Shown: piece after piece, positions 1-64,000 of the stretch | How the letters are laid out: each line of letters starts with the position of its first letter | Position numbering within the stretch: the stretch's first letter is position 1 | Source: a virus | Taxonomy: Duplodnaviria; Heunggongvirae; Uroviricota; Caudoviricetes | IMG/VR virus record: IMGVR_UViG_2684622670_000009 | Location: 20,476-84,475 of that record | DNA length: 64,000 bases | Direction: 5' to 3' (one strand) | Notes under the pieces: model-generated | Told to the model about the DNA's origin: nothing | Databases searched by the model: none | The model's input: only the letters and a program-made list of their open reading frames with translations | Translations under genes and position numbers: made by a program

Positions 1-1285
1 TCTTTGATGCTTCCTCTATAGTCGCAGCCCCCTTATCAAGCCGCATACGCCCTGATTTTACAGCTTCTGCCGCCTGAATATTCGCGAAAGCGCGCATATC
101 GAAATAAAGGCTTTTATCTTCGCGGCTGTGCATCTTTTTACCCCAGCGGATACGCTGGACGGTAATACCATAGCGTTCGTACATCAGATCAGCCGTCGAT
201 TTCCCCAAGCCATCGCCATCAATAGCTATGGTTATGTTCGGGAACCGTTCTGGGTTACATTCTGCGAAAATCTTGGCGGCTAACTGCGTTTCTGTAACGT
301 CTGTGTATTCCAGCATACGATAGTTGATTACACGGCGTTTATTTCGCTGGCCGGACACCATCATGATATTAATAACGGACTTATCTCGTCCTGTACCACC
401 AGCAACGTCAACACATGCAACCCAGCCCCATCCTTTGGCAATCTTGACCTTTCGCCGCGTCGCCCGCTCAACCTCATCACGACCAAGAAGAAAACCATCT
501 TGAGATTTGGGAAATTCCCCACGTACTTTGATCATGTACATGGGGTTATCACGACCGCCATACTCCGCAAGTTTTGCTCGTATAAATTTTGCATCTACAA
601 GCGGAGATTCTTCACTATTCAGTACTATCGCAGTAAACAATCCATCAGGATTTCCCGGGCGAATAGCTAGTCTGTGGTGTGAATCGTAGAAATAGCCTGA
701 AGGTCGCGTAGGCTGGGAAAGAAGCAGAATACGGTTATCCTTACCGGTCAGCGCACCTGTTATCACACTGAATGCTTTATCACTCACACCCGACGCTTCG
801 TCGATGATATACAAGAGATGATCGGCGTGTTCACCAGCCAACGCCTCCTCATTTCCGGGGCGACAGGACTTTATCAATATTGTCCAAACACCCTTGCCAG
901 TCACCTCAAAAAAAGACGTTTCTGTAAGAATGAAATACTTCGACAACCACGGGAATCTGCTAACAGCAGTAGCCCAATTGTTCTTTATGTATTTGAAAAT
1001 ACCATCAAGGACTTGCTGTCTTTTGTTAGCGACCAGAATGACGCGAGCGCCGGGGAAAAACATGATGAAGAGTATTGCAATGATACTCGTCATATCCGAT
1101 TTACCAGTACCATGGCCGGAGGTCACACTTGTCCAACTGCCGTCCTGCTGCGTGGACTCAATGATCTCATCCTGCTGCCAGGTTGGTGTCTTCCCAAACA
1201 ACACATCAGCGGCCGCAATCCAGTCATAACGATATAGCGCCACCAGCTCGCGCCAACGTGGGTCCGTTACGCAACTTCTGGCCAT
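1..1285 (-). CDS. pacB: Terminase large subunit PacB, N-terminal ~428 codons (gene leaves the window)
   Basis: Absent from the ORF track because it has no stop in the window. ATG at 1285 overlaps the pacA stop. Translation [22 protein letters not shown]...[19 protein letters not shown] (Walker A-like) matches my memory of P1 PacB. Confidence 0.9.
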
Positions 1286-2478
1286 TAATCATCATCCCCG
1301 TACAGTTTGCGGGTAACTTCTTCGTCTTCCTCCTCGTCTTCGTCCAGATCCTGTTCAAGCCATGCTTCGTTTGATATGCCTTCCGCATCGACATCACCAT
1401 AACCACCTGTATCGACGATATCGGCAATTTCTTCTCTACGATGCTCAATCCACAATGCGGCATCAGCGCGGCGACTGGCGGCCCGTTCTCGCGCGATTTT
1501 ATCCAGATCTTCAAGTGATGGAGCGCCAGATGCTGTTTGGTTTTCCTCATCATCGGTATTGGTCTTAGGAGCACGCAGATCGGCTTTGATTTGCTCCAGC
1601 ATCAGGGGCGGCACTTTTCCTCCATGCGCCTCGATGAATTCAGCCGCTTCCAGCACTGACCAGTTATTTTCACGCTTTCGTTCGTATGCCAGCTTAACAA
1701 TGCCAGCTTGCCCCATAGATAAAGCGTGCTTTTCCGCCTCCCGGCTTTCTTTTCGATAGTTATTCCGGATGCTGTAAATGGTGTTGATCAGGCTGCTTAT
1801 CTGCGCGGAACAGCTGTTTAGCATGCTCGCGATACGGTATTCAGGCGGAGTACCTTCATCATCGTCTTTTTGCTGATCGCGCATTTCCTGCACCAGGCGA
1901 ATACACGTATCCCTGGCGTTCTCCAGCATAAGGAGATGAGAAAGAGACTTTTCCAGAAGGGTGGTCTCCAGAACATCAGCCCCGGACCGACGCAACATAG
2001 CGCGCGCAGCCTTCCGCGCTTCAACGTTATCTATCAGGTAATCGCCAGCTTCGAATTCAAAGCGCTCACCATCATCATCCAGGGTGTCGCGTTCCAGGCG
2101 ATCACGTAAGGTCCGGTGGGCGCGGGTGATCACGTCATGATCATCTGAACGATCTTTTATGCGCTTATTTTGGCGCTTCGCGTTCTCGACTGCGGCACTG
2201 ACAACAGCATTAACCCTTTGTTTTCTCACCATTTCAGCAGCAATATGATCACCTGTACGTTGATCATTAGCGTGATCAATGATCATGTTTTTTAGTGGCT
2301 TCCTGACAGGCTTATTTGGCTTACGGCTGTCCGCTGTTCCGGTGTCTTCTTTGAATGCACGGAGATAACGACGTGCGGTGTTTGGGTTGAGATTAAACTC
2401 GGCGGCATATTGTGCGATGGTGTAACCACCATCTCGCGCCAGGCGAGCAAAATTCTTCTTGTGATCGTCCCAGGTCAC
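1285..2478 (-). CDS. pacA: Terminase small/pac-recognition subunit PacA
   Basis: 397-aa ORF starting [42 protein letters not shown] (HTH). It contains the pac hexamer clusters and has an acidic C-terminus. Same length as P1 PacA. Confidence 0.95.
2099..2285. promoter_or_regulatory. pac: pac packaging site (Dam-sensitive TGATCA/G hexamer clusters inside pacA)
   Basis: One side has TGATCA at 2127 and 2138 plus CGATCA (TGATCG on the other strand) at 2099. The other side has four TGATCA at 2246, 2261, 2273 and 2280. This fits the known 3+4 hexamer layout of P1 pac. Confidence 0.7.
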
Positions 2479-2513
2479 TTATGCTTCCTTTCGTAAAAAC
2501 TCTTTTTGACGCG

Positions 2514-2537
2514 AGGGTAACGAAAGTCACATGTCAA
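2514..2537 (-). promoter_or_regulatory. Possible Lpa-dependent late promoter upstream of pacA
   Basis: Minus strand reads TTGACATGTGACTTTCGTTACCCT. It resembles the motif seen at 17266, 38847, 53799 and 62070, but the -10 (TACCCT) is weak. Confidence 0.3.
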
Positions 2538-2563
2538 AAGGCCCGGAACGGGCAAGCAATCAA

Positions 2564-3016
2564 TCAGATACGTGCGGATGTGGCATTACCGTAATGACGG
2601 TGCTGACGGGCCACCTTATTGAAAAGTTGACGCGCCATTACCCAAGGCTGGTGCTCCCGGCGTTCCTTTTCGTCCTGCGTCATATAGAGTTCGTTCTGGA
2701 GTTTTTCATCAAACCGGCGCGGAGCGCGGCTACGGCGAAAGAATTCAGGATTCAGAGAGTGGATCTGAAATCTACGTGGGCGTGTACTGTCATCAATCAA
2801 AACAGACGAATACTTAGACACAGCGATAGCCTTTAAGCGCAGATAAACATCGCGCTTATCGACATCCAGATGCGGGTATTCCTTTTCAAGAATTGCTGCG
2901 AGTTCTTTCGCTGATAGAAGAGATTTAGTGCGGATCATGTAATCCGCAATCTCGTACGATGTTATTCGTGAGTGATTTATTTCCATGAAGTGGCGTCCCT
3001 GCCAGTTAAGTAACAT
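2564..3016 (-). CDS. lpa: Late promoter activator Lpa (gp10)
   Basis: 150-aa ORF between pdcB and pacA, as in P1. A C1 operator lies just upstream. Confidence 0.8.
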   Translation of the reverse strand: MLLNWQGRHFMEINHSRITSYEIADYMIRTKSLLSAKELAAILEKEYPHLDVDKRDVYLRLKAIAVSKYSSVLIDDSTRPRRFQIHSLNPEFFRRSRAPRRFDEKLQNELYMTQDEKERREHQPWVMARQLFNKVARQHRHYGNATSARI

Positions 3017-3086
3017 CCTGTCACCTACTGATTAGCCCATGTCAACTAATCAACGTGGAATATAATACCCTCGATTAAAGAAATAG

Positions 3087-3103
3087 CAATACATTAGAGC
3101 AAT
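3087..3103 (-). promoter_or_regulatory. C1 repressor operator upstream of lpa
   Basis: Minus strand ATTGCTCTAATGTATTG. The first 11 nt are identical to the C1 operator consensus ATTGCTCTAATAAATTT. Confidence 0.6.
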
Positions 3104-3104
3104 T

Positions 3105-4148
3105 TTATCTAACGCTCGACGAGTGACTTGTGATAGCGCCGACTCCAAGCGCGTAATCAAAGAACAATCGTTGATGCATCGCCAGCCTACCGTGCGTCTT
3201 CTCCCAATTATCGCGGTCACGCTCAATATCACGCTGGCATGACTGGCACAGAGGAATTGCGTAAATGTCATGCGCGCATAATCGACTATGACGAACGATA
3301 TAAGGCGTAATGTGAGCGCCAGCTCCCGCCGCTCCACACCCACAGCATGGACGGGAAGCAACAAAGTCCATGTACTCAGGTAATTTTAGCGATTGCAGTT
3401 TTGGTATTTTGAAATGCGCCATGCCAGGGTCGGAGTCAACATCCACAGGGCATACTTTTGCACGCATCAGCGCGGCGCGTTCTTCCATCATCTGAACATA
3501 TGCTGTAGCGCGATCGTCATACGGGCGAATATCCGCCTCTTTCAGAGGTCCGCTATCCTGCGTTGCGGCTTTCATCTTATTTATTGATATACGGCAAACT
3601 TCTTCCGGCATCAGGTGCATCATGTTGCGCATGAAAGCCCACCAGCACAGTTCCTGAATACTTAAATCATGGCCATCTGAAAGCCCCATTTCCTGACGGG
3701 CGACATCCAGTATCCAGTTAACGCGATTATTATGCAGCGTTTCTTTCAGCTCATTAAAACCACGCATCCGGTAATGGTTATCGTGATGCCAGCACAACAA
3801 CACCGCGCTATTGTCTCGTTCTGCGTGGACAATATGGTTGTCACACCAGCTACGATCTGCGGCCTGGCATTGCCCCTCTTTCCTGCGCAACCACGCCAAC
3901 AGCGAGTCAATTCCACCAATACGGCGAAACAGTTCATCGCTGTTAAAAAACGGCTGCAACGCCTCATTTGTTGCCATGGTTTGCTCGGTAACAACGAGGC
4001 CGTCTTCCATGTGCTCGATTAACTCACGCGGCACCGGCTCCATAATAAATTTACGGCCAGCCTCCACCAGCTTTCTGACCTCCTGATCCACTTTGAACGT
4101 GGCGAGGCCAAGCTCTTTCTGTACAAAGGGAGTAATTACGGCTTTCAC
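3105..4148 (-). CDS. pdcB: Cys/His-rich protein at the P1 pdcB (post-doc) position
   Basis: 347-aa ORF with CCGCG and CQSC clusters. Assigned by synteny doc-pdcA-pdcB-lpa. Confidence 0.6.
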
Positions 4149-4175
4149 ATCACACCTTTCATCACTGATTGGGCT

Positions 4176-4376
4176 TTATCTGCTGCCCGGCATTCTCTGT
4201 TTAAGCACAACCATTTCCTGACGGCATAACACAGCAATAGCTGTCCTGGCACCAATTTGCTTACCAACCAGGTATTGCTTTACCTCGCGGCGACTCACGC
4301 CATCAAGAAGCATCTTTAACGCTTCACGGGACAATTTGTTGTATTTACGTGCCATTAATCTACTCCGCGGAACCAT
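4176..4376 (-). CDS. pdcA: Small basic protein at the P1 pdcA position
   Basis: 66-aa ORF whose start overlaps the doc 3' end by 17 nt. Assigned by synteny only. Confidence 0.5.
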
Positions 4377-4740
4377 ACAATCTACGTAACGTGTCGGCGA
4401 CAGAAGATACAGATATCTCTCCGGTCGCAGCCCCTACGGTAAGGTCTGCCAGTTCAGGTGAATCAAATACCTGCACCCCGTTACGGCGTAGAAATAGCAG
4501 CGCACTGTTTAGCGCGGTACGCTTATTGGCATCATTGAATATATGCCCTCTCGCTGTAGCCACCAGGTAGGTGGCGGAGACTTCGAAAAGGTCGGTGATC
4601 TCTTCGTAGGCAACTCTGGCCTGAACTCTCCCGATAATGGCCTCTGCCCTACCCGGATCTGACATTCCCGGCAGGCCGCCGTAGCGGTTTATATTCGCAT
4701 CATGAAGCGCAATAAGTTCTTCCGGTGATATATGCCTCAT
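4360..4740 (-). CDS. doc: Doc toxin (Fic-fold kinase) of the phd-doc addiction module
   Basis: 126 aa, [22 protein letters not shown]...[19 protein letters not shown] (Fic-type motif). Start overlaps the phd stop. Confidence 0.95.
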
Positions 4741-4961
4741 TATCGGTTAACCAGTTCCTTGTTGGTGGAGTCCAAGGTGTCAAACAGGGATGCAAATTCA
4801 GCATCCAGCGCCGCTTTTTTGTAGGCTTCGAAAGTAGCCTTGCTGACAATTACTGCTGGCTCACGGCCTCTGCGGGTGATTTCAACCTCTTCCCCGGCCT
4901 CAACATTGTTGAGCACTTCAGAAAGGTTGCCGCGCGCGGTACGGAAGTTAATGGATTGCAT
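4740..4961 (-). CDS. phd: Phd antitoxin
   Basis: 73 aa, [49 protein letters not shown]; matches P1 Phd. Confidence 0.95.
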
Positions 4962-4967
4962 AAATAC

Positions 4968-4995
4968 CTCGTGTACTCGTTATGTGTACACAATT
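4968..4995. promoter_or_regulatory. Probable phd-doc operator palindromes
   Basis: GTGTAC at 4971 and the palindrome TGTGTACACA at 4984-4993 lie immediately upstream of phd. Confidence 0.35.
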
Positions 4996-5137
4996 ATAAA
5001 CTTCACAGGCATAAAGCACCAGCACTTTGCGGCTTAACAAACCTCTAGGCAGGTCATTCGTAGCCTAATGTCCGAACTGCTAAAGCATCCAAGTTGCTGT
5101 AGAATCACCGCCAATTACATAAGCCTGAAATAAGTGG

Positions 5138-6700
5138 ATGAAAATGACAAGTATTCAACAACGTGCAGAGCTTCATCGTCAAATCTGGCAAATTGCTAAC
5201 GATGTCAGGGGTTCGGTCGATGGATGGGATTTTAAGCAATACGTTCTGGGCGCACTTTTCTACCGTTTTATCAGCGAAAATTTTTCCAGCTATATTGAAG
5301 CCGGGGATGACAGTATCTGTTATGCGAAACTGGATGACAGCGTAATTACTGATGACATTAAAGACGATGCTATCAAAACTAAAGGCTACTTCATCTACCC
5401 CAGTCAGCTTTTCTGCAACGTAGCGGCGAAAGCAAATACCAATGACAGACTGAATGCAGATTTAAACAGCATCTTCGTTGCTATCGAAAGTTCTGCTTAC
5501 GGTTATCCTTCAGAAGCTGACATCAAAGGTTTGTTTGCTGATTTCGATACCACCAGTAACCGCCTGGGTAACACCGTTAAAGATAAAAATGCCCGCCTGG
5601 CTGCGGTTCTGAAAGGGGTTGAAGGGTTAAAACTTGGTGACTTCAACGAACATCAGATTGACCTGTTCGGTGATGCCTATGAGTTCCTGATCTCTAACTA
5701 TGCGGCAAATGCCGGTAAGTCAGGCGGCGAGTTCTTTACACCGCAGCACGTCTCTAAGCTGATTGCACAACTGGCTATGCACGGGCAGACCCACGTTAAC
5801 AAAATCTACGACCCGGCAGCAGGCTCCGGTTCGCTGTTGTTGCAGGCTAAAAAACAGTTTGATGACCATATCATCGAAGAAGGTTTTTTTGGTCAGGAAA
5901 TCAACCATACGACCTATAACCTGGCGCGTATGAACATGTTTTTGCACAACATCAACTACGACAAGTTTGATATCAAGCTGGGCAATACGCTGACTGAACC
6001 GCACTTCAGAGATGAAAAACCGTTTGATGCCATCGTTTCTAACCCGCCGTATTCGGTGAAATGGATTGGCAGCGATGACCCGACGCTGATTAACGATGAA
6101 CGTTTTGCCCCGGCTGGCGTTCTGGCCCCCAAATCCAAAGCTGACTTTGCGTTTGTATTACATGCGCTGAACTATCTTTCTGCCAAAGGTCGTGCTGCGA
6201 TTGTTTGCTTCCCGGGTATTTTTTACCGTGGCGGTGCGGAGCAGAAAATCCGTCAGTATCTGGTCGACAATAACTATGTCGAAACCGTGATTTCACTGGC
6301 ACCGAATCTGTTCTTTGGCACCACCATTGCCGTCAATATTCTGGTGTTGTCTAAACATAAAACGGATACCAACGTTCAGTTTATTGACGCCAGCGAACTG
6401 TTCAAAAAAGAGACTAACAACAACATTCTGACCGATGCTCATATCGAACAGATTATGCAGGTATTTGCCAGCAAGGAAGATGTTGCTCATCTGGCGAAAT
6501 CTGTCGCGTTTGAGACCGTTGTCGCTAATGACTATAACCTGTCGGTGAGCAGCTATGTGGAAGCGAAAGATAACCGCGAAATTATCGATATTGCTGAGTT
6601 GAACGCAGAGCTGAAAACCACGGTCAGCAAAATCGACCAGTTGCGTAAAGATATTGATGCGATTGTGGCTGAAATTGAAGGCTACGAGGTGCAGAAATGA
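5138..6700 (+). CDS. hsdM: Type IC restriction-modification methyltransferase subunit HsdM (EcoR124-like)
   Basis: 520 aa with the N6-adenine MTase motifs DPAAGSGS and NPPY. Near-identical to my memory of EcoR124I HsdM ([35 protein letters not shown]...). Confidence 0.95.
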
Positions 6701-7977
6701 GCGAGATGAGTTATCTGGAAAAATTGCTGGATGGGGTTGAGGTTGAATGGAAAACACTAGGGAAAGTGCTTAAACGAACTAAAGGCACAAAAATAACCGC
6801 TGGGCAGATGAAAGCTCTTCACAAAGATAATGCGCCGCTTAAAATTTTTGCAGGAGGAAAAACAGTAGCCTTTGTTGACTTTAAAGATATACCAGAGAAC
6901 GATATTAATAGAGAGCCATCGATTATTGTTAAATCCAGAGGTATTATCGAATTCGAGTATTACGATAAACCATTCTCTCACAAAAATGAGATGTGGTCAT
7001 ATCACTCAAATAATGATGCGATAAGCATAAAGTATATTTATTACTTCCTAAAAATAAATGAAGGATATTTCCAGAAAATTGGGGGTAAAATGCAAATGCC
7101 ACAAATTGCAACTCCTGATACAGATAAGTTTGAAGTTCCAATCCCTTGCCCGGACAATCCGGAAAAATCCCTTGCCATCCAGTCCGAAATTGTTCGGATT
7201 CTGGATAAATTTACTGAGCTTACAGCAGAGCTTACAGCAGAGCTTACAGCAGAGCTTAGCATGCGTAAAAAACAATACAACTACTATCGCGACCAGTTGT
7301 TAAGTTTTGATGAGGAGCAGGAAAAACCTATTTATCTGGAAAAATTGCTGGATGGGGTTGAGGTTGAGTGGAGAACTTTAGGAGAAATAGCAGTAATTTA
7401 TGATGGAACTCACAAGACTCCCAAATATACGGCTTCCGGAGTTCCTTTCGTTAGCGTGCAGAATATCAAAAATCTATACGGGACAAATAAATATATTTCA
7501 CCTGAGGATTTCAAAACATACAAGAACAAACCGCGCAAGCATGATTTGTTTATGACGAGGATTGGCGATGTCGGTACTTGTGCTATTGTGGAGGATGATA
7601 GACCATTAGCATACTACGTAACACTTGCATTAATACGAATAAATCAACAAATTGCTGTACCAGGATTCATTCGTTATTTAATCGAAAGCAGATTTGGTAA
7701 GGCCGAATTGTATAAAAGAACGCTTATACACGCAGTACCAATGAAGATTAATTTAGGCGAAATTGGTAAAGTTGCTGTACCAATCCCCTGCCCGGATAAT
7801 CCAGAAAAATCCCTTGCCATCCAGTCTGAAATCGTTCGGATTCTGGATAAATTCGACACACTGACCAACTCCATCACTGAAGGTCTCCCGCGTGAAATCG
7901 AGTTGCGCCAGAAACAATACGAATACTACCGTGATTTACTGTTCAGTTTCCCGAAACCTGAAACTGTCAGTAATTAA
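6697..7977 (+). CDS. hsdS: Type IC specificity subunit HsdS with non-EcoR124 target recognition domains
   Basis: 426 aa; ATGA overlap with hsdM. The conserved type IC ends ([18 protein letters not shown] ... [38 protein letters not shown]) flank two divergent TRDs and a central TAEL repeat. Confidence 0.95.
7222..7257 (+). repeat. 3 x 12-bp tandem repeat ACAGCAGAGCTT (TAEL x3) in the hsdS central spacer
   Basis: Three perfect copies, preceded by the related ACTGAGCTT (TEL). In EcoR124I versus EcoR124/3 the TAEL copy number (2 versus 3) sets the N6 versus N7 gap of the recognition site. Confidence 0.9.
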
Positions 7978-8098
7978 TTGACCATTGCTACCGATCGGGC
8001 CACCTTAACACCCGGTCAGTATATAGACTATTTTTTACGCGCCGGAAGTCACTCTTAACGCCCTTCCGGCTCTTGCCAGGCGGCACAAAGGATGCGCT

Positions 8099-11000
8099 AT
8101 GACTCATCAAACACACACCATTGCTGAATCCAATAACTTTATCGTCCTTGATAAGTACATCAAAGCTGAGCAAACAAGCGACAGCTACCAGAGCGAATCG
8201 GACCTGGAACGTGAACTGATTCAGGACCTGCGGAATCAGGGTTATGAATTTATTTCCGTAAAATCACAGTCGGCAATGCTGTCCAATGTTCGGGAACAGC
8301 TTCAGAGCCTCAATGGTGTGATGTTTAATGACAGCGAGTGGCGGCGCTTCACGGAGCAGTATCTGGACAACCCGAGTGATGGTATTCTGGATAAAACCCG
8401 TAAAATCCATATCGACTATATTTGCGACTTTATTTTTGATGACGAGCGACTTGAGAACATCTATTTGATAGATAAAAAGAATCTCATGCGCAATAAGGTG
8501 CAGATTATCCAGCAGTTTGAACAGACGGGTTCTCACGCTAACCGTTATGACGTCACGATCCTGGTTAATGGCTTACCACTGGTGCAAATCGAACTGAAAA
8601 AACGCGGCGTGGCGATTCGTGAGGCTTTCAACCAGATACATCGTTACAGTAAAGAGAGTTTTAACAGCGAAAATTCCCTGTTTAAGTATCTGCAGCTGTT
8701 CGTCATTTCCAACGGCACTGATACCCGTTATTTTGCCAACACAACAAAGCGCGATAAAAACAGTTTTGACTTCACCATGAACTGGGCTAAATCAGACAAT
8801 ACACTGATTAAAGACCTCAAAGACTTTACCGCTACCTTTTTCCAGAAACATACTCTGCTTAATGTTCTGGTGAACTACAGCGTTTTTGACAGCAGTCAGA
8901 CGCTACTGGTAATGCGACCGTACCAGATTGCTGCCACCGAGCGCATTCTGTGGAAAATTAAGAGCTCCTTTACAGCGAAGAACTGGTCAAAACCGGAAAG
9001 CGGTGGGTATATCTGGCACACCACGGGTTCCGGTAAAACCCTGACCAGCTTTAAAGCCGCGCGTCTGGCAACAGAACTGGACTTTATTGATAAAGTTTTC
9101 TTTGTGGTCGACAGGAAAGACCTCGATTACCAGACCATGAAGGAATATCAGCGTTTTTCGCCAGACAGCGTCAACGGCTCGGAAAATACCGCAGGCCTTA
9201 AACGAAATCTGGATAAGGACGATAACAAAATTATCGTCACTACTATTCAGAAACTCAATAACCTGATGAAAGCAGAAAGCGACCTGCCTGTATATAATCA
9301 GCAAGTGGTGTTTATATTTGATGAATGCCACCGCAGCCAGTTTGGAGAAGCTCAGAAAAACCTGAAGAAGAAATTCAAACGCTATTATCAGTTTGGTTTT
9401 ACCGGCACCCCTATTTTCCCGGAAAACGCCTTAGGCTCAGAAACAACCGCCAGCGTATTTGGTCGTGAATTGCATTCGTATGTAATTACCGATGCGATTC
9501 GTGACGAAAAAGTGCTCAAATTCAAGGTGGACTACAACGATGTGCGGCCACAGTTTAAGTCTTTAGAGACAGAAACTGACGAGAAAAAACTGAGTGCGGC
9601 TGAAAATCAGCAGGCGTTTCTTCATCCCATGCGTATTCAGGAAATCACGCAATATATTCTGAATAATTTCCGCCAGAAAACCCATCGTACCTTCCCTGGC
9701 TCAAAAGGTTTTAATGCTATGTTGGCAGTGAGCAGCGTGGATGCCGCGAAAGCCTATTATGCGACGTTTAAACGGTTACAAGAAGAAGCCGCTAATAAAT
9801 CGGCTACCTATAAACCGCTGCGTATTGCGACAATCTTCTCCTTTGCCGCCAATGAAGAACAAAATGCCATTGGTGAAATTTCCGATGAAACTTTTGATAC
9901 CAGCGCAATGGACAGCAGTGCTAAAGAGTTTCTGGACGCTGCAATTCGTGAATATAACAGCCATTTTAAAACTAACTTTAGCACCGACAGTAACGGTTTT
10001 CAGAACTACTATCGTGATTTAGCCCAGCGGGTTAAAAATCAGGATATCGATCTGCTAATTGTCGTGGGGATGTTTTTAACCGGCTTCGATGCTCCAACAT
10101 TGAACACGCTATTCGTCGATAAAAACTTGCGTTTTCACGGCCTGATGCAGGCATTTTCCCGCACCAACCGTATTTATGATGCAACTAAAACCTTCGGTAA
10201 TATCGTCACTTTTCGGGATCTGGAACGCTCAACTATTGATGCCATAACGCTGTTTGGTGACAAAAACACCAAAAATGTGGTGTTAGAAAAGAGTTATACA
10301 GAGTATATGGAAGGCTTTACTGATGCTGCTACTGGTGAAGCTAAACGCGGCTTCATGACAGTAGTTTCAGAACTGGAACAACGGTTCCCTGACCCTACCA
10401 GTATTGAAAGTGAAAAAGAGAAGAAAGACTTCGTTAAACTGTTTGGCGAATACCTGCGTGCCGAGAACATCCTGCAAAACTATGATGAATTTGCCACGCT
10501 AAAAGCCCTGCAACAAATCGATCTTAGCGATCCTGTTGCGGTAGAAAAATTCAAAGCAGAACATTATGTGGATGATGAAAAGTTCGCTGAATTGCAAACA
10601 ATTCGTCTCCCTGCTGATCGCAAGATTCAGGATTATCGTTCTGCCTATAACGATATTCGCGACTGGCAGCGCCGTGAGAAAGAAGCTGAGAAAAAAGAGA
10701 AATCAACCACTGACTGGGATGACGTAGTTTTTGAGGTCGATTTGCTGAAGTCTCAGGAAATAAACCTGGATTATATCCTTGGACTGATTTTCGAACACAA
10801 CAGACAAAATAAAGGCAAGGGCGAAATGATCGAAGAGGTCAAACGCTTAATTCGTTCAAGCCTAGGGAACCGTGCTAAAGAGGGCCTGGTGGTCGATTTT
10901 ATTCAGCAAACGAACCTGGATGATTTACCGGACAAAGCCAGCATCATTGACGCATTCTTTACGTTTGCTCAACGCGAACAGCAACGTGAAGCAGAAGCAT

Positions 11001-11215
11001 TGATAAAAGAAGAAAATCTCAATGAAGAGGCAGCAAAACGCTATATTCGCACGTCTTTAAAACGCGAATATGCCACCGAAAATGGCACAGAATTAAACGA
11101 AACATTACCAAAACTTAGTCCGTTAAATCCGCAATATAAAACGAAAAAACAGGCAGTTTTCCAGAAAATCGTCTCGTTTATTGAGAAGTTTAAAGGCGTA
11201 GGCGGAAAAATATAG
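8099..11215 (+). CDS. hsdR: Type IC restriction endonuclease/translocase subunit HsdR
   Basis: 1038 aa. Contains a PD-(D/E)xK region, helicase motifs ([15 protein letters not shown]) and the EcoR124-like length. Confidence 0.95.
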
Positions 11216-11294
11216 CCCAATTCGTGTTTTTCTTGCGGGTTCTTAATTAAACCCGCAAGAGACCGTGGGGTTCCAAATGGCTAATATACTCCCC

Positions 11295-11381
11295 TTACCC
11301 ATGCGCGACAATGCTGCCAAAAGTGATAGAAAACAGCCAGAAATAGATCGCGGCCATAATGATTTTGAATGCCGTGTTCAT
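11295..11381 (-). CDS. 28-codon hydrophobic ORF (hypothetical small membrane peptide)
   Basis: MNTAFKIIMAAIYFWLFSITFGSIVAHG. AGGAG lies 8 nt upstream of the ATG. Below the ORF-track size cut-off; no homolog recognised. Confidence 0.3.
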   Translation of the reverse strand: MNTAFKIIMAAIYFWLFSITFGSIVAHG

Positions 11382-11409
11382 ATCTTCAGCTCCTGTGATT
11401 GATTGGATA

Positions 11410-11443
11410 CATGCCGCGCCCCTTGCGGCATGTTTTTATTTTT
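11410..11443 (+). terminator. Rho-independent terminator (probably the real hsdR terminator)
   Basis: 8-bp stem CATGCCGC/GCGGCATG followed by TTTTTATTTTT. Confidence 0.7.
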
Positions 11444-11465
11444 ACCTTCTCTGCTTTAAATATCA

Positions 11466-11482
11466 AGATTTATTAGAGCAAT
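11466..11482 (-). promoter_or_regulatory. C1 operator at the pap 3' end
   Basis: Minus strand ATTGCTCTAATAAATCT (16/17 to consensus). Overlaps the pap stop codon. Confidence 0.65.
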
Positions 11483-24479: not shown

Positions 24480-24760
24480 TAACACTCCACCCTGGTGTGT
24501 TGAATGTCAGATATAATCGGCATACTCAAATCACTCCTAACGATATGAGTCATCACCAGAAAATCAGGATTAATGCGCCGGACTCTTCCCGGCTGTCACA
24601 CCGAATCGCCAGGATGGTGAATCCGCAGTCCGACGCTATGAACGGGGCTTGCACATTCCGGCTACCTGGTTTGTTGCCTGAGCTAGGGGAAAAGGTAACC
24701 CCTTTAACGTCACCAGACCGCTAACGACGCATGTGCCAGACGCCGTGTTACAACCAAATG

Positions 24761-24836
24761 TGGTGACCCCTACCGGACTTGAACCGGTGACCGTGCGATT
24801 ATGAGTCGCCAGCTCTAACCACTGAGCTAAAGGGCC
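24761..24836 (-). tRNA. trnI: tRNA-Ile2 type (anticodon CAU, ileX-like)
   Basis: GGCCCTTTAGCTCAGTGGTTAGAGCTGGCGACTCATAATCGCACGGTCACCGGTTCAAGTCCGGTAGGGGTCACCA. Full cloverleaf, encoded CCA, close to E. coli ileX. Confidence 0.85.
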
Positions 24837-24839
24837 GGA

Positions 24840-24947
24840 TTACTGTTTCCTAAGTGCTTCAATGGCGCTAACAACGCCGCCTACAACTATGGCAACAATG
24901 ATAATGAGAACAATTGGATACTTGTCAGCAAAATCCCAGAAGCCCAT
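24840..24947 (-). CDS. 35-aa membrane peptide (P1 tciC position)
   Basis: MGFWDFADKYPIVLIIIVAIVVGGVVSAIEALRKQ. Its ATG overlaps the stop of the upstream small gene. Confidence 0.5.
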   Translation of the reverse strand: MGFWDFADKYPIVLIIIVAIVVGGVVSAIEALRKQ

Positions 24948-25111
24948 CACTGATCCTTCGAAGCTGTTTTAAATATCGGCCATACCAATGTTACAGCCAC
25001 TGCCACCAACGCCCCGTCCGATAAAACTGACAGGATTGTGCTGGTGAAATCCACCAGCACGGACAGCAAGAGAAAACCAATGGCGATTGCGATACGTGCC
25101 TTGCTTGCCAT
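24947..25111 (-). CDS. 54-aa membrane protein (P1 tciB position)
   Basis: MASKARIAIAIGFLLLSVLVDFTSTILSVLSDGALVAVAVTLVWPIFKTASKDQ. TAATG overlap with tciA. Confidence 0.5.
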   Translation of the reverse strand: MASKARIAIAIGFLLLSVLVDFTSTILSVLSDGALVAVAVTLVWPIFKTASKDQ

Positions 25112-25545
25112 TACAGATAATCTTCCACACGAAGACCTAAACGACGGCCTACTTCTTCCAGTACTTTGTGTTCTGCTGGCTCGATTTCACCGTCCGCTTC
25201 TGCAATCGTCAGCATGTTAACGAATACTTCTTCCGCTTCTTTTGGGTCGTTTTTGATATCTTCAATTTCGCGAAGGATATTCATGCGACCAACACGGAAG
25301 CCAGCTTCCAGTTGCTCGGTAAAGCGGGTAATTGTTGCGGTAATTTCGTTACCAAAATGACTAAGACGCGGATTAGAGCGGATAAGCTGATCAAGTTTCG
25401 CTGTTTCTTCTTTTTTGATTTCACCATCAGCGGCAGACACCAACAAACAGCCACCGATAATGGCCTCCATCAGATCGCGATTCTCAACTTTTTTCAGCTC
25501 TACTTTTGCAGAAGCGACTTTCTTGCCGAACAATTTACCGAACAT
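25111..25545 (-). CDS. tciA: TerB-family tellurite-resistance-like protein TciA
   Basis: 144 aa with two ADGEI repeats characteristic of TerB. Confidence 0.8.
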   Translation of the reverse strand: MFGKLFGKKVASAKVELKKVENRDLMEAIIGGCLLVSAADGEIKKEETAKLDQLIRSNPRLSHFGNEITATITRFTEQLEAGFRVGRMNILREIEDIKNDPKEAEEVFVNMLTIAEADGEIEPAEHKVLEEVGRRLGLRVEDYL

Positions 25546-25694
25546 TGGTTATCCCTCAATAAAAGTGACATATTTATTAGATTGCGGTGCCGGGTGCCTC
25601 CCGGTGACGTTAACCAGTTAACAATTAACGCCGGAATGTTTAATCATCAAGGAGGATTGTTTTAACTGTTCCGCGTGCGCTTAGCCGAATTCAC

Positions 25695-25806
25695 CGCAAT
25701 GGTAAGAGCACTTGGCTGGCTGGGCGGCGATGACGCCTGTACGCATTTGGTGATCCGGTTCTGCTTCCGGCATTCGCTTAATTAGCCAAATACTCTTAAC
25801 GTTGCG
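25695..25806 (-). repeat. Long-hairpin module D (degenerate copy), immediately 3' of tRNA-Ser
   Basis: 5' arm CGCAACGTTAAGAGTATTTGG pairs with 3' arm CCAAGTGCTCTTACCATTGCG. The arms are homologous to modules A-C. An internal CCGG-AAGCAGAA-CCGG hairpin is present. Confidence 0.45.
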
Positions 25807-25807
25807 C

Positions 25808-25894
25808 TGGTGGAGAGTAATGGAATCGAACCATCATCGCTTGCGCAATGGGACGGTTTTCAAGACCGCTTGAGCGCCATACTCCCTACTCTCC
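25808..25894 (-). tRNA. tRNA-Ser (anticodon UGA), type II with a long variable arm
   Basis: 87 nt. Acceptor GGAGAGT/ACTCTCC; anticodon arm GCGGT-CTTGAAA-ACCGT; variable arm ATTGC-GCAA-GCGAT; T arm GATGG-TTCGATT-CCATT; encoded CCA. Confidence 0.8.
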
Positions 25895-26047
25895 AATGAT
25901 TGTGGTGGTCGGTGCTGATCTCCGACTGCGCCTCTTTTTTTCATAGCCCATAAGGCCGGTCAGTGCGCTTGATGACTGAGGCATCGATATTTACTACGCC
26001 GCCTCGTTGCCATAGGGCGGACTTGCGCGCCAGCAACGCGCATTCAC

Positions 26048-26134
26048 CACAACGGAAAGAGCATTCACGTCTCGCATCGCGGGAAAAAGCCCACGGTAGA
26101 GAGTCGAACTCTACAAATGCTCTTACCTGTTGTG
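26048..26134 (-). repeat. Long-hairpin module A (87 nt)
   Basis: CACAACAGGTAAGAGCATT...AATGCTCTTTCCGTTGTG. Contains a T-arm-like GTAGAG-TTCGACT-CTCTAC hairpin. Confidence 0.55.
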
Positions 26135-26262
26135 TTGTGATGACCGGTGCTGATCTCCGGCTTGCGGTTATTTCAGACTCTCACGGGCGTTTAATTGCCC
26201 CGCCGGACAGCTCTTTTCCGCAATAGCTGCAATGTCTTTCGCGCATCAGCCTGCGCATTCAT

Positions 26263-26349
26263 CACAACGGTAAGGGTACTTCGGAGGGATTCGAACCCTC
26301 TGCCAAGCTCGGCGATCTCCGACGTCGCAAAATACCCTTACCTGTTGTG
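26263..26349 (-). repeat. Long-hairpin module B (87 nt), immediately 3' of the tRNA-like gene
   Basis: CACAACAGGTAAGGGTATTTTG...CGAAGTACCCTTACCGTTGTG, a stem of about 21 bp with one bulged A. Contains GAGGG-TTCGAAT-CCCTC. Confidence 0.55.
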
Positions 26350-26350
26350 C

Positions 26351-26483
26351 TGGTGCCGGTTAACGGATTCGAACCGCTGACCTCTGGCCTAACATCGAAT
26401 CGTTGTCATTTGACCAGCAAGGCTGTCTACCGAAGTAGAAACGATGCTTTGGCTCTCGTGCTCTCCCACTGAGCTAAACCGGC
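26351..26483 (-). ncRNA. tRNA-like gene (Thr-type scaffold) with a ~57-nt insert replacing the anticodon arm
   Basis: GCCGGTT-TA-GCTC-AGTGGGA-GAGC-A...AGGTC-AGCGG-TTCGAAT-CCGTT-AACCGGC-A-CCA. Total length is 133 nt. The insert holds a TCTAC-TTCG-GTAGA hairpin and CATCG/CGATG pairing. I could not fold a canonical 7-nt anticodon loop. Confidence 0.5.
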
Positions 26484-26485
26484 AT

Positions 26486-26561
26486 TGGCGATGGTGGGTG
26501 GATTCGAACCACCGACCAGTTAGTTAACAGCCAACTGCTCTAACCGCTGAGCTACACCATC
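26486..26561 (-). tRNA. trnA: tRNA-Asn (anticodon GUU)
   Basis: GATGGTGTAGCTCAGCGGTTAGAGCAGTTGGCTGTTAACTAACTGGTCGGTGGTTCGAATCCACCCACCATCGCCA. Perfect cloverleaf. Confidence 0.9.
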
Positions 26562-26764
26562 ACTTGCCGGGTACGTCTCCGGCGAGGGCTTCCACCTCCG
26601 TATGCTTTTCGGCGCACCGCGCCCTGGCTGCAATTCGGTAACAGGGGATGCATAACCCTGGCTTCCAGCGTGATTAGCGCTTTCAGCATGACGGGATATA
26701 CCCGTAAATTCGTGGAACTGTACCCAAAGTGCTGTTAAGCACCGCTGTTACGCTGAAAAGAAGA

Positions 26765-26845
26765 CGCAACAGGAAAGGACGCTGACCAACAGATGGCCCC
26801 TTCTCGTTCATCTGGTTAATCACACCAGCGCCCTTACCTGTTGTG
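26765..26845 (-). repeat. Long-hairpin module C (81 nt)
   Basis: CACAACAGGTAAGGGCGCTG...CAGCGTCCTTTCCTGTTGCG. The variable stem part covaries relative to modules A and B. Confidence 0.5.
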
Positions 26846-27026
26846 CCTCCCCGTTCCCTAATACACAGACGGGGACACTCTGCGGTCGATTTTTTGACGG
26901 GGGACGACTCATACCCCGTGGCGTCTGGCTTCTTAGGCCGCAGCCATCATCAGATCATCGTTTGCATTTACTTTAATGGTCAGTTTCTAAACCGCCGCAA
27001 AGTCGCTAACCATGACGAAAACCCTG

Positions 27027-27051
27027 AAAAAACGCCCACCCGAAGATGGGC
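27027..27051 (-). terminator. Strong rho-independent terminator
   Basis: Minus strand GCCCATC-TTCG-GGTGGGC followed by GTTTTTT. Confidence 0.8.
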
Positions 27052-27213
27052 AAACAGGATGTAAGCTCGTTACGCATTTCGGTATTGCCACTTAGGCGTA
27101 TGGTCAACCTGGCAACTCGGCGTCATGAGGGGGAAGGAGTCACTACCCCGCCATACTTGCCGCCGCGCCTGTCGCGGCTAACAGCTAAATCGCTCTATAA
27201 ATCACGATTCATT
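27052..27213 (-). ncRNA. Candidate C1-regulated structured RNA (~185 nt including the terminator)
   Basis: Lies between a predicted sigma70 promoter and the terminator. Several GC-rich hairpins (GCCGCG/CGCGGC, TTGCCA/TGGCAA). Only tiny ORFs without SD. Confidence 0.4.
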
Positions 27214-27219
27214 GAAACC

Positions 27220-27249
27220 ATATTACACTAATAAATTTATTAGAGCAAT
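27220..27249 (-). promoter_or_regulatory. Bivalent C1 operator overlapping a sigma70 promoter
   Basis: Perfect ATTGCTCTAATAAATTT on the minus strand (27249-27233). An inverted, overlapping ATTACACTAATAAATTT sits on the plus strand (27222-27238). Promoter: -35 TTGCTC (27248-27243), 17-nt spacer, -10 TAATAT (27225-27220). Confidence 0.7.
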
Positions 27250-30200
27250 ATAGCAATAACGTCATGAGCTACACCACGAGTGTTCCCCTTACAAGACACA
27301 GAACGTCTGGCAAAAAGAGGTTCCACTCTGAAGCCACTGTCTTGGTAAAGCTCCCTGATGTTTGGCGCACCACTATTAGTAATGAGGATCTTTGCACCTC
27401 GGCGATGAGCATCCATTAGCAGAGATACCAGGCGTTTTTGCTCTTCAAACTTAAAGTCATGACCGGAATAGTTTGTGAACCCCTCTGTATTGGGGAGCGG
27501 TTCATACGGAGGATCGCAAAAGATGACATCTCCTTCTCCGGCAGCTTCAATCACCGCTGAAAAATCACCACATACAAACTCAGAACGCCCTTCAGCACCG
27601 AGGAAGGCTTCCATCTCCTGTAATGGGAAATACGGAGTTTTATACTTCCCATAACCAACATTAAACTCACCGGCCTGGTTGTAACGCGTCAATCCGTTAA
27701 AACAATGTCGGTTCAGGAACAAAAACGCTGCTGCACGATGTAAATCATCATAGGCTTGTTTGTTAAACGCATTCCGTACTGCCAGGTATCCTTCCTGTGT
27801 GTTGTAGTCCTGGAAAAACCGATGCGCCAGAGTGATAAGTGAATGTCCCTCACGTTGCAGAGTCCTGTAAAAGTTAATCAGGTCAGCATTCACATCATTT
27901 AGCAGATTTTCTTGATATCCGGCATTTATGAAGACAGCTCCGCCACCAACGAAAGGCTCGATCAGGCGCTTTCCGTCAGGTAAATGCCTAAAGATTTGTT
28001 CAAGAACACCAAATTTTCCGCCGACCCATTTAAATATGGGACGGTCAAATTCTGCCGTTAGCTTAACTCTCCGTTCTGTTGCTTCATGATTTTTTGCCTG
28101 CTGATATGCAGCCTTAATAATCCGCTCACCAATCCATCGCATTACTGGTATCGCCATGCTATTGCCGATCGCTTTGTAACGCGGTCCGTCAGCTGCAAGC
28201 ATCGCGGCCTCTTCTTCGCTTAAATCTGGATAGTGATTGCGAAGGTATGCCAGTTCATCTGAAGTAACTTTTTTACGCTTTTCCGTCGGGATCAACGTAT
28301 GCCCATCAGGAAAACCTTGCAGTCTTTCACATTCGACAGGGGTAAGACGGCGGACAGCTACTGCTGCGTTTCCTACGTCATAGCAAACGGCTGTTGTATT
28401 TTTGGCCATTAAAGATGGTGAAGTATTCTTAGTTGCAGCATGTTGTGTACCGCTCATACGCTCAGGAAAAGCCAATGTAACAAGATGCTCATGGCTTTCT
28501 TGCTCACGTGCCCGCAATGTACCATGCCCTTCTGACCAAAAACCTGCTCCTGTGCTGCTAAAAACTGCAAGGTCAGTGGCATCTTTAAAGTCTCTCGCCT
28601 TTACTGTCGATGCGGTTTCATCGCCAATATATTCCCCAAATGCCGCCATCCTGAAAGCGTTTACGGCTTTCGTCGATTTCATACCGGGGGTAATGTCAGC
28701 GTGTAGGCATGGATTTAGGCTTTCGCCACTGATTGCAGCGCCATTTGCAATAATGGCGGAAGCGATTTCCTTCTTTTTTCGGCTCGGCGCAATATTCCGG
28801 CGCACGCCTTCGAACTCAAAAAGTACCGTTGCGGGATCGAGGTCTGTTCGAGCACTTGCGACAACAAACACGCGTCGGCGTCGTTGTGCCACTCCGAAGT
28901 ATTGGGCATCAAGGATTCTCCAGGCCACCTTTCGCTGCGGTCCATAAATACAACCACACTGCGGCCACTTTGGAGCATGGCAACCGGTTTTGCCATCCCA
29001 CCGCCAGAACGCGTTACTTTTTCCTGATTCAGGTCGATCACCTGGTTCAAATGGCGCATCTTCTCCAGCCAATCCGGCAAGGAAACATCCGAAGGCGTTA
29101 TCTGCCGATGACAAGACTCCTGGGACATTTTCCCAGACGATAACGGCTGGTTTGAGAAATGACTCAGCCCGTTTGTCGTCAATTGCATTTGCAAGCTCCA
29201 CATACTTTAAAGTTAGCGCGCCACGCTCATCATCAAGCCCACCACGTAATCCCGCGATACTGAATGCCTGACAGTTATGGACCACCGCACCATTGAGGAT
29301 ATAGGAATGATCACCTTCGACTTCTATGTTGTATACAGTATCTAGGCCTACCGATTTAAACTCTTTGACTGTTCGTAAAAGCATTCCATGAGCCAATCTT
29401 GATTTACGTGACAATTTCTGCGGGCAGATTGTTACCTGATAATAATTCCGTTGATTTACCACGCGATCCTCGATCACTTTTTTGGGCTCAACTTCAATAA
29501 AGCTGACCGAAGAAACATAACCACAAGTCTGTGACACCCCCGCAACGCCCCAAGCAAGCGCAGGACTAACACTATTAATTCTAAATCCCGCTTTACCACT
29601 TGGTGTCCCATCAGTATCAAGATAGCCTTGTAAAAACACATGACGCAATGGATGCGACATCACCCATGCAGGGATACGCTTAGCATGGCTTAACTCGCCA
29701 AAATGTTCATTAAGCCAATTGGCATAACACGTATCATTCAAGGTTACTTTGATGCTCCCTCGGATTTCTCTTGCCACGGAAAATATGTTTTCTGGTATGC
29801 GACAATGAAACTTTCTCAATTTCTGGCAATTTATGCCAAAAACAACCGCCTTCTTAGATTTACCTCTCCATCTCCTAATATATCCATCGCCAACATAAGC
29901 GCCCGCAAGATACATAGCCTGTTCTTCAGACAAGAACCGAGAACAAATATCTGGAGATGCAATATTGAAATTAGTTAGAGCGCACCATTGATATCCTGGC
30001 ATATCACATGCTGCTCGCCATTCCGGTTCAGACAACAACTCTCTCTTAAAATATGTGCCATTTTTCCGGGTGTTTTGGGCTTTCCACCGAACAGCCAGGA
30101 AGGGATGGTCATTGGTTGTTCTTATACCTAAAGGCTGCCCAACGGCATTAAGTAACCCCGTATTAGCTATTTTTGAACCAACTCTTTTTACTTGTTGTAA

Positions 30201-30527
30201 CCGCCCGAGATGACTGACTACGTAATCGCCAGGGCAAACATCTTCTATTGGTTTATAACCATTTTTACAAAGAACCATATGCCCCGCGGTAAAACATGGT
30301 GTTCCCCCGACGAGCACGTCAGGGGATTCGATTTCCCCAGCCAGGACTTTTTTGGCAAGTTTAGTCATGTCGCCAAGGTTGGCGACATGGGGCCAGCGGT
30401 GCGCAAGAACGGCCGATGGAAAAGACTCGATTTCAGCAAACCACGCCGGACGCATACCCAACGGTTCCCAGGCAATACTCGCGGCTTCAATTCCACTGCA
30501 AACAGATCCATAGCACAGCTCTTTCAC
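27240..30527 (-). CDS. dmt: Bifunctional DNA methyltransferase Dmt (N-terminal C5-cytosine MTase interrupted by an intein; C-terminal Dam-like N6-adenine MTase)
   Basis: 1095 aa. C5 motifs: I ([10 protein letters not shown]), a split motif IV (GGTP/CQAFS), ENV, and QRRRRVF-type. C-terminal Dam motifs: KWVGGK, FVGGGAV, DPPY. Confidence 0.9.
29274..30296 (-). mobile_element. Intein with LAGLIDADG homing endonuclease domain (aa 78-418 of Dmt)
   Basis: Starts CFTAGHMVL (Cys1). Block [17 protein letters not shown] motifs [11 protein letters not shown] and [11 protein letters not shown]; ends GAVVHN followed by Cys+1. Excision restores GGTPCQAFS. Confidence 0.85.
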
Positions 30528-31429
30528 TGCTTAGCCTCTCCACCAAGGGCATTTACCAGAGCATCAACCAGGCACGAAATTTCACTGGTCAACAGGAAGA
30601 AATCTGCGTCCAGTCGCTGCGCAACATCTTCACTATCAATATCAGAGTTCTGCTCAAGCAATTCATCCGCAAATTTGACGCTGGTAAGGCTGAAGTTATG
30701 GTCCAGTGTAAATTTAATGCGGTTCTGCCAGTCGAGTGCCAACTTAGTGACGAGCTTGCCAGCTTCCAGGTGTGTGGAAATTTCATCGCTTCCCAAATCC
30801 TGCTTTTTCACTCGGGCAATACCGCCATCCTCAAGCACTGCCTTAAGTTCTGCCGCATCCCCCATTTGAAATCCCTGTGGAGCACTACCATCACGTACCC
30901 AGTCGGTCAGCGTTAATTCAATGGGATTTTCAACACTTAGGGGAACAACAGGAAGAGAACCCAGAGACTTACGCATAAGTGCGAGCATATCCTCTGCCTG
31001 CCGCGCGCAGGCATTGATATAGATACGTTTAGTTGAACGATCGTAGATCGCCTGGATAACAGAAAACTTTGAAAAAGCCCGTGGCAGAAGAGAATGCAGA
31101 ACTTCGTCTTTCAGGGAATCCTTTTCTGTTTTCTTCAGTTTACGCGCTTGTTCTTGCTCAAGTTTTTCAATTTTTTCTTGAATAGCTCGCTGGATAACCG
31201 GCAGGGGAAGAATTTTTGTTTCGCGCTTTGCTTCAACAAGGATAAAACCATTTCCATGCATAGCGATAACTTCGGAATTATCACCAAATGGCGATACAAA
31301 ACCGAACTTGGCCATATCCTGACTACCGCATGGCGTGAAAAGGATCATTTTCTTTTTATCTTCTAAGTCGGTCAGATCCGCCTCACGAGAAAGTTTATAA
31401 ATAGTAATGTTTTTCCAGTGCTTAAACAT
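30524..31429 (-). CDS. hrdC: RdgC homolog HrdC (recombination-associated protein)
   Basis: Start at ATG 31429 ([16 protein letters not shown]...[14 protein letters not shown]). Strongly similar to E. coli RdgC throughout. Confidence 0.9.
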
Positions 31430-31706
31430 GTTGTAACCCTTGAATATCAACCACAGAAAGCTCGTCTTTGTAGAAAAAGGCCAAGTTGTGGCCCCCCCTC
31501 GTTTGAGCGTATGAGCTGGGACCAATTTCGTTCTTCCAGACAAATGGCTTCAAATCCGTACGGCGAAGCATAAAAACGCGATTTGTTCCGCTCTGATTCC
31601 CAATGAGGCAAAAGCCTTCTTTCACCTTGATAGCCTGCAAGTTGTCGAGTTCACCGCTGGTTACACGGCTATCGAACTCCTTGCGGCTTATTAGCTCCAT
31701 CTGCAT
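31422..31706 (-). CDS. uhr: Small protein upstream of hrdC (P1 uhr position)
   Basis: Start taken at 31706 ([11 protein letters not shown]...). The N-terminal part of the track ORF overlaps the operator/promoter region. Confidence 0.5.
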
Positions 31707-31779
31707 CTGACGACTCCAAACAAATGCCCATTGAAGGGCGATGGCTGAATGGTACCGAAAACACGACATAAAAAAAACA

Positions 31780-31796
31780 ATATTTATTAGTGCAAT
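31780..31796 (-). promoter_or_regulatory. C1 operator upstream of uhr-hrdC-dmt
   Basis: Minus strand ATTGCACTAATAAATAT (15/17). Confidence 0.55.
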
Positions 31797-31877
31797 TTTA
31801 TAGTAAGTAAACGCCATACAGACCACAAATAACCTAAGTTAAAATAACGAAAATCAGAGCAAATCATTGGTGATGAC

Positions 31878-32162
31878 GTGGCAAGTATTGCAACAAAAGA
31901 CAGCATTTGTTCGGGGCACGGAGGATTCCCATCCAGGCCTCCTGTAGAGAGTGAACCACTACTTAAAGTCAACGGAGTCGAAGTGTTAGTTGATGGTAAG
32001 CAATATGCACAGCATACCGATGGAAACAGTACGCACGGTGGGCAAGCTATATCAACCAGGGCATGGTTTACCGTCAATGGTAAAGGGGTCGTATGCGTTG
32101 GTGACCCTGTTTCATGCGGTTCTACCGTAGCGTCAGGAGACGGCCTAGTTCAGGTAAGTTAG
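31878..32162 (+). CDS. PAAR-like spike-tip protein
   Basis: 94 aa, GTG start. Features: SGHGGFP, HTDGNSTHGG, VCVGDPVSCGS and repeated VNG-x-x-V strands. Confidence 0.45.
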   Translation: MASIATKDSICSGHGGFPSRPPVESEPLLKVNGVEVLVDGKQYAQHTDGNSTHGGQAISTRAWFTVNGKGVVCVGDPVSCGSTVASGDGLVQVS

Positions 32163-32170
32163 GAGATATC

Positions 32171-32959
32171 ATGCTGGAAAAAGACTACCAGTTATCCGCA
32201 TATAAAAAATTGGCCGCAGCCGGTGGGATGAAAACACCTGGCGCCATAACATCGGCACGAAACAGTGCTAACACGGCAAAACAGCTTGCAGAAGAATTGA
32301 TCGGATTAATTTTGGATACAATTGTCTATCCCGACACTATTACCAGCTATGTTTCAACGATCAGAACAACCACAACCGGCTTAACGAACATTGGAGAACT
32401 GGCAACTAAGCACGCGGACCTGTTGGCTGGTTATGCAGATCTGTCAATGCTGCTTCAACTCAATATTGGTTGGGATGTTTACTGCCGTGCTAATGAGCGA
32501 GAAGTATCAGAACTGCCGATCTCTATTGCCATTGGTGATGTGACTATTACTAAATCGCTTGAGGACGCTGTAAACGCGCTTAATACATCAAGTTTAGTCA
32601 CTGCTATGGGGGAGATTAACCAGACCCTTAACACTGGCTCAGGAAGCTCGTCAGGCTCTGGTTCAGGCGGCGGCACTGCCACTCCCCCACCAGCACTAAC
32701 AGAAGAGCAAATTGAATCTCTGAAAGTAGCAACTGAACAGTTTGGGGTTGTTTTCAACCAGACAACAGCGCCCACAACTGCGTTACAACAGCAGTATGAA
32801 CGAGCGAATGAAAGCGCCAACGTAGCCATAACTGCTTATAACCATGCTATCGGTACCGCGCTTGCGGAAGCATCAGCAAATAAGGCCAGCACAGCCAGCG
32901 CAGTCGCCGCTTTGGTTCCTGATTCTGTTCTTGATGAATTAAACAAAGCGGCACGGTAA
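32171..32959 (+). CDS. Hypothetical protein with a Gly/Ser-rich linker
   Basis: Start at ATG 32171 after AGGAG. Contains GSGSSSGSGSGGGTATPPP. Confidence 0.5.
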   Translation: MLEKDYQLSAYKKLAAAGGMKTPGAITSARNSANTAKQLAEELIGLILDTIVYPDTITSYVSTIRTTTTGLTNIGELATKHADLLAGYADLSMLLQLNIGWDVYCRANEREVSELPISIAIGDVTITKSLEDAVNALNTSSLVTAMGEINQTLNTGSGSSSGSGSGGGTATPPPALTEEQIESLKVATEQFGVVFNQTTAPTTALQQQYERANESANVAITAYNHAIGTALAEASANKASTASAVAALVPDSVLDELNKAAR

Positions 32960-32998
32960 CAAAGGACTTCATTGATAATTTTTCTTCAGGAGGAAGAC

Positions 32999-33421
32999 AT
33001 GTCATTCTTTTCTACGTTAAAAACAGCTTTGTCTTTGAAGGAGAAACTTGCTGCTACTGGTGTTCTTGTTCTGATTTGCGCACTTGTTGGTGCTGGGTTT
33101 GCATGGGAACGTCATCAGCTAAAGCAAGCCATGGAGAAAATTGGCAGTCTTGATCAGGCTGTTAAGGAACGTGATAAGTCAATAATGGATCTTAACCAGA
33201 CCATTGCGACGATGAACAAAGCAGAGCAACATTTTCACAGCCAGGAAGTGAAAAATGAATCAGAACAAGCCAAGTATGCTGACAGGCAAATGGAACGAAA
33301 AGCTGAAGTTCAGAAACAACTTGTTGCGGCGGGTAATGTTCGCCAGCGCATTCCTGCTGACACTCAGCGGTTGCTCCGGGAGTCGATCAGCGAATTTAAC
33401 GCCGACGCCGACAAAGATTAA
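32999..33421 (+). CDS. i-spanin (Rz-like; P1 ppfA position)
   Basis: 140 aa. N-terminal TM helix LAATGVLVLICALVGAGFAW followed by a coiled coil. AGGAGG lies upstream. Confidence 0.6.
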   Translation: MSFFSTLKTALSLKEKLAATGVLVLICALVGAGFAWERHQLKQAMEKIGSLDQAVKERDKSIMDLNQTIATMNKAEQHFHSQEVKNESEQAKYADRQMERKAEVQKQLVAAGNVRQRIPADTQRLLRESISEFNADADKD

Positions 33422-33587
33422 TCACCCTGCCCCCAAAAGTGCGTTTATGTGCAGGATGCCAGAGTTTAGCAGTGAATATTTTGATGATCTGCCAGCCTAT
33501 ATCCTCGATACAGAAACGATGTTGATGGGGATTAACAGGAAGAATCGCAACGTTAATGATTACAACCGCGCTATCAGCGGTAACTAA
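33336..33587 (+). CDS. o-spanin lipoprotein (Rz1-like; P1 mlp position), overlapping the i-spanin 3' end
   Basis: MFASAFLLTLSGCSG has the lipobox LSGC. Sits in the +1 frame overlapping the last 86 nt of the i-spanin gene, which is the classical overlapped spanin architecture. Confidence 0.6.
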   Translation: MFASAFLLTLSGCSGSRSANLTPTPTKINHPAPKSAFMCRMPEFSSEYFDDLPAYILDTETMLMGINRKNRNVNDYNRAISGN

Positions 33588-33598
33588 AAGGGATTTTT

Positions 33599-33991
33599 AT
33601 GTCTGATAAAGTAACAGTAAAGCAAACTATCAACAAAGCGACTTCAATCTACAAAATTGAGCACATCACAGTTGGCAAGCCAGGATCTGAACAATACCGT
33701 CATGCTTTCGAGCTTGCCGATCAGCTTGGTTTAAAACACCCGGATTGCATCGAGCATGTATTTCCGACCTATGCTGATGAGCAATGTACTCATGTTCTTA
33801 CCGAAGAGGATTTTTTCAGCACTGAAGAACGAGAAGGCGTTGATCGCTGCATTGGTGTGATTTGTTCTTCGGTAAGTGATGAGTTATTCCCTAATGTGCC
33901 TGAATATGGTGGTATTGGATACCAATTCCTGTACGAGGGCGATGAGCTTAAATGCTATGAACATGGTCTTCTCATCGAAAGCGTAGAATAA
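33599..33991 (+). CDS. Hypothetical 130-aa protein
   Basis: ORF with good spacing after the spanin pair; no motif recognised. Confidence 0.45.
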   Translation: MSDKVTVKQTINKATSIYKIEHITVGKPGSEQYRHAFELADQLGLKHPDCIEHVFPTYADEQCTHVLTEEDFFSTEEREGVDRCIGVICSSVSDELFPNVPEYGGIGYQFLYEGDELKCYEHGLLIESVE

Positions 33992-34034
33992 TACAGCTTC
34001 CTTCCAACCGGCTTTGTTGGCCGGTTTATTCAAC

Positions 34035-34142
34035 TTATCCACAGCATAGATCCAATAAACAGATCCAAAAGAGAACCCTAGAAGATCCAAATAAGATCCC
34101 GGATCGCTGCAGGCCGCGCCATGTCTGGCCTGAAACGTGATC
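34035..34142. promoter_or_regulatory. Plasmid origin (oriR-type) left part: DnaA box plus GATC cluster
   Basis: TTATCCACA at 34035-34043. GATC at 34049, 34062, 34084, 34095, 34102 and 34139, mostly within AGATCC heptamers as in P1 oriR. Confidence 0.7.
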
Positions 34143-34143
34143 A

Positions 34144-34250
34144 ACATTGACTATATGCGATTTTATGTTGACTGTACACGATTTATTGTTGACTACACGC
34201 GATTTTATGTTGACTATACGCGATATAAACATTGACTGTACGCGATTTTA
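34144..34250 (+). repeat. Five origin iterons (incC-type) at 21-22 bp spacing
   Basis: The TTGACT(A/G)(T/C)A(T/C)(A/G)CGAT core starts at 34147, 34168, 34189, 34210 and 34232. Confidence 0.8.
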
Positions 34251-34326
34251 AAGCCTGAATATTCACAGCTGTTGATAACAGCCATCCAAATTGACGTCAG
34301 GCCGCGCCACACATGGAGAAACCACG

Positions 34327-35211
34327 ATGCCGGAAGAAAGTAAAGGCTTCCTTAGCGTTGAAGAAGTTGCAGGAAATACAGGAGAAATCCACAGCCTGAA
34401 ACCCAATAACAACAGCACTATACAACCCATCGCTTTGTTGCGCTTAGGTGTGTTTGTGCCAACCTTAAAATCTACCAATGTGGCACTACGTCGCGGATCG
34501 TCAGTTACTACAAACACAACGAACGCAACCGAAGAACTATCAAGCCTCAAAATTGTTGAGCAGGAAGGCTATGAGGGAATTGAAATTCATGGTCCACGCC
34601 TGGATATGGATACTGATTTTAAGGTGTGGGTGGGCATAACCTCCGCGTTGTTTGACTATGCACCTGATGATGACGGTATAATTACCCTGCCATTCTCCGA
34701 GTTTGCCGATCGATGCGGCTATCCACGTAAGCGCCTTTCAAAGGCGTTCCGTAAAAGTATTGATGACTCTCTGACACGCATTCAGCAGACAGTTGTCAAA
34801 TTCCGCTTCCCGGCGGCAAAAGGTCATCTCAATAACATTAACGTCAACTTGTTGGCATATAGCAGCCTGAATACCGAGCTTGATGTTATCGAGATCCAGC
34901 CGCAGAAACAGCTATCTGAACTTTACTATGTTGACTATAAGCGAATCCTGAAGCTGAAGATGCTGGATAAGCTCGGGCGCAAAGAGACGGCCAAGGTACT
35001 GTATACATTCTTTGAGGCTCTACCTGCCAACCCAGCACCTGTCAGCATTGAGCGCCTTAGAGCAAGGCTTAACCTCAAATCATCCGTTAGCGTGCAAAAT
35101 AGCGTTATCAGAAAAGCCATGAAAGATTTGGAAGCTATTGAATATCTTAAATTTTCAGAGATAAAAAACGGCAGGAAAATCGGCTTCCAGATCCATAAGC
35201 GCAATCCATAA
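34327..35211 (+). CDS. repA: Iteron-binding replication initiator RepA (P1 RepA family, divergent)
   Basis: Shares blocks with P1 RepA (VQPVALMRLGVFVP-like IQPIALLRLGVFVP, ITGPRLDMDTDFK-like IHGPRLDMDTDFK) but is otherwise divergent. Start taken at ATG 34327 after GGAGA. Confidence 0.85.
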   Translation: MPEESKGFLSVEEVAGNTGEIHSLKPNNNSTIQPIALLRLGVFVPTLKSTNVALRRGSSVTTNTTNATEELSSLKIVEQEGYEGIEIHGPRLDMDTDFKVWVGITSALFDYAPDDDGIITLPFSEFADRCGYPRKRLSKAFRKSIDDSLTRIQQTVVKFRFPAAKGHLNNINVNLLAYSSLNTELDVIEIQPQKQLSELYYVDYKRILKLKMLDKLGRKETAKVLYTFFEALPANPAPVSIERLRARLNLKSSVSVQNSVIRKAMKDLEAIEYLKFSEIKNGRKIGFQIHKRNP

Positions 35212-35212
35212 T

Positions 35213-35480
35213 ATTGACTATATGCGATAGCGAGAAGTTGACTATAGGCGACATTCGTTGACGCTGGTGGATTTTTGCTGGCGTCAATATTCTGCAAGTC
35301 GCTATTGAGATGGCTTTTAGGGTCATTTCATCGCGTATAGTCAACGTTTCTCCCGACAATATCTTACATAGTCGATCTTTGGTGGAGTTAAATCGACTAC
35401 AGTCAACTTTTGACTGTGGTCATATCGCGCATAGTCAACTATTCACATTAACCTTCGCGCATAGTCAACATTTGCGCGGT
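35213..35480. repeat. incA-type iteron cluster (copy-number control)
   Basis: At least seven full or partial copies of the TTGACTATAnGCGA iteron. Two to three are direct (35216, 35238, 35258); the others are inverted (e.g. CGCGTATAGTCAAC, CGCGCATAGTCAAC x2, GACTACAGTCAAC). Confidence 0.7.
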
Positions 35481-35503
35481 TCTCATCAAGCAGTGGTATT
35501 GAT

Positions 35504-36313
35504 ATGCAAGAAGAGAAACAACACTACCTCTACGTTCTGGTGCCGGAGAACGGAGATACTTTTAAAATCGGCATTTCATGTGGTCCATTGGCACGGTTTA
35601 AAGGGCTACAAGTGAGTCCCGATATTGCGCTTTCACGAATCTATCGTGGTACGCGTTTGGCAATGGTTAATCTTGAGCGGGCTTTACACGCAACCTTTTT
35701 CCCCTGGAATGCGCCGTGGGAGAAAAGCGCCGGTGGCGGGCATACTGAATGGTTTACACGAGAGTGTCTTGATAAGGTTTTGGCTCATATCGAATATCTA
35801 AATGATATGTGGGGAGGGATTCTCGAGCTCATTAAGTCGAATGATTTACTTCAGCGTCCAGTAGATGCTGCTCGCTCTTTCGAAAAAGAGCTGGATGTTA
35901 CTTCTATCGTGACTTTCAAAGATGACGCAGGAATGAGGGATGTGGCTTATGTCTCCATATCTGGCTATGAACCGGACGCGATCCGCGCTCAATGTGAATT
36001 GCTGAAAGCAATGTTTATGCTTCGGACTAAATATCCCTGGGAGACAGGGCGGGTGTGCTTCCCTATGGAAGAGTTAACCGCCACCATTGATTCCCAGCTT
36101 TACCACGATAATCCAGAGAAGTTTTTTAGCCTTTTAGCCGGTAATGGGCTTAACTGTGTGTCCGGGCTGGGGCGAAGTAGAATCCAACATGCCTCGCTCT
36201 TCGGTCCCTTTTTTTACGATCGACACGGGTACTTTGAGGCTGAACTTCCGGCGCTTACGCGTGCTATAGATACTATCGATTTCGAACGATTATTCGCTGC
36301 TCTTAGCAAATAA
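35504..36313 (+). CDS. T5orf172 / GIY-YIG-like domain protein with an unknown C-terminal domain
   Basis: 269 aa with YLYVLVPENGDTFKIGIS...LERALHATF...GGGHTEWF, the T5orf172-type pattern. No equivalent gene between incA and parA in P1, as I recall it. Confidence 0.6.
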   Translation: MQEEKQHYLYVLVPENGDTFKIGISCGPLARFKGLQVSPDIALSRIYRGTRLAMVNLERALHATFFPWNAPWEKSAGGGHTEWFTRECLDKVLAHIEYLNDMWGGILELIKSNDLLQRPVDAARSFEKELDVTSIVTFKDDAGMRDVAYVSISGYEPDAIRAQCELLKAMFMLRTKYPWETGRVCFPMEELTATIDSQLYHDNPEKFFSLLAGNGLNCVSGLGRSRIQHASLFGPFFYDRHGYFEAELPALTRAIDTIDFERLFAALSK

Positions 36314-36320
36314 CACTGAT

Positions 36321-36341
36321 GCCCCTGAACGGGGCTTTTTT
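36321..36341 (+). terminator. Rho-independent terminator
   Basis: GCCCC-TGAAC-GGGGC followed by TTTTTT. Confidence 0.75.
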
Positions 36342-36481
36342 GTGCCCTCCTTGTAACTATCAATCGTACAAAATGAACGAAACATGCAGAGAATGTTATG
36401 TACAAGCATCTACGCATACATTATTATTTTATGCAGCATTTTTAATTAAATTCAAAAATACAGCATAAAGGATGACTTTCG

Positions 36482-37678
36482 ATGAGTGATTCCAGCCAGC
36501 TTCACAAGGTTGCTCAAAGAGCAAACAGAATGCTCAATGTTCTGACTGAACAAGTACAGTTGCAAAAGGATGAGCTACACGCGAACGAGTTTTACCAGGT
36601 CTATGCGAAAGCGGCACTGGCAAAATTGCCTCTACTGACTCGAGCGAACGTTGACTATGCCGTAAGTGAAATGGAAGAAAAGGGTTATGTTTTCGATAAA
36701 CGCCCTGCTGGCTCTTCAATGAAATATGCGATGTCAATTCAGAACATCATTGATATATATGAACATCGCGGAGTGCCAAAATACCGGGATCGCTACAGCG
36801 AAGCGTATGTTATTTTCATCTCCAATCTTAAAGGCGGTGTGTCAAAAACTGTATCGACGGTTTCTCTGGCGCATGCAATGCGTGCCCACCCTCATCTTCT
36901 GATGGAAGATTTAAGGATTCTGGTTATTGACCTTGATCCGCAATCTTCAGCAACGATGTTTTTAAGCCATAAACACTCTATTGGTATCGTAAACGCAACA
37001 TCTGCACAGGCTATGTTGCAGAATGTAAGCCGTGAAGAGCTGTTAGAGGAGTTTATTGTTCCTTCTGTTGTACCTGGGGTTGACGTTATGCCTGCGTCGA
37101 TTGACGATGCCTTTATTGCATCCGATTGGAGAGAGCTGTGCAATGAGCATCTACCGGGTCAGAACATCCATGCTGTCCTGAAAGAAAATGTGATTGATAA
37201 GCTGAAGAGCGATTATGACTTTATCCTCGTTGATAGTGGTCCTCACCTTGACGCCTTCCTGAAAAATGCTTTGGCCTCGGCCAATATACTGTTTACACCT
37301 CTGCCGCCAGCAACTGTCGATTTCCACTCATCGCTTAAATACGTTGCCCGCCTTCCTGAGTTGGTGAAACTCATTTCGGATGAAGGCTGCGAATGCCAGC
37401 TTGCGACTAACATTGGTTTTATGTCCAAGTTGAGTAACAAGGCAGACCATAAGTATTGCCATAGCCTGGCGAAAGAAGTGTTCGGTGGGGATATGCTCGA
37501 TGTCGTCCTACCTCGCCTTGATGGTTTCGAACGCTGCGGCGAGTCCTTTGACACTGTTATTTCTGCTAATCCGGCAACGTATGTTGGTAGTGCTGACGCA
37601 CTGAAGAACGCGCGCATCGCCGCTGAAGATTTTGCAAAAGCAGTTTTTGACCGTATTGAATTTATCAGATCTAACTAA
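36482..37678 (+). CDS. parA: Partition ATPase ParA (type Ia)
   Basis: 398 aa with the deviant Walker A KGGVSKT. Matches my memory of P1 ParA almost residue for residue. Confidence 0.95.
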   Translation: MSDSSQLHKVAQRANRMLNVLTEQVQLQKDELHANEFYQVYAKAALAKLPLLTRANVDYAVSEMEEKGYVFDKRPAGSSMKYAMSIQNIIDIYEHRGVPKYRDRYSEAYVIFISNLKGGVSKTVSTVSLAHAMRAHPHLLMEDLRILVIDLDPQSSATMFLSHKHSIGIVNATSAQAMLQNVSREELLEEFIVPSVVPGVDVMPASIDDAFIASDWRELCNEHLPGQNIHAVLKENVIDKLKSDYDFILVDSGPHLDAFLKNALASANILFTPLPPATVDFHSSLKYVARLPELVKLISDEGCECQLATNIGFMSKLSNKADHKYCHSLAKEVFGGDMLDVVLPRLDGFERCGESFDTVISANPATYVGSADALKNARIAAEDFAKAVFDRIEFIRSN

Positions 37679-37694
37679 GGAGTAAGAAAACGCC

Positions 37695-38696
37695 ATGTCA
37701 AAGAAAAACAGACCAACAATTGGGCGAACCCTTAATCCTTCAGTATTAAGCGCATTTGATAGTTCCTCTGCCTCTGGTGATCGGGTTGAGCAGGTATTCA
37801 AGCTATCAACTGGTCGCCAGGCTACATTCATTGAGGAGGTAATCCCTCCAAACCGGGTAGAAGGCGATACCTTTGTTGATCAGCATAACAACGGACGTGA
37901 TCAGGCAGCTCTTACACCAAAATCATTAAAAAGCATCAGAAGCACCATTAAGCATCAGCAATTTTACCCAGCAATAGGTGTTAGACGGGCTACAGGAAAA
38001 ATTGAAATTTTGGATGGTTCCCGGCGTCGAGCTTCTGCCATCTTAGAGAACGTAGGGTTGCGGGTTTTAGTCACGGACCAGGAGATCAGCGTCCAGGAAG
38101 CGCAAAATTTAGCGAAAGACGTTCAGACAGCATTGCAGCACAGCATTCGAGAAATAGGTCTGCGTTTGATGCGAATGAAAAATGATGGGATGAGTCAGAA
38201 GGATATTGCAGCCAAAGAAGGGCTATCTCAGGCGAAGGTCACGCGCGCTCTCCAGGCAGCGAGTGCTCCGGAAGAATTAGTCGCCCTTTTCCCTGTGCAG
38301 TCGGAATTAACCTTTTCGGACTACAAAACGCTTTGTGCTGTTGGCGACGAAATGGGGAACAAGAATTTAGAGTTTGATCAGCTTATTCAAAACATATCCG
38401 CGGAAATAAACGACATCTTATCCATTGAAGAAATGGCCGAAGATGAAGTTAAAAATAAAATCCTGCGCTTGATAACAAAGGAAGCCTCACTACTCACGGA
38501 TAAAGGTTCTAAAGATAAGTCCGTAGTTACTGAATTATGGAGATTTGAGGACAAGGATCGCTTTGCAAGGAAGCGCGTGAAAGGCCGTGCATTTTCTTAT
38601 GAGTTTAATCGACTTTCAAAAGAGCTACAGGAAGAACTCGACAGGATGATTGGGCATATCCTTAGAAAGAGCCTCGATAAAAAGCCGAAGCCTTAA
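37695..38696 (+). CDS. parB: Partition centromere-binding protein ParB
   Basis: 333 aa, MSKKNRPTIGRTLNPS...ILDGSRRR. Matches P1 ParB. Confidence 0.95.
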   Translation: MSKKNRPTIGRTLNPSVLSAFDSSSASGDRVEQVFKLSTGRQATFIEEVIPPNRVEGDTFVDQHNNGRDQAALTPKSLKSIRSTIKHQQFYPAIGVRRATGKIEILDGSRRRASAILENVGLRVLVTDQEISVQEAQNLAKDVQTALQHSIREIGLRLMRMKNDGMSQKDIAAKEGLSQAKVTRALQAASAPEELVALFPVQSELTFSDYKTLCAVGDEMGNKNLEFDQLIQNISAEINDILSIEEMAEDEVKNKILRLITKEASLLTDKGSKDKSVVTELWRFEDKDRFARKRVKGRAFSYEFNRLSKELQEELDRMIGHILRKSLDKKPKP

Positions 38697-38698
38697 AC

Positions 38699-38784
38699 TT
38701 TCGCCATTCAAATTTCACTATTAACCTACTGTTTTTAAATTAAATCCCTCTAAAATTTCAAGGTGAAATCGCCACGATTTCACC
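38699..38784 (+). promoter_or_regulatory. parS: parS centromere
   Basis: Box A ATTTCAC heptamers and Box B TCGCCA hexamers flank an AT-rich (IHF) centre: TTCGCCATTCAAATTTCAC...AAATTTCAAGGTGAAATCGCCACGATTTCAC. Confidence 0.85.
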
Positions 38785-38846
38785 TTGGATTTTACCTTCC
38801 TCGCCTACTCCCGAAAAAAATAAAAAAATTGCTTGTCACGAGAAAG

Positions 38847-38870
38847 TCAACAAGTGACTTTCAATAAAAT
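38847..38870 (+). promoter_or_regulatory. Late promoter of the head/sheath operon
   Basis: TCAACAAGTGACTTTCAATAAAAT, with the inverted repeat AGTCA-N5-TGACT. Confidence 0.55.
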
Positions 38871-38921
38871 CTCTTCCGAAAAGGGATTCACACAAGTGCC
38901 TTGTGTTTAAGGAAGAGTAAA

Positions 38922-40628
38922 TTGAGTAACTTACGCGAATACCAGAATCGTATTGCAGATATCGCAAAACGCTCTAAAGCTGTGCTTGGCTGGGCAAGCA
39001 CTGCGCAGTTCGGTACTGATAACCAATTCATTAAAGATGATGCCGCGCGTGCCGCATCTATCCTTGAAGCTGCACGTAAAGACCCGATTTTTGCGGGTAT
39101 CTCTGATAATGCCACCGCTCAAATCGCTACAGCGTGGGCAAGTGCACTGGCTGACTACGCCGCAGCACATAAATCTATGCCGCGTCCGGAAATTCTGGCC
39201 TCCTGCCACCAGACGCTGGAAAACTGCCTGATTGAGTCCACCCGCAATAGCATGGATGCCACTAATAAAGCGATGCTGGAATCCGTCGCAGCAGAGATGA
39301 TGAGCGTTTCTGACGGTGTTATGCGTCTGCCTTTATTCCTCGCGATGATCCTGCCTGTTCAGTTGGGGGCAGCTACCGCTGATGCGTGTACCTTCATTCC
39401 GGTTACGCGTGACCAGTCCGATATCTACGAAGTCTTTAACGTGGCAGGTTCCTCTTTTGGTTCTTATGCTGCTGGTGATGTTCTGGACATGCAATCCGTC
39501 GGTGTGTACAGCCAGTTACGCCGCCGCTATGTGCTGGTGGCAAGCTCCGATGGCACCAGCAAAACCGCAACCTTCAAGATGGAAGACTTCGAAGGCCAGA
39601 ATGTACCAATCCGAAAAGGTCGCACTAACATCTACGTTAACCGTATTAAGTATGTTGTTGATAACGGTTCCGGCAGCCTACTTCACTCGTTTACTAATGC
39701 TGCTGGTGAGCAAATCACTGTTACCTGCTCTCTGAACTACAACATTGGTCAGATTGCCCTGTCGTTCTCCAAAGCGCCGGATAAAGGCACTGAGATCGCA
39801 ATTGAGACGGAAATCAATATTGAAGCCGCTCCTGAGCTGATCCCGCTGATCAACCACGAAATGAAGAAATACACCCTGTTCCCAAGCCAGTTCGTTATCG
39901 CGGCTGAGCACACGGTACAGGCGGCGTATGAAGCACAGCGTGAATTTGGTCTGGACCTGGGTTCCTTACAGTTCCGCACCCTGAAAGAATACCTGTCCCA
40001 TGAACAGGATATGTTGCGTCTCCGCATCATGATCTGGCGTACTCTTGCGACCGACACCTTTGACATCGCTCTGCCGGTTAACCAGTCCTTTGATGTATGG
40101 GCAACCATCATTCGTGGCAAATTCCAGACTGTATATCGCGACATTATTGAGCGCGTTAAATCTTCTGGTGCGATGGGGATGTTTGCTGGTGCTGATGCAG
40201 CATCTTTCTTCAAACAGTTGCCGAAGGATTTCTTCCAGCCAGCCGAAGACTATATCCAGACTCCGTATGTTCACTACATCGGTACCCTGTTCGGTAACGT
40301 GAAAGTGTACGAAGTACCTGCTGGTATTTGTAAGAACTTAACGACAGAGAACATTCAGCTCAGCTCGATGGATGTGCTGTGCTACGTCCGTGATGAAAAT
40401 CCGGGTAAAGCAGGCTTCGTGACTGGTGATGCTGTCCCGGCCATCCCGTTCCAGCATCCGACCACTCCGGCGCTGGTCAACCGTACCACGCTGTGGGGTT
40501 CGGCTATCAACGATATGCACCCACGCAACGGCGCTGATTACTTCACTCGTGTAACGCTGACAATGGCCAAAAAAGGCGGGCTTAACTTCATTAGCGGCGA
40601 CACGATTGATGCCGGTGACTCTGAGTAA
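38922..40628 (+). CDS. 23: Major head protein (P1 gene 23)
   Basis: TTG start at 38922 after AAGGAAGAG. (M)SNLREYQNRIADIAKRSKAVLGWASTAQFGTDNQF matches P1 gp23. Confidence 0.85.
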   Translation: MSNLREYQNRIADIAKRSKAVLGWASTAQFGTDNQFIKDDAARAASILEAARKDPIFAGISDNATAQIATAWASALADYAAAHKSMPRPEILASCHQTLENCLIESTRNSMDATNKAMLESVAAEMMSVSDGVMRLPLFLAMILPVQLGAATADACTFIPVTRDQSDIYEVFNVAGSSFGSYAAGDVLDMQSVGVYSQLRRRYVLVASSDGTSKTATFKMEDFEGQNVPIRKGRTNIYVNRIKYVVDNGSGSLLHSFTNAAGEQITVTCSLNYNIGQIALSFSKAPDKGTEIAIETEINIEAAPELIPLINHEMKKYTLFPSQFVIAAEHTVQAAYEAQREFGLDLGSLQFRTLKEYLSHEQDMLRLRIMIWRTLATDTFDIALPVNQSFDVWATIIRGKFQTVYRDIIERVKSSGAMGMFAGADAASFFKQLPKDFFQPAEDYIQTPYVHYIGTLFGNVKVYEVPAGICKNLTTENIQLSSMDVLCYVRDENPGKAGFVTGDAVPAIPFQHPTTPALVNRTTLWGSAINDMHPRNGADYFTRVTLTMAKKGGLNFISGDTIDAGDSE

Positions 40629-40688
40629 TCAGGGGAAGTTCTCCGTTTAACATAGCGCCCCCGTGCGGGGCGCATAACAGGGAAAGTT

Positions 40689-42268
40689 ATGTCTCAATAT
40701 TCAATTCAACAGTCATTAGGTAATGCATCCGGCGTCGCGGTTAGCCCGATCAATGCCGATGCGACGTTATCTACCGGTGTTGCATTAAATAGCAGCTTGT
40801 GGGCTGGTATTGGCGTATTTGCGCGTGGCAAGCCGTTTACTGTTCTTGCGGTTACTGAGTCCAATTACGAAGATGTTCTCGGCGAACCGCTGAAACCGTC
40901 TTCCGGCTCACAGTTCGAATCAATTCGTCATGTGTACGAAGCTATTCAGCAAACGTCTGGTTACGTTGTTCGTGCTGTTCCGGATGATGCGAAGTTCCCG
41001 ATTATCATGTTCGATGAATCAGGCGAACCGGCTTACAGCGCGTTGCCATACGGTTCTGAAATTGAACTTGATAGCGGCGAAGCCTTTGCGATCTACGTTG
41101 ATGACGGCGACCCATGCGTTTCACCTACGCGTGAGTTAACCATCGAAACGGCAGCTGCGGACAGCGCAGATAATGAACGCTTCCTCCTGAAACTGACCCA
41201 GACGACTTCGCTCGGTGTGGTTACGACCCTGGAGACACATATTGTATCTTTGGCGGAAGAAGCGAAAGATGACATGGGCCGATTGTGTTATCTGCCTACG
41301 GCTCTGGAAGCCCGTTCTAAATATCTGCGCGCGGTTGTTAATGAAGAGCTGATTTCGACCGCGAAAGTAACAAATAAAAAATCACTGGCGGTACCAACGG
41401 CGATCAGTCGAAAATCTCCACCGAAGCCTACCTGCGTGCGGTTAAGGTGCTGAACAATGCGCCGTACATGTACACCGCTGTTCTCGGCCTGGGTTGCTAT
41501 GACAATGCGGCGATCACCGCATTAGGTAATATCTGTTCTGATCGCCTGATTGATGGCTTCTTTGATGTCAAACCGACATTGACGTATACGGAAGCGCTCT
41601 CTGCTGTTGAAGATACCGGTTTACTTGGTACCGATTATGTAAGCTGTGCTTTCTATCACTACCCGTTCTCCTGCAAAGACAAATGGACCCAATCCCGTGT
41701 TGTCTTCGGTTTGTCTGGCACGGCGTATGCGGCAAAAGCCCGTGGCGTCAAGAAAAACTCTGATGTCGGCGGTTGGCATTATTCTCCTGCTGGAGAAGAA
41801 CGCGCCATCATTGCTCGTGCGTCAATTCAACCGCTGTATCCGGAGGATACCCCAGACGAAGAAGCAATGGTCAAGGGCCGTCTCAATAAAGTATCTGTTG
41901 GCACCTCTGGCCAGATGATCATCGACGATGCTTTAACTTGCTGCACGCAGGATAACTATCTGCACTTCCAGCACGTCCCATCCCTGATGAATGCAATCAG
42001 CCGTTTCTTTGTCCAGTTAGCACGCCAGATGAAGCATAGCCCTGATGGTATTACTGCCGCTGGTCTGACTAAAGGGATGACCAAACTTTTGGATCGCTTT
42101 GTCGCTGCCGGTGCTCTGGTGGCTCCTCGTGATCCGGATGCTGACGGTACAGAACCGTATGTGCTGAAAGTTACGCAGGCGGAATTCGATAAATGGGAAG
42201 TGGTCTGGGCCTGCTGCCCGACAGGTGTCGCCCGTCGTATCCAGGGCATACCGCTGCTTATTAAGTAA
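40689..42268 (+). pseudogene. 22: Tail sheath gene (P1 gene 22) in two frames, 254-aa and 273-aa ORFs, joined at an A6 run
   Basis: The second frame is open back to 41378. A -1 slip or one extra A at AAT AAA AAA (41376-41381) gives the continuous product ...TAKVTNKK|ITGGTNGDQSKISTEAYLRAVKVLNNAPYMY... Confidence 0.7.
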
Positions 42269-42277
42269 GGGAATACA

Positions 42278-43093
42278 ATGAGCAAAAACTTTTTTCAATC
42301 CGGGGCATTTTTGGGGAATGGCCTGTCCCGTTTCGCTTTAAACGCTGATCCGGTACAGCTGATGGAATCTGCCCGTGCAAGTGCCCAACCGCCAACAGAT
42401 CCGGAGATTAATAATGACCAGGAACCGGCGGCACAGATTAACGAGAATGTTCAATCTGACCTGGCCCCTGATCAAATCCTGGAGGGGAAAGACGGTAAAG
42501 AATGGACTGTCGAACAGGCGCACCAGATGATTCTGGAAGCTGCAAATCGAAGTGCTATGCAGAATGCGTTGAGTAATGCGGCTGATGCCGTTTTCGCCTG
42601 GGCTGATAGCGGTGATCTGACTTTCGACTCTCTTGATGGTTTTGTTCAGGCTATCGCTGGCATCTCTGATGATGACGACTCCGAAGTTACAGAAGAACAG
42701 GATGATGCCTATAACGAAGCATGGACAAATGTTGCTGACTTCCTCGCAGCATGCGGTGTAGATGATGACCTGATCGAAGCACTGGCTGACGATGAAGACG
42801 ACGACGCAGCTGCTGATGTCGGTTCCGCTATTGCAGGTTTGGATAGCGATGACCGCGACGAACTGGAAGCTGCGTTTGTTGTTGCTGGCACTTCTGATGA
42901 AATGCTGACCGAAGCATTTAAGAAAGTTGTTCGTAACGGTGAGATCAAACTTATCCGTAAACGCCTGCGTAAAAAACGTCTGACAGCGGCTCAAAAATCG
43001 GCGCTGAAAAAAGCGCGTCGTAAAGCCCAGACCGGTGCGGCAAAACTGGCCCGCAAAAAGTCAATGAAACTGCGCCGTAAGCGCCTCGGCTAA
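42278..43093 (+). CDS. Highly acidic protein with a basic C-terminal tail (P1 gene 21 position)
   Basis: 271 aa with D/E-rich runs and the C-terminus KLIRKRLRKKRLTAAQKSALKKARRKAQ. Confidence 0.55.
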   Translation: MSKNFFQSGAFLGNGLSRFALNADPVQLMESARASAQPPTDPEINNDQEPAAQINENVQSDLAPDQILEGKDGKEWTVEQAHQMILEAANRSAMQNALSNAADAVFAWADSGDLTFDSLDGFVQAIAGISDDDDSEVTEEQDDAYNEAWTNVADFLAACGVDDDLIEALADDEDDDAAADVGSAIAGLDSDDRDELEAAFVVAGTSDEMLTEAFKKVVRNGEIKLIRKRLRKKRLTAAQKSALKKARRKAQTGAAKLARKKSMKLRRKRLG

Positions 43094-43100
43094 AGGAGGA

Positions 43101-43124
43101 GGCCGGAGAGCTCCGGCCTTTATC
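43101..43124 (+). terminator. Terminator/attenuator hairpin
   Basis: GGCCGGA-GAGC-TCCGGCC followed by TTTATCTT. Confidence 0.55.
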
Positions 43125-43128
43125 TTGA

Positions 43129-43710
43129 ATGGCACCTATACCTTTTGGAGTTCACGGCCAGGCTGATGGTGTATCACCATGCCTGAAAGTTACTCTGACT
43201 AACTCTAAGTATCAGGTTACTGGATATATCAGCCAGGGGGCGGCAATGAACATGGCCCAGAATTGGGAGGCTCCTTTTACTGGTATGTCCATGGGTTCTG
43301 TTGCTGGTGCCTTCAGTGGTTTTGCGCAGGTTGGTACTGAAACAACGTCGGTTGCCCGTTGGAACAGCTTAATGGTTTGGGAAGGGGGTACTCCGCCGAC
43401 GTTCACGCTGCCAGTAACTTTCATTGCTTTATTTGACCCGTTTACGGAGGTTTCAGGAGCTATCGCCGCGTTGTCAGCGATGATTAGCCCGGAACTTAAA
43501 GATGCCAGTATTGGTGGTCGTATCCCGGAGCGTGTGACGTTAAATATTGGTCGCCGGATCAACATCATTGATGTTGCTATCCAGGACCTAAGTTTCGATC
43601 TCGATGCGCCCAGGGACAGCAACGGGCATTTCCTGAAAAATACAGTCAACCTCCAGTTGACAGGTTCTTCGATATATAACAGCTCCGATATCATTCGGGC
43701 GTTCCAGTAA
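43129..43710 (+). CDS. Tail/baseplate structural protein (hypothetical)
   Basis: 193-aa ORF in the late structural block; start uncertain. Confidence 0.45.
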   Translation: MAPIPFGVHGQADGVSPCLKVTLTNSKYQVTGYISQGAAMNMAQNWEAPFTGMSMGSVAGAFSGFAQVGTETTSVARWNSLMVWEGGTPPTFTLPVTFIALFDPFTEVSGAIAALSAMISPELKDASIGGRIPERVTLNIGRRINIIDVAIQDLSFDLDAPRDSNGHFLKNTVNLQLTGSSIYNSSDIIRAFQ

Positions 43711-43721
43711 AAGGATTTTAT

Positions 43722-44231
43722 ATGGGACACAATAACACTAAGGGAAACCGTAAATTTATTAAGGGCCGCTATACTGCCAACGCGGCCAAAGGCGAACGAC
43801 TGGTATCGTCTGAATTCCAGCTCACTTTTGCAGGCCATGAAGATATCAGCGTACTGGTTCGCACATCGCAAATCCCTGAAATGACCCGAGAGGATGTGGA
43901 AGACTATGGTCCGAATGGTGTGAAGTTCAACCAGCACGGACCAATCCGTAACTCAGGGGAAATCCAGGTCCAGTGTGTGGAGACTATCGAAGGTGATATT
44001 CTTCAGTTCATTAAAGATCGCATTGCGGCGAAGGACTATGTTGATATCACTATGGCTGCAACTCCTGAATCCAAATCCTCCGGGGTTAAAGCTGTGACAA
44101 AAGCTGCTACAACAATTGAAATGTTGGACTGCAAAATCTACAGTGATGCAATTGACTTTAGTACCGAAGATGTGACTGCCGCTGTGCGCCCGTCACTTCG
44201 TATCGTCTACAACTGGATTGATTGGGATTAA
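43722..44231 (+). CDS. Tail-tube-like structural protein (hypothetical)
   Basis: 169 aa. Weak resemblance to the contractile-tail tube family, judged from the C-terminal pattern only. Confidence 0.4.
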   Translation: MGHNNTKGNRKFIKGRYTANAAKGERLVSSEFQLTFAGHEDISVLVRTSQIPEMTREDVEDYGPNGVKFNQHGPIRNSGEIQVQCVETIEGDILQFIKDRIAAKDYVDITMAATPESKSSGVKAVTKAATTIEMLDCKIYSDAIDFSTEDVTAAVRPSLRIVYNWIDWD

Positions 44232-44250
44232 GAGTCATCCCTTGTATTTT

Positions 44251-44274
44251 AAAGCTCCTTCGGGAGCTTTTTTT
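44251..44274 (+). terminator. Rho-independent terminator
   Basis: AAAGCTCC-TTCG-GGAGCTTT followed by TTTT. Confidence 0.8.
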
Positions 44275-44366
44275 ATAACTATTTTATATAAAAATGCATC
44301 GATAACATTGTCTGGAGTTTTATGTTAGATTATTAATGTTCTAATAAACTACAATTATTGAGGTAG

Positions 44367-44999
44367 ATGTTTGTGCCTGTACTGTTAAAGGGGGACTCTA
44401 AAATGGCTGTGATTCCAATGTCGTACTCCCCGGGCACTGTCGCTCGTCGATTTTCGATCCTGGACGGTGTAATCATCCAGGGTGTGCTTTACCAGATTAT
44501 ATGGGATTCCAAAACCCCATTTGCAGCCGTAATAGAAGCAGCGCCTTCTGTTATCGATGGTGATATGCGCCATAAGGTTGTCGCTACTCTTGAACTTCAA
44601 CGTCGCCCGCAGCTTGAAGGCGTACTGGTAAGGAAGTTCTGGGAGGATAGCGATGTTGCCCAGATTGAAGGTATCGTGGTTGATGGAACCGTCCGGGATG
44701 TCGGTTTAGCCACTTTTGTTTATGAAACCGTAGCTTCAAAAGCCGGAGTTGTTTTGCTAAGTGACAATGAGCAATACGAAGGCGGAAAGGCTCTTTGGCA
44801 GCACATCGCTCGTCGTTCTTCCGAACTAAAAGTTTTTATCCTGGACACCGATACTGCTCAGTATTACCCATTTGATGGCGAACGTGTTTGCTATGACGGG
44901 AAAAGTATTCCTGAATCCGAGATATGGAGTGAACATCCGGATCGAAGTAAGCATGGGGTTGTTCTTGTCGCAGAATCCATAACTGGAAAGGCGGCATAG
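44367..44999 (+). CDS. Hypothetical 210-aa protein
   Basis: GAGG upstream of the ATG. A weak operator-like AATGTTCTAATAAACTA lies at 44335-44351. A possible GNAT-like R-x-x-G-x-A (RDVGLA) motif is present but very weak. Confidence 0.45.
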   Translation: MFVPVLLKGDSKMAVIPMSYSPGTVARRFSILDGVIIQGVLYQIIWDSKTPFAAVIEAAPSVIDGDMRHKVVATLELQRRPQLEGVLVRKFWEDSDVAQIEGIVVDGTVRDVGLATFVYETVASKAGVVLLSDNEQYEGGKALWQHIARRSSELKVFILDTDTAQYYPFDGERVCYDGKSIPESEIWSEHPDRSKHGVVLVAESITGKAA

Positions 45000-45178
45000 C
45001 AGTAAAAAATTCCTTGCTCCTTGACAGAGGAGAGGATTAATCTAAGTACGCTAAGCATAGGTATGGCCCCGGTTAATGTTAAGCGTTGTGCGGGACGCAT
45101 AATGTTTACTGGGGCTTTCTTTTATCTATTTTGGGATAATCCTGAATTCCGTAGTATTTGGCATCGGCTGCGGCTACA

Positions 45179-45430
45179 TCAGCGTTTGACTCTATTTCTA
45201 TAGAAATCACCTGGAAGGGTGAATATCCACATCAGAAGAAACGTTGCAGCAAACATGATCCCTAATGGCCAGAATATGCCAAAAAAAATCATTATCCAAA
45301 AACGATCCCACCAGGCCATTTCTGCATTAGCTCGCAAAATATATCGACTTAATGCGTATATCAGCCCACCGATTAGTATATAGATGAGAATAGATACCAG
45401 GATAGTCATAGCGTTAGTCTCAATGGGCAT
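45179..45430 (-). CDS. 83-aa protein with three predicted TM helices
   Basis: MPIETNAMTILVSILIYILIGGLIYAL...FWIMIFFGIFWPLGIMFAATFLLMWIF. Confidence 0.5.
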   Translation of the reverse strand: MPIETNAMTILVSILIYILIGGLIYALSRYILRANAEMAWWDRFWIMIFFGIFWPLGIMFAATFLLMWIFTLPGDFYRNRVKR

Positions 45431-45489
45431 AACGAATATCGCCAGAGCAATGTATAAATCCCTCTGCGCCGGGCAGAGGGACTAAATAG

Positions 45490-46005
45490 TTAAAATCGGT
45501 AACCGACACCAAGCATCCAAATGCTATTGCTTAGATCACCTGGTTTAGAACGTTCATACGAGAGATCAACTGCAAACTGCGGAGCTGGGTTAAATTGAAG
45601 CCCAAGTCCATAAGCAAAATCGGTTCCAAAGCCAGCATATGACTGTCCATTCAGTTTTGCTGTTGCATCCGCATGGCTTAAACCCACCAAGCCGTATGCA
45701 CTCATTAATTCATTGAATCTGTATGACGGACCAAAAGTAAATGAGGCATACTCAACCTTGGCTTTGGCGGCATTCCATAGGTTTGTGTTTGACTTTTCGT
45801 AAGTGACCGAAGCTAATCCACCCCACGTAGAATCCATTTCGTAGCGATATTTAATATTCACGCCTTTTGGATCTTTTATATCTCCGCCTTTAACCGTTGC
45901 GCTTCCTTGGGCAAAGTCTAAGGAGAGTGTGTGCTGATATGCGGAGGCAGTCCCAGCAACCCCCAAGGCACATGCCAGAAGGGCCGTTAAAACTACTTTT
46001 TTCAT
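45490..46005 (-). CDS. Ail/Lom/OmpX-family 8-stranded outer-membrane beta-barrel protein
   Basis: 171 aa. Signal peptide MKKVVLTALLACALGVAGTASA, alternating aromatic beta-strand pattern, and the C-terminal signature LGVGYRF. Confidence 0.75.
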   Translation of the reverse strand: MKKVVLTALLACALGVAGTASAYQHTLSLDFAQGSATVKGGDIKDPKGVNIKYRYEMDSTWGGLASVTYEKSNTNLWNAAKAKVEYASFTFGPSYRFNELMSAYGLVGLSHADATAKLNGQSYAGFGTDFAYGLGLQFNPAPQFAVDLSYERSKPGDLSNSIWMLGVGYRF

Positions 46006-46100
46006 GGAAAAAGTTACCTATAAAAACGTTAAAAATAATACTGGTGACAAAATAGTGTGTATTGAGCGTTAAATACACGTAAAGATTCTATCATTCGCGA

Positions 46101-46943
46101 TCATCCGCGAAAACCAGTTGGAATATAAAATTCCTTTTCTTTTCTTGTAGATAGGACCATATCCAGAGCTTCGTTTACCGTCATGCAATGCGGCAGATTA
46201 TCGAAGTTTGATATCCCGCCCATATCAGGAGAACGCTTGTTCTTCAGGTAAGCATATTTCCGCGCTGCCGCCTCTACTTTCTGCTTGAACTCATGTTTTT
46301 GAGAGCGTTTTTTGGATAACCGCAGATTGTCAGCCTTTGCTTTTGCCTCAGCGATCCATGAAGTCAATTTTTTGAGTCTGGTCGTTCCGGCACCGCCGGA
46401 AACTGATCTTTTTGTTTTTTTAATTTGTGACTTCTTATTCTTTATTGCCACGTCATCCTGACAGGGGGAGGGGCTATCATTTTGACATGGGGATGTGGAT
46501 AAAAAATCGAATAAAGCCAATGTCTTAGCGAGAACAGCTTTAACCTTGGTTGCGGCTGAAGAGATCTTCAATTTGCTTTCAATTAGCGCATTTTTGGCTT
46601 GTTGAGCAAAGGCTAAAAAGGATGGTGTAAACCGGTACAGGTTAGCGCGGCGTTCACGGTGATCGCCGATAACAATCTCTACCGACAGGATTCCTTTGTT
46701 TACAGCTTCACGGAATGCGCGAACGACGGTTGATTGGCTATAACCAGTTTCTGCCGCGATCATGCGGTGAGGCTTGTGAATGAAGTATTCACTGGTTGTT
46801 GCCGCGAGATTTGCACATTGCGACAGGATATGCCCGGCGCTACGGGATAGACCGGAGTGTGTTACAAAGCAGGCCAATTCATAGCCAGAAAAAGTAAAAT
46901 CGCTCATCGTTATACAGCTCAGGAAAGTGACTTTAGCCAGCAT
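46101..46943 (-). CDS. repL: Lytic replication initiator RepL
   Basis: About 280 aa downstream of kilA in the Op53-controlled operon, as in P1. HTH-like segment ETGYSQSTVVRAFREAVNKG. The start may be the internal ATG 46907. Confidence 0.7.
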   Translation of the reverse strand: MLAKVTFLSCITMSDFTFSGYELACFVTHSGLSRSAGHILSQCANLAATTSEYFIHKPHRMIAAETGYSQSTVVRAFREAVNKGILSVEIVIGDHRERRANLYRFTPSFLAFAQQAKNALIESKLKISSAATKVKAVLAKTLALFDFLSTSPCQNDSPSPCQDDVAIKNKKSQIKKTKRSVSGGAGTTRLKKLTSWIAEAKAKADNLRLSKKRSQKHEFKQKVEAAARKYAYLKNKRSPDMGGISNFDNLPHCMTVNEALDMVLSTRKEKEFYIPTGFRG

Positions 46944-46972
46944 TACAATGCTGGTGGTTCTTACTACGTCTG

Positions 46973-47773
46973 TTAGCGCGTTGCCGCGACAGGTACCAGC
47001 ACACCAGCATCAAGCAATCGCTTCATCAGCCACTGCTGACCTTTGCCGGTTATACGAGTCGTGAAAGAAATCCTGCTTCCATTGCTTGTATCGATCACGG
47101 TTTCTTTGAGAGTGAAATACCCACGGGATATGTATTCTTGTTTGGGAACGTTCCTGCGTTCACCAGTTGCGATCAGAATTCCGTTATCACGCAACCAGGT
47201 GAAGAGATAGTTTTGGCCCAGGCCGAGAACTTTGGCATAGTTGCCGATTAGAACCCCGCTGGCGGTAGCAACGCGTTCGGCGAATTCGACTTTAGGAGCA
47301 TCCATAAGCATTTTTTGCTCCAGCCGTTGCTTTTGCTCTGCCAGGTCGGCAGCCAAACGGAGAGCTTCAGGGAGACTCTGCGGAATAGCAGGTTGTAATC
47401 TTCCGGCTCGATAGTCGATAAATGTCTGGTTTACCTTCAGCCGAAACGCGGGAGAAATCCAGCCTGCGTACTCCACAGCGAGCAATTCATGGGCAAAAGT
47501 GCCGCCGCCACGGCCCTCGAACGAAACTATGCAATTCTGCATCGTTTCTTTTTCAAGCTCTTCAATGAGCTGTTTGGCTGATTGCGTTCTTAGCCATTGA
47601 GCTGGCGCTTTATGGGCACCGAGTCCGCTCGCTCTGTGTAGAGCATTAAGGTTGTAACGGCCAGCGCGGTCGGTCGTAATTTCAACACCACAAATAACAG
47701 GCAGAGTGGTTGAAGGATCGACATTTTGATGAAGGTTTGATATATTCATATCCGCATTGAATGTTTGTTGCAT
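46973..47773 (-). CDS. kilA: KilA (KilA-N domain plus ANT/KilAC C-terminal domain)
   Basis: 266 aa. KilA-N pattern GRYNLNALHRASGLGAHKAPAQWLR. The C-terminal half is homologous to the Ant C-terminus. Confidence 0.85.
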   Translation of the reverse strand: MQQTFNADMNISNLHQNVDPSTTLPVICGVEITTDRAGRYNLNALHRASGLGAHKAPAQWLRTQSAKQLIEELEKETMQNCIVSFEGRGGGTFAHELLAVEYAGWISPAFRLKVNQTFIDYRAGRLQPAIPQSLPEALRLAADLAEQKQRLEQKMLMDAPKVEFAERVATASGVLIGNYAKVLGLGQNYLFTWLRDNGILIATGERRNVPKQEYISRGYFTLKETVIDTSNGSRISFTTRITGKGQQWLMKRLLDAGVLVPVAATR

Positions 47774-47842
47774 TTTTTCTCCAAATTTGCATCAACCTTC
47801 AATCACCAGCTCGAAATGGTGATTCTTTGCACTTAGAAAACG

Positions 47843-47859
47843 AAATTTATTAGAGCAAA
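47843..47859 (-). promoter_or_regulatory. C1 operator (Op53 position) controlling kilA-repL
   Basis: Minus strand TTTGCTCTAATAAATTT (16/17). Confidence 0.7.
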
Positions 47860-47901
47860 TTTTCTGACTCGATCCAGATCGGGTTGGTCGATCTGCTCAG
47901 A

Positions 47902-47930
47902 AACCTGCCAGTTCGCTGGCAGGTTTTTTT
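47902..47930 (+). terminator. Plus-strand terminator, candidate end of the antisense (P53as-type) RNA
   Basis: AACCTGCCAG-TTCG-CTGGCAGGTT followed by TTTTT. P1 is known to make an antisense RNA of about 180 nt against the P53 transcript. Confidence 0.6.
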
Positions 47931-47973
47931 GTATAAGGCGTTTTTCAATGTGGATTTGTGGCTGGCTAAAACG

Positions 47974-48002
47974 AAAAAGGCCACAGGTTTTACCCTGTGG
48001 CC
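47974..48002 (-). terminator. Minus-strand terminator after the small hydrophobic ORF
   Basis: Minus strand GGCCACAGG-GTAAAA-CCTGTGGCC followed by TTTTT. Confidence 0.7.
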
Positions 48003-48056
48003 TGTTCGGGCGCAACGCGCTGCTGTTACACTGCGAACTAACGCCCTTCAATGTTG

Positions 48057-48173
48057 TTATGCAATGTGGAGAAGTGAGGCAATCACTGATGCCAACACAG
48101 AACTTGAAGCTCCGATGATGACAGGAACAATGATGTTGGTCACAATCCACTTGCAAGCTTTTTGAAGAGTCAT
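48057..48173 (-). CDS. 38-codon hydrophobic ORF (candidate small membrane toxin/peptide)
   Basis: MTLQKACKWIVTNIIVPVIIGASSSVLASVIASLLHIA. GGAG lies 9 nt upstream and the ORF has its own terminator. Below the ORF-track cut-off. Confidence 0.4.
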   Translation of the reverse strand: MTLQKACKWIVTNIIVPVIIGASSSVLASVIASLLHIA

Positions 48174-48243
48174 TACGAAGCTCCGCATACTTGCAACAGC
48201 AACTGCTTGCGGCTATCCTCTTGTTGTTCAGACATAAGGAATG

Positions 48244-48287
48244 CCCTCGCTGGTTGCCTCCATGCAACGTTGTAGCGAGGGTTTTTT
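48244..48287 (+). terminator. Plus-strand terminator facing the 5' UTR of the small ORF
   Basis: CCCTCGCT...AGCGAGGG (with inner GTTGC/GCAAC) followed by TTTTTT. Confidence 0.6.
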
Positions 48288-48411
48288 CTGTCTGGAGGCT
48301 ACGCATCCAGGAGTTCATAACCCCCGCATAACGTTGCGCCTCCCCTGAAAAACAGGGTTGGGCATATCGTACACATGCCTGTAATTTATGGCAAATCCTG
48401 GTCTGAATACG

Positions 48412-49461
48412 TTAAGACAAGGACGCCACTGGTTTTAACAAACCAGCATCAAGTAGCTTGCGAGTTAACCACTGCTGGCCTTTACCCGTTAATTGGGGCG
48501 TCAGCCGTATCTGGTAGCCATTTTCATCATCCAGCCCCACTTCTTTCACCGTGAAATACCCGGCGTTGATGTACTGTTGGCGCGGTACGTTTTTGCGCGC
48601 ACCAAAAGCCATGAGAATGCCGTTCTGGCGCAACCATGAGAAAAGGGCGTTTTGCTTAAGTCCAACGACCTTTGCAAAGTTCCCGATCAGGATTCCATTG
48701 GCCACTGATACCCGGTCGGCAAAATCGACTTTAGGGGCTGCGGCCACCAGCTGTTGTTCCAACTGCATTTTCTGTTCTGCTAACTCGGCAGCCAGGCGTA
48801 GGGCTTCTGGTAATGTCTGGGGGATCGATGGGGTAGGGGAGTTTGCCTGCTGTAATTCTTCCAGTTTGTCGATCAGCGAACGGCGGACCGCTTTCGATTC
48901 GCGAGCAGCAACGCGCAGGGCTTGTTTGTATGTCATTACTATAACTACCTGATCCGCTCCACCTTTTTTCTTATCCATAGGGGTTACGAAGATTTCGTAA
49001 CCCTCCCCATCAAGCTCATCCTTAACTCTGGCAATGAAATCATTGTTGCGAACTGGTTTTTCGCTACATAATTTCCGTGCCTCATTGACCATCTTTAACA
49101 GTGTCAGGCTGTCGATTGTGTCTCCGGTGTTGGGGATAATATTCACGGCTGGTGCTGGCGTAGCTGACGTAACAGGTGCTGGTTTTTCAACATTCAAATT
49201 ATTACCGGTCATTCTATGTGCCTCCTTTCTCATTTCTGCTGCCACTGTTGCGTAACGTAGACGTCCTTGTTCAATCAAATAATCCCTGATCTCGGCTATC
49301 AGTAGCCTGTTGATCACAGCCTTATCTGTTCGGGTATAAAAACGCCTGGTTATCATGAAATAGTTAGCAATTGCGCTGGGGATCTCCCGTGTCGGCATAC
49401 AGGCAGTATGCAGGGCGATCGCTTCGGCTATGTCATTACGGGTGACGAGAGGTTTTTTCAT
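48412..49461 (-). CDS. ant1: Antirepressor Ant1 (Ant2 from an internal in-frame start)
   Basis: 349 aa immediately after icd. The C-terminal ANT/KilAC domain PQTLPEALRLAAELAEQK...FADRVSVANGILIGNFAKV is present. Confidence 0.85.
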   Translation of the reverse strand: MKKPLVTRNDIAEAIALHTACMPTREIPSAIANYFMITRRFYTRTDKAVINRLLIAEIRDYLIEQGRLRYATVAAEMRKEAHRMTGNNLNVEKPAPVTSATPAPAVNIIPNTGDTIDSLTLLKMVNEARKLCSEKPVRNNDFIARVKDELDGEGYEIFVTPMDKKKGGADQVVIVMTYKQALRVAARESKAVRRSLIDKLEELQQANSPTPSIPQTLPEALRLAAELAEQKMQLEQQLVAAAPKVDFADRVSVANGILIGNFAKVVGLKQNALFSWLRQNGILMAFGARKNVPRQQYINAGYFTVKEVGLDDENGYQIRLTPQLTGKGQQWLTRKLLDAGLLKPVASLS

Positions 49462-49679
49462 AAACCCCCCTGAACGTCGGCAGAGAAGGGAAGGCTCCAG
49501 TAACTAAGTGAATTGCGCGAGTTAGTTGAAAAACGGGCAGTAAAAATGCAGGGGCCATCAGGCAATTGAGAGCGTGCTTCGTCTTCTGTTGCTGCGATAA
49601 CGAAGTGATAGTGGTGTTTTTTACAGGAATAGAAACGCCAGATGAATTCTGGGCGTGCGCAAGGATTGGCATTAACCAT
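49458..49679 (-). CDS. icd: Icd (cell-division inhibitor; translation coupled to ant)
   Basis: 73 aa from ATG 49679 (MVNANPCARPEFIWRFYSCKKHHYHF...). ATGA overlap with ant. Confidence 0.75.
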   Translation of the reverse strand: MVNANPCARPEFIWRFYSCKKHHYHFVIAATEDEARSQLPDGPCIFTARFSTNSRNSLSYWSLPFSADVQGGL

Positions 49680-49729
49680 AGTTACGGCCTCATTCGTAGG
49701 TTTAACAACCTGCGCCCCGCTGCTAAACG

Positions 49730-49806
49730 GGTGGCAGGACGTGACGGGGTTAGCAGACTGGCACGAATGAAACCAGCAGGCCGAAGCCTCCCCATCACGC
49801 CCCACC
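49730..49806 (-). ncRNA. c4: c4 antisense repressor RNA (immI)
   Basis: 10-bp closing stem CGTGATGGGG/CCCCGTCACG and an AGGC-TTCG-GCCT hairpin. The loops carry CATTCGT and CTGCTAA. These are complementary to the direct repeats GTTTAGCAG...ACGAATG found both upstream (~49872-49900) and downstream (~49685-49730). Confidence 0.6.
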
Positions 49807-49993
49807 ATAATTCGGGCGTAACGTGGTTTTACGGACACAAAAATACCGCAATATCGGATATCTGCGGTTGTCCGCATTCGTATTCAGGCTGCTAAACCCG
49901 GTCGCAGAATTTGCTACGACGGCGGAACTATAAGCCTGAACGATTAAAAGGTCAATATGATGCGAAAAGATAGCATTCGCGACTTAAAAATAC

Positions 49994-50010
49994 AAATTTA
50001 TTAGAGCATT
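49994..50010 (-). promoter_or_regulatory. C1 operator (Op51 position) of the immI operon
   Basis: Minus strand AATGCTCTAATAAATTT (16/17). Confidence 0.7.
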
Positions 50011-50092
50011 AATTGTATGATAAATACACAAATGGATCTAATAACCTCTTTTTTTAAAGGCGAAAATATGTACCCTAAATGGGTTATCCGGT

Positions 50093-51430
50093 GCGCCTTA
50101 TATCCCCGTCCTTCAGGGCGGGGATATAAGGCGCGGTTTTCCACCTAACTGTTTTTGTTTAAAATAGTGGGATGAAACGACTACAAGCATTTAAATTCCA
50201 GTTAAGACCAGATGGTCAACAGGAGCGTCAAATGAGGCGCTTTGCCGGTGCTTGTCGTTTCGTTTTCAACCGTGCTCTGGCGCTTCAGAATGAGAATCAT
50301 GAGGCCGGTAAAAAATACATCCCTTACACGAAAATGGCTTCCTGGCTGGTTGAATGGAAAAATGCTACTGAAACGCAATGGCTTAAAGATTCGCCATCAC
50401 AGTCATTGCAGCAGTCACTGAAAGACCTTGAGCGGGCTTACAAAAACTTTTTCCAGAATCGGGCTGCTTTTCCCCGATTCAAAAAGCGGGGACAGAATGA
50501 TGCATTCCGCTACCCGCAGGGCGTTAAGCTCGATCAGGAAAACAGCCGTATTTTTCTGCCGAAACTTGGCTGGATGCGCTACCGGAATAGCCGTCAGGTC
50601 ACGGGTGTTGTGAAAAATGTCACTGTCAGCCAGTCCTGCGGTAAGTGGTACATCAGTATTCAGACAGAAAGAGAGGTATCCGCTCCTGTTCACCCTTCTG
50701 CATCAATGGTCGGACTGGATGCTGGTGTGGCTAAACTCGCCACGCTGTCAGATGGCACAGTCTTTGAACCTGTAAATAGTTTTCAGAAAAACCAGAAGAA
50801 GCTGGCGAGACTTCAGCGACAGTTAAGCCGCAAGGTCAAATTCAGCAACAACTGGCAGAAGCAGAAACGCAAAATACAGCGACTGCATTTTCGTATCGCA
50901 AATATCCGCAGAGACTACCTTCATAAAGTCACAACGATCATCAGCAAAAACCACGCAATGATTGTCATTGAGGATTTGAAGGTTAAAAACATGGCAAAGT
51001 CAGCAGCGGGTACGGTCAGCCAGCCGGGGCGCAATGTCTGGACAAAATCAGGTTTAAACCGTTCGATACTGGATCAGGGCTGGTATGAAATGCGCCGCCA
51101 GCTTGAGTATAAGCAGCTCTGGCATGGCGGTCAGGTACTGGCAGTGCCGCCAGCGTACACAAGCCAGCGTTGCGCGTGCTGTGGTCATACCGCGAAAGAA
51201 AATCGCCTGTCACAAAGTAAATTCAGATGCCAGGTATGTGGATATACAGCGAACGCCGATGTAAATGGCGCTCGTAACATTTTAGCGGCGGGGCACGCCG
51301 TTCTTGCCTGTGGAGGGATGGTGCAGTCAGGCCGCCCGTTGAAGCAGGAACCAACCGAAATGATTCAGGCGATAGCCTGAACGTAGCAGGAATCCACGCC
51401 CGTCAGGGTGCGGAGGATGTCAAAAGGCAG
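50093..51430 (+). mobile_element. IS200/IS605-family element remnant carrying only tnpB (ends approximate)
   Basis: Perfect 15-bp stem hairpin GCGCCTTATATCCCC/GGGGATATAAGGCGC (50093-50134) upstream of tnpB. An imperfect hairpin (CACGCCC-GTCA-GGGTGCG) lies about 30 nt after the stop. No tnpA is present. Confidence 0.6.
50172..51380 (+). CDS. tnpB: TnpB (RuvC-like RNA-guided nuclease, OrfB zinc ribbon)
   Basis: 402 aa. [13 protein letters not shown]...GLDAGV (RuvC-I), [10 protein letters not shown] (RuvC-II), CACCGH...[18 protein letters not shown] (Zn ribbon plus RuvC-III). Confidence 0.9.
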
Positions 51431-51441
51431 GTGAGGTTATA

Positions 51442-51933
51442 ATGAGAAAACTATTACTACCGTTATTATTTATGGCTGGGACTGTTAATGCAGCATCAAG
51501 TGTAAAGGAGATTTGTACCGATTATACGAAATACCTTGGGCACGTTTACGGCTTTGCTGTCAGTCAAGACGAATCCATGCGCAAGAAGTTACTGTCAGAT
51601 ATGAAACGCCTTAAACTTTCTGAAGCGATGGTGCAGCAAGAACTGTATAAAGTCGCAACCAACGAAAATGCTAAATATCAATATTCTCGCCTATTAAACC
51701 CCGATGCAAACGAGATTAATCGAAACTCTTTCGATTATATGGTAAAGGCATGCGAAACCGCTCCTGATTTTGCTATTCCTAGCTGGGGCGTGCTGGTGGC
51801 GAGCAATGCCGTTAATAAAGAAGATATTGGAAGAAATGGCATTGACTCAATCAGAAATGCCCCTGGAATGCGCCATCAAAACGTTCAGGGTACGCTTGAA
51901 GAGCGGGCCAGGGGACCGGGTGTAGCTCCATAA
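51442..51933 (+). CDS. Secreted 163-aa protein with a Sit-like C-terminal motif
   Basis: Signal peptide MRKLLLPLLFMAGTVNAA. The C-terminus GIDSIRNAPGMRHQNVQGTLEERARGPG resembles two Sit segments. Confidence 0.6.
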   Translation: MRKLLLPLLFMAGTVNAASSVKEICTDYTKYLGHVYGFAVSQDESMRKKLLSDMKRLKLSEAMVQQELYKVATNENAKYQYSRLLNPDANEINRNSFDYMVKACETAPDFAIPSWGVLVASNAVNKEDIGRNGIDSIRNAPGMRHQNVQGTLEERARGPGVAP

Positions 51934-52021
51934 TTTAATGAATAATATTAAATTCTCTGGGCATAGTGGATCTAACAATATGGATTATGCCTATAATATC
52001 TAAAATAAAAAGGATAAAAAT

Positions 52022-52528
52022 ATGAAATTATATAAGTCATTGTATATCTTTTTATTAATGTCCTCTTTTCTGCCATTATCAGCAATGGCAGGTTCTATCG
52101 TTTGGACGGTAGGAGGTGAGCAAGGGTGGAGAGAAATCTCTGCAACCAATGACGATGGTTACACAATTAACTTTTCTTGTGATGCTGGAGCAAGGGAAGG
52201 TTCCGAAGATCATATCGCTGGAAGAAATTTGTATGTAAGCGGAGGAAAAGAGAATGTCGATTTTTCTACACGCGACACAATCTCACGTAAAGCAGATGTA
52301 ATTACTTTAATTGTTGGTCAGGATAGTTTTAATATTGGCACGCAAAACACTGCTCCAAATCGTAGGGAATGGTATTCTTTTTGGAAGTCAGCGTCAGCCA
52401 CAAAAGAAAAAAACATGGATGTATATATCGGATCGCATCGAATTACATCATTCTCTCTTGATGGAATTTCAAGTATTTACAAGGAAGCTAAAAATGATGG
52501 ATGTTTAAAGCAAGATGACGGTGAATAA
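52022..52528 (+). CDS. Secreted 168-aa protein (unknown)
   Basis: Signal peptide MKLYKSLYIFLLMSSFLPLSAMA. AT-rich codons; two Cys residues. Confidence 0.55.
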   Translation: MKLYKSLYIFLLMSSFLPLSAMAGSIVWTVGGEQGWREISATNDDGYTINFSCDAGAREGSEDHIAGRNLYVSGGKENVDFSTRDTISRKADVITLIVGQDSFNIGTQNTAPNRREWYSFWKSASATKEKNMDVYIGSHRITSFSLDGISSIYKEAKNDGCLKQDDGE

Positions 52529-53699
52529 AGTGAAGGATATTAAAAAACTTGCACTTGGCTCAGTAAGCGATCTCTATAATAGAGATTCAAATATTACTTG
52601 GCGTGATAACTTAAGTAAAATCAAAATGCCAGGATATACATCGGCAAGTGATTTATTAAAATCAGAATATGCTTCTAATAATTTGGTTAGACAGTTGGCA
52701 CAACTGCAAAAAAACGCAATCATTCCATCGTATAAAGAACATATGGCAATCTTGCACAGACAGTTAAGAATATCGCGCCATGCTCAAGAACAACTTGCAA
52801 AGTTGAGTACACAAGCCTTAATTAGTGATTCTATTCTAAAACAGTTTTCGCATAGACCGAATTTGGCAGAAATAGGCAACGAGTATCGTAAACATATTGA
52901 TATTTTACAGAAACAGGCTCTGGCTTTTTTCCCGCGTGATGCCAATAAATACATTCAAATGCTAAGGAAACAGGCAGAAATTGCTATGCCGTTACGAAAC
53001 CAGTTCGAGATGCTTAATAAGCAAGCTGGTTTAAATAACATGCAGGCGATGTTTAATGAATTAAGACAACATGTAAATTATAAGACAGATTTAAATAATG
53101 GAATAGCACTATTATTAAAACAATATACTCTGGCAAAAGGTTCTCCATTGCATCAAGTAATGGAGCAAGGTCTTTCATCTTTTGCACAGGCTTATGCTGA
53201 AGGTGCTACTGAAACATCACACACGAAAAGTAATGTTCAAAACAAAGGATTAAATAAATATAGCTCAAAGTTTGTTGATTCATTTAAAGAGCTTCCTTAT
53301 CCACTGCAATGGTTACTAATGGTTATATTTTCTCAGGTTGTGTTTGGTGCTTTTATTGATTACGGAAAAGAGAAAACCTTGCTGGGAATACACAAGGCAG
53401 AATCATATGTTATATCGCTGTTTGAGGATAAACCAATATCAAAACAACAAATAATTAAAGAAAACAAAGAAATTAGTTGGGATGATCTCAATGGTTTTCG
53501 TTTTATAACTGGTGAGAACGTAAGATTACACGTCAGTCCTTCTATAAATAGTGAGGTTATTGAATGCATTGGCAAAAATACTATAGTGGCTGTTTTAGAT
53601 AAAAAAGATCGCCAATGGCTTTTCGTGCAGGTTAAATCAGGGGACGAGTTTATTACTGGATGGATTACACGAACATACACAAAGCCTCTTAAGGCTTGA
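52515..53699 (+). CDS. 394-aa membrane-anchored protein with helical Q/K-rich repeats and a C-terminal SH3b domain
   Basis: Overlaps the previous stop by 14 nt. TM segment LQWLLMVIFSQVVFGAFIDYG. C-terminus VRLHVSPSINSEVIECIGKNTIVAVLDKKDRQWLFVQVKSGDEFITGWI is typical of bacterial SH3. Confidence 0.6.
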   Translation: MTVNKVKDIKKLALGSVSDLYNRDSNITWRDNLSKIKMPGYTSASDLLKSEYASNNLVRQLAQLQKNAIIPSYKEHMAILHRQLRISRHAQEQLAKLSTQALISDSILKQFSHRPNLAEIGNEYRKHIDILQKQALAFFPRDANKYIQMLRKQAEIAMPLRNQFEMLNKQAGLNNMQAMFNELRQHVNYKTDLNNGIALLLKQYTLAKGSPLHQVMEQGLSSFAQAYAEGATETSHTKSNVQNKGLNKYSSKFVDSFKELPYPLQWLLMVIFSQVVFGAFIDYGKEKTLLGIHKAESYVISLFEDKPISKQQIIKENKEISWDDLNGFRFITGENVRLHVSPSINSEVIECIGKNTIVAVLDKKDRQWLFVQVKSGDEFITGWITRTYTKPLKA

Positions 53700-53798
53700 A
53701 TTTTATCACCGTATCTTGGGGCTGGTTGTTGATGACGATGTGCTACTTGAAGTACTTGAGTTTTTTAACGCAGCATCTGAAATGTGCAGACTGACCGG

Positions 53799-53821
53799 TA
53801 ACAAATGACAACTCGTAGAAT
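53799..53821 (+). promoter_or_regulatory. Late promoter of the tail operon
   Basis: TAACAAATGACAACTCGTAGAAT; same core as the sites at 17266 and 38847. Confidence 0.5.
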
Positions 53822-53828
53822 CGGTTAA

Positions 53829-54419
<591 letters not shown>

Positions 54420-54429
54420 GGTCGTTGAT

Positions 54430-55041
54430 ATGGGACTTAATGTTGCATCAGTAAAGTCTTATGTATCTTCGGCATTAACGACGACATTATTTGGCTCCGG
54501 CGTTGGTGAGCGGGAAGTTGGTAAGCTGACGTCAATCATCATGAACAAAATGTTGTTCGCGCAAGGATGGCAGTTCTCTGTCGAAGTTGATGGACTGGAG
54601 GGGGCAGACTTCTTTGCCAAAGACATTACCTACCACGATTACAGCATCGAATATGAAACGATTAAAATCGGCGGAGGGAATATCCTTCAGCCAACGGAGC
54701 GTTCTCCTGGGCAGATAACAATGATGGTCAGGGATACCGTTGATGGCCTCGTTTTGGACTGGTTTAAGACGGCAAAAAGTCGGGTGATCAATCCGGACGG
54801 TACCGGGAACATACCGTCTAAATATTTGCTCAATGTGCGTATTTATCGGTTGCTGTCTTCCGGTTTAACCAAACTGGAAAATGAGATGACGGTATTCCCG
54901 GTCACTACCGGCGATGTCACCTATGCGCGGGATCAGGTTACGGAATTTAAGTCATTCCCAATGACCTTCGCATTGCACAGCACGTTTAACCAATCCTCAA
55001 GTTCTTTGGCTTCCCTTCTGGGCTTTAGCTTTTCTCTTTGA
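54430..55041 (+). CDS. tub: Tail tube protein
   Basis: 203 aa in the P1 tub position two genes upstream of sit. Tube-like beta-rich sequence. Confidence 0.6.
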   Translation: MGLNVASVKSYVSSALTTTLFGSGVGEREVGKLTSIIMNKMLFAQGWQFSVEVDGLEGADFFAKDITYHDYSIEYETIKIGGGNILQPTERSPGQITMMVRDTVDGLVLDWFKTAKSRVINPDGTGNIPSKYLLNVRIYRLLSSGLTKLENEMTVFPVTTGDVTYARDQVTEFKSFPMTFALHSTFNQSSSSLASLLGFSFSL

Positions 55042-55055
55042 ATTAAGGAGCAAGG

Positions 55056-55937
55056 ATGCTTTTACCTCTTTTCCCGCTACCATCGCGGCCAACTGAATTG
55101 ATCCAGTTCCGTCAGCCAAATATTGCTGATGCGATGCGTTTCAACTCGATAACGCCGGAGGAGCAAGAACAGCAGACAACGGCGTATTTAAAAGCCTTGC
55201 TGGCTGAACCCGCGAAACATGATCCCCTGACATGGACGGCGCAGGACCGGATTACCGCGTTATGGTGGATATTTACTGGCTCTCGTGAAACACCGGTCGA
55301 GACATTCACCTACACCTGTAAACATTGCGGTAAAGAGCATTATTACGATTGCGATATGAATGCTCTGGCTGAAGATATCCAGGTCCTGGAAGTGGAACCG
55401 TTCATTGACGATATTGAGGTGTCTGTAGAGGGAGTGCCTTATCAATGGCGTATCGTGCCGCTTGATGGCTGGGCAATGGAAATGCTGGAGATGCGCCGTG
55501 CAGCATTGCCATCTGAAGACGACGCGGAATTCAAAGAAGCGATCGTTGATTTGCGTTTTTGGGAATTCGCTTATCAGTGTGAGCTTTATAACGATGTTAG
55601 CGGTACTCGTGAAGATCAGGCTGAGCGTCGTTATGAAACGATTAAACGGATGGCCATTGATACTGAATTTATGAAGCTGGCGGCACACATCCGACTGGCT
55701 CATGAAAAGCTCGAACATGGTTTACCGTGCTACATCGATAAAGGTGAAATGCGTCTTCGTCTCCCGCCGCATAAATGCCCAAATCAGGATAAAAAGGAGT
55801 CCACAGAGGGTGCATATACCCGTCTGTGGGTGCCCTTTCGGGCTACCGACTTCATTCCACAGGTGGGGATTGAAAAGCTATCAGACCTTAGTGTCCAACC
55901 TGGTTTTGTATGGGGGTATACCGATTCAGGACGCTGA
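55056..55937 (+). CDS. Tail assembly protein (P1 pmgB position); the 3' end may continue in the +1 frame to 56007
   Basis: 293 aa with CKHCGKEHYYDC. The stop lies 80 nt before sit, while the +1 frame stays open across a G5 run (55912-55916). Confidence 0.55.
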   Translation: MLLPLFPLPSRPTELIQFRQPNIADAMRFNSITPEEQEQQTTAYLKALLAEPAKHDPLTWTAQDRITALWWIFTGSRETPVETFTYTCKHCGKEHYYDCDMNALAEDIQVLEVEPFIDDIEVSVEGVPYQWRIVPLDGWAMEMLEMRRAALPSEDDAEFKEAIVDLRFWEFAYQCELYNDVSGTREDQAERRYETIKRMAIDTEFMKLAAHIRLAHEKLEHGLPCYIDKGEMRLRLPPHKCPNQDKKESTEGAYTRLWVPFRATDFIPQVGIEKLSDLSVQPGFVWGYTDSGR

Positions 55938-56018
55938 AAGGCTTACTGAATCCTATGCGTTTTTCCTGTTGGAGAAACTGGAAGAAAAACTTAAACCGAA
56001 ACGGTAGGCGATAAGATC

Positions 56019-59000
56019 ATGGAAAGAAAAAACGCCAACATTGACGATGTTATAAGGACAGTTGAAACCGCCAGCGCAAAAGAGCTGGAAGAGCTTGCAG
56101 GTATCCGGGAAGCTGTTGAAGATTTGAAAGGGGGGCGCGTTGCAACTGTTGATCCTGTCTCTCGCAGTGTGTCGGCATTAAATCGCACAATCGAAAATTC
56201 CCGGCCTGACTTTGTGGCCAAAGCGCCATCCGTAGACCCTATTGTTGACGCAATGAAACGGCTTAATTTAGGGGACGTTTCTCGTGTAGTTCAGGAAGAT
56301 GTTGCTCAACAGGAACAGCAGGCCAAATCAACCACACCAAAGGGTAAAAAACGACGCAGGAAGGCTATACCAGAGGATGTAAAGGCACAACGGACCGAAG
56401 CAGCCGAACACGCTCGCGAAATGTTCGGTCAAAAAGGCGGTGCGCAAAAAAGCCAAAACCAACGCGATGCGCGTGGTCGTTTTATTGGAAAGTCAGGGAG
56501 TAAGTCCGCAGCGGAAGATGCCCGTGCTGAACGTGCTGAAAAGGCCAGGCGCAAAGAGGATGATGAGCGTCTAAATGCTGAATCAGGTTTATTAAAAAAA
56601 CTGTCAAAAGTAGCTGAAGGCATAGGTAACCCTTCAGAGACTCGTGCCGTCGATGCGTTAGGTTATGCCGTTGCTGGTCCATTGTGGGCAGCAGGGAAGG
56701 AGCTTGGCGGGATATCAAAAGAAGTTGGTGGATCGCTTAATGGTGCCAGAAAGTCTATTGCCGATGTGATTCGTGGCAATGACGATAACAGCCGTAGAAA
56801 AGGTTTTTTTAGGCGTAAATCGCAAAATAGTGCCGATGTCGTTCAGGTTAACACCCAAAAACGGACGGTTCAGGAACTTCAGGAGCAGACCAGCGAAATT
56901 AAAGAGGGCAATGACAAGATTCTCAGCGCCCTTGATCAAATAGCCAAAAACACCGGGAAAAAGAAGGGCGGCTTGCTGTCCAAACTATTTAGCCTGTTAG
57001 GGAAGGGGGCCGGTGGCGTCGCGTCGTTGTTAATGGGGCGTGGCATGCTGAAAAAAGCTGGAGCACTCGCTTTTGGCGCTCTGGGGGCAAAGAAACTTGT
57101 AGGAATGCTACGCGGTGGTGGCAAGAAAACTCTCACCCATGAAGGCGGAGATTTGGCTGCCCGGGCAGCAGGTAAACTTGGATTAAAGGTAGTTGGTAAA
57201 GGGGCGTTACGCGCAATTCCCCTAGTCGGCACAGTGGCTGGAGGTATTTATGATGCGGTAACCGGTTGGAATGATACAGAAGCGCAACGTCGAGCGTTTG
57301 GGCTTAAATCAGGACAAGATCCATCATTCCAGCAAAAAGCCGCTTATACGTTAGCCAATGTTCTTGATTTGGGAGGACTGGTATCTGGTATTAGCAATGT
57401 CATTGGTAGCGTTCTCAAATCACTTGGATTTGAGGATATCGGCAATATGTTGCAATCATTTTCGACGGAAAGTATTGCACAGGCCATTGATAGTGGAATT
57501 ACCAATTTAGAAACATATATTTCTAACCTTGGTGATACTATATCCACGACATTTAGTGATTATACCGCAAAGATTGGTGATGCTATTTCAGGATGGTTCA
57601 GTGACACAACAAAGAACTTGAACGAAAAATTAGACGCCATCAAAAACTTCTTTACTGTCGATAACCTGAAACAGGTTTTTAGTGATGCAATTGATAGTGC
57701 AATTGATTTCATTAAGAACCCAAGGAAACACATTAAAGAGGCTGGCAGTAATCTATGGAGTGCCGCAAAAGAGCTTTCAGGTGAGATTGCAGATGCTGCT
57801 GTTCAGAGCACTCCTGTGGCCTGGGTTGCATCAAAGCTAGTCAATAAAGCGGATGCGAAAGAGGTTACACCTGAATTAAAAATACCTGCTAAAGAACGTC
57901 AGGAGGGCAATGCTCCTAAGACTGAATATATCCCTAAAAAGGCTAATATTGTCACTCGTGTTGTAAATGCATCCCTGGATACGGCGAAAGATAGCAATAA
58001 AACAGTTAAAGAAACTGCCAATCAGATAATCAATGCAAATGCTGTAGAAACGGGCAATAGCGCGTTGCAGAAAATTGATAAAGCTATTGGTCAAAATAGC
58101 TCGTCATCATCCTCGCTTAATACCACTGGCACCAGGAATGACATTCAGAAAGCTGCGGATACCTACAATAATGGCAACTTGGATGTAAAAGTCGGAAGTC
58201 TTGGAGCTGAAGGTAAGGCAAATCTCGATAAGTTGGCTCCGTATTTTGCTGAACTAGAGAATAAATATGGCCTTCCTGAAGGTACTCTTTACGCGATCGC
58301 TGCAACTGAATCTGGTGGTGATCCTAACGCAAAATCTACGCTTACAAGATCACCAAATGGAAAGCTAAGTGGTGGCGCTCTCGGAATGTTCCAGTTTACG
58401 AGCGTTGCTCGTGAGGAAACTGGATTATCCCGGGAAGATTCTTTTAATCCGGAAAAATCGGCAGAAGCTGCGGCTCTTCTCATGAGCAAGTATCTGAAGC
58501 AAGCCAATGGAGACTTAAACGAGGCCATCACTGCATATAACGCTGGGTTTGGCACTATCAATAAGTGGAAAAAAGGCACAGGTGACTTATCGAAAGAAAA
58601 CCGTGAGTACGCGATCAAGGTCAATACTCATCGTGCTCGCTATTTAGGTGGTGAAATCTATACACCTGGAGCAGGAGCACAGGGTGGGGCGCAATATGGA
58701 GTGAGGGGACCACTGCCTGATAACGCTGTTATCGATCAGTCTACTGGCCTAGCGTTTACCCCTGGTGATAGCCCGTTTGAGAAAGGCGGTCTGGTAGACA
58801 AAATCGGCAATGCTGTTGGCGTTAACGATCTGGTCAACAAATTCATGAATGGCCGGGGTATGCGTCGGGAAGTCGTTCAGGGAACGCTCGAAGAACGTGC
58901 ACGAGGGAAGGGGACCGCAACAGCAGCTGGCAATGTGTATGTTGATACTCCGATGCCAGTTGAAGAGGCGCGTCCGGTGGCCAGCAACTCAAGTTACTTT

Positions 59001-59423
59001 GACCAGCTCGGCGCACAAATGGGGATTGATGGGCTATTCGATAAACTCCGCAATGCGCCGGGGATGCGGAAAAGTAATGCGCCTGAACCAGCCACTACGT
59101 CCCAGGTGACGACTGCCGCCAACGATTTGCAGCAACCAACTGGTCGTATGCAGATAGATGGGCAGGTTATTAGTGACCTTGGCGGCTCCGGTGCCAAGCC
59201 GACAATGCAGTTGGCTGATAATACCGTTTCACTTGATGGTGAAACGAAGCGGCTGTTTGCGCAGATGACCTCATTGCTTGCCAGGATTGAAGAGCACACT
59301 AAAGACTCGGCGAAAGGCCAGGGAACTGTCGTAAAGGTCAGCACGCCTCAACCGGGCGTTATGCGCACGGTGCCACTGTCAATTGATGATCCGTTGATGA
59401 ATGACTACGCGAGAGTTGATTGA
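56019..59423 (+). CDS. sit: Tape-measure-like protein with a lytic transglycosylase domain (Sit)
   Basis: 1134 aa. SLT motif AIAATESGGDPNAKS...GALGMFQF. Long helical and Gly-rich regions. Confidence 0.85.
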   Translation: MERKNANIDDVIRTVETASAKELEELAGIREAVEDLKGGRVATVDPVSRSVSALNRTIENSRPDFVAKAPSVDPIVDAMKRLNLGDVSRVVQEDVAQQEQQAKSTTPKGKKRRRKAIPEDVKAQRTEAAEHAREMFGQKGGAQKSQNQRDARGRFIGKSGSKSAAEDARAERAEKARRKEDDERLNAESGLLKKLSKVAEGIGNPSETRAVDALGYAVAGPLWAAGKELGGISKEVGGSLNGARKSIADVIRGNDDNSRRKGFFRRKSQNSADVVQVNTQKRTVQELQEQTSEIKEGNDKILSALDQIAKNTGKKKGGLLSKLFSLLGKGAGGVASLLMGRGMLKKAGALAFGALGAKKLVGMLRGGGKKTLTHEGGDLAARAAGKLGLKVVGKGALRAIPLVGTVAGGIYDAVTGWNDTEAQRRAFGLKSGQDPSFQQKAAYTLANVLDLGGLVSGISNVIGSVLKSLGFEDIGNMLQSFSTESIAQAIDSGITNLETYISNLGDTISTTFSDYTAKIGDAISGWFSDTTKNLNEKLDAIKNFFTVDNLKQVFSDAIDSAIDFIKNPRKHIKEAGSNLWSAAKELSGEIADAAVQSTPVAWVASKLVNKADAKEVTPELKIPAKERQEGNAPKTEYIPKKANIVTRVVNASLDTAKDSNKTVKETANQIINANAVETGNSALQKIDKAIGQNSSSSSSLNTTGTRNDIQKAADTYNNGNLDVKVGSLGAEGKANLDKLAPYFAELENKYGLPEGTLYAIAATESGGDPNAKSTLTRSPNGKLSGGALGMFQFTSVAREETGLSREDSFNPEKSAEAAALLMSKYLKQANGDLNEAITAYNAGFGTINKWKKGTGDLSKENREYAIKVNTHRARYLGGEIYTPGAGAQGGAQYGVRGPLPDNAVIDQSTGLAFTPGDSPFEKGGLVDKIGNAVGVNDLVNKFMNGRGMRREVVQGTLEERARGKGTATAAGNVYVDTPMPVEEARPVASNSSYFDQLGAQMGIDGLFDKLRNAPGMRKSNAPEPATTSQVTTAANDLQQPTGRMQIDGQVISDLGGSGAKPTMQLADNTVSLDGETKRLFAQMTSLLARIEEHTKDSAKGQGTVVKVSTPQPGVMRTVPLSIDDPLMNDYARVD

Positions 59424-59779
59424 TGGCCAACAATAACGAAATTGATCCTTTACTGACGCTGGAGTTATCCGGCGTAAAAACGTATGAGTCCCAGGAGGAG
59501 GCCTGGGGCGCTCGTTTATATGAGTGGCTAAACACTTATCAGGGTGAGGTATACGGCGATCCGTCATGGGGCAATGTTTTACCGCAGTTTAAACACGAAC
59601 CGACCAACTTGTCGCATGTTCAAATTGCGGTTGAGGCCATGCTTTTGCAAAAGTTGACGGTGGATTTACCCGACATACCTATTTCTGGCTTGTCAGTAGC
59701 CGAGGGAGATGCTTTTGATAAGTTGAAAATATCCATTCGTATCAGGGATATAACTATCACACAGGACGTGGTGCTATGA
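59420..59779 (+). CDS. Baseplate wedge protein (gpW/gp25-like; P1 pmgA position)
   Basis: 119 aa with GEVYGDPSWGNVLPQF, typical of the family. Confidence 0.55.
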   Translation: MMANNNEIDPLLTLELSGVKTYESQEEAWGARLYEWLNTYQGEVYGDPSWGNVLPQFKHEPTNLSHVQIAVEAMLLQKLTVDLPDIPISGLSVAEGDAFDKLKISIRIRDITITQDVVL

Positions 59780-61209
59780 ATAAAACAACACCAACTAAAG
59801 ACAGTATTCGTGCAGAGTTTGAAGAGCTTGTCGAGAAAGATTCATTCTGGTCTAAGTTTGTCGGCTCTCAATTTGTCTCGATGCTGACATTGTTTATTAC
59901 CCAGATTGTCTACAGGTGCTTTCAGTATGCCGATGCGGCGCTGGCTGAAGGCTTTATATCGACCGCGACGCGGCGTTCCTCTATCCTGGCAGCGGCAGAA
60001 ACGAATAGTTACGTTGGTACCAAGCCAACACCATCATCGGGGATGATTGAGATCACCGCCACAAGTGAAGATGCCCCAGTGGTAATCCCCAAAAACATGC
60101 CTTTAATATCTGACGACCAGTACCCTTACATGACTATGGATGTATGCAGGTTGGTTGACGGCACCGGTACGGTAGAAGTGGCACAGTTGGAAATCCAGGA
60201 GGTGACATATACCGTTACGGCAGCCAAAGAATTTCTGGAAGTCGTGTTATCAAAGGCTCTCACTGCTGTCTGCTATAAGCTGGAAGTATTCGTGACGACC
60301 GATGGTAAGACCACGCAGTGGTCTTCCAGCACTATGTTCCGGTTAGCCGGTAGTAAAAGCCAGGTCTACGTTGAGTTTTATAAACCATCCGAGCAGTTGG
60401 GGGTTCGATTCGGCGATGGGCTAATTGGGCAAATACCGCCAGAAGGCTCGACAATTACGCTTAAGGTATGGTGCACCAACGGCGATATAACCCTGGTTGC
60501 TGGCCAAAACCTGACGCCTGTCGATTCTGCGGCTAATTTAGCTAATTTGATTTCAGTTAAGACAACGACACCTATAACCGCAGGTACCGATGCCGAAACA
60601 ACGGAGATCACACGTAACCGTGCACAATATTACCTTGCATATGATGATCAGGTCGTATGGGGCGGGGACTATACGTATTTTCTGGTGCGTAACATCCCGG
60701 GACTGTCCTGGGTAAAGGCATGGGGCGAGGGTCAGCAAGAAAAATTAGATGGTGCTTATAATGTTCAGAATATCAATAAGATATTTATTTCAGGATGGCA
60801 TCCGAATAAAAGTCAGTCAGAGCTTGAAGAAATGATCCTGGCCGCCTTTAAGAAGGTGCCGAATGAGTTGAACAAGAAATTCTCGTATAAAGAGGTCAGA
60901 AAACTACCCTTTAAGATCACCATCACCGGGCGGATATCGGCAAGCCTGACCATTGAGAACGTAACCGATGAGCTGAAGTCGGCACTGGAAACAAAATTTG
61001 GGCGCGACTCAACTTTCTTTGATCCGAACCGCGTCGGAAAGTACATCCTGATTAAGAAAAAAGATGTTTGGGCGTTTATCGAAACGCTAGGTTATTTCCG
61101 CGACTTTTATCTGGAATTTGTCGAGTGGAATGAGTCCAACGGCTTTTACGATTTCGTTTATCTGGATACAGAAAACTCCACCTTTAATATTTCGTATGAG
61201 GAGGAGTGA
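59776..61209 (+). CDS. bplA: Baseplate J-like protein
   Basis: 477 aa, overlapping both neighbours by 4 nt. Size and position match gpJ/gp6-type baseplate proteins. Confidence 0.6.
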   Translation: MNKTTPTKDSIRAEFEELVEKDSFWSKFVGSQFVSMLTLFITQIVYRCFQYADAALAEGFISTATRRSSILAAAETNSYVGTKPTPSSGMIEITATSEDAPVVIPKNMPLISDDQYPYMTMDVCRLVDGTGTVEVAQLEIQEVTYTVTAAKEFLEVVLSKALTAVCYKLEVFVTTDGKTTQWSSSTMFRLAGSKSQVYVEFYKPSEQLGVRFGDGLIGQIPPEGSTITLKVWCTNGDITLVAGQNLTPVDSAANLANLISVKTTTPITAGTDAETTEITRNRAQYYLAYDDQVVWGGDYTYFLVRNIPGLSWVKAWGEGQQEKLDGAYNVQNINKIFISGWHPNKSQSELEEMILAAFKKVPNELNKKFSYKEVRKLPFKITITGRISASLTIENVTDELKSALETKFGRDSTFFDPNRVGKYILIKKKDVWAFIETLGYFRDFYLEFVEWNESNGFYDFVYLDTENSTFNISYEEE

Positions 61210-62045
61210 TGCAACGTTCCTGGTTTAATAACCGACTTACATCAGCTAAGCAAAAGTCATTGCTCTATAAATCATTGGCTGATTTGGTTCAGTCAATGAT
61301 AGACACCTTTGTTGACCCATGGTTGGAGCGAATTACCAACCGGAAGTCTATTTTCTCCATGAGCAAGGAGGATCTGGAGACCAGGACAAATGAACTTGGC
61401 CAGTTCTTTACTATCAGAACTTCGAACTCATCTTCCGTTCCGATGTTGTTACAACAGCGGCTTGATGAGATCCACTTTAAGGGAACTGAACGCCCTATAA
61501 ACCAGACAATTTACCGCGAATTTAACGGTATTTCTGTTTTATGGGATCCGATATATGCACCGGTGGACCTTGAGCGTCATCCCTACGGCACAGTTCTAAT
61601 ACCAGAAAGCACACTGGAGACTACCGGCGGCACATTCGGTGAGATGTTTCTGACTTCCAGAGGGATGATCAGTATTCCCATAAACGACCTGGCCCGGACA
61701 ATGGGAATTACTGGCACGATAGATCAGTCCGCAATTACAGAAGAAATTCTCAGAAAGTTTAATCAGTTCGTAAAGCCTCTACTGCCACTGCATATAGTGT
61801 TTGATGGGCTTACGCTCTATTTGTCGGTTGTTGTAAATGAACAGGCCGACATGATCACTTTGAACGAGATTTCTGATATCGAAAAAGCGTACTGCTGGTT
61901 TGAAACTTCGGATACAACTTCGCTTACTGGAGTTACGTCGATTAGCGCCCCGATCACCGCAACGCCGGGCGGCACTATTGTGAAAGCCACACCTACGTTT
62001 GATCGCACCCGTGCAGATGATTTGTTGCTGGATAGCGATGTCTGA
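61206..62045 (+). CDS. Baseplate/tail-fibre attachment protein (P1 gene 16 position)
   Basis: 279 aa; assigned by synteny. Confidence 0.5.
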   Translation: MMQRSWFNNRLTSAKQKSLLYKSLADLVQSMIDTFVDPWLERITNRKSIFSMSKEDLETRTNELGQFFTIRTSNSSSVPMLLQQRLDEIHFKGTERPINQTIYREFNGISVLWDPIYAPVDLERHPYGTVLIPESTLETTGGTFGEMFLTSRGMISIPINDLARTMGITGTIDQSAITEEILRKFNQFVKPLLPLHIVFDGLTLYLSVVVNEQADMITLNEISDIEKAYCWFETSDTTSLTGVTSISAPITATPGGTIVKATPTFDRTRADDLLLDSDV

Positions 62046-62051
62046 TAACAA

Positions 62052-62093
62052 CCCCGTCCGCAGGGCGGGGTGACAAGTTACTTCTCTTACAAT
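62052..62093 (+). promoter_or_regulatory. Terminator-like hairpin followed by the late promoter of the tail-fibre operon
   Basis: CCCCGTCC-GCAG-GGCGGGG, then GTGACAAGTTACTTCTCTTACAAT. Confidence 0.5.
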
Positions 62094-62123
62094 GAGGCTT
62101 CACAACATTGATTAGGGAAAATC

Positions 62124-62558
62124 ATGTCTGACGTCTCAACAAACCTCTATAAGAGTCAGTTGTTGGACTATTACTATCAGCGGCGCGCTGAATCGTCCAT
62201 TAACAAAGGCTCTCGATTTTTAATCAGCAAGGCCGTTTTCGGTACCAGTTCACTGGTTACTAAGAAAGGAGATGGCACTTATGAGATTGGAGAACTGCCA
62301 AAGGCTTTCGATCTGGCAGAACTGACCAGTCAATTTTGCACCATCAACCTCGTGCCAACCTACTCAGGTGGGATAATTACTGTCCGGATGGACCTTGATC
62401 AAAGCCAGTTGCAGGAAGGGAAAAACTACCCATTCAACACTCTGGTTGTTCTGGATAACGAGAACAAGCCAATCGCCATTATTTGTGTCCAGGAAGACTC
62501 GCTGTATGTGGGCAAAACATATACCGCAGTTATGGCCATAAACACGACTACAGCATAA
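62124..62558 (+). CDS. R: Tail-fibre-associated structural protein R
   Basis: 144 aa directly upstream of S. Confidence 0.7.
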   Translation: MSDVSTNLYKSQLLDYYYQRRAESSINKGSRFLISKAVFGTSSLVTKKGDGTYEIGELPKAFDLAELTSQFCTINLVPTYSGGIITVRMDLDQSQLQEGKNYPFNTLVVLDNENKPIAIICVQEDSLYVGKTYTAVMAINTTTA

Positions 62559-62569
62559 GGATATGCTTG

Positions 62570-64000
62570 ATGAATGACGTTACAGTTGTCACATCGGTTA
62601 CTTACCCATCACCCGAGTCGTTGGCTCTGGTGGCTGATGTGCAATACCACGAACCATATCTGTCAGCCGCGCTAAACCGAAAATTCAGGGGGATTGTTGA
62701 CCCGGGATTTTATGCCGGTTTCTTACCTAAGCCTGGCGGTGGGATGAACCTGTTAATCACCTCAGTGGATGGTGATAAAACTGCTGGCGCTGCGTCAGTG
62801 GATATTGGTGAATTCTACCAGGTAACTATTCAGCAACGTAAGGATATTTCTCTTGCACTTAGTGCAGGCAAGAAATATGCAATCGTTTTGAAGGGAAGAT
62901 ATATCCTTGGAGAAGATACCTATCAGGTTAATACCGCGTCACATATTCATGCGGCTGAATTTATTGCCAGAATCTATACCGATTCATATCAGTTGGGAGA
63001 TGGGGAGCTACTTGTTTGTACGGTAAATATCCCTGCTGGCGTATCTGCCATTACCCAGGAGATGATTGATACATCTGAGCGTATCAACCGCACGATCGGC
63101 ATTGAAATATCAGACTCTGTAACCAGCACCAGAAGTGATGTTGCGGCAAGTTCGCTGGCAGTTAAAAAAGCCTACGATCTGGCGAAAAGTAAGTATACGG
63201 CGCAGGATGCAAGCACAACGCAAAAGGGATTAGTTCAGCTCAGTAGCACAATTGACAGCGACAGCGAAACAATGGCGGCCACCCCTAAAGCCGTTAAGTC
63301 TGTAAAAGAACTGGCTGATACCAAAGCGCCAATAGAAAGCCCGAATCTGACAGGGAAACCAGGTGCCCCGACTGCGGCCCCAGGTACAAACAGTAATCAG
63401 ATCGCGAATACAGCATTTGTTCATGCAGCTATAAGCGCGCTTATCAACGGCGCCCCGGGAACACTGGATACGCTGAAAGAAATTGCTGCTGCTATCAACA
63501 ACGATCCGAAGTTCAGCACGACTATCAATAATGCGCTGAATCTTAAGGCTCCTTTAGCAAGCCCTGCATTCACCGGAATACCTACCGCGCCTACAGCACC
63601 GCAGGGTACAAATAATACACAGATAGCAACGACTGCTTATGTTAGGGCGGCTATTTCCGCATTGGTCGGTTCATCTCCTGAAGCTCTGGATACTCTGAAT
63701 GAGTTAGCTGCGGCGCTTGGCAATGACCCGAACTTTGCGACAACCATGACCAATGCACTGGCAGGGAAACAGCCTCTTGATGCAACCTTAACCGCGCTCG
63801 CTGCCCTTGCGACTGGTGCAAATAAACTGCCTTATTTCACCGGTAAGGATACGGTAGCGCAGACTGATTTAACGTCAGTCGGTCGCGATATTCTGGCTAA
63901 AACAAGCACACTGGCCGTTATCCAATACCTTGGTTTAAGAGAACTTGGCACAAGCGGTGAAAAGATCCCCCTGTTGAGCACGGCTAACACATGGAGTGCA
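62570..64000 (+). CDS. S: Tail fibre protein S, N-terminal 477 codons (gene leaves the window)
   Basis: Absent from the ORF track (no stop in the window). MNDVTVVTSVTYPSPESLALVADVQYHEPYLSAALNRKFRGIVDPGFYAGF matches P1 S. Contains phage tail-fibre repeats. Confidence 0.9.
   Translation, partial: MNDVTVVTSVTYPSPESLALVADVQYHEPYLSAALNRKFRGIVDPGFYAGFLPKPGGGMNLLITSVDGDKTAGAASVDIGEFYQVTIQQRKDISLALSAGKKYAIVLKGRYILGEDTYQVNTASHIHAAEFIARIYTDSYQLGDGELLVCTVNIPAGVSAITQEMIDTSERINRTIGIEISDSVTSTRSDVAASSLAVKKAYDLAKSKYTAQDASTTQKGLVQLSSTIDSDSETMAATPKAVKSVKELADTKAPIESPNLTGKPGAPTAAPGTNSNQIANTAFVHAAISALINGAPGTLDTLKEIAAAINNDPKFSTTINNALNLKAPLASPAFTGIPTAPTAPQGTNNTQIATTAYVRAAISALVGSSPEALDTLNELAAALGNDPNFATTMTNALAGKQPLDATLTALAALATGANKLPYFTGKDTVAQTDLTSVGRDILAKTSTLAVIQYLGLRELGTSGEKIPLLSTANTWSA

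What the first reader, a model, noticed from the sequence alone, without database searches (positions are those of the whole stretch)
35504..36313. T5orf172/GIY-YIG-like gene inserted between the incA iterons and parA
The maintenance region has a 269-aa gene with an N-terminal T5orf172-type domain (YLYVLVPENGDTFKIGIS ... GGGHTEWF) and an unrecognised ~160-aa C-terminal domain. It has its own terminator (36321-36341). P1 has parA directly after incA, as I recall. T5orf172 domains occur in homing-endonuclease-like and defence-associated proteins. An insertion here hitch-hikes on the most stably inherited part of the plasmid.
Basis: partly seen in the sequence, partly recalled or inferred. Interest (0 to 1): 0.5.

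Follow-up and report, generated by a model that had tools for sequence, protein, structure and literature searches.

The report
Nuclease gene riding P1-plasmid replication cassette
A real but dispensable gene for a homing-endonuclease-type DNA cutter sits between the replication and partition genes of a common family of P1-like phage-plasmids, always travelling with the replication module, and may help that module compete with or displace rival versions.

Summary
Window 35504-36313(+) encodes a 269-aa protein with an N-terminal T5orf172/GIY-YIG nuclease domain (Pfam above threshold, all catalytic-motif residues present, SLX1-like fold). It has a C-terminal ~145-aa domain with no sequence family and its own terminator. 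Canonical P1 and P7 lack it. It is not a solo insertion here. Relative to P1, a 2,250-bp block (34130-36379: iterons, repA, iterons, this gene) replaces 1,491 bp: the known 'p0111' versus IncY replicon swap. The gene is near-universal in that replicon type (about 400 plasmids; 412 of 5,426 complete E. coli genomes) and RefSeq names it 'GIY-YIG nuclease family protein'; its function is unstudied. New here: homologs fill the same slot in three further P1-like lineages and co-vary with Rep, not with par or the backbone. One lineage is a clean indel against a P1-type replicon. The gene is dispensable (up to 9 of 44 copies disrupted; pN/pS 0.31 versus 0.00-0.06 for neighbours). The AF2 C-domain is a winged helix whose best solved matches, apart from two unassigned mitoribosomal chains, are iteron-initiator WH1 domains (modest scores, no sequence homology). 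Best reading: a free-standing homing-endonuclease-type nuclease linked to the Rep cassette; an Odn-like anti-replicon role is the main rival. No activity is shown.

The parts
34130..36379 (+). Alternative replicon cassette (p0111 type) with no DNA homology to canonical P1; it replaces P1 locus L002 1136-2626 (1,491 bp)
   Evidence: blastn window versus P1: 33000-34129 = P1 1-1135 (95.9%) and 36380-39000 = P1 2627-5247 (97.6%)
34143..34245 (+). Five direct iterons at 21-22 bp spacing (incC/origin-like), core TTGACTATACGCGA
   Evidence: the repeat finder family D1; same position as the incC iterons of P1
34291..35211 (+). repA, Rep_3-type initiator (306 aa from TTG; RefSeq aa from the ATG at 34327); 42% identical to P1 RepA
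   Evidence: RefSeq annotation
35210..35473 (.). incA-like iteron array: two direct (35210-35227, 35234-35251) and four inverted (35331-35349, 35393-35411, 35425-35443, 35455-35473)
   Evidence: the repeat finder families D1 and D4 and inverted pairs I1-I25
35504..35818 (+). N-terminal T5orf172/GIY-YIG nuclease domain (aa 1-105) with the catalytic-motif residues Y10, K21, G23, R31, E58, H62, E82
35819..35878 (+). Interdomain linker (aa 106-125), low model confidence (pLDDT <50 at aa 119-125), variable in length between lineages
   Evidence: AF2 model; alignment A3
35879..36313 (+). C-terminal domain (aa ~126-269, plus stop codon): three beta-strands followed by a winged helix; no sequence family; found only in P1-like rep-par slot proteins; its best solved-structure matches, apart from two unassigned mitoribosomal chains, are Rep WH1 domains
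36321..36345 (+). Intrinsic terminator (GCCCC-TGAAC-GGGGC followed by TTTTTTGTGC), still inside the non-P1 block
   Evidence: sequence
36399..36427 (+). par operon promoter, equivalent to P1 Ppar by coordinate offset; P1 homology resumes 19 bp upstream of it
   Evidence: promoter scan; P1 annotation Ppar at L002 2646-2674 with the offset
36482..38696 (+). parA (36482-37678) and parB (37695-38696), P1-type (ParA 100%, ParB 98% identical to P1)

Best explanation
The gene encodes a free-standing homing-endonuclease-type DNase of the T5orf172 clade of GIY-YIG nucleases. The domain order is that of I-TevI and Seg proteins: an N-terminal catalytic domain, a flexible linker and a C-terminal DNA-binding (winged-helix) domain. 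It sits at the right-hand edge of the exchangeable Rep-iteron cassette of P1-like phage-plasmids. Shown: the domain identity, the intact catalytic motifs, the conserved slot in four lineages, linkage to Rep rather than to par or the backbone, dispensability, and relaxed but real purifying selection. Inferred: the protein binds and cuts a specific site in the rep-inc-par region of related P1-like plasmids that lack it or carry another cassette. Recombinational repair from the nuclease-bearing plasmid would then copy the gene together with the adjacent Rep cassette. That would make it a selfish passenger which also promotes replicon-cassette replacement.
Confidence: 0.45

Rival explanations
1. 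Odn-like origin-directed nuclease used in plasmid-versus-plasmid competition. The C-terminal winged-helix domain, Rep-WH1-like in fold, would recognise the iterons or origin of a rival P1-like replicon (for example IncY P1), or would dock onto a rival RepA. The T5orf172 domain would then cut there and eliminate the competitor.
Confidence: 0.2
2. Domesticated accessory factor of the replicon. The protein would bind the incA-like iterons or RepA through its WH1-like domain and tune copy number, handcuffing or par expression. The nuclease domain would be used for nicking or not at all.
For: Strict linkage to Rep and iterons in four lineages. Position between incA and Ppar with its own terminator. 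Possible co-transcription with repA, since no promoter or terminator lies between them. Purifying selection is present (pN/pS 0.31). The window type has six incA-like iterons where P1 has nine. Precedents exist for T5orf172-lineage homing endonuclease parts becoming regulators (CapR, PMC8096241).
Against: The gene is dispensable. Complete plasmids including pO111_2 and phage SJ46 carry nonsense alleles, and up to 9 of 44 copies are disrupted. An 85%-identical RepA with its iterons exists in another plasmid family without the gene. Canonical P1 and P7 manage without it. Catalytic residues are strictly kept, which a pure DNA-binding role would not require. Constraint is far weaker than on repA, parA and parB.
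Confidence: 0.12
3. Anti-phage defence or superinfection-exclusion cargo: a nuclease that attacks incoming foreign phage DNA to the benefit of the host and the plasmid.
For: One distant N-domain relative lies in a chromosomal island beside Mrr-type nuclease and WYL genes. Phage-plasmids often carry defence genes (abstracts listed).
Against: No match to any of 5,027 PADLOC models. It is a single gene without partner genes. The C-domain is confined to the rep-par slot of P1-like elements. The gene co-varies with Rep rather than sitting in the known variable cargo regions.
Confidence: 0.08
4. Functionless relic: a once-mobile nuclease gene now inactive and simply decaying, kept only by linkage to repA and parA.
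For: Up to about 20% of copies are disrupted, by independent events. pN/pS is 5-15 times higher than in neighbouring genes. No promoter was detected and ribosome-binding sites are weak.
Against: pN/pS is 0.31-0.33, well below 1, also among intact alleles only. All catalytic-motif residues are unchanged in 25 intact alleles and across four lineages that are only 25-44% identical. The two-domain architecture has been retained through deep divergence.
Confidence: 0.1

Closest known systems
Free-standing GIY-YIG homing endonucleases with an N-terminal catalytic domain and a C-terminal DNA-binding domain (I-TevI, T4 Seg proteins)
   Same: Same superfamily, same order of modules (nuclease, linker, DNA-binding domain), intergenic location next to essential genes, presence/absence polymorphism between close relatives, and frequent decay.
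   Different: The catalytic domain belongs to the T5orf172 clade (K in place of the second Tyr). The C-terminal domain is a winged helix with no similarity to the I-TevI zinc-finger/HTH modules. The host is a plasmid-prophage maintenance region rather than a lytic phage gene cluster. Homing has not been shown.
T5orf172 homing-endonuclease genes of ICP1, T5-like and other phages (Barth, Dunham & Seed 2023, PMC10448857)
   Same: Same nuclease domain (structural matches at probability 1.00). These genes lie next to essential genes and at the boundaries of exchanged modules, and their DNA-binding parts evolve fast.
   Different: Those proteins mostly carry N-terminal CapR/DUF723/DUF4397 zinc-finger DNA-binding repeats with the T5orf172 domain at the C-terminus. 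Here the order is reversed, there is no CxxC motif, and the DNA-binding domain is a family restricted to P1-like plasmids.
Odn (ICP1 gp88), the origin-directed nuclease
   Same: A T5orf172 nuclease combined with a replication-initiator-like DNA-binding fold, encoded by one mobile element in a setting where replicon modules (Rep plus iterons) are swapped.
   Different: The DNA-binding domain of Odn is 42% identical to PLE RepA_N; here no sequence similarity to any Rep is detectable and the fold resemblance (Rep_3-type WH1) is modest. The domain order is reversed. No target is known. Odn is encoded away from any origin, whereas this gene lies beside its own plasmid's iterons.
P1/P7 plasmid maintenance region (oriR-repA-incA-parA-parB-parS)
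   Same: Same overall layout. The par operon is P1-type (ParA 100% identical), and the left part of oriR and Ppar are conserved.
   Different: Canonical P1 and P7 have no gene between incA and Ppar. RepA is only 42% identical, the iterons have a different sequence, and incA has six rather than nine copies.

Membership tests
T5orf172 (PF10544) / GIY-YIG nuclease superfamily | Profile match above the curated threshold | tested here: met
   PF10544 E=1.1e-5, 26.2 bits against a cut-off of 20, aa 8-85; phrog_681 endonuclease 3.5e-8
T5orf172 (PF10544) / GIY-YIG nuclease superfamily | Catalytic-motif residues: first-motif Tyr, K/Y-x-G second motif, conserved Arg, His, and metal-binding Glu | tested here: met
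   Y10, K21, G23, R31, E58 and E82 are invariant and H62 nearly invariant over 38 homologs; conserved in four lineages and in 25 intact alleles
T5orf172 (PF10544) / GIY-YIG nuclease superfamily | GIY-YIG alpha/beta fold | tested here: met
T5orf172 (PF10544) / GIY-YIG nuclease superfamily | DNA cleavage activity | not testable with these tools
   Needs biochemistry
Free-standing homing endonuclease gene | Presence/absence polymorphism at the same intergenic site between otherwise homologous genomes | tested here: met
   P1 versus L006: homology runs through the last incA iteron and resumes at Ppar, with the gene as the indel; P1 and P7 lack it
Free-standing homing endonuclease gene | Nuclease domain joined to a sequence-specific DNA-binding domain | tested here: inconclusive
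   The C-domain is predicted to be a winged helix, but DNA binding has not been shown
Free-standing homing endonuclease gene | Cleaves the allele that lacks it and is copied in by repair (biased inheritance) | not testable with these tools
   Needs cleavage mapping and genetic crosses
Free-standing homing endonuclease gene | Dispensable for the host element, with recurrent degeneration | tested here: met
   Up to 9 of 44 copies disrupted (seven nonsense at three sites, one IS insertion, one partial copy where its contig ends); pN/pS 0.31-0.33
Odn-like origin-directed nuclease (T5orf172 plus Rep-derived DNA-binding domain) | DNA-binding domain homologous in sequence to a replication initiator | tested here: not met
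   blastp against six Rep and four Par proteins, best E 0.6-5; hhalign C-domain profile versus Rep profile, probability 0.2; no Pfam Rep family in four members
Odn-like origin-directed nuclease (T5orf172 plus Rep-derived DNA-binding domain) | DNA-binding domain with an initiator-type fold | tested here: inconclusive
Odn-like origin-directed nuclease (T5orf172 plus Rep-derived DNA-binding domain) | Iteron-dependent cleavage of a rival origin | not testable with these tools
   Needs in vitro nuclease assays on iteron-plus and iteron-minus substrates
Known anti-phage defence systems (PADLOC-DB) | Match to a defence-protein model | tested here: not met
   No hit for the whole protein or the C-domain at E <= 1
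Canonical P1 maintenance region | Gene present at this position in P1 or P7 | tested here: not met
   Curated P1 and P7 annotations and blastn/tblastn

The most novel reading that the evidence does not exclude
The protein is a 'replicon-drive' nuclease. Its Rep-WH1-like C-domain would direct the T5orf172 nuclease to the iteron/junction region of rival P1-like replicons. The rival plasmid would then either be destroyed or be repaired from the nuclease-bearing plasmid, copying in the whole Rep-iteron-nuclease cassette. This would explain mechanistically how P1-like phage-plasmids swap IncY and p0111 replicons on otherwise near-identical backbones. It could also contribute to their near-complete mutual exclusion in E. 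coli (2 co-occurrences against 27 expected).
Probability: 0.2. Interest if true: 0.75.

Novelty: new variant of a known kind. Interest (0 to 1): 0.45.

Why it matters
P1-like phage-plasmids are common in Enterobacteriaceae: either the window-type gene or an IncY repA is found in 769 of 5,426 complete E. coli genomes (about 14%). They are recognised vehicles of ESBL and mcr genes. They come in two main replicon types whose exchange has been described but not explained. If the nuclease gene that always accompanies the non-IncY cassettes cuts rival replicons or drives cassette conversion, it would be a plasmid-borne counterpart of the phage-satellite weapon Odn. It would also be a concrete mechanism for incompatibility-group switching, which matters for plasmid typing, plasmid epidemiology and P1-derived vectors. 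If it is only a selfish homing-type gene, it is still a clear case of such a gene occupying the replication-partition junction of a plasmid prophage. It would also define a new DNA-binding domain family with no Pfam model.

Tried and rejected
(1) C-domain captured from a neighbouring Rep or Par protein: blastp against six Rep and four Par proteins and hhalign of profiles gave nothing. Rejected at sequence level.
(2) Hidden C-domain homology in the other 142 N-domain relatives: a C-domain HMM gave a best E of 0.017. Rejected; the domain is confined to the P1-like slot proteins.
(3) Family assignment of the C-domain by Pfam, NCBIfam, PADLOC, PHROGs or PDB sequence search: nothing.
(4) A remnant of the gene in the incA-Ppar spacer of P1 or P7: permissive tblastn and blastn found no signal.
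(5) The first AF2 run, with a two-sequence alignment, was unusable (pLDDT 51); it was replaced by a 38-sequence alignment (pLDDT 85).
(7) An own sigma-70 promoter between repA and the ATG: none was found by the scan.
(8) A diversity trough or compositional anomaly marking a recent sweep or foreign origin: pi is 0.010 and GC is 47%, like the neighbours. Rejected. The lower pS of the gene (0.027 versus about 0.05) falls within the regional heterogeneity.
(9) More lineages in annotated collections: tblastn with P0009 against PLSDB, and with the window protein against INPHARED, found only the window type. GTDB species representatives gave one E. coli-group contig.
(10) Co-occurrence with IncY P1 as a test of the anti-rival idea: strong depletion. 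Judged non-diagnostic because the two types share a par type and, by inference, phage immunity.

Full report
OBSERVATION. The ORF at 35504-36313 (+) exists as described: 269 aa with an ATG start. Pfam assigns aa 8-85 to T5orf172 (PF10544; E=1.1e-5, 26.2 bits, curated cut-off 20), with weaker hits to the related MUG113 and URI-fold families. The remaining ~160 aa match nothing in Pfam, NCBIfam or PADLOC, and in PHROGs only the family itself (phrog_2876, unknown function). Iterons with core TTGACTATACGCGA occur as five direct copies at 34143-34245. A further six copies (two direct, four inverted) lie at 35210-35473, the last ending 31 nt before the ATG. Upstream is a Rep_3-type repA; downstream are parA and parB.

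WHAT THE ELEMENT IS. The window is a P1-like phage-plasmid. The rep-par region is 97-98% identical to Salmonella phage SJ46, Escherichia phage RCS47, JL22 and others. Against the curated P1 record, homology runs to window 34129, which lies inside oriR after the Dam-site cluster and just before the incC iterons. It resumes at 36380, 19 bp before Ppar. The 2,250-bp block 34130-36379 therefore replaces 1,491 bp of P1. The par operon is P1-type (ParA 100%, ParB 98% identical), whereas RepA is only 42% identical to P1 RepA. This is the published IncY-versus-p0111 replicon dichotomy of P1-like plasmids. [quoted passage not shown] P1 and P7 have no gene between incA and parA, and no relic of one.

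DISTRIBUTION AND LINKAGE. The gene occurs at >=95% identity in 12 phage records and 401 PLSDB plasmids. It is in 412 of 5,426 complete E. coli genomes, almost always on plasmids. RefSeq names it 'GIY-YIG nuclease family protein'. The matching repA is in 399 PLSDB records, so the two are essentially always together. An exhaustive HMMER scan of 1.84 billion representative proteins found the two-domain protein in only three further forms: P0004, P0009 and P0011. Every other hit covers the N-domain alone or is a fragment. All three lie on P1-like contigs in the same slot, Rep - iterons - this gene - ParA - ParB - gp23. The comparison matrix is decisive on linkage. L004 and L006 share a backbone (gp23 99%, ParA 100%, ParB 98%). 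L004 has a window-type Rep (83%) and L006 a P1-type Rep (83% to P1 RepA), and their slot proteins differ correspondingly (29%). L007 combines a fourth Rep type with a P7-type par. The gene therefore belongs to the Rep-iteron cassette, not to par or the backbone. L006 aligns with P1 through the last incA iteron and again from Ppar, so there the gene is a clean indel at the incA|Ppar junction. Conversely, an 85%-identical RepA with its iterons sits in an unrelated tail-gene-bearing plasmid without the gene.

SELECTION AND DISPENSABILITY. In 44 unselected loci (IMG/VR plus one GTDB genome) the gene is intact in 35. Seven copies carry nonsense mutations at three different sites (aa 68, 112 and 228). 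One copy is interrupted by an IS200/IS605 element and one is only partially matched where its contig ends. By comparison, repA and parA each have one frameshifted copy and parB has none disrupted. The name-giving plasmid pO111_2 and phage SJ46 both carry nonsense alleles. pN/pS is 0.31-0.33 (0.33 among intact alleles only), against 0.02 for repA, 0.00 for parA and 0.06 for parB. No intact allele alters a catalytic-motif residue. Between the window and L004 the N-domain is 64% identical and the C-domain 32%, while RepA is 83% identical and the iteron type is the same. So the C-domain is not tracking the plasmid's own iterons. Nucleotide diversity and GC content match the neighbours. No sigma-70-like promoter is detected between repA and the ATG, and Shine-Dalgarno sequences are weak in all four lineages.

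INTERPRETATION. The best-supported reading is a free-standing homing-endonuclease-type T5orf172 nuclease with an I-TevI-like module order. It resides at the right edge of the Rep cassette, it is dispensable, and it still appears catalytically competent. T5orf172 genes are documented to sit beside essential genes and at the boundaries of exchanged modules (PMC10448857). Here the P1 homology boundary lies 67 bp past the stop codon. The main rival is an Odn-like anti-replicon nuclease. It is suggested by the initiator-like fold, the position beside the iterons and the Rep co-variation. The near-absence of co-residence with IncY P1 replicons fits it as well: 412 + 359 - 769 = 2 genomes against 27.3 expected, Poisson P = 6e-10. 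That statistic is confounded by the shared par type and, by inference, shared immunity. The lack of sequence similarity to any Rep means the defining feature of Odn is not met. A domesticated replication accessory, a defence gene and a dead relic are less likely, for the reasons given under the rival explanations. No activity has been shown for any member of the family, so all mechanistic steps are inference.

NOVELTY. The ORF and its generic annotation are already public, and the cassette swap is published. Four things are new here. The slot is conserved across four Rep lineages with linkage to Rep. A P1-type replicon can carry the gene, which makes P1 and P7 the exceptions. Dispensability and relaxed constraint are now quantified. 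The C-domain is a previously undescribed domain family confined to P1-like elements, with an initiator-like winged-helix fold. I rate it a new variant of a known kind, of moderate interest.

Noticed in passing
L005 (CP042620.1) 3898-5135; corresponds to window 34035-35274: An 85%-identical RepA with its origin iterons sits in a 93.7-kb E. coli plasmid with tail genes and no P1 synteny. It has neither the T5orf172 gene nor an adjacent par operon, so the replicon core moves between plasmid families on its own.
   Followed up: partly
window 36482-38696, compared with L004, L006 and L007: Rep and Par modules reassort independently in P1-like elements. The window has a p0111 Rep with P1 par. L004 and L006 share a third par variant (ParA 89%, ParB 67% to P1) but have different Reps. 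L007 has a fourth Rep type with P7-type par (ParA 99%).
   Followed up: partly
E. coli complete genomes: The window-type gene (412 genomes) and IncY P1 repA (359 genomes) co-occur in only 2 of 5,426 genomes, against 27 expected. The cause was not resolved: shared par incompatibility, immunity, or something else.
   Followed up: partly
L061 4295-6057 (IMGVR_UViG_2645727563_000002): One copy of the gene is interrupted by an IS200/IS605-type element (a 389-aa TnpB-like ORF and a 141-aa Y1 transposase-like ORF), with loss of 229 bp of the gene.
   Followed up: yes
window 34927-34944: An iteron-like 18-mer (94% identical to the reference iteron) lies inside the repA coding sequence. It could be a chance match or an internal RepA-binding site.
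   Followed up: no
OR339795.1 (phage phi456) 39979-40788: This gene is annotated there as 'terminase small subunit', which nothing found here supports. In SJ46 the CDS is called short (227 aa) because of a Q228* nonsense codon.
   Followed up: yes
PLSDB typing of L012-L017: MOB-suite labels these P1-like plasmids as replicon 'IncHI1B', which looks like a typing artefact for the p0111-type Rep.
   Followed up: no
window 34291 versus 34327: The mechanical ORF for repA starts at TTG 34291 (306 aa), whereas RefSeq records start it at the ATG equivalent to 34327 (294 aa). The true start was not resolved here.
   Followed up: no
window 35310-35615 (+): A 101-aa ORF runs through the inverted iterons into the start of the nuclease gene. 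Its translation is largely iteron sequence (repeated AHSQ motifs), so it is most likely spurious. The gene caller made the same kind of error in extending P0004 by 41 aa at its N-terminus.
   Followed up: partly
E. coli chromosomes: Seven places for the gene and eleven for IncY repA lie on chromosome records rather than plasmids. These may be integrated P1-like elements or assembly joins.
   Followed up: no

Follow-up and report, generated by a model that had tools for sequence, protein, structure and literature searches.

The window, the 64,000-nucleotide stretch of DNA analyzed here, belongs to a P7-like plasmid-prophage and carries, between ant and kilA, an unannotated insert of about 0.5 kb. 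On sequence grounds this insert is a divergent relative of the E. coli chromosomal ldr/rdl locus, and we consider it probable that it forms a self-contained type I toxin-antitoxin module of the LDR family, the family represented in K-12 by ldrA-D/rdlA-D (Kawano et al. 2002, cited in PMC2887945, PMC4147584). An earlier sequence-only reading of this DNA had suggested a locus resembling type I toxin-antitoxin systems such as hok/sok, ldr/rdl or tisB/istR; our results support this proposal and narrow it to an ldr/rdl homolog. An nhmmer profile built on 99 LDR units of other genomes, window-type copies left out, matched 48358-47964 at E = 8.1e-33, and the match persisted at E = 2.6e-21 with the scan motif used for collecting masked. 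MAFFT alignment with K-12 LDR-A to LDR-D revealed conserved blocks along the entire unit, and the global alignment score against LDR-D lay 15.7 sd over shuffles. These comparisons show the unit to be homologous to LDR units over its full length with all recognisable parts kept: both promoters, the 5' hairpin, the closing helix, the pairing of the start region with the 3' UTR, the leader start and the terminators. Searches of E. coli genomes and phage DNA with the module yielded no intermediate relatives. The features of the locus are as follows.

47931-48424, minus strand: whole inserted module, delimited by junction comparison with P7 (AF503408)
48394-48389 and 48371-48366, minus strand: predicted toxin mRNA promoter from a consensus scan, -35 TTGCCA and -10 TACGAT with a 17-nt spacer
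48343-48357, minus strand: 5'-terminal stem-loop CCCUG-UUUUU-CAGGG in the minimum free energy (MFE) fold
48335-48342, minus strand: 5' closing element GAGGCGCA, predicted to pair with UGCGCCC at 48014-48008 and so close the mRNA
48173-48235, minus strand: leader ORF of 20 codons (MSEQQEDSRKQLLLQVCGAS), ATG 48235-48233, stop UAA 48175-48173
48173 (ATG) to 48059-48057 (stop), minus strand: toxin-like ORF of 38 aa, its start aligned with the ldr start codon
48008-48056, minus strand: 3' UTR, with a block pairing with the toxin start region and the closing element UGCGCCC (48014-48008)
47967-48003, minus strand: intrinsic terminator of the toxin mRNA, also ending ant read-through
48191-48196 and 48214-48219, plus strand: predicted, family-conserved antisense (Rdl-like) promoter, -35 TTGCAA and -10 TATCCT with a 17-nt spacer
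48226-48290, plus strand: predicted Rdl-like antisense RNA of about 62-65 nt, from promoter, Rfam match and terminator
47833-48318, minus strand: 161-aa ORF, not a gene (no Pfam match; crosses regulatory elements)

The location between ant and kilA, as first read from the sequence, was borne out by the identity of the flanking genes: one neighbor encodes an Ant antirepressor of 349 aa with 98.8% identity to P7 Ant1, and the other encodes KilA. Comparison with P7 AF503408 revealed a clean insertion in which about 20 bp (the last 3-4 ant codons plus CAAAAG) were swapped for the module, which is bounded by ant on one side and by the P53as (PaskilA) terminator on the other. No phage match was found for 47931-48411, even in a distant search mode; matches to P1-family phage records were restricted to 47774-47930. 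Of the 22 phage records with a match to the neighboring P53 region, P1 and P7 included, none contains the module. Conservation of the ant-kilA interval in P1 and P7 had been suggested as a check on the locus, and the module is entirely missing in both; this absence marks an accessory insertion and is not a refutation of the locus. The long overlapping frame of 161 aa had been judged implausible, and we agree: it runs across the mRNA terminator, the P53as terminator and the PkilA/Op53 promoter/operator region, and its first codons occupy the site of a variable-length upstream ORF in other LDR 5' UTRs.

The hydrophobic 38-codon minus-strand ORF (48173-48057) was present as previously described. 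Its Shine-Dalgarno sequence and start had been given as GGAG-N9-ATG; both GGAG (48184-48181) and ATG are there, but the spacer is 7 nt rather than 9. The encoded peptide, MTLQKACKWIVTNIIVPVIIGASSSVLASVIASLLHIA, is predicted to form a single hydrophobic helix (GRAVY 1.44). It shares with Ldr the MTL start and, in register, P17 and G21, its P17-V-I-I-G21 lying within the predicted helix in the same register as P17-V-I-A-G21 of LdrD. This PxxxG motif sits within the transmembrane helix of Fst and Lpt and is essential in both (Weaver 2020, PMC7472228). A 43-aa reading from the ATG at 48188 was rejected, given that this codon is GTG in five of seven window-type copies and that the ldr start codon aligns with 48173, not 48188. 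By contrast with the 35-aa K-12 peptides, the window peptide has 38 aa and lacks the FWHDLAAP core, the post-helix Trp and the basic tail. Neither Pfam Ldr_toxin (PF13940) nor any NCBIfam model matched it at E values up to 10, whereas LdrD scored 93.7 bits in the same PF13940 search. Scans against the rest of Pfam and against PADLOC gave no match either, and a word-indexed protein search retrieved one near-identical partial protein and nothing else. The Ldr/Fst signature consists of a Trp following the helix and then a charged C-terminus (Fozo 2010, PMC2887945). This signature is missing from the window peptide, whose sole Trp (W9) lies ahead of the helix and whose C-terminus (..IASLLHIA) has no charged residue in its last eight positions. 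The charged tail is required for the toxicity of Lpt, although Fst was still toxic with its tail truncated (Weaver 2020, PMC7472228). The loss of the Trp and the basic C-terminal tail, together with the failed Ldr_toxin match, favors an alternative that we consider improbable overall, namely that the locus encodes a non-poisonous, antisense-regulated small membrane protein (for example in superinfection exclusion, lysis timing or membrane-protein regulation) for which the LDR RNA chassis has been reused only for tight control. Against this reading stands PxxxG, the motif essential in Fst/Lpt, which is present in two of three class-3 peptides, the class comprising the window peptide and two relatives (as PTIVG in P0002, but replaced by QIAIG in a Pantoea copy).

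Having compared the coding sequence, we analyzed the predicted toxin mRNA. The -10 element of its promoter aligns with TAGAAT/TAGTAT of the K-12 LDR-D and LDR-A units, and from the sequence we infer a transcription start near 48359. The predicted mRNA folds at -162.4 kcal/mol, compared with -118.7 +/- 4.7 kcal/mol for shuffled sequences (z = -9.2). A stem with differing sequences occupies the position of the 5' stem-loop across the family alignment; its covariation was read by eye and uncounted, and the consensus fold did not call it. In the consensus fold, 20-21 of the 21 family members retain the pairs of the 5'-3' closing helix, and the pairing recurs in the MFE structure of the window mRNA itself and in 19 of 21 MFE folds computed independently. 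In the MFE fold of the window, the toxin start region (26 nt, -14 to +12) has 20 nt paired to the 3' UTR; this region also pairs with the 3' UTR in most of 21 relatives when these are folded independently. MAFFT misaligned the window near the start codon as well as the class-3 antisense 3' halves, so some of the consensus-fold pair counts understate conservation. The 5' hairpin, the GGCGCA/UGCGCC closing helix, the pairing of start region and 3' UTR and both terminators are all features of the K-12 LDR units. Given this closed fold, the full-length RNA should be translationally silent.

A minus-strand terminator had been placed after the ORF at 48002-47974, and we found it as a stem-loop at 48003-47978 followed by UUUUUCGUUUU (-24.0 kcal/mol, z = -5.8 against shuffles). 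Its stem covaries across the family, from GGCCGCAGG/CCUGCGGCC to GGCCACAGG/CCUGUGGCC. Compensatory changes are found in both terminators, including the path C-G, U.G, U-A, which is tolerated on the antisense strand only. In P7 and P1 the P53as hairpin alone, with a U-run that is poor in the ant direction, lies between ant and PkilA. The strength of the 48003-47978 terminator and this arrangement in P7 and P1 would suit a role in transcriptional insulation, in which the terminator keeps c4-icd-ant transcripts out of the C1-controlled kilA-repL lytic replicon and the ORF is incidental. We regard this as extremely improbable: about 40 bp suffices for a terminator, whereas the unit comprises 490 bp with two promoters and a conserved ORF, and it recurs in unrelated contexts.

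On the opposite strand, the antisense promoter and start point, TTG(C/T)(A/C)A-17-TAT(C/T)CT, are kept in all 21 family representatives, and the promoter pattern is also kept in the class-3 loci L091 and L095. As in K-12, a TTGCAA-17-TATYCT promoter lies opposite the 5' UTR, clear of the toxin ribosome-binding site. The predicted start, G48226, is 7 nt past the -10, a distance equal to that of the annotated K-12 rdlD start. Another plus-strand promoter-like site (48118-48146), detected by consensus scan, was dropped, as the conserved 48191-48219 promoter fits the K-12 rdlD start. The RNA, predicted at 62-65 nt compared with 64 nt in K-12, would consist of a 17-nt single-stranded 5' tail, a terminator hairpin (48243-48281) and U6 (48282-48287), with a fold of -25.8 kcal/mol (z = -4.1). 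A strong plus-strand terminator in the 5' UTR of the ORF, earlier placed at 48244-48287, is thus present at 48243-48287; at -25.8 kcal/mol (z = -3.75) it was matched by none of 200 shuffles, and a simple terminator scanner missed it because the stem is long and interrupted. Its complement lacks a U-run on the minus strand, so it terminates plus-strand transcription only. All positions (1-66 of 66) of the Rfam rdlD model (RF01813) align at 48226-48287, the place syntenic with rdlD, with a score of 21.1 bits (E 0.07-0.17) that is below the gathering score of 50. Weak Rfam matches to sok and fstAT were treated as noise; that to sok (RF01794) reached 16.8 bits, where the gathering score is 59.

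The antisense RNA had been expected to cross the ORF or its ribosome-binding region. We found instead that it overlaps neither: 48226-48287 lies wholly within the 5' UTR, upstream of the toxin ATG and over the leader ORF start region, with 53 nt from the antisense 5' end to the toxin ATG (49 nt in ldrD/rdlD). Its predicted pairing energy was -127 kcal/mol with its own target and -48 to -54 kcal/mol with K-12 ldr mRNAs. These models predict poor pairing with the K-12 mRNAs, so chromosomal Rdl should not neutralise the module. The window antisense RNA thus differs from its K-12 counterparts both in its sub-threshold Rfam score and in the lack of predicted cross-pairing with K-12 ldr mRNAs.

The leader ORF is preceded by a Shine-Dalgarno sequence, GAGGG (48248-48244), with a spacer of 8 nt, and its stop codon shares one A with the toxin AUG (UAAUG). 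Both the leader Shine-Dalgarno sequence and the leader AUG fall within the antisense duplex. The leader start codon lies immediately 3' of the hairpin, as in K-12, but is ATG here and TTG there. The leader is not uniform in the family: a start at the same position (TTG, ATG or GTG) opens a coupled 20-codon ORF in 19 of 91 LDR units, K-12 LDR-A/B/C included, and an in-frame extension in 42, while 30 units have no leader ORF at that position. Read by eye, the start is ATG in L091 and GTG in L095, and in both the leader overlaps the toxin ORF out of frame. We rejected as the leader an upstream ORF that begins within the 5' element and reads MLRGLDPRRH.. in most LDRs: its length ranges from 0 to 87 codons, the closest relative (L020) has none, and only MRGL* is left of it in the window. 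Leader coupling is unconfirmed for ldr itself (Wen & Fozo 2014, PMC4147584). With its natural ATG leader and UAAUG overlap, the module offers a cleaner system than K-12 ldr for testing this leader-ORF (ldrX) coupling.

By analogy with ldrD/rdlD and hok/sok, we propose that an mRNA of about 385 nt (371-373 nt in K-12, predicted start to terminator) would run from near 48359 to the 47978 terminator and fold closed, 5' end with 3' end and peptide start region with 3' UTR. Ribosomes would reach the toxin start only by translating the 20-codon leader through the UAAUG overlap. An antisense RNA of about 62 nt, made constitutively, would pair with the leader Shine-Dalgarno sequence and AUG and so block the leader and hence the toxin. 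The peptide, putatively a single membrane helix with the Ldr/Fst PxxxG, would be predicted to harm the inner membrane once produced. Should the mRNA be longer-lived than the antisense RNA, as it is in ldrD/rdlD, loss of the plasmid-prophage would kill or arrest the cell, and the module would act as an addiction (post-segregational killing) function beside phd/doc of P1. P1-type elements carry phd/doc for addiction, which favors a non-poisonous membrane protein, as does the position of the module: it follows ant immediately and no terminator separates the two, so immunity-operon induction should transcribe through it. Yet mRNA closure, start-region occlusion, leader coupling and antisense control have all been kept and have co-evolved with the changed coding sequence, and such elaborate silencing is hard to explain if the product is harmless. 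A relative on a 4.5-kb ColE1-type plasmid without phage functions also speaks against that alternative. Against an addiction role in the toxin-antitoxin reading that we prefer, chromosomal ldrD/rdlD is reportedly without post-segregational killing (Coray 2017, PMC5367252).

In outline the module also resembles hok/sok of plasmid R1, with its stable folded mRNA, 5'-3' closure and occluded toxin start, its leader-dependent translation (mok) and antisense RNA aimed at the leader start, and its small membrane toxin with a plasmid addiction role (PMC4147584, PMC5367252). The out-of-frame leader/toxin overlap in L091 and L095 is likewise as in mok. By contrast, there is no sequence relationship, the peptide being unrelated to the Hok of about 50 aa, and Pfam gave no Hok/Gef match for it. 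With Fst/RNA II (par of pAD1) and the Fst/Ldr superfamily the module shares PxxxG in a single transmembrane helix and plasmid carriage, but the Fst antisense RNA lies at the gene 3' end (PMC2887945) and the charged C-terminus is missing in the window peptide. An SOS-type locus (tisB/istR, dinQ/agrB, symE/symR) was rejected on the lack of a LexA box at the toxin promoter: none (CTGT-N8-ACAG, at most one mismatch) was found within 47931-48424, and matches across the whole window equaled chance expectation.

In PLSDB, 21 of about 510 P1-like plasmids (about 4%) carry a window-type module, as do six IMG/VR contigs, and none of the records examined annotates it. Many other PLSDB "plasmid" Ldr matches were discarded as chromosome fragments, such as L081 with kdsA and prfA. 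Window-type copies, among them that of E. albertii NZ_CP117656.1 with 100% identity over the module, share 98.5-100% identity, which makes their retention a poor guide to selection; within the lineage the ORF changes are one synonymous change and I10V, and no others. Four plasmids carry an IS-disrupted copy, and in one the adjacent ant was lost to IS1; in all disrupted alleles seen, loss of the antisense promoter went together with separation of the toxin from its own promoter, a pattern that favors the toxin-antitoxin reading. The near-identity of the copies, their presence in about 4% of P1-like plasmids only and these disruptions would fit an inert relic, a recombination-captured LDR unit hitch-hiking unexpressed and unselected in one young P1-like lineage. 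That explanation is very unlikely in our judgment: all functional elements are intact, the 3' UTR still fits the changed start region, the few ORF changes are those given above, and the ORF has kept the length of a 53%-identical relative with dN/dS of about 0.3.

Two class-3 relatives share the RNA scaffold, one on a Pantoea plasmid (4.5 kb, ColE1-type, without phage functions) and one on a primase/resolvase element. Each is about 53% identical to the window peptide (20/38) and the two share 22/38 with each other, all three peptides being equal in length. The LDR profile detects them at E = 5e-32 and 9e-27; neither was gathered through the LDR scan motif, which L091 does not match. Pairwise dN/dS among class-3 sequences was 0.27-0.34 with dS at least 1, values that come from three short sequences also constrained by RNA structure. 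A metagenome scan with a class-3 motif returned window-type copies only.

The reviews consulted describe ldr/rdl as chromosome-only, vertically inherited and without plasmid homologs (PMC2887945, PMC5367252, PMC7472228). The module, about 0.5 kb like the K-12 units, differs from them in its phage-plasmid carriage, and the presence of ldr/rdl RNA machinery on this phage-plasmid, as well as on a small mobilizable plasmid and other mobile DNA, means that this supposedly chromosome-only family is also mobile. A more speculative proposal, which we think doubtful, is that the window peptide and its two relatives define a mobile-element LDR clade, a new toxin class without the Ldr/Fst C-terminal signature on a conserved chassis, with toxin release linked to ant. 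If so, the clade would be direct evidence for horizontal ldr/rdl movement, against the chromosome-only, no-transfer picture. In that case derepressing the immunity operon could produce toxin-sense RNA in great excess and titrate the antisense RNA, and toxin release could be tied to prophage induction or superinfection, which would suggest abortive infection or lysis timing rather than plain addiction. P1-like phage-plasmids spread resistance genes (PMC9600943), and how well they persist or can be cured could depend in part on a second, hidden module for addiction or exclusion.

Across the family the regulatory RNA scaffold is conserved better than the toxin, with at least three peptide classes on one scaffold; such a scaffold is useful for studying the evolution of type I systems and which peptide features toxicity needs. 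Class-2 LDR units, for which the literature searched held no description, encode 30-aa peptides, MTF(K/R)EAL..AVVTS.IGP..V.L..HFF.., and were found on Kluyvera, Atlantibacter, Scandinavium, Lelliottia and Pseudescherichia chromosomes and on two plasmids. They are the nearest DNA relatives of the window unit (78-80% over aligned columns), and their peptides likewise lack the basic tail and fail Pfam Ldr_toxin, but they differ in having 30 aa with GPxxV where the window peptide has 38 aa with PxxxG. Their leader peptides are similar to that of the window, MSRQQQDSREQLPLQ.. compared with MSEQQEDSRKQLLLQ...

The 38-aa ORF in the ~0.5-kb insert between ant and kilA (47931-48424, hereafter the module) had been assigned, in a sequence-only reading, to a type I toxin-antitoxin-like locus with a minus-strand terminator 3′ of the ORF and a plus-strand terminator within its 5′ UTR. 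Both terminators are present, and the assignment is right in kind. A profile of 99 units of the E. coli ldr/rdl type I locus (LDR units), built without any near-identical copy of the module (window-type sequence), matches 48358-47964 with 107.9 bits (E = 8.1e-33), and rdlD, the antitoxin RNA of ldrD, aligns end to end at 48226-48287 (+) in a relaxed Rfam scan, with 21.1 bits against a gathering score of 50 (E 0.07-0.17). The distance between GGAG and ATG, previously given as 9 nt, is corrected to 7 nt.

Predicted parts of the module
48394-48366, minus strand: predicted toxin mRNA promoter, TTGCCA-17-TACGAT; the -10 aligns with the K-12 units
~48359, minus strand: toxin mRNA start, placed from the promoter
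48357-48343, minus strand: mRNA 5′ stem-loop, from folding; relatives have a stem at the same position (by eye)
48342-48335, minus strand: 5′ closing element GAGGCGCA, pairing with UGCGCCC 48014-48008; kept in 20-21 of 21 representatives
48235-48173, minus strand: leader ORF of 20 codons, MSEQQEDSRKQLLLQVCGAS, from ATG 48235
48184-48181, minus strand: toxin Shine-Dalgarno GGAG, 7 nt 5′ of ATG
48173-48057, minus strand: toxin ORF, ATG 48173 to stop 48059-48057, encoding MTLQKACKWIVTNIIVPVIIGASSSVLASVIASLLHIA
48003-47967, minus strand: toxin mRNA intrinsic terminator, stem-loop 48003-47978 then UUUUUCGUUUU; -24.0 kcal/mol, z = -5.8
48191-48219, plus strand: antisense promoter TTGCAA-17-TATCCT; conserved in 21 of 21 representatives
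48226 to ~48287-48290, plus strand: predicted antisense RNA, starting 7 nt past the -10, as does annotated K-12 rdlD
48243-48281, plus strand: antisense terminator hairpin in the toxin 5′ UTR, then T6; -25.8 kcal/mol, equalled by 0 of 200 shuffles

Since its reverse complement lacks a U-run, the hairpin at 48243-48281 terminates plus-strand transcription only. The predicted antisense RNA consists of an open 5′ tail of 17 nt and this hairpin.

Alignment of the module with the four K-12 LDR units revealed conserved blocks spread over the entire unit. Close to the 5′ end lies GAGGCGCAAYGTT..GCGGGGG; the other blocks are the antisense terminator's complement, ATAGCCGC..GTTG (complementary to the antisense -10 and -35), ATGAC at the start of the toxin ORF, GGGCGTYAG and TGCGCCCGRA in the 3′ UTR, and the mRNA terminator. 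The alignment score against LDR-D lies 15.7 sd over shuffles. Scanning a single genome of each species with a motif detected 69 loci with ~100 LDR units, 99 of which went into the profile, hosted by Escherichia, Shigella, Salmonella, Citrobacter, Kluyvera, Klebsiella, Pseudocitrobacter, Atlantibacter, Scandinavium, Lelliottia, and Pseudescherichia. Because the motif used to collect these loci also occurs in the window, the profile was rebuilt without the motif region as a control; this motif-free profile matches 48270-47964 with E = 2.6e-21. At the level of sequence, these comparisons show that the module is homologous to LDR units, with all their recognisable parts conserved.

The predicted 387-nt mRNA has a folding energy of -162.4 kcal/mol, compared with -118.7 ± 4.7 for shuffles (z = -9.2). 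The two ends pair with each other, the 5′-3′ closing helix being found in the window mRNA's own MFE fold as well, and of the 26 nt between -14 and +12 at the toxin start, 20 are base-paired to the 3′ UTR. When 21 family representatives were folded independently, the 5′ element paired with the 3′ UTR in 19, and the toxin start region did so in most. Given that the window CDS and 3′ UTR differ from those of other units, the persistence of the start/3′ UTR pairing indicates that both regions changed together. Compensatory changes are found in the mRNA terminator stem (GGCCGCAGG/CCUGCGGCC to GGCCACAGG/CCUGUGGCC) and in the antisense hairpin (GCCCCCG/CGGGGGC to GCCCUCG/CGAGGGC); the U.G intermediate of the latter, a legal pair on the antisense strand only, is seen in Kluyvera and in L091, a locus encoding a relative of the window peptide.

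The leader ORF is the key link of the module's anatomy. Its start, GAGGG-N8-ATG, lies in mRNA sequence that is complementary to two parts of the antisense RNA, the tail and the hairpin's 3′ arm, and its stop UAA shares one A with the toxin AUG (UAAUG). Of 91 LDR units compared for a start codon at this position (TTG for the most part), 19, with K-12 LDR-A, B, and C included, have a 20-codon ORF that terminates at the toxin AUG, 42 have an in-frame toxin extension, and 30 have no ORF there. In L091 and L095, the loci of the two relatives of the window peptide, the antisense promoter is kept and the leader starts at the same place, with ATG and GTG, respectively (sequences read by eye); both leaders extend into the toxin ORF in another reading frame, an overlap like that of mok with hok in hok/sok. 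Most LDR 5′ UTRs carry an additional upstream ORF of 25-87 codons, which starts inside the conserved 5′ element (GGUGAGG-N-AUG; MLRGLDPRRHRLLERENPRTL..; columns 26-60 of the family alignment A2) and in some units runs across the toxin ORF. In the window this ORF (48329-48315) has shrunk to MRGL and a stop that shares bases with the ATG opening the spurious 161-aa ORF (UUAUGA), and the Atlantibacter locus L020 has no upstream ORF in the 5′ element.

The window peptide has MTL, P17, and G21 at the same positions as LdrA and LdrD, but is 3 residues longer, has a GRAVY of 1.44 versus ~0.7, and lacks the Ldr Trp and basic tail. Pfam Ldr_toxin, with which LdrD scores 93.7 bits, does not detect it. 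The LDR scaffold hosts at least three peptide classes.

Peptide classes on the LDR scaffold
Class 1, 35 aa: classical Ldr
Class 2, 30 aa: MTF(K/R)EAL..AVVTS.IGP..V.L..HFF.., without basic tail; units are the window's nearest DNA relatives (78-80%)
Class 3, 38 aa: window peptide

Class 2, apparently an undescribed peptide class, is missed by Pfam Ldr_toxin. Its chromosomal loci (L009, L020, L026, L027, L034, L035, L037, L049, L059, L071, and L075) span Kluyvera, Atlantibacter, Scandinavium, Lelliottia, and Pseudescherichia, with frequent tandem copies. Its two plasmid copies (L080:5001-5345 and L082:4001-4270) carry no annotation; one neighbours ccdAB on a plasmid of Lelliottia, and the other, which IS3 truncates, lies on a conjugative plasmid of Klebsiella aerogenes. 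Many further "plasmid" Ldr matches were rejected as mislabelled chromosome fragments.

For class 3, phmmer run in full against 1.84 billion representative proteins detected one diverged relative, P0002 (MMLLKACKWIVTTVIVPTIVGVAGSMIASILLAHFHLA, 38 aa, 53% identity), on contigs that hold a phage-type primase, a resolvase, and IS1. Its ORF lies within an LDR unit (L091; profile E = 5e-32), though the collecting motif is not matched there. A DNA search with this unit identified a third member on p33.1_4, a 4.46-kb ColE1-type mobilizable plasmid of Pantoea agglomerans (L095; LDR profile E = 9e-27), where the peptide MMFVNACKWIGNIILQIAIGVAGSVLASVILAHFHLA is not annotated. The three ORFs give pairwise dN/dS values of 0.27-0.34 (dS 1.0-1.5). 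A 16-nt stretch, GCTTGCAAGTGGATTG (ACKWI codons; window 48143-48158, minus strand; L091:5014-5029; L095:1874-1889), is invariant in all three genes though dS elsewhere is ≥1, and holds the palindrome CTTGCAAG and a TTGCAA hexamer on the other strand, which points to a possible RNA or DNA constraint beyond coding.

The window is a plasmid-prophage of the P1/P7 kind, and its minus-strand gene order here is icd, ant, the module interval, the P53/Op53/P53as control region, kilA, and repL. Rfam located two immunity elements upstream of the module.

Immunity I elements
49727-49812, minus strand: C4 antisense RNA of the P1/P7 immunity I operon, 71.9 bits
49881-49933, minus strand: a1/b1 target element of the immunity I operon, 56.2 bits

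Both exceed their gathering scores, confirming the immI context upstream of icd-ant, and the window Ant (349 aa) is 98.8% identical to P7 Ant1 across residues 1-346. Conservation of the module in P1/P7, raised by the sequence-only reading, did not hold: P1-family phage records match the interval only at 47774-47930, and 47931-48411 had no match in the phage collection, low-stringency search included. In a base-by-base comparison, similarity to P7 is lost ~4 codons before the ant stop (~48424-48427) and regained at the P53as terminator (47930), so that ~490 bp of the window stand in for ~20 bp of P7. A plus-strand promoter-like site at 47718-47746 was rejected as the source of the RNA ending at 48287, being P1 PaskilA (P53as), whose RNA stops at the hairpin 47900-47930. 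As no ant-direction terminator separates ant from the module, immunity-operon transcripts should traverse the toxin region up to the 47978 terminator, and such ant read-through could link toxin release to prophage induction.

Occurrence of window-type copies
PLSDB plasmids: 21 with the module (98.9-100% identity; 13 E. albertii, 7 E. coli, 1 Salmonella)
PLSDB plasmids with the adjacent kilA/P53 region: ~510, module in ~4%
Complete E. coli genomes: 10 of 5,426
IMG/VR contigs: 6
Metagenome contigs: 3

Annotation was inspected for six window-type records, and the toxin ORF is missing from it in every one. Across seven copies compared, this ORF varies by one synonymous change and one I10V, and the in-frame ATG at 48188 upstream of the toxin start is GTG in five. 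In four plasmids, an IS insertion plus a 36-bp deletion (48192 to ~48227) removes the antisense promoter and simultaneously severs the toxin ORF from its promoter and leader. Such joint loss fits, suggestively, with loss of the antisense RNA alone being lethal.

By analogy with ldrD/rdlD and hok/sok (PMC4147584), the full-length mRNA would be closed and silent, toxin translation would depend on the leader, the antisense RNA would block the leader start, the peptide would be toxic to the membrane, and the module would act in addiction. The predicted duplex energy of the window antisense RNA is -127 kcal/mol with its own mRNA and -48 to -54 with K-12 ldrA and ldrD, compared with -94 to -97 for K-12 D versus A; these modelled values suggest that the module may be insulated from the host's own ldr/rdl copies. 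In 2010, Fozo et al. (PMC2887945) stated that no homology of ldr-rdl to plasmid sequences had been reported, and that type I loci evolve through duplications specific to a lineage and not through transfer. Ldr has been placed among chromosome-specific type I systems, restricted to one bacterial family, and Ldr-RdlD noted as failing to show post-segregational killing (Coray et al., 2017, PMC5367252), and the Ldr subfamily, with a defined PxxxG motif, has been located in Escherichia, Shigella, and Salmonella (Weaver, 2020, PMC7472228). We found no prior description of ldr/rdl on a phage-plasmid or P1-like element in the part of the literature that was searched. The finding is real and the mechanism familiar; it is worth an experiment for its location on mobile elements, for the swap of toxin classes while the RNA chassis is conserved, and for its leader, which has a natural ATG and the UAAUG overlap.

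Elsewhere in the window, a 402-aa ORF (50172-51380, plus strand) just beyond the c4/immunity region encodes a TnpB-type protein (IS200/IS605 family) whose best PADLOC matches are Cas12f and Cas12u4 (E ~1e-88). Two tRNA genes lie at 24764-24836 and 26489-26561 (both minus strand), and the sRNA family STnc100 matches partially at 25583-25698 (minus strand; 50.3 bits, GA 47, model positions 31-147 of 206). After repL, the window carries an Ail/Lom-family outer-membrane protein gene (45490-46005, minus strand) where phage P1 has rlfA/rlfB; E. albertii plasmids L002 and L003 and the E. coli ST2747 record L077 share this arrangement. In L077 (NZ_CP007393.1, 2222904-2235384), the module, repL, kilA, ant (annotated longer, 1392 bp), and icd are recorded within the chromosome and adjoin lambdoid tail genes (gpJ, Lom), which reflects an assembly join or else a phage-plasmid that is integrated or chimeric. 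In L078 (NZ_CP104510.1), IS1A replaces ant as far as the predicted toxin promoter's -35 (~48394 upward), leaving an intact module with toxin I10V. The window-type plasmid of E. coli HB-Coli0 (NZ_CP020936.1) also has hokD, annotated as a type I toxin gene (L001:534-689), ~2.3 kb from the module, past repL, and thus has two type I systems close together.

What the first reader, a model, noticed from the sequence alone, without database searches (positions are those of the whole stretch)
51442..53699. AT-rich three-gene envelope cassette occupying the sim (superimmunity) position next to immI
In P1 the simCBA genes lie upstream of c4, as I recall. Here that slot holds a tnpB element followed, on the opposite strand, by three genes that are visibly more AT-rich than the flanks. 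The first two encode signal-peptide proteins (163 and 168 aa). The third encodes a 394-aa protein with Q/K-rich helical repeats, one TM helix and a C-terminal SH3b domain. Its start overlaps the stop of the 168-aa gene by 14 nt. None matches a family I can name beyond SH3b. The location (an immunity/exclusion hotspot), the predicted envelope localisation and the foreign composition make it a candidate uncharacterised superinfection-exclusion or abortive-infection module.
Basis: partly seen in the sequence, partly recalled or inferred. Interest (0 to 1): 0.7.

Follow-up and report, generated by a model that had tools for sequence, protein, structure and literature searches.

The report
Alternative sim-locus allele of P1-like phage-plasmids
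The three AT-rich genes are real and sit exactly where phage P1 keeps its superimmunity (sim) genes, but they are a common, uncharacterised alternative version of that locus: a full-length SimA whose tail copies a motif of the phage's own injection protein, a YfjT/YkfB-family periplasmic protein, and a separately mobile membrane-anchored SH3 protein.

Summary
Three same-strand ORFs (163, 168 and 394 aa; GC 0.44, 0.38, 0.35 against 0.47 for the window) lie between the C4/icd/ant immunity region and pmgC-tub-pmgB-sit. This is the slot that holds simA-simB-simC in P1.

Two details in the finding are wrong:
- tnpB is on the same strand as the cassette, not the opposite one.
- Two of the proteins do belong to named families. 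Gene 1 is full-length SimA; P1's 52-aa SimA is its truncated N-terminus. Gene 2 is a YfjT/YkfB-family protein (hhalign 99.3% to K-12 YfjT).

The unit is not an obligate three-gene system. Genes 1 and 2 form the commonest sim-slot allele (177 PLSDB plasmids, against 141 with SimC). Gene 3 is present in 64 plasmids and occurs alone elsewhere in Citrobacter, Salmonella and Yersinia elements.

New here: SimA's disordered C-terminal tail carries a conserved motif (NAPGMRHQ-VQGTLEERARG). In this window the motif is shared only with the C-terminal region of Sit, the tape-measure/transglycosylase.

No defence-system model, solved structure or paper assigns a function. The best reading is a prophage-expressed envelope module that blocks entry of P1-like phages, possibly by Sit mimicry. 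This is inferred, not shown.

The parts
49727..49812 (-). C4 antisense RNA of the immI region (context marker). Its a1/b1 targets lie at 49881-49933.
   Evidence: Rfam RF01695, 71.9 bits (gathering score 45); RF03163, 56.2 bits.
50088..51423 (+). A 1336-bp tnpB-only IS200/IS605-family element. It is inserted without target duplication 3' of TTAT, between the predicted PsimA promoter (about 50015-50041 by homology to P1) and the ribosome-binding site of gene 1.
   Evidence: The IS-less plasmid L002 is contiguous across positions 4000/4001. The ends and flanks were read. Pfam hits for the 402-aa ORF at 50172-51380: OrfB_IS605 2.1e-33, Cas12f1-like TNB 2.2e-24, HTH_OrfB 6.9e-16.
51442..51933 (+). 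Gene 1: full-length SimA-family protein (163 aa). It has a signal peptide (aa 1-17), a helical domain (aa 18-125, with Cys25 and Cys104) and a disordered tail (aa 130-163).
   Evidence: P1 SimA alignment. phrog_3933, 1.9e-113. 29 homologue clusters, where contig length is informative on contigs of about 90-100 kb. Alignments A2 and A5. AF2 mean pLDDT 81, above 90 for aa 21-120 and about 50 for the tail.
51856..51924 (+). Sit-like short linear motif in the gene 1 tail: NAPGMRHQNVQGTLEERARGPGV (aa 139-161).
   Evidence: BLASTP of gene 1 aa 122-162 against Sit aa 931-967: 51% identity, E 6e-8. phrog_2533 (Sit family) positions 935-963, E 4.8e-5. N139 and R144 are invariant and G142, M143, Q146 nearly invariant in the family. 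Nucleotide identity is 45/69, with only 10/23 at third positions.
52022..52528 (+). Gene 2: YfjT/YkfB-family periplasmic protein (168 aa). It has a signal peptide and a beta-rich domain with two helices. W28, G35, C53, W117 and C161 are conserved.
   Evidence: hhalign of A3 against K-12 YfjT: probability 99.3%, E 1.2e-20. PGAP product name in relatives. phrog_3429, 4.6e-70. AF2 pLDDT 86, pTM 0.79. 177 plasmids carry a family member.
52515..53699 (+). Gene 3: single-pass membrane protein (394 aa; 389 aa from the GTG at 52530). It has a variable repeat-rich N-terminal domain, a TM segment at about aa 262-285 (nt 53298-53369), and a conserved juxtamembrane region plus SH3b domain at aa 335-388 (nt 53517-53678).
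   Evidence: phrog_7086, 1.4e-184. 48 homologue clusters. dN/dS.
53803..53821 (+). Position of the P1 late promoter LPsit, by homology. It marks the right-hand boundary of the exchangeable cassette.
   Evidence: P1 annotation: L001 5436-5454. Window 53800 corresponds to L001 5433.
58848..58916 (+). Sit motif 1: NGRGMRREVVQGTLEERARGKGT (Sit aa 944-966), downstream of the SLT domain. This is the counterpart of the gene 1 tail motif.
   Evidence: SLT domain at about aa 750-900 according to PMC9024508.
59052..59069 (+). Sit motif 2: NAPGMR (within GIDGLFDKLRNAPGMRKSNA). This is the second copy of the GMR core shared with gene 1.
   Evidence: BLASTP of gene 1 aa 129-148 against Sit aa 1001-1021: 52% identity, E 0.002. 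Regex scan of the whole window finds the motif only in gene 1 and Sit.

Best explanation
The region is an alternative allele of the P1 sim (superimmunity) locus, made of two separable units.

Unit 1 is genes 1 and 2. Gene 1 encodes full-length SimA, a secreted helical domain with a flexible tail. Gene 2 encodes a secreted YfjT/YkfB-family protein. This pair is the commonest content of the sim slot in P1-like phage-plasmids. P1's own simA is a 52-aa stump left when simB-simC replaced everything after codon 47.

Unit 2 is gene 3. It encodes an inner-membrane protein, probably with a variable repeat domain in the cytoplasm and a nearly invariant SH3b domain in the periplasm. It is an add-on that also exists as a lone gene in other elements.

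Proposed mechanism (inferred). The prophage expresses these proteins into the envelope of the lysogen, where they stop related phages after adsorption and before DNA reaches the cytoplasm, as reported for P1 Sim. The SimA tail copies a conserved motif from the C-terminal, post-transglycosylase part of Sit. If Sit is ejected into the periplasm during infection, as its annotated name 'injection transglycosylase' suggests, the tail could act as a decoy or competitor for whatever that motif binds. Candidates are gene 2's product, a host factor, or Sit itself. Gene 3's SH3b domain would hold its protein at the peptidoglycan/inner-membrane interface.

Shown: locus identity, family memberships, allele structure, predicted localisation signals, motif sharing and its conservation. 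Inferred: expression in lysogens, exclusion activity, the decoy mechanism, and the topology of gene 3.
For: Position:
- The slot is bounded by C4/Op51 on one side and LPsit/pmgC on the other, identical to simABC in P1.
- P1 Sim is described as preventing superinfecting phages from injecting DNA into the cytoplasm (PMC8546580, citing Devlin 1982 and Kliem & Dreiseikelmann 1989). In the P1 record, SimC is annotated 'superimmunity'.

Gene 1 is SimA.

Allele classes:
- Among 68 IMG/VR loci, 24 are simA-stump+simB+simC, 24 are SimA(215 aa)+gene 2 homologue, 12 are SimA(163 aa)+gene 2+gene 3, 6 are other SimA+gene 2-family combinations, 1 is SimA+SimC-like, and 1 (L040) has gene 1 only with nothing recognised after it.
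- In PLSDB, 141 plasmids carry SimC, 177 a gene 2-family gene and 64 gene 3.

Motif:
- E 6e-8 against the element's own Sit. It is the only such pair in 64 kb.
- The core N-[AS]-[PR]-G-M-R-x-Q is conserved in a tail that AF2 predicts to be disordered.
- The core is kept in both proteins in lineages whose Sit is only about 50% identical. Salmonella-type Sit has SAPGMRHQVVQGTLAERAYG and its SimA has NAPGMRHQ.
- Third codon positions have diverged, so the similarity is kept at the protein level.

Other points:
- Both small proteins have signal peptides, and each has a conserved Cys pair.
- Gene 3 and its homologues are under purifying selection.
- In Citrobacter and Salmonella elements, gene 3 homologues are lone genes transcribed against the flanking phage operons, the usual layout of lysogen-expressed morons.
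Against: - There is no homology to SimC, the only Sim protein with a demonstrated exclusion role, or to SimB.
- PADLOC gives no hit.
- Variants of the Sit motif do not co-vary with the sim allele class, so there is no arms-race signature.
- Mean dN/dS is below 1 everywhere.
- The IS separates gene 1 from its predicted promoter, so expression in this particular element is uncertain.
- To my knowledge, P1 sim exclusion was seen from multicopy clones. That weakens the argument from position alone.
- YfjT/YkfB relatives in K-12 cryptic prophages have no known phage-related phenotype.
Confidence: 0.4

Rival explanations
1. Lysogenic-conversion cargo unrelated to phage exclusion. The secreted and membrane proteins would change an envelope property of the host (stress tolerance, adhesion, colonisation, resistance to colicins or serum). 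They would sit in the sim slot only because it is a recombination hotspot that tolerates foreign DNA.
For: - The sim region is one of eight highly variable, low-GC regions of P1-like phage-plasmids that take up foreign genes (PMC9603915).
- Gene 2's family (YfjT/YkfB) is found in K-12 cryptic prophages with no assigned function.
- The only viral structural relative of gene 2 is labelled 'putative adhesin'.
- Gene 3 homologues sit in unrelated contexts.
Against: - Gene 1 is restricted to P1-like elements; where contig length is informative its homologues lie on contigs of about 90-100 kb. It shares a conserved motif with the phage's own Sit protein, which is hard to explain by a host-directed function.
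- The gene 1 and gene 3 families were seen almost only on phage-plasmid-sized contigs of Enterobacteriaceae.
Confidence: 0.2
2. Gene 3 is a stand-alone defence protein of the abortive-infection type, or one that acts on heterologous phages. Its variable cytoplasmic repeat domain would sense a phage product, and the membrane anchor would collapse membrane integrity. Genes 1 and 2 would be functionally unrelated neighbours.
For: - Gene 3 homologues occur alone, including on a complete plasmid without genes 1 and 2.
- The N-terminal domain varies in repeat number and sequence, while the C-terminal 110 aa are nearly invariant.
- N-terminal dN/dS is 0.43-0.83, against 0.0-0.34 for the C-terminal part.
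Against: - No effector domain was found, there is only a single TM segment, and PADLOC gives no hit.
- dN/dS never exceeds 1.
- A periplasmic SH3b domain points to a cell-wall or periplasmic target rather than a cytoplasmic sensor.
Confidence: 0.15
3. The proteins serve the phage's own lytic cycle rather than exclusion. For example, they could modulate cell-wall digestion at lysis, or prevent newly released virions from wasting ejection on lysing cells or debris. The Sit-like tail would reflect use of a common partner.
For: - The cassette lies directly upstream of the late tail operon pmgC-tub-pmgB-sit, on the same strand.
- There is motif sharing with Sit.
- SH3b domains are common in phage cell-wall enzymes; phrog_1794 (amidase) gives a weak hit, E 0.014.
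Against: - The late promoter LPsit lies downstream of the cassette.
- simA, simB and simC are non-essential for P1 plaque formation under CRISPRi (PMC10695390).
- The slot content is freely exchanged between otherwise near-identical phages.
- No catalytic domain is present.
Confidence: 0.1

Closest known systems
P1 simABC (superimmunity locus; SimC is the processed periplasmic exclusion protein)
   Same: - The chromosomal slot and orientation are identical, between c4/Op51 and LPsit/pmgC.
- The first about 45 residues of gene 1 match P1 SimA.
- The products carry signal peptides.
- The composition is low-GC.
   Different: - Genes 2 and 3 have no detectable similarity to SimB or SimC.
- Gene 1 is three times longer than P1 SimA and carries a domain and a Sit-like tail that P1 lacks.
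- No phenotype is known.
Prophage superinfection-exclusion proteins that act on the tape-measure protein at the inner membrane (HK97 gp15; lactococcal phage TP-J34 Ltp). Recalled from the literature, not tested here.
   Same: These are prophage-encoded envelope proteins proposed to block DNA entry after adsorption by interfering with the ejected tape-measure protein. That is what the Sit-like motif suggests here.
   Different: No sequence or fold similarity was found. Mimicry of a tape-measure motif by a secreted protein has not, to my knowledge, been described for those systems.
E. coli K-12 YfjT (CP4-57) and YkfB (CP4-6) cryptic-prophage proteins
   Same: Gene 2 is a family member: hhalign 99.3% probability, the same length class, a signal peptide and a conserved Trp.
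   Different: In K-12 the neighbour is the lipoprotein YfjS, not a SimA homologue. The family has no known function.
Bacterial SH3b (PF08239) cell-wall-binding domains of endolysins and NlpC/P60 hydrolases
   Same: The C-terminal domain of gene 3 matches SH3_3 in all 25 homologues.
   Different: Here the domain is fused to a TM anchor and a repeat-rich non-enzymatic N-terminal region. No hydrolase domain is present.

Membership tests
P1 sim (superimmunity) locus | Location between the c4 promoter/Op51 operator and the late promoter LPsit/pmgC, transcribed toward pmgC | tested here: met
   Alignment to P1 and to IS-less plasmids. C4 RNA found by Rfam.
P1 sim (superimmunity) locus | Presence of a SimC homologue (the exclusion protein) | tested here: not met
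   BLASTP of genes 1, 2 and 3 against SimC finds nothing at E <= 1. SimC is present in 141 other plasmids.
P1 sim (superimmunity) locus | Presence of a SimB homologue | tested here: not met
   No BLASTP match.
P1 sim (superimmunity) locus | Exclusion of superinfecting P1 after adsorption and before DNA entry | not testable with these tools
   Needs EOP, adsorption and DNA-entry assays.
SimA-domain protein family (phrog_3933) | Signal peptide plus the conserved CTDYxKYLGH...LSEAMV...IPSW core | tested here: met
   phrog_3933, 1.9e-113. Invariant columns in A2 and A5. NCBI product name 'simA domain protein' in relatives.
YfjT/YkfB family phage-associated protein | Profile similarity to K-12 YfjT over most of its length, with a signal peptide | tested here: met
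   hhalign probability 99.3%, E 1.2e-20, 129 columns. BLASTP E 3e-6. PGAP name on a 97%-identical protein.
Bacterial SH3 domain (Pfam PF08239 SH3_3) | Score at or above Pfam's gathering cut-off (27 bits) | tested here: inconclusive
   The window protein scores 25.5 bits, E 1.6e-5. All 25 homologues match SH3_3, best E 2.3e-9. Precomputed PF08239 hits are listed for most of the homologue clusters.
Known anti-phage defence systems (PADLOC-DB v2) | Any component model matched | tested here: not met
   No hits at E <= 1 for any of the three proteins.
PTP-like phytase (PF14566), for gene 1 | Gathering score, the alpha/beta PTP fold and a CX5R catalytic loop | tested here: not met
   26 bits, below the 27-bit cut-off, and only a partial profile match. 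The model is all-helical. Neither Cys is followed by R at +6 (sequence).
Periplasmic lysozyme/transglycosylase inhibitors (Ivy, MliC/PliC, PliG), for gene 2 | Fold similarity to a solved inhibitor | tested here: not met
IS200/IS605-family tnpB element | TnpB domains, hairpin ends, insertion 3' of a short target without duplication | tested here: met
   Pfam OrfB_IS605, TNB and HTH hits. Clean 1336-bp insertion after TTAT, with palindromic ends. No tnpA was seen in the ORF list.

The most novel reading that the evidence does not exclude
Full-length SimA is a periplasmic molecular mimic of the tape-measure/injection protein Sit. Its disordered tail presents the conserved GMR-x-Q(-VQGTLEERARG) motif that Sit uses after ejection, and so poisons DNA entry of any P1-like phage. 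If this is right, the ancestral sim mechanism is decoy-based, P1's textbook simA is a relic, and the Sit motif marks the still-unknown contact that P1 needs to cross the periplasm.
Probability: 0.2. Interest if true: 0.7.

Novelty: new variant of a known kind. Interest (0 to 1): 0.45.

Why it matters
P1 is a workhorse phage, and P1-like phage-plasmids spread resistance genes. Yet how its sim locus blocks superinfection has not been resolved since about 1990, and how P1 DNA crosses the periplasm is unknown.

This analysis makes three points. The P1 reference carries the minority, rearranged form of the locus. Most relatives carry a full-length SimA plus a YfjT/YkfB-type partner. SimA shares a selected linear motif with Sit. 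Together these give a concrete hypothesis that mutagenesis can test. They would also give a first functional handle on the YfjT/YkfB y-ome family. If no exclusion phenotype exists, the result is ordinary: a recombination hotspot filled with envelope morons.

Tried and rejected
- PADLOC and NCBIfam gave no hits for the three proteins.
- Profile searches of all three families against PDB sequences found nothing significant.
- Foldseek against BFVD found one relative of gene 2, labelled 'putative adhesin', with no functional information.
- AFDB50 was unavailable.
- The PTP-like phytase hit of gene 1 was rejected: it is below cut-off, the fold is wrong and there is no CX5R.
- phmmer hits of gene 2 to 2200-3300-aa proteins turned out to be PKD-repeat proteins, so they are treated as repeat-inflated noise.
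- Gene 1 was tested against YfjS (the neighbour of YfjT in K-12) and shows no similarity.
- I looked for co-variation between Sit motif variants and sim allele class and found none.
- I looked for positive selection in gene 3. Mean dN/dS is below 1.
- Literature searches found no functional study of this allele, of YfjT/YkfB, or of the Sit C-terminal region.
- The P1 genome paper (PMC523184) is not held.
Full report
**What is there**

The window is a P1-like phage-plasmid. On the - strand lie kilA (46973-47773), ant1/2 (48412-49461), the icd region and C4 RNA (49727-49812; Rfam 71.9 bits). On the + strand follow, in order:
- a tnpB ORF (50172-51380);
- the three ORFs of the finding (51442-51933, 52022-52528, 52515-53699);
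- pmgC, tub, pmgB and sit (56019-59423).

The three ORFs have GC of 0.437, 0.377 and 0.348, against 0.468 for the window. tnpB, however, is on the same strand as the cassette, not the opposite one.

**Locus identity**

I aligned the window to P1 (NC_005856) and to an IS-less plasmid (NZ_AP027490). This shows that the cassette fills exactly the simA-simB-simC slot.
- Similarity to P1 stops at window 51581, which is codon 47 of gene 1.
- It resumes at 53800, 3 nt before P1's annotated late promoter LPsit.

The tnpB element spans 50088-51423 (1336 bp). It has no tnpA and no target duplication, carries hairpin ends, and is inserted 3' of TTAT. It lies between P1's predicted PsimA promoter and the ribosome-binding site of gene 1.

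**Gene 1 is SimA**

Residues 1-45 match residues 10-45 of P1's 52-aa SimA. Homologues (29 clusters, named 'simA domain protein' by NCBI) lie, where contig length is informative, on contigs of about 90-100 kb from Escherichia, Salmonella and Klebsiella. The family has three parts:
- a signal peptide;
- a conserved domain of about 110 aa with two Cys;
- a conserved N-[AS]-[PR]-G-M-R-x-Q element followed by variable tails.

AF2 models the domain as a confident helical bundle (pLDDT above 90 for aa 21-120) and the tail as disordered. P1's simA is therefore a truncated remnant of this gene.

**The Sit-like motif**

The tail (aa 122-162) aligns to Sit aa 931-967 of the same element with 51% identity and E 6e-8. 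Its core aligns again to Sit aa 1001-1021. The Sit PHROG also picks it up, at E 4.8e-5. A regex scan finds the motif nowhere else in the 64 kb.

At the DNA level 45 of 69 bases match, but only 10 of 23 third positions do. The similarity is therefore maintained at the protein level and is not a recent copy.

The core is retained in both proteins across divergent lineages. Salmonella-type elements, whose Sit is about 50% identical, have SAPGMRHQVVQGTLAERAYG in Sit and NAPGMRHQ in SimA.

Sit is the P1 tape-measure protein. It has an SLT transglycosylase domain at about aa 750-900 (PMC9024508), and the motifs lie just after that domain. Variants of the Sit motif do not track the sim allele class.

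**Gene 2**

PGAP labels a 97%-identical protein 'YfjT/YkfB family phage-associated protein'. A profile of the family matches K-12 YfjT (CP4-57 prophage) with probability 99.3% and E 1.2e-20. The family is small: 19 representative clusters by exhaustive phmmer. It conserves W28, G35, C53, W117 and C161.

**Gene 3**

There are 48 homologue clusters, all from Enterobacteriaceae. The N-terminal roughly 255 aa vary widely in sequence and in the number of short helical repeats. The TM segment, the juxtamembrane stretch and the SH3b domain are nearly invariant.
- SH3_3 scores 25.5 bits (cut-off 27) in the window protein, but all 25 aligned homologues hit it.
- dN/dS is 0.43-0.83 for the N-terminal part and 0.0-0.34 for the C-terminal part.
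- With no signal peptide, an N-in/C-out topology (SH3b in the periplasm) is most likely. The flanking charges do not decide it.

**Allele structure**

The 68 IMG/VR loci recovered with the SimA profile fall into these groups:

| Slot content | Loci |
|---|---|
| simA-stump + simB + simC | 24 |
| SimA (215 aa) + 158-aa gene 2 homologue | 24 |
| SimA (163 aa) + gene 2 + gene 3 | 12 |
| Other SimA + gene 2-family combinations | 6 |
| SimA + SimC-like protein | 1 |
| SimA only, nothing recognised downstream (L040) | 1 |

In PLSDB, SimC is in 141 plasmids, a gene 2-family gene in 177, and gene 3 in 64. The 163-aa SimA of this window is the 215-aa form cut at codon 160, where the gene 2+gene 3 segment begins. 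Published work already lists the sim region as one of eight highly variable, low-GC regions of P1-like phage-plasmids (PMC9603915). simA, simB and simC are dispensable for plaque formation (PMC10695390).

**Gene 3 is separable**

- In Citrobacter and Salmonella elements, the homologue is a lone gene transcribed against its neighbours, near a DarB-like gene.
- In a Yersinia contig, it follows umuDC-like genes.
- The complete Citrobacter plasmid NZ_CP056338.1 carries it but has no homologue of gene 1 or gene 2.

The 'three-gene cassette' is therefore a SimA/YfjT-like pair plus an independent membrane-SH3b gene.

**Interpretation**

What is known of P1 Sim is a block to DNA injection by superinfecting phage (PMC8546580, citing Devlin 1982 and Kliem & Dreiseikelmann 1989). 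Taken together with the position, the predicted envelope localisation and the Sit-like motif, the most likely role is prophage-encoded exclusion of P1-like phages at the periplasmic stage, with the SimA tail acting as a decoy for a Sit interaction.

None of this is demonstrated. There is no SimC homologue, no PADLOC hit and no informative fold match. In this element, the IS separates gene 1 from its predicted promoter. Rivals are host-directed lysogenic conversion, a stand-alone abortive-infection role for gene 3, and a role in the phage's own lytic cycle.

**Verdict**

This is a real, common and uncharacterised alternative allele of a known locus, so I class it as a new variant of a known kind. 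The SimA-Sit motif is the one new and testable lead. Interest is moderate (0.45).

Noticed in passing
window 50088-51423; also L009 8664-9999 and L050 1-958: The same tnpB-only IS200/IS605 element sits at the same TTAT site in front of different sim alleles: this window (genes 2+3 allele), L009 (same allele, tnpB 94% identical, with a 17-bp deletion so that the IS end supplies a GGAGGA Shine-Dalgarno for gene 1), and L050 (simABC allele, tnpB 99% identical). Only 2 of about 292 PLSDB P1-like plasmids have it. If TnpB uses the flanking sequence as its guide, as in described IS605 systems, it would cut IS-less P1 relatives at TTAT|AAGGCAGGTGAGG. That would amount to RNA-guided homing or exclusion at the sim locus.
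   Followed up: partly
window 51307-51350 (+): A weak Rfam match to RAGATH-18 (28.1 bits, gathering score 44.9, E 0.033) lies at the 3' end of tnpB, where a TnpB guide (omega) RNA scaffold would be expected. It is below threshold.
   Followed up: no
L043 (IMGVR_UViG_2695420521_000002) 9974-11500: One P1-like element combines a long SimA (221 aa, with a Cys-hairpin tail) directly with a SimC-like protein (260 aa, 32% identical to P1 SimC) and has no SimB. SimC-family genes can therefore also follow full-length SimA.
   Followed up: no
L080 (NZ_CP056338.1) 18137-18469: A distant Citrobacter P1-like plasmid has a SimB homologue (42% identity) next to its icd-like and KilA-N genes, but no SimA, SimC or gene 2. 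The SimB family is thus also mobile between contexts.
   Followed up: no
window 58848-59069 (Sit aa 944-1018) and Sit proteins in L006-L073: Sit carries two copies of the GMR core. The second copy exists in two allelic forms (FDKLRN[AS]PGMRK[NS]NAPEP and YDKLINARGMRSNNSPQP) that assort independently of the sim allele. Sit length also varies (1044-1263 aa among full-length ORFs).
   Followed up: partly
window 46973-47773 and 48412-49461 (-): kilA and ant share an internal segment of about 270 bp at about 67% identity (the KilA-C/Ant C-terminal domain). It shows up as a cross-match in every alignment to P1-like loci.
   Followed up: no
SimA family alignment A2, columns 200-289: SimA tails are modular. 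Some carry the Sit-like VQGTLEERARG extension. Others carry one or two copies of a Cys-x(about 30)-Cys helical hairpin module (FKxC...AxxxC). A few E. coli variants look frameshifted (P0056, P0064).
   Followed up: no

What the first reader, a model, noticed from the sequence alone, without database searches (positions are those of the whole stretch)
51841..51933. Secreted protein ends with a copy of a motif from the tape-measure/transglycosylase Sit
The last ~30 aa of the 163-aa secreted protein read GIDSIRNAPGMRHQNVQGTLEERARGPG. Sit, in the same window, contains NGRGMRREVVQGTLEERARGKG (nt ~58850-58915) and GIDGLFDKLRNAPGMRKSN (nt ~59030-59085). The small protein thus fuses the front of one Sit repeat to the back of the other. 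Sit is thought to be the injected tape-measure/transglycosylase, so a periplasmic protein displaying its motif could act as a decoy that blocks genome entry of related phages (a Sim-like function). Alternatively the similarity is only a recombination scar.
Basis: seen in the sequence. Interest (0 to 1): 0.6.

Follow-up and report, generated by a model that had tools for sequence, protein, structure and literature searches.

The report
Secreted SimA protein copies tape-measure motif
A small exported protein in the superimmunity locus of this P1-like phage-plasmid carries a conserved copy of a short peptide motif from the phage's own tape-measure/injection protein Sit, which suggests, but does not show, that it blocks entry of related phages by mimicry.

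Summary
ORF 51442-51933 is the long form of P1 "SimA"; P1's own 52-aa simA is a truncated remnant. It has a Sec-type signal peptide, a confidently folded all-helical domain with no detectable structural relatives, and a flexible tail, GIDSIRNAPGMRHQNVQGTLEERARGPG. That tail is homologous to a motif just after the lytic transglycosylase domain of Sit (profile-profile E 1.5e-10; shuffle z = 10).

It is not a recombination scar. Ten of 15 identical residues use different codons. The motif is also the best-conserved part of the SimA family: 70% identity against 40% for the domain in the most distant member.

It is not a chimera of two Sit repeats either. It aligns colinearly with Sit repeat 1. Repeat 2 is a partial duplicate inside a P1-subgroup-specific insertion.

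Both families occur only in P1/D6-like elements. SimA always sits in the variable sim locus, next to a second secreted protein.

The decoy or exclusion function is plausible but untested. I found no significant SimA-Sit covariation and no partner. In this window the allele ends right after the motif, and an IS609-like element separates it from its predicted promoter.

The parts
51442..51933 (+). simA-long, 163-aa allele ('simA domain protein', PHROG 3933), ending 3 residues after the motif
   Evidence: ORF list. phrog_3933 E 1.9e-113 over 1-162 of a 213-position profile. 96.8% nt identity to the 215-aa gene of phage Ro157c2YLVW up to nt 51921, then divergence. N-terminal 41 aa are 93% identical to P1 SimA residues 10-50.
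51442..51492 (+). Predicted Sec signal peptide, MRKLLLPLLFMAGTVNA | ASS
   Evidence: Read from the sequence: a basic n-region, a 12-residue hydrophobic core and V-N-A before the predicted cleavage site. N16, A17 and S19 are invariant in the family. There is no Cys at +1, so it is not a lipoprotein. No signal-peptide predictor was available.
51493..51816 (+). All-helical globular domain (aa 18-125) with two invariant Cys (25, 104)
51838..51921 (+). Sit-like linear motif GIDSIRNAPGMRHQNVQGTLEERARGPG (aa 133-160) in a flexible tail
   Evidence: pLDDT is 40-60.
56019..59423 (+). sit: tape-measure protein with an SLT lytic transglycosylase domain (aa 742-861, nt 58242-58601)
   Evidence: Pfam SLT E 6e-26. 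phrog_2533 full length. Synteny with P1 sit. Its role as tape measure is taken from PMC9024508 and PMC12810830.
58818..58913 (+). Sit motif copy 1, GVNDLVNKFMNGRGMRREVVQGTLEERARGKG (aa 934-965); present in every P1/D6-like Sit examined
   Evidence: Alignments of Sit C-termini. G-M-R, V-Q-G-T-L, R-A and G-x-G are invariant. pLDDT is below 50.
59022..59078 (+). Sit motif copy 2 (front half only), GIDGLFDKLRNAPGMRKSN (aa 1002-1020), inside a ~43-aa insertion specific to P1-subgroup Sit
   Evidence: It scores about equally against copy 1 (z 8.1) and against SimA (z 8.9).
50088..51423 (+). IS609-like (IS200/IS605 family, tnpB only) insertion 18 bp upstream of the simA ATG. It separates the gene from the predicted PsimA promoter homologue (about 50016-50042) and the C1 operator (about 49994-50010).
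   Evidence: P1 homology is interrupted exactly between L001 positions 9000 and 9001. TnpB domains are present. The target is TTAT and the right end is TCAA, matching the IS609 sites reported in PMC6906374. The promoter region is aligned to P1.
52022..52528 (+). Second secreted protein of the cassette (168 aa, YfjT-like, PHROG 3429). A homologue follows simA-long in every lineage examined.
   Evidence: phrog_3429 E 4.6e-70. 48% identical to the PF27224:YfjT-labelled neighbour of SimA in L003. The same neighbour is present in L003-L008.
52515..53699 (+). Third cassette gene: 394-aa protein with one predicted TM segment (about aa 263-285) and a C-terminal SH3_3-like region. GC is 35%.
   Evidence: SH3_3 E 1.6e-5, just below the Pfam cutoff. 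phrog_7086. The three-gene cassette occurs in 35 PLSDB plasmids at >=80% coverage.

Best explanation
The ORF is the long form of SimA, a soluble periplasmic protein encoded in the lysogeny-side superimmunity (sim) locus of P1/D6-like phage-plasmids. It consists of a lineage-specific helical domain followed by a flexible tail. The tail displays a short linear motif copied long ago from the region just after the transglycosylase domain of Sit, the phage's own tape-measure protein.

Inferred mechanism: when a related phage contracts its tail, the C-terminal part of Sit (SLT domain plus motif) enters the periplasm. Resident SimA presents the same motif in the same compartment. It would then either compete with incoming Sit for the partner the motif binds, or engage Sit's own motif-binding site. 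Either way the step between wall penetration and DNA entry would stall. This would be superinfection exclusion by mimicry of the injection protein.

Shown here: homology of the motif, purifying selection on it, its position in flexible regions of both proteins, export features, and the locus. Inferred: export itself, expression in the lysogen, any exclusion phenotype, and the identity of the partner.
For: (1) The shared segment is homologous and significant.
(2) The peptide is maintained by selection. Ten of 15 identical residues use different codons in the window, with similar ratios in four other lineages.
(3) In the most distant family member, P0047, the motif is 70% identical, against 40% for the N-domain and 2/12 for the linker.
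(4) The same columns are constrained in both families: entropy correlation rho = 0.59, p = 2.6e-4, and the same consensus residue in 20 of 33 columns.
(5) Sit copy 1 is invariant at G-M-R, V-Q-G-T-L, R-A and G-x-G in all P1/D6-like Sit proteins, and recognisable in a 38%-identical homologue.
(6) Both copies lie in low-confidence, probably flexible regions next to folded domains, as expected for a partner-binding linear motif.
(7) Export features: a signal peptide with an invariant cleavage region, two invariant Cys, no lipobox and no TM segment.
(8) Position: the gene is divergent from c4/icd/ant and upstream of the late promoter LPsit. This is exactly where P1 carries simABC, and it is allelic with simB-simC: no locus among 77 had both.
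[quoted passage not shown] Exclusion proteins that bind tape-measure proteins are known, for example T4 Imm (bioRxiv 10.64898/2026.03.06.709160).
(10) SimA and the Sit C-terminal region have the same narrow distribution, P1-like elements only.
Against: No experiment links SimA-long to exclusion. From my own knowledge, the P1 sim phenotype maps to simC, and P1's simA is only a remnant, so P1 needs no SimA. SimC has no similarity to SimA or Sit.

About half of the family keeps only the front half of the motif (N-x-x-G-M-R-x-Q) and then continues into unrelated Cys-containing tails.

Matching between SimA and the Sit of the same element is only a trend (permutation p = 0.06-0.07). An apparent A/S covariation disappeared across 68 loci.

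No binding partner was identified, and the structure models are uninformative for the motif.

In this window an IS609-like element separates the gene from its predicted promoter, so expression here is uncertain.
Confidence: 0.4

Rival explanations
1. The motif is a shared envelope-targeting or anchoring module. It would bind a cell-wall or periplasmic component and simply localise both proteins. SimA's real activity would then reside in its helical domain and be unrelated to competition with Sit, for example a lysogenic-conversion function, or inhibition of a different phage or of a host enzyme.
For: The motif is flexible and modular. It is followed by at least three unrelated kinds of tail in different SimA proteins. 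The N-domain is itself well conserved and confidently folded. SimA is always paired with another secreted protein, YfjT-like, which suggests a multi-component periplasmic function. No SimA-Sit covariation was found.
Against: The motif occurs in no other protein family among 5.8 billion sequences searched with a motif profile. A general envelope-binding module would be expected to be more widespread. It is restricted to the injection protein and to a protein of the superimmunity locus of the same phages.
Confidence: 0.25
2. SimA acts like T4 Spackle, as a direct inhibitor of the Sit transglycosylase. The tail would mimic the segment that normally follows the SLT domain and dock SimA onto incoming Sit, so that the helical domain blocks the muralytic site and the wall is not opened.
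For: SimA is a small, exported, all-helical protein. In Sit the motif begins about 70 residues after the end of the SLT domain. P1 relies on the Sit SLT domain as its tail-associated muralytic activity (PMC9024508).
Confidence: 0.15
3. The similarity is a functionless by-product of mosaic recombination in a hypervariable locus. The 163-aa allele in this window would be a decaying gene: C-terminally truncated and cut off from its promoter by an IS.
For: The sim region is one of eight hypervariable regions of P1-like plasmids (PMC9603915). Cassette breakpoints fall inside simA, after aa ~41 in P1 and immediately after the motif in this window. An IS609-like element lies 18 bp upstream. GC of the motif-coding part (0.50) resembles the phage backbone rather than the rest of the cassette (0.35-0.42).
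Against: Synonymous sites have diverged while the peptide is kept. The motif is the best-conserved part across lineages that are 40-60% identical elsewhere. The 163-aa allele is a stable, recurrent form: a cluster of 153 sequences, 13 loci including this window (12 IMG/VR loci), most without the IS, and 35 plasmids carrying the whole cassette.
Confidence: 0.1

Closest known systems
P1 SimA / simABC superimmunity operon (Punavirus P1)
   Same: Same locus and orientation, between the ImmI region (c4-icd-ant) and pmgC-tub-pmgB-sit. The first 41 residues, covering the signal peptide and the start of the domain, are 93% identical to P1 SimA residues 10-50.
   Different: P1 SimA is a 52-aa remnant. 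Homology stops at nt 51581 of the window and is replaced by simB-simC. P1 therefore lacks the helical domain and the Sit-like motif. SimC, the protein credited with the Sim phenotype, is unrelated in sequence.
T4 Imm (and HK97 gp15, TP-J34 Ltp): exclusion proteins that act on the tape-measure protein during DNA entry
   Same: These are phage-encoded, envelope-located proteins that block genome entry after adsorption. T4 Imm binds the tape-measure protein.
   Different: From my own knowledge, those proteins are membrane-anchored (inner-membrane proteins or a lipoprotein), and none is reported to copy a segment of the tape-measure protein. SimA-long has no TM segment or lipobox and carries a homologous copy of a Sit motif. 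No binding has been shown for SimA.
T4 Spackle (Sp): periplasmic inhibitor of the gp5 tail lysozyme
   Same: A small, signal-peptide-bearing, helical periplasmic protein of a myophage. Its target would be the tail-borne muralytic protein.
   Different: No sequence or fold similarity was detected. Spackle does not mimic its target. Inhibition of the Sit SLT domain is untested.
Sit / SLT-containing tape-measure proteins (PHROG 2533)
   Same: Shares a 30-56 residue homologous segment, consensus [DE]xFxNxxGMRxxxVxGTLxERAxGxG(TxxxMGN).
   Different: The ORF has no SLT domain, no long helical ruler region and no conserved Sit C-terminus. It is not a tape-measure fragment, because its remaining 125 residues are unrelated to Sit.

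Membership tests
SimA family (PHROG 3933; 'simA domain protein') | Full-length profile match to the family | tested here: met
   phrog_3933 E 1.9e-113, residues 1-162 on profile positions 1-162 of 213. 96-98% identity to clusters P0001 and P0003.
SimA family (PHROG 3933; 'simA domain protein') | Position in the sim locus, divergent from c4-icd-ant and upstream of LPsit/pmgC | tested here: met
   Synteny with P1 and Ro157c2YLVW. C4 RNA lies at 49727-49812 on the minus strand. The same position is seen in six D6-like or other loci.
SimA family (PHROG 3933; 'simA domain protein') | N-terminal Sec signal peptide with conserved cleavage region | tested here: inconclusive
   The sequence features are classical and N16/A17/S19 are invariant. 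No signal-peptide predictor or export assay was available.
SimA family (PHROG 3933; 'simA domain protein') | Complete C-terminal tail (family profile is 213 long) | tested here: not met
   This allele ends at residue 163, three residues after the motif. Homology to the 215-aa form stops at nt 51921. It is a recurrent short allele, not a unique truncation.
P1 Sim (SimC) superinfection-exclusion protein | Sequence homology to SimC | tested here: not met
   No alignment between the ORF and SimC. tblastn with SimC found nothing in the window.
P1 Sim (SimC) superinfection-exclusion protein | Blocks infection after adsorption and before DNA reaches the cytoplasm | not testable with these tools
   Needs plating-efficiency and DNA-entry assays.
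Tape-measure-targeting exclusion proteins (T4 Imm, HK97 gp15, TP-J34 Ltp) | Membrane anchor (TM helix or lipobox) | tested here: not met
   No hydropathy window above threshold, and no Cys at the predicted cleavage site.
Tape-measure-targeting exclusion proteins (T4 Imm, HK97 gp15, TP-J34 Ltp) | Physical binding to the tape-measure protein or its entry partner | not testable with these tools
   Only single-chain structure prediction was available.
T4 Spackle-like periplasmic lysozyme inhibitors | Fold or sequence similarity to Spackle or other solved inhibitors | tested here: not met
Sit / SLT tape-measure proteins (PHROG 2533) | SLT domain and long helical ruler region | tested here: not met
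   Pfam finds no SLT in the ORF. Similarity to Sit is confined to residues ~120-162.
Known anti-phage defence proteins (PADLOC-DB) | Match to any model | tested here: not met
   No hits at E <= 0.1 for SimA (163 or 215 aa), the two cassette neighbours, SimB or SimC.
PTP-like phytase (PF14566) | Score above the gathering cutoff and a CX5R catalytic loop | tested here: not met
   26.0 bits against a cutoff of 27. The only candidate Cys (C104, CETAPDF) is not followed by Arg at +6.

The most novel reading that the evidence does not exclude
SimA-long proteins are periplasmic decoys. They display a linear motif copied from the phage's own tape-measure/transglycosylase and so block genome entry of P1/D6-like phages, which would be superinfection exclusion by molecular mimicry of the injection machinery. 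The extra front-half motif copy in P1-subgroup Sit, and the cassette turnover at the sim locus (SimA-long or SimB/SimC), would then be traces of an arms race over one step of DNA entry. The motif would also mark the still unknown host or phage partner that P1 needs to cross the periplasm.
Probability: 0.3. Interest if true: 0.75.

Novelty: new variant of a known kind. Interest (0 to 1): 0.55.

Why it matters
How contractile-tailed phages such as P1 get their DNA across the periplasm and inner membrane is poorly understood. Sit is unresolved in the P1 cryo-EM structures, and no entry partner is known to me. The mechanism of P1 superimmunity is also not established in any paper I could search.

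This finding supplies a 25-30 residue motif that is conserved both in the injected tape-measure protein and in an exported protein of the superimmunity locus. That gives a concrete handle: a peptide for pull-downs and mutagenesis, and a simple exclusion assay.

If the mimicry model holds, it would add a new principle, a decoy copy of the injection protein, to the known ways prophages block DNA entry. It would also help explain why the sim locus is one of the hypervariable regions of P1-like plasmids, which are common carriers of resistance genes in Enterobacteriaceae.

Independently of function, the analysis shows that the P1 reference gene simA is a 5' remnant of a longer, widespread gene.

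Tried and rejected
(1) Recombination scar or recent gene conversion. Rejected for the window, where codons differ at 10 of 15 identical residues.

(2) Chimera of two Sit repeats. Rejected in favour of one colinear homologous segment.

(3) A/S covariation between SimA (NAPGMR or NSPGMR) and Sit repeat 2, suggested by the window and Ro157c2. It disappeared across 68 IMG/VR loci.

(4) Matching of the variable core NxxGMRxx between SimA and the Sit of the same element. Only a trend, permutation p = 0.06-0.07.

(5) Donor of Sit repeat 2. It scores equally against Sit repeat 1 and against SimA (z 8.1 and 8.9), so this is undecidable.

(6) Motif packing against the SLT domain. AlphaFold2 gives pLDDT below 50 for everything after the domain, so there is no support.

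(8) The motif in other proteins. A motif profile against 5.8 billion proteins returned only Sit and SimA fragments. The SimA profile against 1.84 billion representatives returned 11 clusters, all SimA. The Sit C-terminus is found only in P1-like phages.

(9) Family libraries. PADLOC and NCBIfam gave no meaningful hits. The Pfam PTP-like phytase hit is below threshold and lacks the catalytic loop.

(10) Other sim-locus proteins (SimB, SimC, the YfjT-like proteins, the 394-aa protein) were searched for virion-protein fragments. None was found.

(11) Lobocka et al. 2004 (P1 genome paper) could not be retrieved. The papers that were searchable describe neither the SimA-Sit similarity nor a function for SimA.

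(12) The genome-contig scan added no new lineages. The contigs carrying the distant member P0047 are too short to include its sit gene.

Full report
**What the window is.** The region is a P1-like phage-plasmid (Punavirus). Window 48425-50087 matches the P1 ImmI region (ant, icd, c4) at 92% identity. Window 53800 onward matches LPsit-pmgC-tub-pmgB-sit at 97%. The C4 antisense RNA and its a1b1 targets are found at 49727-49812 and 49881-49933 on the minus strand. Between these two blocks P1 carries simA-simB-simC, the superimmunity operon. This region is documented as one of the hypervariable, low-GC regions of P1-like plasmids (PMC9603915 and PMC6906374).

**Checking the observation.** ORF 51442-51933 encodes 163 aa that end GIDSIRNAPGMRHQNVQGTLEERARGPGVAP.
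- Sit (56019-59423, 1134 aa, SLT domain at aa 742-861) contains GVNDLVNKFMNGRGMRREVVQGTLEERARGKG at aa 934-965 and GIDGLFDKLRNAPGMRKSN at aa 1002-1020.
- The match is far beyond chance. The local alignment score is 91, against 37.8 +/- 5.3 for 1000 shuffles (z = 10). The expected chance occurrence of the exact 10-mer is about 3e-9.
- PHROG profile hits are reciprocal, at E 4.8e-5 and 2.7e-4.
- Comparing a 17-sequence SimA profile with an 8-sequence Sit C-terminal profile gives hhalign probability 96.9% and E 1.5e-10 over 56 columns.

**What the ORF is.** The first 41 residues are 93% identical to residues 10-50 of P1 SimA.
- At the DNA level, homology to P1 stops at nt 51581. Homology to phage Ro157c2YLVW continues at 96.8% up to nt 51921, where that phage's gene runs on to 215 aa.
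- P1's 52-aa simA is therefore a 5' remnant of a longer gene (PHROG 3933, profile length 213, labelled 'simA domain protein' in NCBI records).
- The family is very narrow. A full HMMER scan of 1.84 billion representative proteins found only 11 clusters, all SimA.
- All members with context sit at the same position in P1-like or D6-like plasmid prophages of Escherichia, Salmonella, Klebsiella and Cronobacter.
- Three allelic cassettes occupy the locus and were never combined among the 77 sequences examined (76 loci plus the window): a simA remnant with simB and simC (P1 type); the 215-aa SimA with a YfjT-like secreted protein; and the 163-aa SimA with a 168-aa YfjT-like protein and a 394-aa TM/SH3 protein, which is the window's type. 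The last cassette is present in 35 PLSDB plasmids.

**Anatomy.** The N-terminus (MRKLLLPLLFMAGTVNA|ASS) has the features of a Sec signal peptide. Its cleavage-site residues are invariant in the family, and there is no lipobox or TM segment.
- AlphaFold2 models residues ~19-125 as a helical globule with pLDDT above 90. It has two invariant cysteines.
- The motif-bearing tail has pLDDT 40-60.
- In Sit, everything after the SLT domain, including the motif, is also modelled with pLDDT below 50.
- Both copies therefore look like linear motifs in flexible regions attached to folded domains.

**Relationship of the copies.** An alignment of motif segments from seven Sit and eight SimA proteins is colinear. 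Its consensus is [DE]xFxNxxGMRxxxVxGTLxERAxGxG(TxxxMGN).
- D6-like SimA proteins align to Sit copy 1 without gaps. One example is DEFLNSPGMRHQKVEGTLAERAYGKGTSTAMGNL against Sit NKFMNSRGMRHEVVQGTLAERAYGKGTTTAMGNV.
- In the 215-aa E. coli form the similarity continues past ...RGPG into TNSPMGNL (tblastn E 1e-9 against a D6-like Sit).
- Sit copy 1 is present in every Sit examined. Copy 2 is a front-half duplicate inside a ~43-aa insertion found only in P1-subgroup Sit.
Its front half also resembles copy 2 because copy 2 is itself a copy.
- Whether copy 2 came from copy 1 or from simA cannot be decided (z 8.1 against 8.9).

**Selection.** Of the 15 residues that are identical between the window's SimA and Sit motifs and have more than one possible codon, 10 use different codons. 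Four other lineages give 7/13 to 11/15. This excludes a recent recombination scar.
- Within the SimA family the motif is the best-conserved part. Against the most distant member (P0047) identity is 16/23 in the motif, 43/108 in the domain and 2/12 in the linker.
- Per-column variability is correlated between the two families (Spearman 0.59, p = 2.6e-4), and the consensus residue is the same in 20 of 33 columns. The two copies are therefore under similar constraints.
- About half of the SimA proteins keep only the front half (NxxGMRxQ) and then continue into unrelated Cys-containing tails. The front half is the universal unit, and it is also the unit duplicated in Sit copy 2.

**Tests that did not support more.**
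- An A/S covariation suggested by two genomes vanished across 68 loci.
- Matching of the variable core between SimA and the Sit of the same element is only a trend (p = 0.06-0.07).
- One lineage (L003) has nearly identical codons in the front half of both genes, which hints at local gene conversion. This is a single case.
- No other protein family carries the motif.
- SimB, SimC and the other cassette proteins contain no virion-protein fragments.
- PADLOC and NCBIfam gave nothing. The Pfam PTP-like phytase hit is below threshold and lacks the catalytic loop.

**Mechanism.**
- Established facts:
  - Sit is the P1 tape-measure protein and carries the tail's muralytic domain. It is unresolved in P1 cryo-EM maps (PMC9024508 and PMC12810830).
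  - Sim is credited with preventing DNA injection by superinfecting phage (cited in PMC8546580).
  - In T4 the exclusion protein Imm binds the tape-measure protein.
- Best-supported reading: SimA-long is an exported protein of the lysogen. It presents a copy of a Sit linear motif in the compartment where incoming Sit emerges. It interferes with whatever that motif binds, and so blocks entry of P1-like phages. I rate this at about 0.4.
- A Spackle-like variant, with direct docking on Sit's SLT region, is a sub-case (0.15).
- A non-competitive role for the motif as a localisation module (0.25) and a functionless mosaic (0.1) are the rivals. The last is hard to reconcile with the selection evidence.
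- None of these can be settled without experiments. The assays are listed under next steps.

**Specifics of this window.** The allele stops three residues after the motif, which places the motif at the extreme C-terminus. This short allele is recurrent: a cluster of 153 sequences and 12 IMG/VR loci.
- A 1336-bp IS609-like element carrying only tnpB is inserted after a TTAT, 18 bp upstream of the ATG, and ends in TCAA. These are the cleavage sites reported for IS609.
- The insertion leaves the ribosome-binding site intact. It separates the gene from the homologue of the predicted PsimA promoter and from the C1 operator Oc4.
- Transcription here would need read-through from tnpB, which has the same orientation. 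No terminator-like site was found on the plus strand between them.

**Verdict.** The decoy interpretation is plausible and testable but unproven. It would be a new variant of a known kind, namely exclusion proteins that act on tape-measure-mediated DNA entry.

Noticed in passing
window 50088-51423: IS609-like element (IS200/IS605 family, tnpB only, 1336 bp) inserted after TTAT and ending in TCAA, 18 bp upstream of the simA start. The same insertion end is seen upstream of simA in two other IMG/VR loci, one of them P1-type, so this TTAT may be a recurrent target.
   Followed up: partly
L001 (P1) 8992-9150, compared with window 51442-51581: The reference P1 gene simA (52 aa) is a 5' remnant of a 163-250 aa gene. 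The annotated upstream start (MSYKAGEVIM...) is probably not the real one: the window's IS splits those codons, and D6-like homologues start at the MKKL/MRKL methionine, which has a GGTGAGG ribosome-binding site.
   Followed up: yes
window 52022-52528: A 168-aa protein with a signal-peptide-like N-terminus (YfjT-like, PHROG 3429). A homologue follows simA-long in every P1-like and D6-like lineage examined, so the two form a conserved two-gene module of exported proteins. Function unknown.
   Followed up: partly
window 52515-53699: A 394-aa protein with one predicted TM segment (about aa 263-285) and a C-terminal bacterial SH3-like region (just below the Pfam cutoff). GC is 35%. It overlaps the preceding gene by 14 nt and is specific to the 163-aa-SimA cassette. 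It could be another envelope-acting exclusion or defence factor.
   Followed up: no
window 58941-59090 (Sit aa 975-1024): P1-subgroup Sit proteins carry a ~43-aa insertion absent from D6-like Sit. It contains a second, front-half-only copy of the motif. Upstream of it, VASN matches SimA residues 119-122, so the insertion could derive either from Sit copy 1 or from simA.
   Followed up: partly
L003 10001-10669 (simA) and 13897-17151 (sit): In this Salmonella element the front half of the motif uses almost identical codons in simA and sit (AAC TCG CGA AGC/GGC ATG CGG), unlike all other lineages. This may be local gene conversion between the two genes.
   Followed up: no
window 49994-50042: The C1 operator Oc4 is identical to P1. 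The homologue of the predicted PsimA -35 hexamer differs (TATGAT against TTTAAT), and the -10 (TCTAAT) is conserved.
   Followed up: partly
proteins P0002, P0004, P0007, P0008, P0017, P0021: Several database 'SimA' proteins of 194-205 aa are frameshifted readings of the same DNA, matching the window's +1-frame ORF 51770-51925. All come from Logan assemblies, so they are probably assembly errors or pseudogenes rather than alternative products.
   Followed up: no
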